Shown: piece after piece, positions 1-10,621 of the stretch
Position numbering within the stretch: position 1 is the first letter of the stretch
How the letters are laid out: the number at the start of each line of letters is the position of its first letter
Origin: Candidatus Woesearchaeota archaeon
GTDB taxonomy: Archaea; Nanobdellota; Nanobdellia; SCGC-AAA011-G17; GW2011-AR20
Length of the DNA stretch: 10,621 bases
Reading direction: 5' to 3'
Assembly: GCA_018302685.1 (NCBI GenBank)
Contig: JAGVZK010000005.1
Location: 1-10,621, forward strand
Program-made: the position numbers and the translations under genes
Notes under the pieces: model-generated
What the model saw: only the letters and a program-made list of their open reading frames with translations
What the model was told of the DNA's origin: nothing
Database searches by the model: none

Positions 1-110
1 CCTTAGGAAAAACTCCAGCAGAAGAGGCAGGATTTGCTATTGACTTAGGAAAGAATAAGTGGAGAAAGTTGATAGAAATAGCCTCTTATTTCAAAAATTA
101 TGCCCCGTAG
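1..110 (+). CDS. 3' end of an unknown plus-strand gene, partial and entering from the left edge
   Basis: Frame 3 is open from the window edge to TAG at 108..110 (…LGKTPAEEAGFAIDLGKNKWRKLIEIASYFKNYAP*). It is convergent with the minus-strand operon. No recognisable motif. Confidence 0.3.
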   Translation, partial: LGKTPAEEAGFAIDLGKNKWRKLIEIASYFKNYAP

Positions 111-207
111 AGTTTACATTACACTAAAACTATTCAATGAGAAAATCATTCAAATGATTTAATTTATCTTTGTTGGTTCTGTCAGAATTGAGAGATAAAT
201 CGTTTTC

Positions 208-216
208 AAAAAAAAA
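208..216 (-). terminator. Oligo-T tract (T9 on the minus strand) just downstream of the last operon gene, a possible intrinsic or archaeal-type terminator
   Basis: The minus strand reads TAA-TTCTTTC-TTTTTTTTT right after the DsbA stop (224..226). It is the only long T-run at the 3' end of the 9-kb gene string. No strong hairpin precedes it. Confidence 0.3.
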
Positions 217-223
217 GAAAGAA

Positions 224-928
224 TTAAAGCTGGGTTTCTATCACCTGCTGAAAGTTAGCGAATGGCTGTGCACCGCTGACAGGCACATTCCCAACAAGGA
301 AATAAGGAGTCCCTCTTCCGCCGGAAGCTGATGCGTCTTTCAAATCATTTTGTATTTCACTAGCATACTTCTGGCTGTCAAAGCATTCATTGAACTGTCC
401 GGTGTTTAATCCAAGATCAACTGCAAACTGTTTCAATAATGATTCGCTCAGAGATGCCTGATTCGTGAATATCATGTTGTGGTATTCCCAGAACATTCCC
501 TGCTCATCCGCGCACTCGGAAGCCAGCGCTGAAGGCATGGCCATGGGATGGAAGCTTAATGGAAAATCCCTGTACACAAACTTCACTTTTCCGGTGTCAA
601 TATACTGCTCCTTTATCTGCTGAAATGCATCCTCGTGAAACCTTCCGCAGTAGGGGCATTGAAAGTCCGAAAACTCAACTATTGTCAGCGGAGCATTCTT
701 ATCTCCTAAAAAGGGATCATCATCAGTGTATTCCTGAGCAGACACTTCAATGATTCCTTCGTTCCCTTGAGCTGTTGGTGCAGTATTTGCATCCGCTACA
801 GCCTCAGTGCTACTGTTTCCAAATCCTCCGGTTGATATTGAAATCACAAGCAGGACAACAAGAACACCGCTTATTATCTGCCACATCGTGGATTTTTTTA
901 TCGTGACTTTTTCCTCTTCTTTTGCCAT
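224..928 (-). CDS. DsbA-family thiol:disulfide oxidoreductase (thioredoxin fold), N-terminally membrane-anchored or secreted
   Basis: 234 aa. It has an N-terminal TM/signal anchor (MWQIISGVLVVLLVISIS) and the active-site box FSDFQCPYCGRFH (CPYC). DsbA/BdbD-like blocks include IVEFSDFQCPYC, VKFVYRDFPL and GTPYFLVG (cis-Pro loop). A strong SD (AAGGAGGT) lies upstream of the ATG at 928. Confidence 0.85.
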   Translation of the reverse strand: MAKEEEKVTIKKSTMWQIISGVLVVLLVISISTGGFGNSSTEAVADANTAPTAQGNEGIIEVSAQEYTDDDPFLGDKNAPLTIVEFSDFQCPYCGRFHEDAFQQIKEQYIDTGKVKFVYRDFPLSFHPMAMPSALASECADEQGMFWEYHNMIFTNQASLSESLLKQFAVDLGLNTGQFNECFDSQKYASEIQNDLKDASASGGRGTPYFLVGNVPVSGAQPFANFQQVIETQL

Positions 929-941
929 GTTATAACCTCCT

Positions 942-1370
942 TTATTTAACTATTAGCCTTCCAGCCATGCTGCTGTGGTCTTCCCCGCAGAATACATTGC
1001 AGTAAAATTCAAACTCCCCTTTCTTGTCCGCTATGAATTTCACATCAACGGTTTCTCCCGGATTTAGATATTCATTAACCCCAAATTCAGATATTGCAAT
1101 CCCATGGGCCACATCAACGCTTTCAACATGAAGGATTACTCTGTCGCCTTCATTCACAGTTATCACTGACGGCTCAAATTCCCACTGCCTTGCAATTATA
1201 TCAAATTCCTTTACACTAACCGGCTCATTGATGTCTTCCATTTCTTGCTTGGAAATGCTGTTTCCTGAAACCTGAGCTTCATAAGAAACGCCCTCAGTAT
1301 TGCCATCGGGAGACGAGCACCCTGTTGTAAGCACTGCCAGCAAAAAAATAACAATAAAGTAGCTTTTCAT
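942..1370 (-). CDS. Stand-alone CuA-type cupredoxin domain protein (CoxII-like soluble domain), probable lipoprotein or secreted
   Basis: 142 aa. The signal peptide has a lipobox-like LTTGC. The motif VAH-x34-C-NVF-C-GED-H-SS-M exactly matches the CuA consensus H-x34-C-x3-C-x3-H-x2-M. SD is GAGGTGAT. No oxidase subunit I is present in the window. Confidence 0.8.
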   Translation of the reverse strand: MKSYFIVIFLLAVLTTGCSSPDGNTEGVSYEAQVSGNSISKQEMEDINEPVSVKEFDIIARQWEFEPSVITVNEGDRVILHVESVDVAHGIAISEFGVNEYLNPGETVDVKFIADKKGEFEFYCNVFCGEDHSSMAGRLIVK

Positions 1371-1379
1371 CCTATCACC

Positions 1380-1472
1380 TCAGCAGCATTCGCAGCCAGC
1401 TCCGCATGAGCAGTCTGACTTCATTTCAGCTTTTCTCTTCCTCTCATCTTTTTCTTTCATCTTGTCCTCCAT
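1380..1472 (-). CDS. Unannotated Cys-rich micro-protein (26-32 aa), a putative metallothionein-like metal-binding peptide
   Basis: My own translation of the minus strand gives MEDKMKEKDERKRKAEMKSDCSCGAGCECC*. The 5 Cys sit in the last 10 residues. An internal ATG at 1460 has a GGAGGA box 5 nt upstream and is the likeliest start (26 aa), and an in-frame ATG also exists at 1478. The ORF fills the copA-cupredoxin gap exactly, and its 3' end (TGAGGTGATAGG) supplies the SD of the next gene. Confidence 0.55.
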   Translation of the reverse strand: MEDKMKEKDERKRKAEMKSDCSCGAGCECC

Positions 1473-1493
1473 TAGCATTATAGAAATACAATT

Positions 1494-3491
1494 TTACTTA
1501 CCTTTGTTTGGTATATAAATTTTTCTAAAGTATTTGTTCAATGACCCCCTTAACAGATTTGCATTCGTGACAACAGTTATGCTTGACAGCGCCATTGCAA
1601 TTTCAGCTATTACAGGATGCAGTAATCCTGCCACAGCCAGCGGAATTGCGACCGTATTGTATGCAAAGGCCCAGAATAGATTCTGCTTTATTTTCTTGAA
1701 TGTCAATTTTGACAGATAGATTGACTCAACAACTCCCATCAAAGATCCTTTTGCAAGTACTATGTCGCCGGCCTCTATTGCGATATCAGTTCCTGTGCCC
1801 ATTGCAATCCCCACATTTGACTGCTTCAATGCAGGAGCGTCATTGATTCCATCACCTACAAAAGCAACCATCCCCTCTTTCTGGAGCTTCATAACAATTT
1901 TCGCCTTGTCTTCGGGAAGGACGTTTGCAACAAAGTCCTTTATTCCAACTTCTCCTGAGATTGCGCGGGCGGTCCTTTCATTGTCTCCTGTAATCATCAC
2001 AGTCTTATATCCATCTTTGTTAAGTCTTTCAACCGCATTTTTGGAGTCGTCCTTGACAGCATCAGCGACCGCGATAAACCCTATCACTTTTCCGTTCTCC
2101 GAGATTATCATCAGCGTTTTCCCCTGATCCTCAAATTTCTCTATGGTTTCTGAGTGGCTCTTTATGCTGATATTCCTTTCGTTCATGAGGGTTCTGTTGC
2201 CTATGACTATGTATTTTTTGCCGATATATCCCTCTACGCCTCTTCCTCTCAGAACTTTGAAATTTTTGACATTTTTGTATTTTTTCATGTTAATGTTTTC
2301 AACTATCGCCTTTGCGATTGGATGTCCGCTAAGCCTTTCAAGGCTTGCAGCAGTTTCCAAGAGATATTCTTTTTTGACATTTTCAGGATGAATATCAGTC
2401 AGTTGGGGCTTTCCTTTTGTGATTGTTCCTGTTTTGTCAAATACGACTGTTTTGACTTCCTTCATTGTCTGTATCGCCTCACCCTTTCTTATTAAAATTC
2501 CATTTTTGGCGCCCATCCCCGAGCCTGCCATCAGCGCTATCGGTGTAGCCAGCCCCAAAGCACATGGGCATGCAATTACCAAAACAGAAATTCCAATGCT
2601 TAATGCCCTGCTTAAATCCTGGCTGAACATCCACCAGTTGAAGAAAACAATGATTGTCAGCATGAGGATTATGGGAACAAAAATTCCCGTAATCTTGTCT
2701 GCTAATTTCTGAATTGGAATTTTTGTCCCCTGGGCTTCCTCAACCAATTTTACTATGTGTGCCAGGAATGTATCTTTTCCTATTTTTACAGCCCTTACAT
2801 ATAAAATCCCATCCTGATTTATTGTGGCTCCGATCACGTTATCCCCTTTCATTTTTTCAGAGGGAATGCTCTCTCCAGTGATCATGCTCTCATCAACAGA
2901 GCTTTCGCCTTTTGTTACAATGCCGTCTGTTGGGATTTTTTCCCCAGGCTTTATCACCATGATATCGCCTATCTTTATTTCAGAAACAGGAATTTTAGTT
3001 TCCTCGTCGTCTTTCAGTACTACCGCGCTCTTTGCCCCTAGCTCAAGCAATTTTTTTATCTCTGAGCTCGCTTTCCCCTTTGCTTTTGCCTCTACATATT
3101 TCCCTGTTATGAATATAGCCATTATCATCGAGGAAATTCCGGAATAATTCTGGGCAATATCGAAAAAACTCAGGAATCCAGTCAGGTATGCAACAATGGT
3201 TCCTAAAGAGATAAGAGAGTCCATGCTGAAGTAAAGGCTATAAAAACCCCTCAGCCCTCCTCTTATAGTTTCAAAACCGAATATAAATATTACCGGAAAT
3301 CCAAGAGCCAGAAGGATTATGTTCATTGACTGCTTAGGGGCAAGATCTATTCCAAGCAGTGCTCCTGAATACATGAATAAAACAATTGGAATCGTGAACA
3401 GCCACGCTCCGACAAGCCTCTTCTTCCAACCCCTTATTTCTTTTTCTTCTAGGGATAATTCACTGTGATCATGTCCGGAATGATTATGCAT
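1494..3491 (-). CDS. copA: Cu(I)/Ag(I)-exporting P1B-1-type ATPase
   Basis: 665 aa. P-type motifs are TGES, DKTGT, MITGDN and GDGINDAP. The P1B-1 metal-site signature is complete: CPC in TM6 ([11 protein letters not shown]), YN-x4-P (YNTVAIP) and M-x2-SS-x5-N ([11 protein letters not shown]). The N-terminus is His-rich ([11 protein letters not shown]) and there is no fused HMA domain. The start overlaps the copZ stop (ATGCATAA). Confidence 0.95.
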
Positions 3492-3702
3492 TTTCTATCG
3501 ATGCCACCTTGTAACCTGCTCTTGAAACTGCTTTTTTAAGATCATCATTGGTTACACTGTCTTCAGCTTCAACGTATCCTTTTCTCATGACGAGGTTGAC
3601 ATTTGCATCCTTGACTCCGGAAACTTTTTTCAGGCTCCTTTCTATGTTGGATGCGCACGATGCACAGTGCATTCCTTCAATCATTAATTTTATTTTTTTC
3701 AT
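3484..3702 (-). CDS. copZ: HMA-domain copper chaperone
   Basis: 72 aa. It has [15 protein letters not shown] (the GMxCxxC metal-binding loop) and a length typical of a ferredoxin-like fold. It is translationally coupled to copA by an 8-nt overlap. Confidence 0.9.
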
Positions 3703-3711
3703 ATTTCCCCC

Positions 3712-3834
3712 CTATTTCTTATTCGGTTTCTGAATTTGTTTTGCCAGGTAGAATATTAACAGCACAAGCGCTATGACCACTAATATCCACATTACAAATC
3801 CAAAAAACCACATCCCATTGTAGTAATTAATCAT
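3712..3834 (-). CDS. Unannotated 40-aa single-TM micro-protein
   Basis: My own translation gives MINYYNGMWFFGFVMWILVVIALVLLIFYLAKQIQKPNKK*. A GGGGGCTGAGAAT box precedes the ATG at 3834. The ORF fills the gap between the cupredoxin-like gene and copZ. It has a clean aromatic/hydrophobic helix and a basic tail. Confidence 0.5.
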   Translation of the reverse strand: MINYYNGMWFFGFVMWILVVIALVLLIFYLAKQIQKPNKK

Positions 3835-3855
3835 ATTCTCAGCCCCCAATAATTT

Positions 3856-4230
3856 TTATTCAACTATTATTGTCCCAGTCCCCATCCCCATTGCGCACGC
3901 AAATCTGAATGTTCCTTTCTTGTCGGGGACAAATTCAACGTAATCCTCAGGCGTTCTTAAATTCTTTGAGACTCCAAAGTCTCTTATCGTAAATGACCTA
4001 TAGCACCCTGTAATGCTGCTGTCCAGCCTTATTCTGACAGGAATTCCTTTTTTTACAGTGATTGTATTTGGATAATAATTGTAATTCCTCATACTCAGTG
4101 TTATTTCCTGTATGATATCATCCTCTTTTGCCCCATCAGGATTTCCTTTTCCATTTCCATTCACAAACACAAACGCTCCGACCGATATAATAATGGCCAC
4201 TATTATCAGCAATATTGTTGTATTTTTCAT
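3856..4230 (-). CDS. Membrane-anchored cupredoxin-like protein with a Cys/Met-substituted metal site, paralog of 942..1370
   Basis: 124 aa with an N-terminal TM. It shares the DKKG-x-F-x-F-x-C block with the CuA cupredoxin (PDKKGTFRFAC versus ADKKGEFEFYC). The ligand pattern is C-x35-C-x-M-x-M (ITGCY…FACAMGMGTG) instead of H…CxxxCxxxHxxM. It has an ATGA-type overlap with the upstream gene. Confidence 0.65.
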   Translation of the reverse strand: MKNTTILLIIVAIIISVGAFVFVNGNGKGNPDGAKEDDIIQEITLSMRNYNYYPNTITVKKGIPVRIRLDSSITGCYRSFTIRDFGVSKNLRTPEDYVEFVPDKKGTFRFACAMGMGTGTIIVE

Positions 4231-4910
4231 CAGAATATTCCCCCTCTTGGTCCAAAGACAATCATCAGCGATGTCAATGAGGTTAATATCAAGCTTGCAA
4301 ATAAAGTGAACACATAGTCCTCCTTTACCATCCTCTCGCTTTCTTTTGTTTCTTTGTAGATCATGTAGTTCAATCCAATTAATATGACGCCTGATATTAT
4401 AAATACAATTACGGACGCTTCTTTCAGATGGTCATTTACCATCATAACAGAGCTCATTGCCCCCATTATTCCCCCCATGAAGCCAGCAGTTATCCCCTCC
4501 ATGAATCCCATAATCCCACAGCAAAGGCCATTGTAAATCCCGAATGTTATTCCAACAATCATCCCAAAAACACTTCCCCAGAACATGCCATTTGCAGCAC
4601 CAATGTAAAATCCCGCTAAAAATCCAGAGATCATTCCAACTGTCATTCCTATCATCATTCCAGACATGCATGCAAATTCCCTGTATGCTCTTACTTGCCT
4701 TATTGATGGCAGCAATATTGCATAGCTCAAAACAGAAAGAAATATCAGCAATCCATATCTAGGCATAAACTCCTCTATATACCGGAATTTTACAAAATAA
4801 AGAAGAGCCAGTAGTCCGAATGATATTAATAAAGAGTAGAGTATAGTTCTTATCAGTTCACCCTCAACCCTATTTCCATTCAACTCCCTTGCAAATAATT
4901 TCAAGCTCAT
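4230..4910 (-). CDS. Polytopic membrane protein with Gly/Met-rich (glycine-zipper-like) helices, unknown function
   Basis: 226 aa with about 6 hydrophobic segments. The central region is MSGMMIGMTVGMISGFLAGFYIGAANGMFWGSVFGMIVGITFGIYNGLCCGIMGFMEGITAGFMGGIMGAMSSVMM, with repeated GxxxG/M spacing and one CC pair. I recognise no family. Confidence 0.6.
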   Translation of the reverse strand: MSLKLFARELNGNRVEGELIRTILYSLLISFGLLALLYFVKFRYIEEFMPRYGLLIFLSVLSYAILLPSIRQVRAYREFACMSGMMIGMTVGMISGFLAGFYIGAANGMFWGSVFGMIVGITFGIYNGLCCGIMGFMEGITAGFMGGIMGAMSSVMMVNDHLKEASVIVFIISGVILIGLNYMIYKETKESERMVKEDYVFTLFASLILTSLTSLMIVFGPRGGIF

Positions 4911-4917
4911 ATTTTAC

Positions 4918-5214
4918 CTACCCCTTTATTCTATTGTAAATCATTGCAAATAAATATCCTGCGATAAGGGATAATGCAATTATTTCAATTAATCCTAAAA
5001 TCGTGTCTATAAATGGTAAAGACTCTTCTGCTATCCTGCTTATATCTATCCCATGAAATAAAAACCCAAATGCCTTCACCATCCCTGCTGGAAAGATCGC
5101 AATTAAGATAGCGCAGAGAATATATATGACCCCAAATGTTCCTGCCAAACTGAAGGCAAATTTTTTTTCATTTAACTTATTCCCCACTTTTGTCATCCCC
5201 CTTATTTTTACCAT
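4918..5214 (-). CDS. Small two-TM membrane protein that resembles the DUF5676 family
   Basis: 98 aa or less. Alternative starts are ATG 5196 and GTG 5187, which has GGGGGA 8 nt upstream. It has two TM helices, and the C-terminal …GYLFAMIYNRIKG resembles the …WLYN end I recall for DUF5676. The family call is from memory only. Confidence 0.55.
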   Translation of the reverse strand: MVKIRGMTKVGNKLNEKKFAFSLAGTFGVIYILCAILIAIFPAGMVKAFGFLFHGIDISRIAEESLPFIDTILGLIEIIALSLIAGYLFAMIYNRIKG

Positions 5215-5392
5215 GACCTCGAAAGTGATGCTTCATCACTATAATATGCAAAACAATCATTAATATAACTATCGCCATGATTGTAAATTTGCTGGAAATG
5301 CCTAAAAATGATATTGCCGATACTAGAACAAATGGAATTAAGCACGCCAAAGTCATCATTATTATGTGAACATGCTCTTTTTTATGCGGCAT
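5177..5392 (-). CDS. Small His-rich two-TM membrane protein
   Basis: 71 aa with MPHKKEHVH at the N-terminus and MKHHFRGHGKNKGDD at the C-terminus. HIIMMTLACLIPFVL resembles the H-x-MM-x-(C/A)C-x-x-P small proteins often found near heavy-metal ATPases. AAGGGGGA lies 9 nt upstream. It overlaps both neighbours. Confidence 0.55.
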   Translation of the reverse strand: MPHKKEHVHIIMMTLACLIPFVLVSAISFLGISSKFTIMAIVILMIVLHIIVMKHHFRGHGKNKGDDKSGE

Positions 5393-5909
5393 CTTGATTA
5401 ATCCCCCTTGGTTTGCATAAACTATTGATTGACATTCCAGTAAGGTAGATTGAAATAAGCAATATTAAAATTCCAAAAAGCTGAAGCTCAACCCCTTTAA
5501 ATGGAAAATACATGAGAGTAAATGGAAGTCCTATCAACCCAAACAAAAATGCTCCGCAGGTAGGGCATCCAACCCCAAATGCACTGATCCCGGATCCAAT
5601 AAATCCAAGAAACCCTTTCCCAGTAATTTTATTATGCAATCTAAATTTAAATAAGATCATAGAGAGCAATATTCCAGATAATGCAGAGGTAGCCAAGATG
5701 GAAGCCACACTAAAGGTTATAAAAGTAGGCCCGGACATCATTATGGATGTCCATAAACTATTATGCGCAACTTTGGCAACTAAAAAATAATATAATACTG
5801 CAAATATCAATATGCCTGAGACTAAACTGATTATTTTGTATCTTCTCCCGGTTAGAGCCAGGCCAATGCCTATGTTAAATTCCCTGAGATTTTCCTTTAT
5901 TGCAGTCAT
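5382..5909 (-). CDS. Polytopic membrane protein with an intramembrane CPTC motif, unknown family
   Basis: 175 aa with 4-5 TM segments. The pair sits in a Gly-rich helix start (GSGISAFGVGCPTCGAFLFGLIGLP). Its architecture loosely parallels the 145-aa protein at 6121..6558. Confidence 0.6.
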   Translation of the reverse strand: MTAIKENLREFNIGIGLALTGRRYKIISLVSGILIFAVLYYFLVAKVAHNSLWTSIMMSGPTFITFSVASILATSALSGILLSMILFKFRLHNKITGKGFLGFIGSGISAFGVGCPTCGAFLFGLIGLPFTLMYFPFKGVELQLFGILILLISIYLTGMSINSLCKPRGINQDAA

Positions 5910-5918
5910 TTTATTAAA

Positions 5919-6128
5919 TTATTCCAAGCATTCTTTGTAAATATTGGGATGATGACTCATATGCTCTCTCCATGATTCTTCAGTGTATCCTGACTCTGGT
6001 GAGCATTTGTCTTCCAAACCTTTTCCAGAGTCTTTCCATGCCTGAATTATTCCAGGAAAGAATGTTAAAAGCAAAAGCCCTACTATCAGCAGGCAGGCAA
6101 TGACATACAAAATTATTCTTTTATCCAT
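5919..6128 (-). CDS. Small TM-anchored protein with a Cys/His/Met tail
   Basis: 69 aa with an N-terminal TM (IILYVIACLLIVGLLLLTFF). The tail is …EDKCSPESGYTEESWREHMSHHPNIYKECLE, with two Cys flanking an HMSHH box. AGGAGGA lies 7 nt upstream. There is an 8-nt overlap with the upstream gene. Confidence 0.6.
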   Translation of the reverse strand: MDKRIILYVIACLLIVGLLLLTFFPGIIQAWKDSGKGLEDKCSPESGYTEESWREHMSHHPNIYKECLE

Positions 6129-6558
6129 TTTTCATTCCTCCTTTCATTTTTCTTTTATGCCTTAGCATGATCATTATTCCAATTATGTTGGACAATATTC
6201 CTACTCCTAAAAACCAGGGCTGATATCTTGCCAGAAAAGTCGCCAGTACAGAAGCCCCTGCAAGAGGAATTATTTGAAGCAAAAAATGAGAGCAACAAGC
6301 AATCATGCTCCCTCCAGATATTGCACTCGTCCCAGCAACAGTTCCTGTAAGCTGTGCGGTATGTTTAATCGAAAAATATAATCCTATTTGTATTCCAAAT
6401 CCTGCGGCAAGGGGAAAAATCAGGTACCATAGGCCCCTCAGATTGAGAAGAGCAAATTCAATACCCCTAAAAATGCTTACAACGCCGAGGTAAAAAACAA
6501 GCAACCCAACCCCTGCCATCAATCCATACAGTGTTGCATTGCTTCTATTATTCTTCAT
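6121..6558 (-). CDS. Four-TM membrane protein with an intramembrane vicinal Cys pair (ACCSH), MerT-like in logic only
   Basis: 145 aa. GGSMIACCSHFLLQIIPLAG places CC-x-H at the start of a helix followed by Pro, as in CC-x-x-P metal-uptake helices. Homology was not established. Confidence 0.6.
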   Translation of the reverse strand: MKNNRSNATLYGLMAGVGLLVFYLGVVSIFRGIEFALLNLRGLWYLIFPLAAGFGIQIGLYFSIKHTAQLTGTVAGTSAISGGSMIACCSHFLLQIIPLAGASVLATFLARYQPWFLGVGILSNIIGIMIMLRHKRKMKGGMKNG

Positions 6559-6560
6559 TT

Positions 6561-7034
6561 TTATTCATTGCAACATTCAAGCAGTTTTTTGATGGAGGAG
6601 AAAATTCCTTTTTTCTCGCTGCCTTTTATTTCTACATTTTTTGAGGAGGAATTTAATTCCCAGAACAATCCATACAGTTCAGCGGAATCATGGTACATCC
6701 CCTTTGCCTCTTCTTCCTTTCCTTCATGAAATAATCTGTTAGCTGTCTCGTACAACCTCATGCTCGAGGCAAGAAAATGCTTGCTCATGCACCATTTCTC
6801 GCTTTCATCGTCTTTTTTTACAATTAGCAACATTAGATTTTTTCTCAACTCCCTGACTACGTCCAAAATTCTAAGAAATTTCTCATCTTTGGTTTTTGCA
6901 TAGCTGAAAAAGCAGTGCTCTTCAAGGCTTACAAGGTTCATAAGGCCAATGCTAAGATCTTCCCATACAGAAATATCTAATCCATTCTTTTTCTTTATTT
7001 CATCTATTTTTTTTATGAAGTTTTCCGATTTCAT
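6561..7034 (-). CDS. Soluble, probably cytoplasmic alpha-helical protein of unknown function ending in CC
   Basis: 157 aa with no hydrophobic segment. It is charged and helical, with EEHCFF, EKWCMSKH and C-terminal LLECCNE. Apart from CopZ and the Cys-rich micro-proteins at 1380..1472 and 8212..8322, it is the only clearly soluble non-secreted product in the operon. Confidence 0.6.
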   Translation of the reverse strand: MKSENFIKKIDEIKKKNGLDISVWEDLSIGLMNLVSLEEHCFFSYAKTKDEKFLRILDVVRELRKNLMLLIVKKDDESEKWCMSKHFLASSMRLYETANRLFHEGKEEEAKGMYHDSAELYGLFWELNSSSKNVEIKGSEKKGIFSSIKKLLECCNE

Positions 7035-7035
7035 T

Positions 7036-7554
7036 TTAAATAAACTGTATTATTAATGATGCAGCTATTAAAATCAAAAATGTTAATATAATCCCTTGAA
7101 ACGGTATTCTTATGGTTGTTTTTTCCTTTATTTTCCTGTTTAGCAAGGGTGGAATAAAAACTATCAAGCCTCCAAGAAAACTGCTTAGCAATGATAAATC
7201 AATTACATATGTCTTGTTGAGCAAAGTTCCATAACCCCCTGTTAAATTAACACCAAATCCAGCTACACTGGAAAAAATTGGCAGTAAAGGAATTATTGTT
7301 GCTAGGAAAACAATTGTTATTATCAAGGTTTTCTGAAATGGAATATATCTCTTCTTCACAATTTTTGCAAACCACATTCCCATTGACATTGCAAAGGCGC
7401 CAATTAACAGCCCTATAACGATCCTGCTTACTCCAAGATAAACCCCTCCGGCTGCAGCAACTCCGGCGGTTACTGTGCATAATGGGCAGTGGGCATCAGC
7501 ATATCTGGAGAAAGCAAGCGATGCAATGAAAAATAAAGAAATTAATTTTTTCAT
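7036..7554 (-). CDS. Polytopic membrane protein with an HCPLC motif at the predicted mature N-terminus
   Basis: 172 aa. The signal-like N-terminus MKKLISLFFIASLAFSRYADA is followed immediately by HCPLCT and then 4-5 TM helices. It has an ATGA overlap with the DUF411 gene. Confidence 0.6.
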   Translation of the reverse strand: MKKLISLFFIASLAFSRYADAHCPLCTVTAGVAAAGGVYLGVSRIVIGLLIGAFAMSMGMWFAKIVKKRYIPFQKTLIITIVFLATIIPLLPIFSSVAGFGVNLTGGYGTLLNKTYVIDLSLLSSFLGGLIVFIPPLLNRKIKEKTTIRIPFQGIILTFLILIAASLIIQFI

Positions 7555-8033
7555 ATTCTCATGAATTCATCATAGCTTCCATCATTGTTAACCTGATAAA
7601 CAATAAAGTCGCTTTTTTTTGTTCCAGGCATCCCAGGGCTCCCTGAAGGCATTCCAGGCATTGCAATCCCCTTTATGTCAGGCTTTTCCATCATTAATCT
7701 CTCTACAGCCTCCAATGGGATATGGCCCTCAATAAAATAATCTCCTATGATTGTTGTATGGCAACTTTCCAGTTCCAGAGGAATTTCGTATTCCTGTTTT
7801 ATTGAATCAATGCTCTCCATGCTGATTATTTCAGTTTCGGAATTTCCCTTACTCCTAAAATAGCTTGAATAGACTCCGCAGCATCCGCAGCTCCCTGATT
7901 TGTAAAGTTTTATTTCTCCCTGAAAATTCCTGACATTTTCAAAACTGCTTGCCTTGTCTGCATTAATGGCAAAAATTCCTATGACAACAGTCGATAAGAT
8001 TATTACGGCCCATATCATTGATTTTTTCTTCAT
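7551..8033 (-). CDS. copG: DUF411 / CopG-family copper-binding protein, membrane-anchored or secreted
   Basis: 160 aa with an N-terminal TM. The diagnostic DUF411 blocks are CGCCGVY, SCHTTIIGDYFIEGHIPLEAVERL and KGIAMPGMPSGSPGM. Confidence 0.85.
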   Translation of the reverse strand: MKKKSMIWAVIILSTVVIGIFAINADKASSFENVRNFQGEIKLYKSGSCGCCGVYSSYFRSKGNSETEIISMESIDSIKQEYEIPLELESCHTTIIGDYFIEGHIPLEAVERLMMEKPDIKGIAMPGMPSGSPGMPGTKKSDFIVYQVNNDGSYDEFMRI

Positions 8034-8210
8034 TTAGCACCCTCCAACCATTCCACCATATGATACTGCACTTTGCGCCGCAGAGCCCGCTGCCTGCACT
8101 GTTTCAACACCTACTCCGGCTTTAAAGCTCAGGAATAATGCGGCAATAAAAAGCACTCCAATAGCTATCCATAGCGTAGTTTTTCTGTTCATAATGTTTA
8201 TATTATTCAT
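8034..8210 (-). CDS. Unannotated 58-aa TM-anchored protein ending in -GGMVGGC, paralog of 8324..8566
   Basis: My own translation gives MNNINIMNRKTTLWIAIGVLFIAALFLSFKAGVGVETVQAAGSAAQSAVSYGGMVGGC*. AAGGAGGT lies 5 nt upstream of ATG 8210, and an alternative ATG is at 8192. The TAA stop abuts the copG ATG. It aligns with the 80-aa protein at the TM segment, the AGVxG box and the tail. Confidence 0.65.
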   Translation of the reverse strand: MNNINIMNRKTTLWIAIGVLFIAALFLSFKAGVGVETVQAAGSAAQSAVSYGGMVGGC

Positions 8211-8211
8211 T

Positions 8212-8322
8212 TTATACCTCCTTGATTTTCTTATTGGACTTTTTTCTCACAAATCGAAATAAACTCTTGTTTTCGAGATCCTTACAACATTCTTCCTCAT
8301 CTTTCGTTTTGCAACAATTCAT
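8212..8322 (-). CDS. 36-aa Cys-pair micro-protein (CC-x8-CC) with a basic tail
   Basis: MNCCKTKDEEECCKDLENKSLFRFVRKKSNKKIKEV*. The supplied 64-aa ORF (8212..8406) overlaps the 80-aa gene. The internal ATG at 8322 lies 1 nt after that gene's stop with GGAGGG upstream. The same TAAAATGAAT junction recurs at the next gene boundary. Confidence 0.5.
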   Translation of the reverse strand: MNCCKTKDEEECCKDLENKSLFRFVRKKSNKKIKEV

Positions 8323-8323
8323 T

Positions 8324-8566
8324 TTAACACCCTCCCACCATTCCATTGGAACTGCTTCGAGCTGCTCCGCTGCCGGCCTTAGCTGGAATTGTTCCATGCA
8401 TTTCATAGTTCATTATTTCATTTTCTGTCCAGCCGGAAGTGTCTATTTTATCTTCGTTGGGCAATTGTGCAACCACATTTCCGGTTACACCTGCCTGAAA
8501 TACAAAAAATGAAACAACTAAAAATAGCATTCCAATAATGCTCCATAAAATTGTTCGTTCTTCCAT
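8324..8566 (-). CDS. 80-aa TM-anchored protein ending in -NGMVGGC
   Basis: MEERTILWSIIGMLFLVVSFFVFQAGVTGN…AKAGSGAARSSSNGMVGGC*. Its ATG abuts the TAG of the upstream gene, with GGGGGG 7 nt upstream. It is a paralog of the 58-aa protein with a ~25-aa insert (…DTSGWTENEIMNYEMHGTIP). Confidence 0.7.
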   Translation of the reverse strand: MEERTILWSIIGMLFLVVSFFVFQAGVTGNVVAQLPNEDKIDTSGWTENEIMNYEMHGTIPAKAGSGAARSSSNGMVGGC

Positions 8567-9235
8567 CTAACAGCCCCCCACCATTTGTCCGTCAGAAGTT
8601 TGTCCTTGTTCAATGCCCCTGTAAAGGTTAGAAGCTAAGTTGATGTAATTTGTGAAATCAACACCATTTGCTTTAAGTATATCCGCCTTCTGCTCATGTA
8701 TTCCAGGGAAGAACAGAACTTTCCATTTCCCTAATTCGGACAGTATTTCTTCATTAGACATTTCCGGATGATTTATCAGCAGATACTTTGCAACACCCCT
8801 CATTGCATAACTATGTGCGCATCCGCACGCCCTCTCTCCGTTTGAGAAAATTATCGCCTTTGCACCGCAGCAGTATTCACACGATATTGAGCTGCCAATC
8901 CCAATGTATCTTGCCATTTGTTCCTGATTCAGATCCATATCTTCATATTGTGATAATTTCCTTATTGTAGCATCTGCAAGTCCGGGATTACCCGCAGAAA
9001 TATCATCGTACCTTACCCCTATTTCTACCCCATAAACTGCCGGCATTCCTTTAGGGATTATCTCTGATGCAGAAACAATCCCAACACCAGTAGCGATTCC
9101 ATTTTCAGAATAAATTCTTCCAACATTGAACACGATTACCAGTGCCAAAATAGCCATTATACCTAGCTGCACATAAAATTCCGTGTTTTCATTTTTTGCC
9201 TTGCTTGAGTTTTTCATGATAATCTTCCAGAACAA
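8567..9235 (-). CDS. First operon gene: TM-anchored extracytoplasmic Cys-rich domain protein ending in -DGQMVGGC
   Basis: 222 aa, or 216 aa from ATG 9217. It has an N-terminal TM (LGIMAILALVIVFNV). The Cys cluster is SCEYCCGAKAIIFSNGERACGCAHSYAMRG (C-x2-CC … C-x-C-x-H), reminiscent of PCYCGC-type motif proteins by memory only. The C-terminus is QMVGGC*. Confidence 0.7.
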   Translation of the reverse strand: MFWKIIMKNSSKAKNENTEFYVQLGIMAILALVIVFNVGRIYSENGIATGVGIVSASEIIPKGMPAVYGVEIGVRYDDISAGNPGLADATIRKLSQYEDMDLNQEQMARYIGIGSSISCEYCCGAKAIIFSNGERACGCAHSYAMRGVAKYLLINHPEMSNEEILSELGKWKVLFFPGIHEQKADILKANGVDFTNYINLASNLYRGIEQGQTSDGQMVGGC

Positions 9236-9307
9236 GAATTATATAACTCCTTTTGTGAAACTAGTTTCAACAGCAAGATTTTTAAAGATCATATTAAAAA
9301 AAGATGT
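9236..9307. promoter_or_regulatory. Divergent promoter/operator region containing a perfect 14-bp palindrome TGAAACTAGTTTCA (9256..9269)
   Basis: This is the only sizeable non-coding gap flanking the operon. The A/T-rich TATA-like box TTTTTAAAGA / TTTAAAAATC (about 9279..9288) reads on both strands. It lies ~25 nt upstream of the regulator ATG at 9308, consistent with a leaderless archaeal-type mRNA. The palindrome sits between that box and the operon start. Confidence 0.45.
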
Positions 9308-9796
9308 ATGGAAAATAAATACGTTGGATACTTATTAATGGGGATTTCTATACTGGTTATAGTTATCATATTATTGTTTAACTCCACACTGAAAGAAATT
9401 GTGAAAGAGAGCTGTGGGGAAGCTCACGGTTTAACATGCCCAATGAATGAAACTGTGAATGAACAGACATACCTTGCATTGGGGGTTGTTGGCCTACTGA
9501 TAATAGTGAGCCTTGTTTTGATATTCTCAAAGCCCCAGAAAGAAATTATTTTCAAGACAAGAACAATAGAGAAAAAAGCCAAAAAGAAAAAGATTGATAC
9601 AAGCGGATTAAAGCCAGAAGAAAAGATGGTTTTGGAGATTATCCAAAAGGATAAGGCGGTTTTTCAGGCTGACCTAATAGAGAAGACGGAGTTTGGGAAG
9701 GCAAAGATGACAAGAATAATTGACAGGCTTGAGGGAAAGGAATTCGTTGAAAGGAAGAGAAGAGGATTGACAAATGTTGTTGTTATGAAGGATTAA
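9308..9796 (+). CDS. Membrane-tethered winged-helix (MarR/TrmB-like) transcriptional regulator with a Cys/His/Met extracytoplasmic loop
   Basis: 162 aa. TM1 is YLLMGISILVIVIILLF, the loop is …KESCGEAHGLTCPMNE… and TM2 is LALGVVGLLIIVSLVLIF. After a Lys-rich linker comes a C-terminal wHTH: EEKMVLEIIQKDKAVFQADLIEKTEFGKAKMTRIIDRLEGKEFVERKRRGLTNVVVMK. It is divergent from the operon. Confidence 0.7.
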   Translation: MENKYVGYLLMGISILVIVIILLFNSTLKEIVKESCGEAHGLTCPMNETVNEQTYLALGVVGLLIIVSLVLIFSKPQKEIIFKTRTIEKKAKKKKIDTSGLKPEEKMVLEIIQKDKAVFQADLIEKTEFGKAKMTRIIDRLEGKEFVERKRRGLTNVVVMKD

Positions 9797-9831
9797 ATGT
9801 TTAAACCACAAAGTTATCCTAATAAGAAATT

Positions 9832-10325
9832 TCAAATTGAGAATGCGTGAAATAAATAATTTGTTTTTATGGCAAAGTTGTCACGGACTTCTTTCTTAGT
9901 AAGGCTGTCTAATTCAAGGAATCTTGATCTATAGTGCAGAAGCATAGATTCCACGCTAATTACTCGTTCTCTATCGAGATGCTTGTCTTCCCTCATTTTT
10001 AATTTCCTAGCTTTTTCAAGATAGTGATTAGTTTCTAAAAATCTTTTTATTGTTTTGTATGACTTTCTTATCTTTTCTTTGTATTTTTTTCCAAATCTCT
10101 TATACTTATCTTTGAAAAATTACTCCCTAAATTGCACATATCTTTTGTGATAACTCTTCCACATTTTCTTACAGATATCATTAAAGAGTAATATTTTTTG
10201 TCTCCTATCTTTTTTACATGGATATATTCCATACATAATGAATTATGCAATAATATGCAAATATCCCTCTTACAATTTAATTTTGAAAAGTAGTGGGATA
10301 AACCTGAAGAAAAATTGATGTTCAT
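9832..10325 (-). pseudogene. Frameshifted and probably truncated gene remnant in a very AT-rich stretch (possibly Fic-like or mobile-element-associated, uncertain)
   Basis: The 85-aa ORF (10068..10325) contains IHVKKIGDKKYYSLMISVRKCGRVITKDMCNLG. It stops at 10068, but a second frame is open from ~10115 to TGA 9832..9834. That frame reads …KYKEKIRKSYKTIKRFLETNHYLEKARKLKMREDKHLDRERVISVESMLLHYRSRFLELDSLTKKEVRDNFAIKTNYLFHAFSI*. The two frames overlap across an A7 homopolymer (forward T7 at 10085..10091). Confidence 0.35.
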
Positions 10326-10381
10326 TTAGTATCTTTTTAATTAAGCGGGGGACCTATTTTGTTTTTAAGTTTTCTTGATTT

Positions 10382-10621
<240 letters not shown>

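Follow-up and report, generated by a model that had tools for sequence, protein, structure and literature searches.

A conserved cysteine-rich micro-gene, putatively encoding a Cu(I)-binding peptide, in copA loci of DPANN archaea

A micro-gene encoding a peptide of 26 residues, five of which are cysteines within the last ten, lies downstream of the gene for a copper-transporting ATPase (copA) on the minus strand of the stretch of archaeal DNA analysed here (termed the window; 10,621 nt of contig JAGVZK010000005.1, from a Candidatus Woesearchaeota archaeon). This micro-gene is under purifying selection and, among the loci compared, appears to be confined to one clade, which belongs to DPANN archaea (Pacearchaeota/Woesearchaeota-like, 'Nanoarchaeia'), and its constant partner is a downstream DsbA-like gene, not the cupredoxin gene that follows it in the window. 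That the open reading frame (ORF) is a real coding gene is very probable. The peptide itself may be a cytosolic Cu(I)-thiolate micro-protein--either metallothionein-like or akin to a free-standing CopY tail--a reading that is given about an even chance.

To our knowledge, there has been essentially no study of how DPANN archaea handle copper, and neither 'archaeal metallothionein' nor 'metallothioneins in archaea' occurs as a phrase in the searchable literature. The class to which the peptide would belong (i.e., tiny Cys-rich metal-binding peptides encoded within copper-resistance loci) is known; the family described here is archaeal, is without a detectable sequence relative and lies at the lower size limit. 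As a conserved family of 26-34 residues with a five-cysteine pattern in cop operons, it would supply a Cu(I)-binding module that is both minimal and chemically tractable. The chance that this is the first family of gene-encoded, metallothionein-like Cu(I) buffers in archaea, with a size of 26 residues that is among the smallest anywhere, is judged to fall a little short of even; if so, the peptide could take the place of low-molecular-weight thiols within reduced-genome DPANN cells. The micro-gene also provides a further case of genes for products of fewer than 30 residues that escape annotation, having been called on some assemblies and never named.

Anatomy and conservation of the micro-gene

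Between the copA stop codon (1494) and the ATG of a cupredoxin gene (1370) there is a 123-nt gap, which is filled by a minus-strand ORF whose maximum form (1380..1478) encodes 32 residues, MLMEDKMKEKDERKRKAEMKSDCSCGAGCECC, with the C-terminus CSCGAGCECC. A first-pass annotation of the window, made from its letters alone, had pointed to a micro-ORF with this ending in this gap, where it was indeed found; the earlier span of 1380..1472 is the 30-residue form, which begins at the second in-frame ATG. The description of this ORF as hidden applies only in part: it is not called on one assembly (L003) and is unannotated everywhere, but the 32-residue form was called by gene finders on other assemblies of the same organism (L001, L002 and L004).

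The likeliest form is shorter still, namely the 26-residue peptide MKEKDERKRKAEMKSDCSCGAGCECC followed by a TGA stop (1380..1460), which begins at the third in-frame ATG (1460-1458). The homologues described below align from this ATG, and a GGAGGA Shine-Dalgarno (SD) box (1465..1470, minus strand) is located 4 nt 5' of it, in keeping with the internal start and good GGAGGA box that were proposed at the outset; boxes of the GGAGG/GGGGG type also occur ahead of most genes of the window. Because all of the homologues begin with Met-Lys and seven of the eight have an SD box upstream of this position, the ATG at 1460 is taken to be the start and the 26-residue form to be the presumed translation product. 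The in-frame 5' extension MLMEDK (1461..1478), which yields the 30- and 32-residue forms, has no counterpart in any homologue, and no SD box was found 5' of the ATGs at 1478 and 1472; this extension is probably 5' untranslated sequence rather than coding sequence. At the 3' end, the TGA stop (1380-1382) overlaps GAGGTGAT (1374..1381, minus strand), which is the SD box of the cupredoxin gene, so that the micro-gene does supply the SD box of the next gene, as had been suggested. The peptide contains no aromatic residue, and its five cysteines are all within the block C-S-C-G-A-G-C-E-C-C (1383..1412, minus strand), the presumed metal-thiolate site.

Relatives of the window's CopA comprise a clade of about 22 clusters at 77-94% identity and, below it, a large group at no more than 72% identity. 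The compared set consisted of the window and seven fetched members of the clade (L157, L160, L163, L165, L166, L167 and L168). A homologous ORF of 26-34 residues with 4-6 cysteines occurs in all eight of these distinct contigs, whose CopA proteins are at least 77% identical to that of the window, and in none of 80 metagenome loci in which CopA is 48-75% identical. Besides the window peptide (CopA identity 100%), the members of this family are the peptides of L157 (MKGKDMKKKKAETKSGCTCGSDCGCC; 82%), L160 (MKEKEKKEIRMNEKESHNHKGCECDSDCGCCC; 81%), L163 (MKKEKKKIKAKKKESCECNSSCSCCD; 80%), L165 (MKKEKKEMKIKDDEGYCGCGSSYGCCD; 79%), L168 (MKKENKKETKVKEQNHYDDHGKSECCCGSGCGCC; 79%), L167 (MKKESKKEIKAKEYNHESCKCEHCSCCD; 78%) and L166 (MKKENKKETKIKEQDHYDHKRMCDCDHGCGCC; 77%). 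The names given to CopA relatives at 70-72% identity are Pacearchaeota, Nanoarchaeota or Nanoarchaeia, and those given to relatives of the cupredoxin are Woesearchaeota or Nanoarchaeia; a cupredoxin identical to that of the window is present on contigs, up to 12.7 kb long, from groundwater metagenomes, a source that is stated in the label of one of these contigs.

M1, K2 and four Cys columns do not vary among the eight aligned members, and seven of these members keep a fifth Cys column; that is, the pattern C-x-C-x(2-3)-C-x-C-C is retained in 39 of the 40 Cys cells. The form C-x-C-x3-C-x-C(-C) is found in six members; that the site nevertheless tolerates change is indicated by the two others, in which either a tyrosine replaces the third cysteine (L165) or the spacer is shortened to x2 (L167). 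Residues between the cysteines are restricted to G, S, A, T, D, E, N, H and K, with the single exception of a sixth cysteine at the first inter-Cys position of L168. The Cys block is preceded by 16-23 Lys/Glu-rich residues, which form a low-complexity N-terminal half that varies in length and is poorly conserved beyond the initial MK; four members have His residues just 5' of the block, and tyrosine occurs once each in L165, L166, L167 and L168. The upstream SD box is of the GGAGG/GGGGG type, lies 10-15 nt 5' of the ATG and was not found in L163 alone. Most of the homologues end in TAA, and their final residues vary (CC*, CCD* or CCC*).

The coding DNA of these members is only 46-76% identical, with pN/pS ratios of 0.2-0.7 and synonymous differences near saturation, and at each of the five Cys columns both TGC and TGT occur (i.e., there have been synonymous flips). 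When the other sense and antisense frames were likewise tested, only the frame of the micro-ORF was found to be open in all eight lineages. Stops or frameshifts in the homologous intergenic regions had been proposed as the observation that would speak against a gene; this comparison was run, and such stops or frameshifts are absent inasmuch as a homologous open micro-ORF is present in every one of the eight lineages. It is thus scarcely credible that the ORF is a chance frame within a purine-rich spacer or promoter, or else an extension of CopA or of the cupredoxin produced by readthrough, even though it is very short and A/G-rich and, within the window, is in frame both with copA and with the cupredoxin gene, from which it is separated by single stops. 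Against a chance frame stand the conserved start, frame, SD box and Cys pattern amid saturated synonymous change. At least five cysteines per ten residues, in any of the six frames, were seen in 5% of 1000 windows simulated under a first-order Markov (Markov-1) model, but the C-terminal motif C.C.{2,3}C.CC was seen in none of the 1000. Readthrough or fusion products are rejected because the frame relation to copA is lost in L157 and L160, that to the next gene is lost in L160, and most of the stops are TAA; nor was a fused Cys-rich C-terminal tail found in any of 120 CopA relatives.

Gene neighbourhood and a TATA-like element within copA

The neighbours given in the first-pass annotation, copA and a CuA cupredoxin, were both borne out. 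CopA (1494..3491, minus strand; Pfam E1-E2_ATPase and Hydrolase) is a Cu(I)-type P1B ATPase of 665 residues without a fused metal-binding domain; it contains the P1B motifs CPC, YN and MxxSS (here MALSS), which we take to be the Cu(I)/Ag(I) P1B-1 signature, and its relatives are named copper-translocating P-type ATPase. A separate gene for a CopZ-like HMA chaperone with an MxCxxC motif (3484..3702, minus strand; Pfam HMA, E = 7e-17) overlaps the start of copA by 8 nt. The cupredoxin (942..1370, minus strand) is a CuA-type lipoprotein of 142 residues with matches to Pfam Cupredoxin_1 and COX2 and to the NosZ C-terminal (CuA) domain; its CuA-type string, C-x3-C-x3-H-x2-M, is YCNVFCGEDHSSM. Next comes the gene for a DsbA-like thioredoxin-fold protein with an N-terminal transmembrane (TM) segment and a CPYC motif (224..928, minus strand; Pfam Thioredoxin_4, E = 2e-34), after which there is an oligo-T run. 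A 160-residue DUF411/CopG protein with a CGCC motif, matching the DUF411 profile, is encoded at 7551-8033. The gene context of the micro-gene in the window comprises the Cu(I)-type CopA, the CopZ-like HMA protein, the DUF411/CopG protein, two cupredoxins and DsbA.

The setting of the micro-gene between copA and a cupredoxin gene, as given in the first-pass annotation, is true of the window but is not constant among its relatives, whereas a DsbA-like gene is found downstream of the micro-gene in all eight lineages. The gene order is copA, micro-gene, CuA cupredoxin and DsbA-like in the window; copA, micro-gene and DsbA-like in L157, L166 and L168; copA, micro-gene, cupredoxin, DoxX, MauE/DoxX and DsbA-like in L160; copA, micro-gene, MauE and DsbA-like in L165; copA, micro-gene, a small lipoprotein-like ORF, a CDGSH protein (with an Aminotran_5 gene nearby), cupredoxin and DsbA-like in L167; and copA, a trypsin-like protease gene, micro-gene and DsbA-like in L163. 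Hence the cupredoxin, which is missing between the micro-gene and the DsbA-like gene in L157, L163, L166 and L168, is a variable member of the unit. Anchoring the synteny comparison on the cupredoxin instead yielded nearest relatives that are at most 52% identical and that occur in unrelated contexts, with no micro-ORF. As L163 illustrates, the linkage of the micro-gene to the extracytoplasmic DsbA-like gene is closer than its linkage to copA, and a purely cytosolic buffer fails to explain this.

Upstream of the micro-gene, and within the 3' end of copA, there is a BRE/TATA-like element, TTTAGAAAAATTTATATA (1512..1529, minus strand), which is a putative promoter. An element of the form (A/C)GAAA(A/T)(A/G)TTTATA(T/A)A is located 40-67 nt 5' of the micro-gene ATG in all eight lineages. 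In seven of these it makes up the last copA codons and encodes a C-terminal extension, ..SFR(K/N)(I/V)Y(I/K).., whose core ..FR(K/N)(I/V)Y(I/K).. is limited to this CopA clade. In the eighth lineage (L163) the element has the inserted protease gene immediately 5' of it; here it is non-coding, yet it is still found ahead of the micro-gene. Judging from this arrangement, the element may well be an archaeal BRE/TATA promoter for a transcription unit that would extend from the micro-gene to the oligo-T run after the DsbA-like gene. Such a unit would be short, would be headed by the micro-gene under its own TATA-like promoter, would always have the DsbA-like oxidoreductase gene last, and would sometimes include as well the gene for a CuA cupredoxin, MauE/DoxX or a CDGSH protein. 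This suggests an unusual layout, in which an archaeal promoter is embedded in, and extends, the 3' coding end of copA. A scan for sigma-70 promoters and intrinsic terminators, models of which are not applicable to archaea, gave nothing above shuffled sequences. An Rfam search of the gap gave only a sub-threshold match to sR52 (16 bits versus a gathering score of 50), so that no known RNA family explains the gap.

Candidate roles of the peptide

The proposal that the peptide serves as a Cu(I) buffer or relay is based upon its terminal thiolate cluster, its likeness to CopY, CopG and MymT (see below) and the copper genes that are its partners in the locus. The idea of a minimal metallothionein-like Cu(I) buffer, which the first-pass annotation had put forward, thus agrees with the Cys pattern, with the small polar spacers between cysteines, with the cop-operon context and with the lack of any hydrophobic stretch, signal peptide or TM segment in the peptide, whereas Cu(I) binding as such is deduced from these features. 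Since it has neither a hydrophobic segment nor an export signal, the peptide presumably stays within the cytoplasm. There the N-terminal half, which is Lys/Glu-rich and at times also His-rich, would be disordered and the C-terminal thiolates would bind Cu(I) in a small Cu-thiolate cluster, with perhaps about two Cu per peptide or a Cu4 cluster within a dimer. In organisms with reduced genomes, such a gene-encoded peptide may buffer or relay Cu(I) beside the CopZ(HMA)-CopA system, possibly handing its copper over to CopZ or CopA. One point against the Cu(I) reading is that no relation to metallothioneins, CopY or any other family is detectable in Pfam, NCBIfam or the PDB, searches that have low power at 26 residues.

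The same cysteines could instead serve a different chemistry: binding Zn, Cd or Hg, ligating an Fe-S cluster, or donating thiols or serving as a sacrificial reductant in the cytosol, in which case the peptide would be tied to the presumably co-transcribed DsbA/MauE/DoxX disulfide system. Four or five thiolates can, after all, bind a single Zn(II) or Cd(II) as well, four members have His residues ahead of the Cys block, and a DsbA-like partner is constant, accompanied by MauE/DoxX in L160 and L165 and by the CDGSH and Aminotran_5 genes in L167. A role of this kind is nevertheless regarded as unlikely, given that the ATPase has a Cu(I)/Ag(I) signature and that the whole island is copper-themed; moreover, DsbA and MauE act outside of the cytoplasm, whereas the peptide has no export signal, and spacings such as CxC and CC are usual in Cu(I)/metallothionein clusters rather than in Fe-S ligation. 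An alternative in which the peptide is a mere by-product holds that the micro-ORF is a cis-acting leader, whose translation, or whose copper- or thiol-dependent stalling, sets the expression of the downstream DsbA-like or cupredoxin gene. The micro-ORF is always the first to follow the putative promoter, its end lies 2-20 nt ahead of the next start (with its stop overlapping the next SD box in the window and in L157), and its conserved residues are in the last ten codons, which is where arrest peptides act. Variation is seen, however, in the last residue, in the length of the spacer (x2 or x3) and in how far away the next gene lies, and the downstream genes have SD boxes of their own; furthermore, a ribosome stalled at the stop codon would mask the next SD box, thereby causing repression, which is the opposite of what is needed under copper stress. 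We know of no leader-stalling mechanism of this kind in archaea, and the alternative is considered improbable, its precedent in spirit being cutF within the cutFOG operon (PMC8456105). A more specific variant, to which a decidedly small probability is given, is a copper- or thiol-sensing arrest peptide, whose nascent Cys-rich end would bind Cu(I) in or at the ribosome exit and so alter termination or re-initiation; if true, this would directly tune translation of DsbA or the cupredoxin by a metal-sensing mechanism that has not been described in archaea.

Among these readings, that of a RiPP or chalkophore precursor--in which a Lys/Glu leader and a Cys-rich core would be processed into a modified copper-binding product--was raised in the first-pass annotation. 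The peptide does lie in a copper locus, and it resembles methanobactin (MbnA) precursors, which are 22-30 residues long, in its size, its leader/core layout, its C-terminal cysteines and its link to copper. But whereas such precursors have a maturase, no gene for DUF692/MbnB, MbnC, a radical-SAM enzyme, YcaO, LanB/C/M or a C39 peptidase-transporter was found, either in the window or in any of the seven relatives' neighbourhoods (6-10 kb each), which likewise lack any protease or exporter for such a product; in addition, the hosts have small genomes and the putative leader has no conserved recognition motif, given that only M1 and K2 are invariant. With neither a maturase nearby nor a recognition motif, the idea goes unsupported and appears far-fetched.

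Database searches and likeness to known copper-binding proteins

No Pfam or NCBIfam family matched the window peptide at E<=0.01. At the permissive threshold of E<=10, none of the eight members matched a Pfam family and no PDB chain matched the family profile, in searches whose power is low at 26 residues. A search of 1.84 billion representative proteins gave no match at E<=0.001, and exact look-up in the same collection found none of the 32-, 30- and 26-residue forms; since even the self-match was absent, short proteins are evidently excluded from this collection. A tblastn search of the peptide against plasmids gave no match, and the 53 matches of a degenerate DNA pattern (C-x-C-G-x-G-C-x-C-C-stop) to viral contigs were essentially all TGC/TGT/GGC simple repeats.

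The peptide has the features by which metallothioneins are operationally classed, namely low mass, an abundance of CxC and CC and few aromatic or hydrophobic residues; it shows no significant profile match to the curated metallothionein families or to solved metallothionein structures. That so small a peptide is able to form a Cu(I)-thiolate cluster is demonstrated by fungal Cu-metallothioneins of 25-26 residues. In bacteria, metallothioneins are said to be rare; one of these, MymT, is the product of a small unannotated Cys-rich ORF and binds up to six Cu(I) (PMC7558416). Like MymT (from M. tuberculosis, 53 residues) and the Cu-metallothioneins of Neurospora and Agaricus, the micro-protein is tiny, Cys-rich and cytosolic, has CxC and CC with small polar spacers, and would be expressed with copper-resistance genes. 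It differs from them in that no sequence homology is detected, its hosts are archaeal and its Cu(I) binding is putative; in addition, its 4-6 cysteines are all within the last 10-11 residues, more than half of the peptide being Lys/Glu low complexity.

The closest resemblance in Cys spacing is to CopY, the C-terminal CxCxxxCxC of which binds two Cu(I) that are received from CopZ (PMC7558416). A C-terminal CxCx3-4CxC is present in six of the eight members, and is thus nearly identical in spacing to the CopY motif and similarly placed at the extreme C-terminus; the locus, moreover, includes a gene for a CopZ-like HMA protein. Unlike CopY, which has an N-terminal winged-helix DNA-binding domain and which has been described only in Gram-positive bacteria, the archaeal micro-protein corresponds to the tail alone, with an extra vicinal cysteine. 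Membership in the HMA/CopZ family, whose ferredoxin-like domain spans about 70 residues and has an MxCxxC motif, can be set aside, there being neither an HMA match nor a CxxC in the peptide. In CopG a CxCC holds a tetranuclear Cu cluster (PMC7558416). The micro-protein shares with CopG/DUF411 proteins this terminal C-x-C-C, which is the only string they have in common, and a DUF411 protein with CGCC is encoded within the same window; CopG, however, is an exported protein of about 150 residues with a thioredoxin-like fold, in which Met ligands accompany the CxCC, whereas the micro-protein has neither such a fold nor a signal peptide and is not matched by the DUF411 profile.

Two further comparisons concern position within the operon. 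CutF is thought to be exported, whereas the micro-protein has no export signal. As the product of a small upstream gene of cutFOG, CutF is required for a downstream extracytoplasmic cuproprotein and depends on CopZ-CopA (PMC8456105). Both CutF and the micro-protein are encoded by the small first gene of a copper operon and have a putative Cu-binding motif; CutF is longer and has essential C-terminal prolines, features that the micro-protein lacks. YHS/TRASH chaperones, finally, are encoded directly downstream of copA in L136 and L148 and end in the tails GCCCGEC or SCCCGHC. In these loci CopA is about 50% identical to that of the window and the tail is joined to a folded YHS domain, unlike the free-standing tail of the micro-protein, so that the relationship is one of analogy rather than homology; the occurrence of such tails after copA elsewhere nonetheless gives an independent hint that they work with CopA.

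The CopA C-terminus and an embedded promoter-like element

Within the clade of CopA proteins that is accompanied by the micro-gene (the 26-residue Cys-rich ORF that lies between copA and the CuA cupredoxin gene), CopA carries a C-terminal extension of 12-17 residues (..SLKKSFRNIYISKK); CopA proteins of 72% identity or less are without it. The extension was seen at the 3' end of copA in the window (1512-1529, minus strand) and in the related loci L157, L160 and L165-L168. The codons of this extension (window 1512-1529, minus strand) spell a BRE/TATA-like element, which suggests that a promoter is embedded within the copA coding sequence.

One CopA of this clade (L167 3001-6111; P0060, 1036 aa) has an intein inside it, which gives faint Pfam matches to LAGLIDADG and intein-splicing. 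In two loci from other lineages, a YHS/TRASH-domain protein that matches Pfam YHS with E of about 1e-17 is encoded directly after copA and ends in a Cys-rich tail: GHGCCCGEC in L136 (4944-5210) and DSCCCGHC in L148 (3773-3982).

Micro-ORFs and recurring C-terminal ends

A 40-aa, single-TM micro-ORF (window 3712-3834, minus strand), located between the Cupredoxin_1 gene and the gene for the CopZ-like HMA chaperone, is gene-called on L001, L002 and L004, other assemblies of the same organism; counterparts of 42-74 aa keep its position in the related loci L160, L163, L165, L166 and L167.

Three adjacent window genes on the minus strand, encoding 222 aa (8567-9235), 80 aa (8324-8566) and 58 aa (8034-8210), share the C-terminal string ..G(Q/G)MVGGC*; this could act as a signal for processing or provide a common Cys ligand at the C-terminus. 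The 80- and 58-aa products each have an N-terminal TM helix, and none of the three matches a Pfam or NCBIfam family. The gap between the 80- and 58-aa genes is occupied by a second Cys-bearing micro-ORF of 36 aa, MNCCKTKDEEECCKDLENKSLFRFVRKKSNKKIKEV (8212-8322, minus strand), which contains two CC pairs, starts immediately downstream of the 80-aa gene's stop codon and lacks a gene call on L001.

Other genes of the copper islands

Several conserved island genes likewise have no Pfam or NCBIfam match, namely those at window 4230-4910, 5382-5909, 6121-6558, 6561-7034 and 7036-7554 (all on the minus strand), and this set is found again in the related loci L163, L165 and L166. For the most part these are membrane proteins, some of which have Cys motifs, such as the C-terminus ..LLECCNE or HCPLC.

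A trypsin-like serine protease gene changes place among these islands: in L163 (6018-6890) it separates copA from the micro-gene, in L157 (1130-1990) and in L160 it adjoins a MarR-like gene, and the edge of the window (10382-10606, minus strand) has a fragment of it.

Follow-up and report, generated by a model that had tools for sequence, protein, structure and literature searches.

A contig from a minute, symbiotic archaeon of the Woesearchaeota (DPANN) carries a packed unit of 20 genes behind one TATA box and one palindromic operator, beside a divergent gene for a membrane-bound MarR regulator. The kept gene order and the common regulator site make its large block of uncharacterised genes look like a real copper and thiol handling system and not a chance cluster; if real, the system is undescribed. 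Fusions and the common operator link the unknown genes with one another as well as with the copper genes. We tentatively favour the idea, a serious possibility, that the block forms a copper-regulated module in the envelope of DPANN archaea, which would relay Cu(I) with thiol recycling by proteins of the g10 family; direction and chemistry are what we infer.

Organization of the operon

The window (the whole stretch analysed, 10,621 nucleotides) contains 20 consecutive minus-strand ORFs from 224 to 9217, here called g01 to g20 (Table 1), with intergenic gaps of –38 to +15 nt by ORF coordinates. An earlier note on this DNA had described one packed co-directional unit, and these gaps, along with the single conserved promoter and operator, bear it out. 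The ORFs and motifs that it listed are all present on the minus strand, with one spacing corrected (CC-x7-CC in g03, given there as CC-x8-CC). Its boundary at 9235, a TTG codon, shifts to ATG 9217, the likeliest start of g01, which gives a protein of 216 aa. Where about 15 uncharacterised genes had been reported between 4230 and 9235, we count 13 ORFs, 11 of them without a Pfam or NCBIfam family; the two named families are CopG/DUF411 (g05) and DUF5676 (g12). That the unknown genes lie outside known families was upheld by profile searches of Pfam, NCBIfam and the PDB and by Foldseek on two models.

The 13 block proteins contain 2.1% Cys and 4.85% Met, compared to 1.0% and 2.6% in 88 ORFs taken from the flanks of related loci. 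CC, CxC or CxxC motifs occur in 12/20 operon proteins versus 19/88 of the flanking ORFs. Most motifs are invariant among homologues 40–70% identical, the exceptions being g11 (strain-specific) and g02 and g03 (variable). The main block sits on mobile, accessory DNA.

Table 1. Features of the operon and its control region
Feature	Position	Strand	Description	Basis
gR	9308..9796	+	divergent membrane-anchored MarR/DUF7343 winged-helix regulator	Pfam matches
TTTTAAAG	9280..9287	+	TATA-like box, putative gR promoter	read from sequence
TGAAACTAGTTTCA	9256..9269	.	perfect 14-bp palindrome, putative gR operator	between both divergent TATA boxes
TTATATAA	9239..9246	-	TATA box, operon promoter, ~25 nt upstream of ATG 9217	read from sequence
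g01	8567..9217	-	N-terminal TM anchor, all-helical ectodomain	no Pfam/NCBIfam family
g02	8324..8566	-	80 aa, TM-anchored, MVGGC end; variable component	sequence
g03	8212..8322	-	36-aa unannotated ORF, MNCCKTKDEEECC...	detached copy of cytoplasmic 'MDCC' N-terminal tag
g04	8034..8210	-	58 aa, 'tail-only': TM anchor, short linker, invariant MVGGC C-terminus	alignment
g05	7551..8033	-	TM-anchored CopG (DUF411), CGCC motif conserved	Pfam DUF411 2.7e-24
g06	7036..7554	-	cleavable signal peptide, mature HCPLCT N-terminus outside, 4 TM helices	sequence
g07	6561..7034	-	soluble cytoplasmic helical protein, LLECCNE end	no Pfam family
g08	6121..6558	-	4 TM, invariant SM-x-x-CCSH in mid-TM3 (ACCSH)	invariant alignment columns
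g09	5919..6128	-	TM anchor, small ectodomain C-x13-HM-x-HHP-x6-C (HMSHHP)	conserved in 14 sequences
g10	5382..5909	-	4 TM, N-in/C-in, invariant GCPTCGA at TM3 break, invariant Cys165 after TM4	
g11	5177..5392	-	71 aa, 2 TM, His-rich ends, strain-specific	sequence
g12	4918..5214	-	DUF5676, 2 TM, variable component	Pfam 3.3e-20
g13	4230..4910	-	polytopic, Gly/Met-rich, CM-x-GMM-x-GMT-x-GMI, invariant CCG	alignment
g14	3856..4230	-	TM-anchored cupredoxin	Pfam Cupredoxin_1 4.6e-13
g15	3712..3849	-	small TM protein; relatives add Gly/Met-rich N-terminal part	alignment
g16	3484..3702	-	CopZ, HMA domain, MHCASC	Pfam HMA 6.9e-17, NCBIfam CopZ models
g17	1494..3491	-	P1B-1 Cu(I) ATPase CopA	TIGR01511 8.6e-170
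g18	1380..1478	-	32-aa peptide, CSCGAGCECC end	called as gene in public assemblies
g19	942..1370	-	lipoprotein cupredoxin, CuA-type motif C-x3-C-x3-H-x2-M	Pfam Cupredoxin_1 + COX2
g20	224..928	-	TM-anchored DsbA-like thioredoxin-fold protein, CPYC	Pfam Thioredoxin_4 2.3e-34, DSBA 1e-21

A shared operator and its regulon

Within the window, TGAAACTAGTTTCA occurs only once even when up to two mismatches are allowed (chance expectation 0.06). It lies ~51 nt upstream of g01 both here and in relatives, ten of which share the layout of palindrome, ~9 nt, TTAtATAA, ~24 nt and ATG. The short distance from the TATA box to ATG 9217 implies a leaderless mRNA. The regulator gR scores above the Pfam cut-offs for MarR (28.7 bits; cut-off 24.6) and DUF7343 (31.4 bits; cut-off 27.6). 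It comprises two TM helices, an outward loop with the sequence C36-x3-H-x3-C44-P-M and a wHTH domain in the cytoplasm. Both loop cysteines are kept in 14 homologues, and in most related loci gR and g01 diverge from each other.

Among relatives, the operator also precedes g13-cupredoxin units, g06 and an HMA-DsbD_2-cupredoxin fusion, each at ~51 nt, and together with the g01 site these occurrences define one regulon. The g13-cupredoxin units under the operator continue into CopZ and CopA, and g13 has its own operator copy in seven relatives. Functionally analogous replacements occupy the same regulon slot in other loci, namely the HMA-DsbD_2-cupredoxin protein, which has a Gly/Cys tail (L023), and a Fer4_5-cupredoxin protein (L026).

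Conservation and modularity

The gene-neighbourhood check suggested earlier revealed a conserved order in many relatives. Fourteen of 16 distinct related loci, at 39–66% identity, keep the series divergent membrane MarR, g01, tail protein, CopG, g06, g07, g08, g09 and g10, and the order g01, g04, CopG, g06–g10 is maintained across Woese-, Pace- and Nanoarchaeota. The earlier note had named two objections that can be tested in silico, assignment to well-known unrelated families and an unconserved gene order; we found neither.

The block is modular, not one indivisible 15-gene system. Its conserved core consists of g01, g04, g05 and g06–g10, in all about nine membrane-type proteins with Cys/Met/His motifs. 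Genes g13 and g14 are a separate co-regulated unit, fused into the operon in the window; the cupredoxin follows g13 in 7/7 loci aligned for g13, and the pairing recurs in metagenome loci whose contig extends far enough. Genes g02, g03, g11 and g12 are variable or strain-specific. Homologues of g02 occur only in L015 and L024 among the related loci, g12 is found in only a few loci, and g11 has no confident homologue in related loci. In relatives, the 'MDCC' tag represented by g03 is found joined to g04, g05 or g08; here g03 and g04 are in different frames, and g04 is served by an AGGAGGT ribosome-binding site of its own. The tail-only protein g04 was found in 13 related loci aligned with the window. 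One related locus (L009) contains multicopper oxidases. The dedicated copper/thiol system proposed earlier is partly supported: packing, synteny, fusions and the shared operator speak for it, but the block is modular and its g10 family lacks specificity for copper.

Properties of the encoded proteins

The family of g01 comprises 1727 homologue clusters. The motifs that do not vary in it are SCEYCCGA, ACGCAHS, ELGKWKVLFFP and, as a C-terminal tail, MVGGC, and its AF2 model (pLDDT 74.8) has no PDB match, by sequence or by fold. The g05 protein matches PDB 6WIS, a CopG, at 8.5e-18; CopG has been proposed to interconvert Cu(I) and Cu(II) and transfer Cu (PMC7558416). Residues A21-H22-C23-P24-L25-C26-T27 of g06 are invariant, with the cleavage site between A and HCPLC, and the first TM helix carries MSMGMW. 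In most relatives the slot of g07 is filled by a protein of four TM helices that carries FCVICAS in TM1 and shares the ECC tail. For g08 there are 352 homologue clusters; relatives keep a cytoplasmic C-terminal Cys(His), and the g08 of the window has lost the C-terminal Cys. Neither g06 nor g08 has a match in Pfam or the PDB. Of the copper genes, g17 contains the motifs CPC, YN and M-x-x-SS, read from sequence, along with an N-terminus rich in His, and g20 matches DsbA/BdbD (1e-19 to 1e-22) and ScsC (1e-9 to 1e-12) in the PDB.

The topology of g10 was derived from hydropathy, the positive-inside rule and fusion architectures, and its AF2 model (pLDDT 75.2) is a four-helix bundle with no PDB match, by sequence or by fold. 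The superfamily has 1336 representatives, and a three-Cys signature (CxxC plus a Cys ~50 residues downstream) is present in 110/114 of those inspected. We detected no sequence or fold relation to DsbD/CcdA, which place one Cys in each of two helices, whereas the g10 CxxC lies in one helix. Fusions of g10 to g01 either retain the MVGGC tail (P0263, P0364, P0285) or involve a variant g01 ending in GGCGV (P0294, P0328, P0360). A minimal module (L029) consists of a g10–g01 fusion, CopG and the adjoining tail protein g04, without copA. The paralogue g10p adjoins DsbA in 59/75 metagenome loci and is fused to it in P0281; g14-g10q pairs also recur in metagenome loci. Fused g10–g01-like proteins of CPR bacteria sit among ribosomal genes, a housekeeping context, which speaks against an intrinsic copper role for the g10/g01 pair. 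With paralogues that pair with DsbA and fused CPR versions in such contexts, the g10 family is not copper-specific.

A possible envelope relay for copper

In the mechanism that we tentatively favour, the Cys/His/Met loop of gR on the outer face would sense a soft metal, leading to derepression of the regulon. Flexible thiol and thioether elements, namely the membrane-tethered MVGGC tails (g01, g02, g04), the mature HCPLC of g06 and the HM-x-HH of g09, might then catch Cu(I) outside the cell, whether it came from CopA efflux or from Cu(II) reduced on exposed thiols. Through ligand exchange, CopG would accept the Cu(I) at its CxCC cluster site, and the cupredoxins would accept it to be oxidised or released. 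The polytopic proteins g08 (CCSH), g13 (Met ladder and CC) and the g07 slot (ECC tail), with Cys/Met motifs predicted to be intramembrane and Cys tags on the cytoplasmic side, could link the outer sites with the cytoplasmic face. Proteins of the g10 family may serve as transmembrane thiol relays dedicated to exported partners, whose cysteines they would keep reduced and working, the partners being g01 and CopG for g10, DsbA-like proteins for g10p and the cupredoxin for g10q. This role would be analogous to that of DsbD/CcdA/ScsB, but with an unrelated fold.

The packing, synteny, shared operator, copper genes, fusions and g10 pairings described above are in line with such a relay, as is the invariance of ligands of metal type (Met ladders, His and vicinal CC tags). 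Against it count the lack of a thioredoxin or other cytoplasmic reductant encoded in any locus and of a DsbA-paired g10p paralogue in the window itself, the lost C-terminal Cys of the window's g08, the dissimilarity of g10 to DsbD/CcdA and the CPR fusions among ribosomal genes. Because vicinal CC tags and Met ladders suit metal transport over electron transfer, the redox upkeep could be wrong even if the Cu relay is right.

Those same ligands could instead serve a Mer-like route, in which Cu(I), or Ag(I)/Hg(II), crosses the membrane by thiolate ligand exchange. The metal would pass from the outer tails, CopG and g06 through intramembrane Cys pairs (g10, g08, g13, membrane g07) to the CC tags and CopZ, or in reverse, for uptake followed by sequestration or controlled CopA re-export, or as an ATPase-independent Cu supply to exported cupredoxins and multicopper oxidases. 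We regard this as unlikely, though not far-fetched. The architecture fits MerT/MerC/MerF logic (paired Cys within a TM helix, one Cys or a pair on the cytoplasmic side, a soluble HMA partner), Met ladders and His ligands recur in g06, g13, g08 and g09, CopZ is always nearby, a CPR bacterium has a g10 homologue near a P1B ATPase, and the L023 fusion shares the operator. However, no protein matches a Mer family in Pfam or NCBIfam, there is no MerA or other cytoplasmic sink, and bringing Cu(I) in appears futile when the operon also encodes its export. The close pairing and the fusion of g10 paralogues with DsbA, a redox and not a metal protein, would also go unexplained. That pairing, which mimics DsbB-DsbA and VKOR-DsbA arrangements, speaks for quinone-independent oxidative folding or cuproprotein maturation. 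Here g10-family proteins would be functional DsbB/VKOR/MauE analogues re-oxidising DsbA-like partners, g01 a Cys-rich, possibly metal-containing electron sink, and the block would fold and metallate exported Cys- or Cu-proteins with no copper detoxification. The four-helix bundle of g10, the CPR fusion in its housekeeping context, the lack of oxygen reductases among DPANN and CPR organisms (PMC7507113) and acknowledged gaps in DsbB/VKOR/MauE pathways (10.64898/2026.03.05.709764) speak for this. Yet g10, with a single CxxC and a cytoplasm-side Cys, lacks the second extracytoplasmic Cys pair of DsbB and VKOR and has no fold or sequence similarity to either, no electron acceptor is obvious, and the main block is connected with a sensor of metal type and an operator common to CopZ/CopA units, on mobile accessory DNA. 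We consider this reading improbable.

A persulfide (sulfane-sulfur) relay, with MVGGC tails and rhodanese domains carrying sulfur to the surface and copper precipitated or capped as Cu-S species, is very improbable. An extracellular rhodanese domain is fused to the C-terminus of g06 in L015 and L024, an anchored rhodanese lies between g10 and CopA in L025, and the invariant single Cys of the tail resembles Tus/Dsr-type carriers; but the window and most loci have no rhodanese, and no locus encodes a sulfur-mobilising enzyme (cysteine desulfurase, SQR). Finally, the small ORFs might form no functional system, being unrelated hitch-hikers, mis-calls or precursors of a ribosomal peptide chalkophore. 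The very short g03, g15 and g18 and the poor conservation of g02, g03, g11 and g12 would suit this, which we find barely credible: no RiPP-type enzyme (MbnB/C, YcaO, radical SAM, protease) occurs in any locus, and the core families, 40–80% identical, show invariant motifs, a fixed order and fusions. Synteny and fusions already largely refute it.

Gene content of the operon

The window belongs to a contig of Candidatus Woesearchaeota (DPANN archaea). The genes described in the earlier note all lie on the minus strand, as 20 consecutive ORFs between 9217 and 224 that are separated by -38 to +15 nt, and our analysis confirms this gene block. About 15 genes had been counted between 4230 and 9235; there are 13 ORFs here (g01-g13), and the edge at 9235 should be moved inwards, the start of g01 most likely being the ATG at 9217. 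We scanned all 21 products against Pfam and NCBIfam. Among the 13 block proteins, only g05 (DUF411/CopG, 2.7e-24) and g12 (DUF5676, 3.3e-20) gave matches, which bears out the view that few of these families are recognizable. Downstream of g13, the scans identify a cupredoxin, CopZ, a P1B-1 CopA, a CuA-type cupredoxin and a DsbA-like protein. Uncharacterized families make up more than half of the operon, and of the ten window products looked up by exact sequence, nine are NCBI 'hypothetical proteins' (locus tags J4425_003xx). An extra Pfam scan of 46 homologues added a single new match: in two loci, g06 is joined to a rhodanese domain. Profile searches of the PDB with g01, g10, g08, g06 and g13 returned nothing significant, and literature searches on DUF5676, on MVGGC, and on DPANN together with copper and DUF411 turned up no description of this block. 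When the block families were compared all-vs-all with hhalign, kinship was seen only among g10 and its paralogue groups g10p and g10q, and the transmembrane (TM) anchors of g01, g04 and g09 were found to be alike.

The ligand motifs previously listed can all be read in the sequence, with one correction: the spacing in g03 is CC-x7-CC. The high density of such motifs also held up. CC, CxC or CxxC occurs in 12 of the 20 operon proteins versus 19 of the 88 ORFs taken from the flanks of related loci, and Cys and Met are each ∼2-fold as frequent in the block as in the same 88 ORFs. Judged from its sequences, the block appears to be a metal-resistance/thiol-relay type system made of protein families without described relatives.

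Conservation and modularity of the block

Homologues of g10 fall into 86 clusters, those of g01 into 1727 and those of g08 into 352; nearly all are unnamed proteins of Pace-, Woese- and Nanoarchaeota. For synteny, we used neighbourhoods of g10 homologues (39-66% identity) from public contigs and GTDB species genomes, mapped with phmmer. The gene-neighbourhood check proposed earlier came out positive, as 14 of 16 distinct loci keep the core order of divergent MarR, g01, g04 (with or without g02), CopG, g06, g07, g08, g09 and g10. The region 3' of this core varies. It carries g13, a cupredoxin (sometimes with a g10 paralogue), g15, CopZ and CopA in one variant, ArsR, DUF302 and an HMA-ATPase in another, and multicopper oxidases in a third. 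Among related loci, g02, g03 and g12 occur sporadically, whereas g11 is strain-specific. In L029, a distant archaeal locus without copA within 8 kb, a g10~g01 fusion is accompanied by CopG and by a TM protein whose last residues are LPGMVGGC; this set looks like an ancient minimal module. Contigs around P0263 and P0299 were too short to inform. The idea of a dedicated system is upheld in that the block is real, conserved, co-regulated and uncharacterized, and needs to be amended in that it is modular and not wholly copper-specific. That there is no real system here at all seems to us the least credible of the readings weighed.

A shared putative operator and a probable membrane-anchored regulator

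The 90-nt region between the divergent genes g01 and gR, the latter for the regulator, contains a perfect palindrome, flanked by two TATA boxes that each lie ∼25 nt from their own start codon, a distance that implies leaderless transcripts. The palindrome occurs once in the window, where 0.06 occurrences are expected by chance. In most relatives a copy with no more than one mismatch precedes g01 by ∼51 nt, and the palindrome lies at an equal distance upstream of g13-cupredoxin units, g06 and an HMA-DsbD_2-cupredoxin fusion, where these start units of their own. Its presence before both sorts of gene across lineages points to one operator common to the uncharacterized genes and the recognizable copper genes. 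Given a single operator and no usable intergenic gaps in the window, the 20 genes are most simply read as one transcript.

In gR, two TM helices precede a MarR/DUF7343 wHTH (Pfam: MarR, 28.7 bits versus a cut-off of 24.6; DUF7343, 31.4 versus 27.6), and the outward loop carries a conserved Cys pair (C-x3-H-x3-C-P-M in the window). With its above-threshold wHTH and a putative palindromic operator at its own divergent promoter, gR is probably a MarR-type regulator. As in canonical CopA/CopZ/CsoR (or CopY/CueR) operons, CopZ and a P1B-1 CopA are present here too, apparently in one unit with the block. The regulator, however, differs from CsoR, CopY and CueR: it is of the MarR/DUF7343 type, is membrane-anchored, exposes a Cys/His/Met loop to the outside and has a putative palindromic operator of its own.

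Proteins of the block and its downstream genes

Features of individual proteins and loci are collected in the table. Topologies were derived from hydropathy, the positive-inside rule and fusion architecture; the AF2 models of g01 and g10 are both of moderate confidence.

Features of the operon proteins and of related loci (window coordinates unless a locus is named; ~, fusion)
Feature	Location (strand)	Topology or context	Sequence characteristics
Putative operator	9256-9269	between gR and g01	TGAAACTAGTTTCA
g01		TM anchor and all-helical ectodomain (AF2 pLDDT 74.8)	invariant SCEYCCGA, ACGCAHS, WKVLFFP and terminal MVGGC
g04, g02		TM anchor, linker	invariant MVGGC end
g03	8212-8322 (-)	unannotated 36-aa ORF; stop 1 nt before g04 start	MNCCKTKDEEECC...
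g06		cleavable signal peptide, Ala always at -1	mature start HCPLCT; MSMGMW in first TM
g08		4 TM	invariant SM-x-x-CCSH mid-TM3; cytoplasmic C-terminal Cys(His) in most relatives
g09		anchored domain	C...HM-x-HHP...C
g10		4 TM, N-in/C-in	GCPTCGA at TM3 break; invariant Cys after TM4
g13	4230-4910 (-)		Met ladder; invariant CCG
g14, cupredoxin	3856-4230 (-)	follows g13	
g18	1380-1478 (-)	32-aa ORF directly after copA	Lys/Glu-rich N-terminal part; ends CSCGAGCECC
Serine protease fragment, trypsin/HtrA-like	10382-10606 (-)	runs off the window end	GNSGGPL
g06~rhodanese	L024:6462-7331; L015:6185-7051	Nanoarchaeota; rhodanese domain at extracellular C-terminus	
Anchored rhodanese	L025:2105-2563	Falkowbacteria (CPR) contig; between g10 homologue and CopA-like ATPase	
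g10~variant-g01	L028:3474-4985	CPR bacterium; between L7/L12 and tRNA synthetase genes	503 aa
g10p and DsbA-like gene	e.g. L077:4001-5331; L056:2775-4065	two-gene module; stop/start usually overlap	APGCAACG
HMA~DsbD_2 TM domain~cupredoxin	L023:10917-12359	480 aa; operator 51 nt upstream	ends GGGTCGMGGGCGCGG (Gly/Cys tail)
Fer4_5~cupredoxin	L026:14400-15890	polytopic 4Fe-4S (NapH/CcoG-like) domain, C-terminal cupredoxin; rearranged block copy	
Y1 transposase genes, IS200/IS605-type	L001:366-806; L002:12686-12991	flank operon copies on same-strain contigs, whose flanks differ	
Conjugative type IV secretion genes	L009:1-4422	beside block	TraC-like, TrbL, TrbC, TraG-like P-loop

The ectodomain protein g01 has no relative in the PDB, either by sequence profile or by fold (Foldseek of the AF2 model). 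In relatives, an 'MDCC' cytoplasmic N-terminal tag is fused in frame to g04, g05 or g08, and the small ORF g03 is a detached copy of this tag. We rejected a frameshift artefact between g03 and g04, as g04 has a strong ribosome-binding site of its own. A class III (pilin-type) signal peptide was likewise rejected for g02, g04 and g09, which lack the [KR][GA] cleavage motif.

Protein g05 scores 85.1 bits against PF04214 (DUF411; cut-off 27), its CGCC (CxCC motif) is conserved in 14 sequences, and it matches the solved CopG structure 6WIS with E 8.5e-18 and the motif aligned; by these sequence measures, g05 is a true CopG. Its surroundings are those of copper efflux and oxidation, as for its counterparts in bacterial cop/cus/cutFOG loci. 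Unlike bacterial CopG, g05 is predicted to be TM-anchored and is set among fixed uncharacterized membrane and ectodomain proteins (g01, g04, g06-g10). To our knowledge, this protein set has never been described alongside bacterial CopG. For CopG, a role in the interconversion of Cu(I) and Cu(II) and in handing copper to other proteins has been proposed (PMC7558416).

The slot of g07 is filled by one of two forms, soluble (as in the window) or with four TM helices and FCVICAS in TM1, both ending in (L/V)ECC. Several ∼145-aa homologues of g08 (P0433, P0438, P0458, P0465, P0466) carry the JGI label 'P-type Cu+ transporter' or 'Cu+-exporting ATPase'. This is probably a mis-annotation, since BLAST of g08 against the operon CopA is not significant (E 0.45). 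A cupredoxin follows g13 in the seven loci aligned for this protein. In a PDB profile search, the last two TM helices of g13 gave weak, non-significant matches (E 0.5-4) to the N-terminal TM hairpin of COX2; the pair of g13 and cupredoxin loosely mimics a split COX2.

Further downstream, g17 scores 566 bits against TIGR01511 (cut-off 397), and CPC, YN and MxxSS (MALSS) can be read in its sequence, marking it as a predicted P1B-1 Cu(I) ATPase. The thioredoxin-fold protein g20 matches DsbA/BdbD structures at 1e-19 to 1e-22 and ScsC at 1e-9 to 1e-12; no homologue of ScsB was found. Since DPANN single-cell genomes have been reported to lack oxygen reductases (PMC7507113), g19, the CuA-type cupredoxin, should not belong to a terminal oxidase.

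The g10 superfamily and associated proteins

With a full HMM search, we obtained 1336 representatives of the g10 superfamily at 50% identity. Of the 114 that were of sufficient length for the test, 110 have CxxC followed ∼50 residues later by a further Cys, and the paralogue groups have motifs of their own (APGCAACG in g10p, VCPLC in g10q). Three types of fusion were seen. In the first, a g10-like domain is joined through a TM helix to a g01-like ectodomain ending in PGMVGGC (P0263, P0364, P0285). The second couples it to a variant ectodomain (YRPCC-x-NSTAF-x-DCNHG ... FWFP) ending in GGCGV (P0294, P0328, P0360); at least one of these comes from a CPR bacterium and lies among ribosomal protein genes. 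The third joins a g10p-like domain to DsbA (P0281) and adjoins msrB. We also scanned metagenomes for g10p, obtaining 80 loci (L033-L112), 75 of them with enough flank. Of these 75, 59 have a DsbA-like gene no more than 400 nt from g10p; the two genes mostly abut, and a second membrane MarR paralogue often precedes them. In metagenome loci, g10q repeatedly follows the g14 cupredoxin. Together, fusions and gene pairing link each g10 subfamily with a single exported partner that contains Cys.

The g10p-DsbA module is missing from the window. No copper genes lie near the g10~variant-g01 fusion of L028; translation of this locus did not reproduce the query, perhaps owing to an alternative genetic code or another gene call. 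The HMA-DsbD_2-cupredoxin fusion of L023 fills the slot held elsewhere by g13-g14. Both this fusion and that of L026 stand in the cupredoxin slot of the regulon, which suggests that the cupredoxin has to be linked to the cytoplasm by a path across the membrane.

Interpretation and comparison with known systems

DPANN archaea and CPR bacteria have ∼1-Mb genomes and no respiratory chains. Despite these small genomes, many of them give 9-20 genes, often on mobile DNA, to the block. The presence of CopG, cupredoxins, CopZ, CopA and multicopper oxidases, together with Met ladders, His and vicinal CC motifs and the gR loop, makes copper or soft-metal handling the most economical theme. A second theme, upkeep of thiol redox state, is suggested by the pairing and fusion with DsbA, by added rhodanese and thioredoxin-like elements, and by the Cys that g10 has on its cytoplasmic side. 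Whatever goes beyond sequence, synteny, fusions and the common operator we infer. In the model that we favour, a relay of Cu(I) ligand exchange on the outer face, made up of the tails, g06 and g09, would converge on CopG and the cupredoxins and be fed by CopA efflux; thiol-lined membrane proteins would connect it to the cytoplasm; and the g10 family would act like DsbD/ScsB, on a new fold. We put forward this combination tentatively, as a reading with a reasonable chance of being correct and a somewhat larger one of being wrong. A persulfide relay, to which the rhodanese additions might also be assigned, strikes us as very improbable. A RiPP/chalkophore (methanobactin-like) cluster was rejected because maturation enzymes are absent: no MbnB/MbnC or other such domain was found in the operon or related loci.

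What the block has in common with DsbD/CcdA and ScsB-ScsC is a concept, that of an intramembrane-Cys protein serving an exported thioredoxin-fold partner in a copper stress context. The ties of g10 to DsbA and CopG are ones of genomic association. In DsbD and CcdA, two TM helices of an inverted repeat contribute one essential Cys apiece, whereas g10 has both TM cysteines in one CxxC at the TM3 break and a third Cys after TM4. It has four TM helices versus six to eight in the DsbD superfamily, with no relation in sequence or fold. Neither DsbD_TM nor DsbD_2 was matched by g10, g08 or g13 in Pfam at E up to 0.1, and hhalign of g13, g10 and g08 against the L023 protein gave probabilities of ≤1.4%; only in L023 does a genuine DsbD_2 domain occupy the equivalent slot. 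In the PDB, g10 has no profile match, and the best Foldseek hit of its AF2 model has E 0.86. It is possible, though rather doubtful, that the g10 superfamily is a previously unrecognized class of transmembrane thiol relay, acting with the new Cys-rich ectodomain of g01, which has the pattern CC...CxC-H, and with swinging Gly-Gly-Cys tails; this class would replace DsbD/CcdA or DsbB/VKOR in CPR and DPANN and serve DsbA, CopG and cupredoxins.

Two other readings account for parts of the same evidence. One is Mer-like metal translocation. The architecture of MerT/MerC/MerF recurs, as a resemblance only, in the TM Cys pair and cytoplasmic Cys or Cys pair of g10, g08 and the membrane form of g07, with CopZ as HMA partner. 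By analogy, soft metal could be passed by ligand exchange from an outer binding protein to a TM Cys pair and on to cytoplasmic Cys pairs, and the tails of the block could serve, like the C-terminal CC tail of MerA, as flexible Cys-bearing pick-up arms. However, homology, a reductase sink and MerR are all missing: g06-g13 match no Mer family in Pfam or NCBIfam, and MerA and MerR occur in no locus. Here the metal concerned is copper, and the outer-face MVGGC tails have one Cys each. On balance, we regard Mer-like translocation as unlikely, yet a serious competitor. The other reading is a quinone-independent analogue of DsbB, or a system for cuproprotein maturation. Like DsbB, VKOR and MauE, the g10 family is predicted to be four-helical (AF2 model, 4 TM) and is found next to or fused with DsbA. 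In contrast to DsbB/VKOR, it lacks a second extracytoplasmic Cys pair and has a conserved Cys on the cytoplasmic side instead, and its hosts, unlike those of DsbB/VKOR/MauE systems, are without respiratory chains. No Pfam match of the family to DsbB, VKOR or MauE was obtained, and no DsbB/VKOR chain is among the 50 Foldseek matches listed. We give this reading a smaller chance than the Mer-like one. A recent preprint describes MauE itself as a new replacement for DsbB and says that further pathways are still to be found (10.64898/2026.03.05.709764).

Should the favoured copper-relay model with its DsbD/ScsB-like g10 role be correct, it would add to the CopA/CopZ paradigm an extracytoplasmic copper layer made up of thiol tails, an N-terminal His-CxxC protein, CopG and thiol-lined membrane proteins. 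It would also offer a candidate answer to how exported cysteines are kept in redox state and DsbA is recycled where the known DsbB/VKOR/DsbD routes are lacking. Handles for testing are supplied by the operator/regulator pair, the invariant motifs and the natural fusions that show which parts cooperate.

Genomic context

The transposase genes and the neighbouring type IV secretion genes suggest that the block fits an accessory resistance or mobile island. On longer contigs, a MutS-family gene comes after the DsbA-like gene, at the end of the operon opposite to the serine protease fragment.

Follow-up and report, generated by a model that had tools for sequence, protein, structure and literature searches.

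Gene organization of the locus

Three consecutive genes on the reverse strand of the window (i.e., the whole 10,621-nucleotide stretch of archaeal DNA that was analyzed) encode membrane-anchored proteins with the same C-terminal pentapeptide (Table 1). The large tail protein ends in ...DGQMVGGC, the 80-aa small tail protein in ...SNGMVGGC and the 58-aa small tail protein in ...YGGMVGGC, each directly before the stop codon (their C-terminal peptides include GIEQGQTSDGQMVGGC). The preliminary description of this DNA reported three consecutive proteins with this ending, and the open reading frames (ORFs) bear it out. Its lengths for the two small proteins also stand, whereas the 222 aa given for the large protein, which corresponds to an alternative TTG start at 9235 (ORF 8567-9235), is less likely than 216 aa, since the ATG at 9217 is the start used by a 100%-identical database protein (P0002). 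The large protein is laid out as an N-terminal transmembrane (TM) helix, a helical domain, a flexible linker and the terminal MVGGC-COOH. Between the two small tail genes sits a further conserved ORF of 36 aa, which had been overlooked.

The ATG of the DUF411 gene directly abuts the stop codon of the 58-aa gene, and beyond it lies a co-directional island (224-7554) whose families recur around the large gene at other loci. The translation of its CopA gene contains CPC, YN(x4)P and M(x2)SS, the signatures of Cu(I) pumps. On the other side of the tail genes, a regulator with two TM helices and a Cys-containing loop (SCGEAHGLTCP) is divergently transcribed. The divergent promoter region contains a perfect palindrome, for which 0.06 occurrences are expected by chance in the window; its core GAAACTAGTTTC is found in 35 loci, mostly 30-100 nt upstream of the large gene, and it is probably an operator. 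The regulator gene itself was found in 44 archaeal loci; in 24 loci it occupies position -1. A scan of 7400-9900 returned no terminator-like sites, although the bacterial promoter and terminator models used are uninformative for an archaeon.

Table 1. Features of the window
Feature	Position	Strand	Remarks
DsbA-like thioredoxin	224-928	-	Pfam
CuA-type cupredoxin	942-1370	-	Pfam
CopA P1B-ATPase	1494-3491	-	Pfam
CopZ/HMA	3484-3702	-	Pfam
CupA-like cupredoxin	3856-4230	-	Pfam
TM protein with CC	4230-4910	-	
DUF5676	4918-5214	-	Pfam
TM protein with GCPTCG	5382-5909	-	
TM protein with ACCSHF	6121-6558	-	
157-aa protein ending CCNE	6561-7034	-	
TM protein with HCPLC	7036-7554	-	
DUF411 (CopG-type), SCGCCG motif	7551-8033	-	Pfam PF04214, E = 2.7e-24
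58-aa small tail protein	8034-8210	-	TM helix, Ala/Ser-rich linker, MVGGC; tail codons 8037-8051
36-aa ORF, MNCCKTKDEEECCKDL...	8212-8322	-	Uncalled; Cys-Cys, Lys-rich cytoplasmic segment
80-aa small tail protein	8324-8566	-	TM helix, conserved Met/His motif, Ser/Gly linker, MVGGC; tail codons 8327-8341
Motif W-T-E-N-E-I-M-N-Y-E-M-H-G-T-I-P, 80-aa protein	8384-8431	-	Family alignment
Large tail protein	8567-9217	-	216 aa from ATG at 9217; ORF call
MVGGC tail codons, large protein	8570-8584	-	Stop 8567-8569
Cys cluster, large protein	8813-8881	-	C113-E-Y-C116-C117-G ... C131-G-C133-A-H135; five invariant Cys and one His
Perfect palindrome TGAAAC-TA-GTTTCA (TGAAACTAGTTTCA)	9256-9269	.	Divergent promoter region
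MarR/DUF7343 winged-helix regulator, membrane-anchored	9308-9796	+	Pfam; divergently transcribed

Conservation and topology of the C-terminal tail

Across 77 loci, MVGGC is the ending of 158 stop-to-stop ORFs, and the runner-up ending occurs 10 times, an excess well above what chance would give. It closes 117 of the 120 closest homologs of the large protein (the best 120 listed), and in a second homolog search 118 of the 120 listed have the tail (104 MVGGC and 14 QVGGC). The tail is thus kept in relatives across DPANN archaea and CPR bacteria, the check that the preliminary description had proposed. Almost all full-length family members end in [M/Q]-V-G-G-C-COOH, with G-x-C in distant members. 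At position -5, about 10% of members have Q and a rare few have W, F or I, so a Met thioether ligand is dispensable and Met is not essential to the tail. The terminal Cys is kept where the rest of the tail drifts (MVGSC, MVGDC, WVGDC), and the stop codon follows it immediately in all 158 plus about 100 cases. The linker ahead of the tail is of low complexity and varies in length.

By the positive-inside rule, an N-in/C-out orientation is predicted for 87% of the large and 79% of the small family members, in agreement with the location outside the cytoplasm suggested for the tail from the window alone. The tail is the extreme C-terminus and, judged from this topology, is extracytoplasmic. As had been stated, the motif is undescribed: it is absent from Pfam and NCBIfam, and neither MVGGC nor CEYCC has a relevant description in the searchable literature. 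Conserved in hundreds of uncharacterized relatives in ultra-small archaea and bacteria, the ending looks like an undescribed flexible arm with a functional cysteine as its last residue.

The pentapeptide could also arise incidentally, from a Shine-Dalgarno sequence (GGAGG) that lies within the 3' end of each gene and couples the translation of the next one. In the window, the next ATG lies 0-1 nt after each tail stop, and GGAGGGTG is present in two tails, 7-8 nt upstream of the next ATG. However, GGAGG is found in only 85 of the 158 tails, and in 52% of coupled versus 41% of uncoupled ones (P = 0.08). The codon GGA makes up 47% and 36% at the two tail Gly positions versus a background of 45%, so that Gly usage in the tail is no different from elsewhere; T-rich noncoding DNA comes after many tails, and M, V and C are conserved as well. 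V, G and G are each encoded by all four of their codons, and both Cys codons and all three stops occur, which places selection on the peptide and not on an embedded ribosome-binding site. Even the three tails of the window differ at synonymous sites (GTG GGG GGC TGT TAG; GTG GGA GGG TGT TAA; GTT GGA GGG TGC TAA). Codon usage and the coupled/uncoupled comparison refute this as the cause of conservation, and its probability is close to negligible; Shine-Dalgarno use of the tail codons in this window may be a local and secondary matter.

The large-protein family

Homologs of the large protein numbered 1727 in one search and 860 in another, every one of them named "hypothetical." The family comprises 317 clusters at 50% identity, and its hosts are DPANN archaea and CPR bacteria; identity among the closest DPANN relatives is 65-85%. 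None of the three tail proteins matched a family in Pfam or NCBIfam at E ≤ 0.1, apart from a sub-threshold and irrelevant DUF350 match, and the large protein had no match in the PDB by sequence profile. AlphaFold2 (AF2) modeling of the window large protein and a CPR homolog (pLDDT 85 and 87) predicts a helical domain, with loops and beta-bridge "knuckles" in the Cys-cluster region. The tail is placed with low confidence, the last blocks having pLDDT of 62-67 in one model and 58-70 in the other. Two Foldseek searches of these models against the PDB returned no fold neighbor (best E > 1, TM < 0.2).

The Cys-rich domain CEYCC...CGCAH noted earlier is confirmed; its Cys and His residues form invariant columns in alignments of 77 and 115 sequences that include both DPANN and CPR members. 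Its spacing is C-x2-CC-G-x12-C-x-C, and the sequence has a single N-terminal TM anchor and no twin-arginine motif. Two known Cys-rich families were considered. For the PCYCGC family (PF13798), there was no Pfam match, and hhalign of the family alignment against PCYCGC proteins of neighboring loci gave a probability of 1%; for the CCG domain of the HdrB/DsrK type (PF02754), there was no Pfam match at E ≤ 0.1. Based on these models and searches, the domain is a candidate for a new Cys5-His fold without a solved relative. The window proteins have all the features that mark the new family: the CEYCC...CGCAH cluster, the terminal tail, and a gene order in which small follows large.

The small tail proteins

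For the 80-aa protein, 292 homologs were found, and MVGGC ends 119 of 120 among the matches listed. The motif DT.GWT.NE.MNYEMHGTIP is conserved at ≥90% in this family, and a second subfamily has (E)EMMARMHPDQ in place of the MNYEMHG-type motif, such that the small proteins bear either MNYEMHG or MMARMHP. The cluster of the 58-aa protein (cluster 2) has the MVGGC ending in 52 of 54 members. The two small proteins of the window are related, as had been proposed, with 48% identity across a 27-residue TM segment (BLASTP, E = 2×10−7) and a common tail. An AGVxG/ATGVG box had been described after the N-terminal TM helix; the helix is confirmed, but the box is weakly conserved, and only F23 and T28-G29 reach 70% in this region of the 80-aa family. 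The cytoplasmic N-termini of small proteins carry CC..CC motifs or His-rich CC motifs. The segment encoded by the 36-aa ORF is fused in frame to the N-terminus of a small "plain" tail protein in at least 24 loci, and is a separate ORF just upstream in 9 loci, the closest relatives of the window among them.

A tail confined to one module

One or two small tail proteins come after the large gene in 82 of 88 loci, and in 6 loci the large protein, tail included, stands alone. At one locus (L004), a small protein with the tail comes after a large-protein paralog that is itself tail-less. Among divergent members, no small partner gene was found at the loci of L197, L200 and L201, and for L198 the contig ends within the next ORF. 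The three genes encode a conserved module of DPANN archaea and CPR bacteria, extracytoplasmic by its predicted topology, which consists of one large single-pass protein and one or two small single-pass proteins with a common [M/Q]-V-G-G-C-COOH ending.

A metagenome-wide DNA scan for the tail (pattern ATGGTNGGNGGNTGYTAA) returned 120 loci, about 50 of which are chance matches in ORFs shorter than 40 aa. The genuine tails all belong to this cluster, and each adjoins a homolog of the large protein except on cut contigs; thus MVGGC is not a general sorting tag, and the general processing or attachment tag put forward in the preliminary description is disfavored. In a narrower version, a putative enzyme would recognize the tail for C-terminal processing, lipidation or covalent attachment and would alter or remove the terminal Cys. 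Such extreme invariance, in a terminal pentapeptide whose carboxylate is free, is what enzyme recognition tags typically show, and CPR loci have an upstream gene for an M56/M48-type membrane peptidase. However, the M56 gene is absent from archaeal loci, and it is probably regulatory since it is paired with a BlaI-type repressor. The tail is carried within a single gene cluster, with two to four families of small proteins and not diverse cargo; its carriers are already anchored via the N-terminus, and neither a TM helix nor a basic cluster follows the motif. With no recurrent sortase-, exosortase-, archaeosortase- or prenyltransferase-like gene among the neighbors, such a signal is quite improbable.

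Deviant tails (QVGGC, MAGGC, QSGGC, QVGSC) shift jointly in the large and small proteins of one locus. Concordance was observed in 5 of 6 loci (L044, L061, L068, L076 and L199; P ~ 10−6 for L044, L061, L068 and L076, Fisher's exact test). Matched deviant tails within loci suggest a partner site common to the large and small arms. Gene conversion was considered as the sole cause of identical tails and was rejected: most large-small pairs differ at two or more of the four synonymous tail sites, and synonymous identity within a locus is only modestly raised (1.83 vs. 1.52 of 4 sites, P about 10−4). When covariation with the M-to-Q switch was sought in sister pairs from about 30 Q lineages, no consistent domain column was found, only generally variable ones.

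The same concordance would be expected if the tails paired with each other, by a disulfide or a short beta-like contact, to hold a large/small hetero-oligomer together as a structural device and not as a carrier. The near-constant set of one large and one or two small genes, and the degree of concerted evolution in the tail DNA, are consistent with this as well. Nevertheless, the large protein keeps its tail in the six loci where it stands alone, five residues on long disordered linkers make a weak assembly device, and the metal-type motifs of the small proteins would be left unexplained. Pairing as the function of the tails is therefore given a low probability, similar to that of the recognition signal.

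Copper and thiol-redox genes in the neighborhood

A copper marker (CopA, CopZ, cupredoxin or DUF411) is present in 37 of 45 archaeal loci of at least 9 kb, and a recognizable one in 8 of 18 CPR loci. Genes for CcdA/DsbD_TM, a membrane thioredoxin or DsbA are found in all 18 CPR loci and in 28 of the 45 archaeal loci. DUF411 is at position +2 or +3 in 29 archaeal loci; it occurs in 25 of the 45 archaeal loci and in none of the 18 CPR loci with the same tails. The expected co-occurrence of the tail with copper genes therefore holds for most archaeal loci, whereas that with DUF411 is restricted to part of them, and hand-off specifically to DUF411 is ruled out as a general mechanism.

These neighbors bear on a thiol-disulfide relay without metal, in which a disulfide, mixed or intramolecular, would link the tail Cys to the odd fifth Cys in the cluster of the large protein and be cycled by DsbA and CcdA/thioredoxin, as a redox switch or electron shuttle outside the membrane. 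The odd number of Cys in the large-protein domain (five, plus one in the tail) raises the possibility that the tail Cys is a mere disulfide partner, the redox genes occur as just described, and the tail concordance fits competition for a single Cys partner. A purely redox role suits the CPR loci at least as well as copper handling. On the other hand, copper genes dominate the archaeal loci, a relay has no need for the Met/His motifs and His-rich CC N-termini of the small proteins, which are of metal type, and the strict V-G-G before the Cys is left without a reason. Overall, we consider the relay unlikely.

A sulfane-sulfur (persulfide) carrier arm that moves sulfur species outside the cell, as a true functional analog of SoxY or DsrC, would account for the likeness of the tail to the SoxY GGCGG-COOH and DsrC arms (PMC6067878, PMC3397948). 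The host organisms are anaerobic groundwater dwellers, and a rhodanese-like gene is found at a few loci. The recurring neighbors are nevertheless copper genes, with Sox, Dsr, SQR and Hdr genes all missing from the recurrent set, and sulfur metabolism is reported to be absent from CPR genomes (PMC8672522), which makes sulfur as the cargo very improbable.

A putative arm for Cu(I) handling

Cu(I) capture or hand-off is the best-fitting idea, with support from the Met/His motifs and the His/Cys-rich cytoplasmic N-termini of the small proteins. We tentatively propose, as a real possibility suggested by the comparative data, that the tail serves Cu(I) handling outside the cytoplasm as a cysteine-thiolate arm, in the manner of the cysteine arms at the C-termini of SoxY and DsrC. 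Being flexible, such an arm would present its terminal cysteine thiolate, and the identical arms of co-encoded proteins would reflect docking into one common site. This site would most probably be the Cys-rich pocket of the large protein; alternatively, the arms could pair via a bridging Cu(I). The module would take up Cu(I) outside the membrane and hand it on, within an island for copper tolerance or trafficking, and the co-encoded CcdA/thioredoxin proteins would hold the arm cysteines reduced. The mechanism would resemble that of the SoxY (GGCGG-COOH) and DsrC (penultimate Cys) arms, with a thiophilic metal and not sulfur as the cargo.

A more far-reaching version, which is rather doubtful, envisages a new extracytoplasmic carrier-arm system common to CPR and DPANN, in which tethered and largely disordered proteins would offer an identical Cys-COOH arm to a catalytic or cluster-binding pocket of the Cys5-His domain. 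Cu(I) or another thiophilic cargo would then travel between membrane and cell surface, and possibly to or from the host cell to which the episymbiont is attached.

CPR and DPANN organisms have tiny genomes full of annotations without a function, and a conserved cross-domain family is an unusually clean handle on them; one terminal cysteine makes for a precise and easily testable hypothesis. An arm that carried Cu(I) would represent a new type of copper chaperone, with a disordered tether instead of a folded domain, and would explain surface copper handling without an outer membrane or a classical periplasm. Should the tail instead act in redox or as a modification signal, a new C-terminal signal would have been found. 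Either way, hundreds of "hypothetical proteins" gain a family definition, conserved partners, and a probable regulator and operator.

Comparison with known systems

Short conserved C-terminal motifs on several proteins per genome are also a property of sorting signals (PGF-CTERM/archaeosortase, PEP-CTERM/exosortase, GlyGly-CTERM/rhombosortase, LPXTG/sortase). Those signals are tripartite (motif, TM helix, basic tail), occur on many unrelated cargo proteins and have a dedicated sortase, whereas nothing follows the MVGGC motif, its carriers are in one operon, and no sortase-like family recurs among the neighbors. CaaX and Rab-type prenylation boxes have the Cys at -4, or CC/CxC at the end, in a eukaryotic cytosolic context; here a single Cys is at the last position of extracytoplasmic proteins of prokaryotic hosts. 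In the Cys-Cys tail of MerA and the GCUG tail of thioredoxin reductase, a thiol or selenol on a flexible C-terminus fetches a thiophilic metal or substrate for a buried Cys site in the enzyme itself. These are cytoplasmic flavoenzymes in which the tail works within the dimer; the tail proteins, in contrast, have no flavin or NAD(P)H domain.

CupA and CopZ bind Cu(I) on Cys and Met ligands and hand it to a partner, and their genes adjoin copA (PMC7558416). Like the tail proteins, CupA is a small protein with an N-terminal TM tether. However, the copper of CupA and CopZ is bound on the cytoplasmic side by a folded domain, either cupredoxin or ferredoxin-like, whereas the tail proteins are mostly disordered and outward-facing, with a terminal Cys instead of MxCxxC or C...CxMxM. 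No HMA (MxCxxC) or cupredoxin domain was matched in them by Pfam, and separate genes of the window encode these domains (3484-3702 and 3856-4230). In DUF411/CopG, a CxCC motif holds a Cu4 cluster, and the protein acts in anaerobic copper resistance (PMC7558416). It is likewise a Cys-cluster protein outside the cytoplasm, and the CEYCCG of the large protein resembles CxCC. It differs in its thioredoxin-like fold, and the large protein resembles it neither in sequence nor by profile; DUF411 is encoded immediately downstream in the window but absent from the CPR loci bearing tails.

In DsrC, a near-terminal Cys on a flexible C-terminal arm enters the partner enzyme and carries the substrate (PMC3397948), and the active region of DsrC/TusE is thus an arm of similar design. 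DsrC/TusE is a cytoplasmic sulfur carrier of another fold and family with a strictly conserved penultimate Cys; the tail proteins have a terminal Cys placed outside by the N-in/C-out topology and no NCBIfam or Pfam match to it (TIGR03342). No dsr genes are near the tail loci, and the partners DsrAB and DsrK are absent from them.

SoxY is extracytoplasmic and offers a C-terminal GGCGG-COOH swinging arm to the active sites of its partners (PMC6067878, citing Sauve 2007). SoxY and the tail proteins are alike in being extracytoplasmic and in having a Gly-flanked Cys at the very C-terminus of a flexible arm. No profile match to the Ig-like domain of SoxY (PF13501-type) was found in the tail proteins, and soxZ, soxAX and soxB are not among the recurrent neighbor families in 77 loci. 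SoxY combines an Ig-like fold, a SoxZ partner, Tat export and a sulfur cargo, whereas the tail module combines [M/Q]VGGC-COOH, in which Cys is last, with a new fold predicted to be helical by AF2, an N-terminal TM anchor and a copper/thiol-redox context.

The tail in the window and its relatives

Three consecutive ORFs in the window, encoding a large protein of an unannotated family and two small proteins, all end in the pentapeptide MVGGC (see table). This observation of the preliminary description is borne out, and greatly extended, by ORF reading and homolog searches. The synonymous positions of the tail codons vary among the three ORFs, thus the identity of the tails is at the peptide level. 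The start of the large protein is ambiguous, with the database homolog P0001 using the TTG and P0002-P0004 the ATG; P0002, named as from a Woesearchaeota (DPANN) genome, is identical to the window protein. The TATA-like box would place the TTG within the promoter, which favors the ATG.

The preliminary description was correct for the three tail ORFs and overlooked a 36-aa ORF. The CC..CC Lys-rich segment of this ORF forms the in-frame cytoplasmic N-terminus of the plain type of small protein in at least 24 other loci, and is encoded by its own upstream ORF in 9 loci. Because the latter include the window's closest relatives, the separate ORF reflects a conserved gene fission, not a sequencing error.

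Features of the window (blank cells, nothing assigned)
Feature	Position	Strand	Character
CuA-type cupredoxin, membrane-anchored	942-1370	-	C-x3-C-G-x2-H-x2-M; also matches COX2 Pfam model
CupA-like cupredoxin, membrane-anchored	3856-4230	-	ligand set CYRSF...FACAMGMG (C...CAMGM)
Multi-pass membrane protein	4230-4910	-	NGLCCGIMG; no Pfam/NCBIfam match
Multi-pass membrane protein	5382-5909	-	GCPTCG; no Pfam/NCBIfam match
Multi-pass membrane protein	6121-6558	-	ACCSHF; no Pfam/NCBIfam match
157-aa protein	6561-7034	-	no TM helix, no Pfam match; ends CCNE
Multi-pass membrane protein	7036-7554	-	AHCPLC after signal-like helix; no Pfam/NCBIfam match
Small tail ORF, 58 aa	8034-8210	-	ends YGGMVGGC
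36-aa ORF, uncalled	8212-8322	-	between the two small genes; begins MNCCKTKDEEECCKDL; sequence MNCCKTKDEEECCKDLENKSLFRFVRKKSNKKIKEV
Small tail ORF, 80 aa	8324-8566	-	ends SNGMVGGC
Large tail ORF	8567-9235 (222 aa from TTG) or to ATG at 9217 (216 aa)	-	ends DGQMVGGC
TATA-like box	~9240-9247		TTATATAA; adjoins palindrome
Palindrome	9256-9269		perfect, 14 bp, TGAAAC-TA-GTTTCA; in 90-nt divergent region, large gene/regulator gene
MarR/DUF7343 winged-helix regulator	9308-9796	+	two N-terminal TM helices; divergent from island
Truncated ORF	10382-10606	-	window edge; GNSGGPL

At least 1727 homologs of the large protein were found, all named "hypothetical" and all without a Pfam domain, and MVGGC ends 117 of the best 120. 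A genome scan yielded 76 loci from Woese-, Pace-, Nano-, Micr-, Aenigm- and Diapherotrites archaea and from CPR/Patescibacteria bacteria; together with the window, these contain 158 stop-to-stop ORFs ending in MVGGC (runner-up ending: 10). With a CPR homolog as query, 860 further proteins were recovered, and the 120 listed include 104 with the ending MVGGC and 14 with QVGGC. When 1.84 billion cluster representatives were searched in full with an HMM, 317 clusters at 50% identity were recovered. The ending x-x-G-G-C is present in 113 of the best 150, most other full-length members among them end in G-x-C (MVGSC, MVGAC, MVGDC, WVGDC, FVGSC and others), and the Cys-less endings are fragments or read-throughs. 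The 80-aa protein has 292 homologs, with MVGGC at the end of 119 of the 120 listed. By these counts, with the terminal Cys numbered as -1, constraint is strongest on the Cys-COOH and falls off in the order G at -3, G at -2 together with V at -4, and M (or Q) at -5. The tail is thus widespread across DPANN and CPR relatives and is a family character, not a coincidence. Neither the motif nor the family was found in the libraries or the literature searched.

Selection on the tail peptide

Every tail stop of the window adjoins the start codon of the following gene, and GGAGGGTG stands at Shine-Dalgarno distance in two of the tails, so we examined whether an embedded ribosome-binding site could account for the tail. 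Among the 158 tails, all four codons are in use at V and at both G, as are both Cys codons and all three stops, and the Gly codon use of the tails is the same as in the remainder of the ORFs. GGAGG is present in just 85 of the 158, T-rich noncoding DNA follows many tails, and the difference in GGAGG frequency between translationally coupled (52%) and uncoupled tails (41%) is not significant (P = 0.08). The codon and stop diversity, the background Gly usage and the coupling comparison rule out the ribosome-binding site as the cause of conservation, and show that selection acts on the peptide; a secondary use of the tail DNA as a ribosome-binding site in the window is possible.

Public metagenomes were also scanned for ATGGTNGGNGGNTGYTAA, giving 120 loci. 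About 50 are chance matches in ORFs shorter than 40 aa, and about 70 are genuine carriers composed of a TM helix, a low-complexity linker and the tail. All genuine tails adjoin a large-protein homolog, save where the contig is cut, which argues against a general sorting tag. A modification signal dedicated to these proteins is improbable.

Small partners with matched tails

Following the large gene, there is no small tail gene in 6 loci, one in 58 and two in 24. The small proteins are of four types: (a) TM helix, DT.GWT.NE.MNYEMHGTIP, linker and tail, as in the window 80-aa protein; (b) TM helix, (E)EMMARMHPDQ, linker and tail; (c) "plain," with TM helix, Ala/Ser linker and tail, as in the window 58-aa protein; and (d) a CPR type whose tail is extended to (A)PLPSxLxNLPxMVGGC, as it also is in the CPR large proteins. 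The N-terminal segments of CPR small proteins are His-rich plus CC. With these and the CC..CC cytoplasmic segments, some of the small proteins bear metal-type motifs at both faces of the membrane.

Large and small proteins of one locus tend to deviate alike: both end in QVGGC in L044 and L068, in MAGGC in L061, in QSGGC in L076 and in QVGSC in L199, and the sole mixed locus is L056 (large MVGGC, small QVGGC). The concordance of deviant tails is significant over 135 pairs (L044, L068, L061 and L076; P ~ 1e-6, Fisher's test). Synonymous identity of the two tails is 1.83/4 within a locus vs. 1.52/4 between GC-matched loci (P ~ 1e-4). This slight increase points to some gene conversion, yet selection holds most pairs alike. 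The novel Cys-rich protein and the small proteins encoded with it share the tail, which covaries between them. Assembly through pairing of the tails with one another has a low probability. M-to-Q switching at -5 occurred in many lineages, and no consistent compensating change in the domain was found.

In a Pacearchaeota locus (L004), the module is present twice. The second copy (15378-17297), divergent and 6 kb away from the other, encodes a BlaI-type repressor, then a membrane protein, a 402-aa tail-less homolog of the large protein, and a 71-aa protein with a CPR-style tail ending SVPSNLDNLPSMVGGC. The tail-less paralog beside a tailed small protein suggests that the domain and the arm need not belong to one chain, and the second module points to exchange of the genes between CPR bacteria and DPANN archaea by transfer.

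Domain and topology of the large protein

The large protein has no sequence match in Pfam, NCBIfam or PDB. AF2 models of the window protein and a CPR homolog are confident (pLDDT 85 and 87) and contain an N-terminal TM helix, a helical domain and two Cys "knuckles," with the tail at moderate confidence (pLDDT 58-70). Foldseek found no PDB neighbor for either model (best E>1, TM<0.2), and hhalign of the family against PCYCGC proteins from some neighborhoods was negative. Invariant residues (216-aa numbering) are G57, P59, Y62, G63, I111, C113, E114, C116, C117, G127, C131, G132, C133, A134, H135, S136, R140, E161, W165, K166, P171, K177 and the terminal V-G-G-C. Each window tail protein has a single N-terminal hydrophobic helix. 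The balance of K+R on the two sides of the helix agrees with the positive-inside rule in 87% of the large and 79% of the small members, which places domain, linker and tail outside the cytoplasm, as initially predicted for the tail.

Regulation

The MarR/DUF7343 protein, with SCGEAHGLTCP in the loop between its TM helices, looks like a one-component membrane sensor-regulator. It occurs in 44 archaeal loci, and in 24 of these it is the immediate upstream neighbor of the large gene; in CPR loci, a BlaI-type repressor and an M56 peptidase are encoded upstream instead. The 12-bp core of the palindrome recurs in 35 loci and, with few exceptions, lies 30-100 nt before the large gene; the palindrome is the probable operator. 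Beyond the regulator gene and outside the island, the truncated ORF has a serine-protease motif and an HtrA/DegP-type trypsin-like look.

Gene neighborhood

The window is one co-directional island. Besides the cupredoxins, the 157-aa protein and the several unannotated Cys-motif membrane proteins of the table, it includes DUF411/CopG, CopZ, CopA with Cu(I)-pump signatures (CPC, YN(x4)P, M(x2)SS) and a DsbA-like protein. Despite the COX2 match, there is no oxidase gene within the window. The four Cys-motif multi-pass proteins recur near the large gene in CPR and DPANN loci alike and are candidate conduits for thiophilic metals or electrons. The 157-aa protein occurs in 20 loci, of which 8 are bacterial. 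Its ending is conserved as (L/V)(L/V/N/D)CCxE-COOH (CCNE, CCKE, CCDE, CCGE; e.g., L058, L062, L070), and a 146-aa membrane protein of related loci ends in ECCKKW; both endings are further conserved terminal Cys motifs of the same island. Small Met-rich proteins are interspersed in related islands, e.g., MNSMMNTRNMMNMGMMGGMH (L004 10760-11047, L201 635-898, L075 10780-11349 and similar), a hint of Cu(I)-type Met chemistry.

Among loci of at least 9 kb, any copper marker is present in 37/45 archaeal and 8/18 CPR loci, and any thiol-redox marker (CcdA/DsbD_TM, membrane thioredoxin, DsbA) in 28/45 and 18/18, respectively; the tail thus sits in copper and thiol-redox neighborhoods. DUF411 is present in 25/45 archaeal and 0/18 CPR loci, so hand-off to DUF411, as initially proposed, is not a general route.

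Function of the tail and known systems

The tail is cross-domain, cluster-specific and extracytoplasmic, and ends in Cys-COOH. It could act as a flexible thiolate arm. Such arms would share one docking site, be it the Cys5-His pocket or another arm joined via bridging Cu(I), with Cu(I) as cargo and CcdA and thioredoxin holding them reduced. As a whole, this reading is a little less likely than not. Judging from motifs and neighbors, the initial copper idea is plausible; replacement of the Met at -5 by Q, W or F and the weaker copper signal in CPR loci count against it. Copper sites at which Met is exchanged for Gln or Trp are known, namely the stellacyanin axial ligand and CusF position 44, which offers a lead. 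A metal-free thiol-disulfide relay is unlikely, and a sulfur carrier even more so. We tentatively rate the module as a terminal-cysteine carrier arm or metallochaperone type.

The C-terminal tails of MerA and TrxR are among the precedents for a tail arm. When tested for membership, the tail proteins fell outside the SoxY, DsrC, CupA/CopZ and CopG families, and there is a real chance that this is a new kind of system. In mechanism, the proposed arm comes closest to the C-terminal cysteine arms of SoxY (GGCGG-COOH; PMC6067878) and DsrC (PMC3397948), and the proposed copper logic of the tail module resembles that of CupA/CopZ and CopG (PMC7558416).

Follow-up and report, generated by a model that had tools for sequence, protein, structure and literature searches.

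CopR of P. furiosus (PF0739) combines an Lrp-type HTH with a C-terminal TRASH domain. Its gene is divergent from copA/copZ, with 96 bp between the starts (PMC7830388). CopR is soluble and octameric, senses cytoplasmic copper through TRASH, wraps about 150 bp with a weak semi-palindromic motif and activates copA (PMC7830388). The cytoplasmic one-component copper sensors are CueR, CopY, CsoR, ArsR/BxmR and ComR, while extracytoplasmic copper is sensed by two-component or ECF systems (PMC10141476). Among the two-component systems are CusS/CopS, which detect copper outside the cytoplasm and switch on efflux genes (PMC10141476). In a separate class, the transmembrane transcription regulators (TTRs) as defined by Demey et al. 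2023 (PMC10269533), the same polypeptide has a predicted DNA-binding domain and one or more predicted transmembrane regions. Examples are the bacterial ToxR, TcpP and CadC and the Sulfolobus ArnR/ArnR1 (PMC10269533, PMC6396743).

The window, which is the whole analysed stretch of 10,621 nucleotides, encodes a small regulator divergent from a copper operon, with a 14-bp palindrome between the two. We somewhat favor the view that the tethered regulator and the palindrome form an undescribed copper-responsive switch of this copper-efflux and copper-handling operon. By its position, the regulator appears to hold the place of CopR in other archaeal cop clusters. It shares with CopR/CopT the cop-cluster slot, the divergent orientation and a short intergenic region (96 bp in P. 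furiosus versus 91 bp here) and, if our reading is right, it also shares binding upstream of the target promoter and a response to copper. It differs from CopR/CopT in being membrane-tethered, in lacking TRASH and Lrp parts, in having outward-facing candidate ligands and in its association with a single conserved 14-bp palindrome. No Pfam or NCBIfam match to HTH_AsnC or TRASH was found in the regulator.

With a wHTH and two hydrophobic helices in one polypeptide, the regulator falls within the TTR definition. Like other TTRs it is a one-component protein with a membrane-tethered DNA-binding domain, which would engage its promoter at the membrane. The layout is different, however. In ToxR and CadC an OmpR-type wHTH at the N terminus is followed by one TM helix and a folded periplasmic domain at the C terminus; in ArnR an N-terminal HTH precedes a HAMP-like region, and the TM helices are C-terminal. 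In the regulator this order is reversed: a two-TM hairpin comes first, its putative sensor being a turn of about 8 residues, and the MarR-like wHTH forms the C terminus. CusS/CopS divide the task between a histidine kinase, with a folded periplasmic domain, and a response regulator, whereas here one 162-aa polypeptide would do both. A preliminary description of the locus had contrasted it with the cytoplasmic CsoR, CopY, CueR and ArsR copper sensors, a contrast that agrees with a review of these systems (PMC10141476). Among the papers retrieved on transmembrane regulators and copper sensing, we found no TTR that regulates copper efflux.

Architecture of the regulator

The regulator gene and its parts are as follows.

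9308..9796, + strand: regulator gene, 162 aa plus stop, coding for a membrane hairpin, a linker and a minimal winged helix (from the ORF list, Pfam, homologs and AF2)
9323..9379, + strand: predicted TM helix 1 (aa ~6-24; hydropathy peak at aa 9-23; AF2 helix 3-36, pLDDT >90)
9413..9445, + strand: outward loop tip C36-G-E-A-H40-G-L-T-C44-P45-M46, putative Cu(I)/thiol sensor site
9473..9529, + strand: predicted TM helix 2 (aa ~56-74; hydropathy peak at aa 58-72; AF2 helix 45-72)
9530..9613, + strand: Lys-rich juxtamembrane linker (aa 75-102; AF2 gives no secondary structure)
9614..9787, + strand: minimal wHTH (aa 103-160; AF2 secondary structure, Foldseek and PDB profile matches)

The preliminary description of a membrane-tethered wHTH with two TM helices is borne out by Pfam matches, the AF2 hairpin, hydropathy and charge bias. 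The AF2 model, a monomer, has a mean pLDDT of 82. The loop between the helices is net negative and the segment after TM2 is basic (mean net charge +5.6), in line with the positive-inside rule and with a loop on the outside. The hairpin is predicted to sit in the membrane with both termini inside and its tip outside. The extracytoplasmic part amounts to a loop of about 30 residues, of which the turn at the tip takes up about 8. The linker that follows is predicted to be disordered (pLDDT <50 at aa 80-93), and K75, P76, Q77, E88, K89 and K94 are conserved despite this prediction.

The C-terminal domain is a winged helix (AF2: helices at 103-115 and 120-127, recognition helix 131-143, wing 147-160). 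It matches Pfam DUF7343 over aa 103-160 (31.4 bits, cut-off 27.6) and, over aa 99-151, both MarR (PF01047; 28.7 bits, cut-off 24.6) and MarR_2 (PF12802; 28.8 bits, cut-off 27). Nearly all homologs carry a precomputed PF24034 match, and public annotation calls these proteins 'MarR family'. MexR aa 29-86 aligns with regulator aa 95-152 (profile E ~6e-4), and Foldseek superposes MftR with an rmsd of 1.2 Å over 67 columns. When the whole AF2 model was searched against the PDB, only generic wHTH cores were returned, none at E <=1e-3, and the hairpin was unmatched. MarR proteins are soluble homodimers of about 140-150 aa whose interface is built from the N- and C-terminal helices flanking the wHTH, and they bind a palindromic operator in the intergenic DNA beside their own gene. 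The regulator shares the wHTH core of MexR, MftR and OhrR but lacks the dimerization helices alpha1, alpha5 and alpha6 in the AF2 model, has no ligand pocket and is membrane-embedded; its chain stops at aa 162, after the wing. Because the dimerization helices are absent, the model makes it a bare wHTH and not a canonical MarR. The MarR/TrmB-like winged helix proposed at the outset thus holds as a wHTH with Pfam scores above the cut-offs, and does not extend to a full MarR or TrmB protein.

One search returned 616 homologs of the regulator, the best 120 of the 616 at 63-99% identity, and the gene is present in 122 of the species-representative genomes scanned. Our best overall explanation, which we consider slightly more probable than not, is that the regulator represents a family of one-component transmembrane regulators, so far uncharacterised, that is restricted to Woese-/Pacearchaeota (GTDB Nanoarchaeota) and controls the copper-efflux and copper-handling operon. 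The N-terminal 88 aa, containing the sensor hairpin, were also searched against 1.84 billion representatives. No other output domain fused to the hairpin was found there, only the same short architecture: the N-terminal module occurs in 83 representatives, always with the same wHTH, and all non-artefact matches are <=172 aa. The sole longer match (P0177) is a 308-aa tandem-repeat protein, taken as an artefact. In another protein (P0164, 168 aa) the hairpin runs into a CopA C-terminal fragment, likely a chimera of assembly or gene calling.

The loop sequence SCGEAHGLTCPMNE covers aa 35-48, and its motif forms the turn between AF2 helices 3-36 and 45-72. C36 and C44, 8 residues apart, are the sole cysteines of the window's regulator, and H40 is its sole histidine. 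The preliminary description had named the right ligands in the wrong spacing, C-x2-H-x3-C-x-M, where the protein has C-x3-H-x3-C-P-M. It had also held that the idea of a sensor loop would fall if these residues varied among homologs, and the Cys/His/Cys/Met set is kept. In 121 sequences C36, C44 and P45 are invariant, while H40 is found in 108 and M46 likewise in 108. Among 80 genome loci the C…CP motif occurs in 66, with C…C-[T/E/Q]-M variants in most others; 71 of the 80 proteins have just two cysteines, both in the loop, and the spacing between the cysteines ranges from 6 to 11 residues. Distant relatives (~35-45% identity) retain C-x-H-G-x2-C-[PTS]-M. About 10% of members lack the loop His, and in about 15-20% the Met is replaced by Ala, Ile or Leu.

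CsoR binds Cu(I) through Cys-His-Cys, and Sco through CxxxC plus His. The candidate set here, two Cys and one His, optionally with Met, is alike in ligand types alone: the regulator has no sequence or profile similarity to CsoR or Sco. CsoR is a DUF156 four-helix bundle, a profile the regulator lacks, and the fold and location of both proteins are unrelated to an extracytoplasmic turn between TM helices. We regard the loop as a putative Cu(I) or thiol sensor site.

The palindrome and the copper operon

The operon divergent from the regulator was identified by Pfam matches, and its homologs flank the regulator in other genomes.

224..9217, - strand: divergent target operon, comprising the entries below
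8567-9217, 8324-8566 and 8034-8210, - strand: MVGGC-tailed proteins
7551-8033, - strand: DUF411 protein
4230-4910, - strand: Met-rich membrane protein
3856-4230, - strand: cupredoxin-like protein
3484-3702, - strand: CopZ
1494-3491, - strand: CopA P1B ATPase
942-1370, - strand: CuA-like cupredoxin
224-928, - strand: DsbA-like thioredoxin, last gene

Several Cys/Met-rich membrane proteins are encoded in the operon as well. The window's CopA translation carries CPC, N-x6-YN-x4-P and M-x2-SS, which we take to be signatures of a Cu+/Ag+ pump (P1B-1 ATPase). Operon homologs lie beside the regulator in 71 of 80 loci; when only the 40 loci with >=5 kb on both sides are counted, the figure is 38. CopA lies <=10 kb from the regulator in 49/80 loci (31/40 of those fully flanked), and the regulator is mostly divergent from its target operon across the 80 loci. 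A trypsin-like protease gene adjoins the regulator (10382-10621). Regulated proteolysis by its product was rejected, as the gene is common to only 2/80 loci.

The intergenic region (9218..9307; 91 bp between ATGs) holds the palindrome and two promoters.

9256..9269, no strand: perfect 14-bp palindrome TGAAACTAGTTTCA, putative operator, exact and unique in the window
9239..9255, - strand: operon promoter, BRE CAAAAGGAG at 9255..9247 and TATA box TTATATAA at 9246..9239 (consensus of 73 sites)
9270..9286, + strand: regulator promoter, A-rich BRE-like element at 9270-9278 and TATA box TTTTTAAA at 9279-9286 (80 upstream regions)

The half-sites of the palindrome, TGAAAC and GTTTCA, are separated by TA. 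With the operon promoter 22-38 nt ahead of ATG 9217, the operon mRNA is leaderless. That the divergent gene starts at this ATG and not at TTG 9235 is judged from the constant spacing of the promoter across homologous loci. The regulator TATA box lies at -29..-22 from ATG 9308, and this transcript is leaderless too. In 80 ATG-anchored upstream regions, A occurs at -33/-32 in 76-86% and TTTTTAAA at -29..-22 in 55-85%. This BRE/TATA is also found in loci without a palindrome there. The palindrome occupies -39..-52 of the operon promoter and is equally far upstream of the regulator's BRE/TATA (9270-9286). Its position had initially been given as between the TATA box and the operon start. It is in fact upstream of both divergent promoters, and the TATA/BRE at 9239-9255 points leftward.

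Within the window alone the palindrome has no statistical weight. Dinucleotide shuffles of the window contain a mean of 0.99 perfect 14-bp palindromes, with at least one in 65% of shuffles, which rules out an argument from the window by itself. Elsewhere in the window, matches at 3 mismatches are no more frequent than chance predicts. The significance of the palindrome therefore rests on conservation across species. The exact palindrome occurs 60 times in the 1.19 Mb that surround homologs in 80 Woese-/Pace-/Nanoarchaeota genomes, against a chance expectation of ~0.02 by a composition-based estimate. In 73 aligned sites each palindrome base is 96-100% conserved, and the consensus is TGAAACTAGTTTCA-CAAAAG-nGC-TTATATA, with the palindrome directly abutting the BRE. 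It is never over the TATA box or start site, and its spacing to the BRE is zero. The ATG follows after 37 nt in 42 sites and 38 nt in 12 (54/73). The flank away from the operon promoter is not conserved. Where the regulator is co-directional with the operon, the palindrome goes with the operon promoter and not with the regulator's. An RNA hairpin or terminator was rejected: the element would be a 7-bp stem without a loop, it lies upstream of leaderless starts, and its fixed spacing to BRE/TATA is a DNA-level feature.

The operons linked to the palindrome encode the Met-rich membrane protein, cupredoxin, CopZ and CopA and/or MVGGC proteins and DUF411. The first gene past the palindrome is the Met-rich membrane protein at 39 sites and an MVGGC protein at 19, and the other first genes are DsbB-like, Met/His-rich small or multicopper-oxidase-like. 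In the reverse test, a 20-mer of operator plus BRE retrieved 119 metagenome loci. The regulator is encoded in 76 of the 89 that are adequately flanked, and is divergent in 73 of these 76. The regulator, the operator and the cop genes are linked in both directions, and the palindrome stands as a cis element tied to the copper operon and the regulator, as first surmised. Regulators with the recognition helix GKAK.TRIIDRLE, the majority, have the exact palindrome, and the subclade with GKVG.TRLLDKLE has mostly variant half-sites (TGTAAC, GTTACA, CCAG). This co-variation of helix and half-site, taken before any correction for phylogeny, is suggestive.

Candidate mechanism and its alternatives

From these comparisons we infer DNA binding by the regulator, copper as its ligand and the sign of its regulation. 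Two protomers would set their winged helices on the two half-sites. The basic linker of about 30 residues would carry the bare winged helix in the cytoplasm. In the pseudo-periplasm, Cu(I) would be bound by the Cys2-His(-Met) site, and this binding would alter how the hairpins pair or pack, and with that how the winged-helix pair occupies the operator or is arranged on it. The outcome would, slightly more likely than not, be copper-dependent activation, by aiding TFB/TBP binding. Since AF2 modelled a monomer, dimerization via the hairpin is assumed. A linker of about 30 disordered residues would be a poor allosteric conduit. In its fullest form the proposal makes one polypeptide of 162 residues both the extracytoplasmic Cu(I) sensor and the transcription factor. 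Its Cys-His-Cys-Met turn of 8 residues would read copper outside, copper-bridged hairpins would bring two bare winged helices together on the palindrome and recruit TFB/TBP to leaderless copper-efflux operons, and the protein would have replaced CopR in Nanoarchaeota (Woese-/Pacearchaeales); we put this forward tentatively.

The sign of regulation could be the reverse. It is possible, though in our view a little less likely, that without copper the tethered dimer on the palindrome occludes the BRE with its wings and blocks TFB, and that copper bound at the loop loosens the dimer and frees both promoters. MarR-type winged helices are typically repressors. The near-consensus BRE/TATA by the operator suggests an intrinsically strong promoter that probably needs no activator, a better fit to repression than to activation. 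In some loci the palindrome is 34 nt from the regulator ATG and overlaps the regulator's BRE. Against repression, the palindrome is clear of the operon's TATA box and start, abutting the BRE at zero spacing, and archaeal factors strictly upstream of the BRE usually activate, as TFB-RF1, SurR and TrmBL1 do from upstream sites. Ptr2 is cited in PMC7830388 as an activator bound upstream of the BRE, and CopR, the archaeal analogue, is itself an activator (PMC7830388). A wHTH without a dimerization domain would also be more easily switched on by induced pairing. Three points tip us slightly toward copper-dependent activation over copper-released repression: a site strictly upstream of the BRE, its unvarying spacing, and a wHTH that lacks its own dimerization domain.

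The signal could also be thiol oxidation, acting through the same protein, operator and regulon. The loop cysteines would switch back and forth between the dithiol and a disulfide, formed within or between molecules, with copper or a Dsb-like machinery catalysing the oxidation, and the disulfide state would set dimerization and activity. The analogues are the periplasmic cysteines of ToxR, TcpP and CadC, which modulate the activity of these proteins. Extracytoplasmic Cys pairs are often disulfides, which counts against a copper site. No feature of the family is more conserved than the Cys pair, His and Met are dispensable in some members, and a spacing of 6 to 11 suits a disulfide more than a defined metal site. 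The regulon includes DsbA- and DsbB-like genes: DsbA-like genes occur in 19 loci, a DsbB-like gene lies directly past the operator in three (L011, L029 and L074), and the window's operon closes with a DsbA-like thioredoxin. The data accommodate a redox switch as well as they do copper sensing. A simple disulfide would leave unexplained why His and Met are retained in relatives at ~35% identity, however, and the regulon consists mostly of Cu(I) efflux and Cu-binding proteins. These lineages are found mostly in anoxic groundwater and sediment, a habitat that lets external thiols remain reduced. On balance we consider a thiol signal unlikely. Still less probable is that the hairpin is only an anchor with a structural disulfide, the signal coming from a partner protein or the palindrome being bound by a different factor. 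The partner could be CopA/CopZ or the Met-rich membrane protein that is usually first in the operon. The latter is the commonest neighbor (54/80 loci), usually directly divergent from the regulator, and the loop is very small (about 8 residues at the tip). Yet the ligand-type residues C, H, C and M are kept even in distant relatives, and regulator and operator still co-occur when the first gene is MVGGC, DsbB-like or multicopper-oxidase-like. Profile searches detected no further DNA-binding protein in the window's operon, and the co-variation of recognition helix and half-site tentatively points to the regulator.

Place among copper sensors

A small protein that by itself detects copper or thiol stress outside the cell and acts directly on DNA would be a third, very compact solution beside the cytoplasmic sensors and the two-component or ECF systems. 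If the copper switch is real, it could be the first membrane-tethered metal sensor described in archaea and, across all organisms, the first transmembrane copper sensor of one-component design, a claim we make with some doubt. Literature searches for the palindrome string, DUF7343 and copper regulators of DPANN or Woesearchaeota found nothing relevant.

To our knowledge, DPANN archaea have few recognisable regulators and no transcription factor with a known operator. The locus would add to them a protein family, an exact candidate operator (TGAAACTAGTTTCA, abutting the BRE) and a defined regulon, making transcription control in uncultured nanoarchaea directly testable in vitro. The minimal sensor could serve as a biosensor scaffold. 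The operator could in turn flag copper-handling genes, among them those for MVGGC-tailed proteins, the Met-rich membrane protein and DUF411. Additional copies of the palindrome are found at internal promoters in two loci (L018 and L025).

The regulator and its outward turn

The gene divergent from the copper operon is:

9308–9796, plus strand, regulator gene, ORF of 162 aa

Residues 99–160 form a winged helix that scores above the Pfam cut-offs (DUF7343, 31.4 bits; MarR, 28.7; MarR_2, 28.8), and NCBIfam returned only weak wHTH matches. Hydropathy peaks at aa 9–23 and aa 58–72. The AlphaFold2 model, built from 104 aligned sequences with a mean pLDDT of 82, shows a hairpin of helices 3–36 and 45–72, an unstructured linker (pLDDT <50 at aa 80–93) and a minimal wHTH (helices 103–115, 120–127 and 131–143; wing 147–160). 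The polypeptide stops right behind the wing. Family-wide mean net charge is −1.4 in the loop and +5.6 in the stretch after TM2. Because the DNA-binding domain must be cytoplasmic, the turn at aa 37–44 faces outward. Hydropathy, charge bias, predicted hairpin and Pfam match all agree with the preliminary description of a membrane-tethered wHTH with two TM helices and an outward loop.

The accompanying label, MarR/TrmB-like, is right about the winged helix but describes only a bare wHTH. In Foldseek and a PDB profile search, MarR-family structures align over their wHTH core alone (MftR; MexR aa 29–86); the dimer-building helices of MarR proteins are missing. The public name "MarR family transcriptional regulator" fits only the DNA-binding core, and the regulator is no canonical member of the MarR, ToxR-type, CopR or CsoR families.

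One homolog search run found 616 relatives, the best 120 being 63–99% identical and about 160–167 aa long. Across 121 aligned sequences C36, C44, P45 and Q53 are invariant, and 108 have H40, the same number as have M46. The window motif reads C-x3-H-x3-C-P-M, which replaces the C-x2-H spacing first reported. Among the species-representative genomes scanned, 122 carry regulator relatives, and 80 loci (L001–L080) were fetched. Of these 80, 66 have the C…CP motif and most of the others a related C…C-[T/E/Q]-M variant; in 71 loci the loop pair are the homolog's sole cysteines. Among the 66 C…CP loops, 62 have a His between the two Cys; Cys-Pro is followed by Met in 55 and by Ala in 9. A full HMMER search with the N-terminal 88 aa against 1.84 billion representatives matched 83 proteins, all of ≤172 aa and the same architecture except P0177 (308 aa), a tandem-repeat protein that we took as an artefact. 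Relatives of about 35–45% identity retain C-x-H-G-x2-C-[PTS]-M. The initial reading depended on the loop being conserved among homologs; judged by the alignment, the 80 loci and the distant relatives, all four candidate ligand residues are.

By record title the loci come from Woesearchaeota, Pacearchaeota, Nanoarchaeota, unclassified archaea and one Patescibacteria bin. This last, L046, has regulator, operator and cop genes, and is probably a mis-binned archaeal contig.

The palindrome and the operon promoter

The proposed operator, TGAAACTAGTTTCA, is indeed a perfect 14-bp palindrome at 9256–9269 and occurs once in the window. Judged from the window alone it is unremarkable, because dinucleotide shuffles average 0.99 perfect 14-bp palindromes each. 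Across the fetched loci, 1.19 Mb in all, there are 60 exact copies of the 14-mer, against about 0.02 expected by chance in our composition-based estimate. An alignment of 73 sites gives the consensus TGAAACTAGTTTCA-CAAAAG-nGC-TTATATA, with conservation of 96–100% for palindrome bases, 88–100% for the A-run and 67–100% for the TATA box; the flank on the palindrome's other side is unconserved (32–52%). The gap to the downstream ATG is 37 nt in 42 of these sites and 38 nt in 12. The element after the palindrome reads as a canonical archaeal BRE/TATA giving a leaderless mRNA. The exact copies and the fixed BRE/TATA spacing mark the palindrome as a conserved promoter-linked element, as the operator proposal implied.

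The distance to the regulator ATG is variable, mostly 34–42 nt with a maximum of about 130 nt. Where the genes are co-directional (e.g. L076, L078, L052), the palindrome lies past the regulator stop codon and ahead of the operon, and in L018 and L025 a second copy stands at an internal promoter ahead of the Met-rich membrane protein gene. These three observations link the palindrome to the operon promoter.

In the window, the divergent minus-strand gene has a listed start at TTG 9235; homologous loci point to ATG 9217, so the intergenic region is 9218–9307. In a notably symmetric arrangement, the palindrome is separated by 38 nt from ATG 9217 (minus strand) and by 38 nt from ATG 9308 (plus strand), with these elements between:

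9239–9246, AT-rich box TTATATAA, 22–29 nt from ATG 9217
9279–9286, AT-rich box TTTTTAAA, 22–29 nt from ATG 9308
9255–9239, operon BRE/TATA, directed left to the operon
9270–9286, the regulator's own BRE/TATA, consensus A at −33/−32 and TTTTTAAA at −29 to −22

Because the BRE stands between palindrome and TATA box, the operon promoter points left. The palindrome, first placed between TATA box and operon start, is thus upstream of the operon BRE/TATA, at −39 to −52. In several loci (L003, L016, L047, L060; compare window 9270–9307) an isolated half-site, GTTTCA(C), directly precedes the regulator BRE/TATA; the arrangement resembles that of the operon side and hints at autoregulation by way of a half-operator.

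In loci whose palindrome is exact, the recognition helix is near-invariant and reads GKAK[MIV]TRI[IL]DRLE. It reads GKV[GK].TRLLDKLE in a divergent subclade, most members of which have variant half-sites (TGTAAC, GTTACA, CCAG centre; L035, L037, L043, L052, L055, L066, L068, L071). This co-variation, which is not phylogeny-corrected, suggests that the regulator recognizes the palindrome directly.

Metagenome contigs were also scanned with the 20-mer TGAAACTAGTTTCACAAAAG, yielding at least 119 loci. Among the matches listed, the regulator is encoded in 76 of 89 loci with ≥650 nt of distal flank and is divergent and just upstream in 73 of 119; the downstream gene encodes the Met-rich membrane protein in 45 of the 119 and an MVGGC protein in 34. 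Most loci without the regulator look like internal promoters.

The copper-handling neighbourhood

Homologs of window proteins in the 80 regulator loci (BLASTP against locus ORFs)
Met-rich membrane protein (4230): 54
Cupredoxin-like protein (3856): 52
CopZ: 51
CopA: 49
MVGGC-tailed proteins: 13–25
DUF411: 22
DsbA-like protein: 19

Of 40 loci with ≥5 kb on both sides, 38 contain one or more of these genes, and 31 contain CopA. The regulator is divergent from a membrane protein–cupredoxin–CopZ–CopA operon or, as in the window, from a longer operon (two to three MVGGC genes, DUF411 ... CopA); in a minority of loci it is co-directional and heads the operon. Pfam identifies HMA, cupredoxin, DUF411 and DsbA domains in the window operon. 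The window CopA translation contains CPC, N-x6-YN-x4-P and M-x2-SS, which are Cu+/Ag+ P1B-1 pump signatures. Other proteins of the operon and its flank are:

942–1370, minus strand, cupredoxin-like protein with CuA-type ligands C-x3-C-x3-H-x2-M (CNVFCGEDHSSM) and a COX2-domain match
4230–4910, minus strand, Met-rich membrane protein, 226 aa, TM helices strongly enriched in Met and Gly (e.g. GMMIGMTVGMISG, GFMGGIMGAMSSVMMV)
8034–8210, 8324–8566 and 8567–9217, minus strand, MVGGC-tailed proteins, each with an N-terminal TM helix
10382–10621, minus strand, C-terminal part of a trypsin-like (HtrA/DegP-type) serine protease, running off the window end

The Met-rich membrane protein, which has no Pfam match, is the commonest neighbour and a candidate Cu(I) channel or sensor partner. 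Its gene is also the usual first one behind the palindrome (39 sites); at other sites the first gene encodes an MVGGC protein (19), a DsbB-like protein (L011, L029, L074), small Met/His-rich proteins (L038, L046, L058, L060) and a multicopper-oxidase-like protein (L060). From their predicted products, these genes form a coherent extracytoplasmic copper-handling regulon. Extra operator copies in L060 (9875, 8441, 5523), L058 (261), L038 (7833) and L035 (14453) lie ahead of genes whose products are a multicopper-oxidase-like protein, a secreted protein of 599 aa and several small Met/His-rich proteins, which makes the regulon bigger and more diverse than the window operon. L039 and L060 share one contig, JAYONY010000002.1, so that a single genome has two regulator copies at a distance of about 25 kb; both copies come with an operator and a cop module of their own.

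Three consecutive operon proteins end in the pentapeptide MVGGC before the stop codon. They have no Pfam or NCBIfam match. [G/A/S]MVGGC ends 56 ORFs of the 80 loci and is retained by nearly all homologs; this C-terminal tail may bind Cu(I), or may mark the protein for processing or lipidation. L001 and L005 have a single ORF that combines a Cys-rich leader (MDCCK..ECC..) with the MVGGC-tailed protein. The window counterpart, MNCCKTKDEEECCKD, is in ORF 8212–8406 (minus strand), in another frame than 8034–8210, and the split could stem from a frameshift or a sequencing error, or the gene could truly be split.

Besides 942–1370, the window contains no further oxidase subunits. The protease and two short ORFs without family matches (9832–9996, 10068–10325) are not conserved beside the regulator (0–2 of 80 loci).

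Copper sensing and known regulators

Transmembrane transcription regulators are widespread, with 1,384 archaeal examples in 367 species (PMC10269533), and Sulfolobus ArnR/ArnR1 are characterised archaeal members (PMC6396743). The one-component copper sensors CueR, CopY, CsoR, BxmR (ArsR family) and ComR monitor intracellular copper, and extracytoplasmic sensing is ascribed to two-component systems and ECF sigma factors (PMC10141476). By placing one-component sensing inside the cell, this review upholds the contrast initially drawn with cytoplasmic CsoR, CopY, CueR and ArsR-type sensors. The regulator of archaeal cop clusters is CopR, which combines an Lrp-type HTH and a TRASH domain (PMC7830388); the window's regulator appears to fill its role. 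Our literature search found neither the palindrome, nor DUF7343, nor an account of the regulator family. The regulator is a membrane-tethered one-component type whose putative sensor module and biological target are new. The preliminary description was largely right in outline, with motif spacing, promoter geometry and the MarR/TrmB-like label corrected.

The analysis establishes how the protein is built, that its loop is conserved, that the operator is conserved and keeps a fixed geometry, and that regulator, operator and cop genes are reciprocally linked. On the mechanism we propose, two tethered winged helices would occupy the palindrome's two half-sites, and the outward Cys2-His(-Met) turn, a ligand set known from CsoR and Sco, would bind Cu(I). 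Binding would change hairpin pairing and hence operator occupancy.

Copper could act by inducing pairing and so activation, or by releasing a repressor. We give activation slightly better than an even chance: the wHTH has no dimerisation domain, and the palindrome adjoins the BRE at a spacing that does not vary, without ever overlapping it. An archaeal factor bound directly ahead of the BRE is usually an activator; Ptr2 is cited as one in the work on P. furiosus CopR, which itself activates copA (PMC7830388). A copper-released repressor, to which we give somewhat under an even chance, is favoured by the near-consensus BRE/TATA and the MarR-like core. A serious alternative to Cu(I) binding is a disulfide switch: the signal would be oxidation of the two cysteines, driven by copper or by Dsb proteins. 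In its favour are the variable distance between these cysteines and the presence of DsbA- and DsbB-like genes within the regulon.

The regulator is a candidate minimal extracytoplasmic copper sensor, and with its operator makes a directly testable pair for uncultured DPANN archaea. One metagenomic protein of 168 aa, P0164, joins the sensor hairpin (..CSHSPTCPMW..) to a C-terminal P-type ATPase part (..GINDAPALA..). This protein is probably a chimera created by assembly or gene calling; if real, it would be a sensor–pump fusion.
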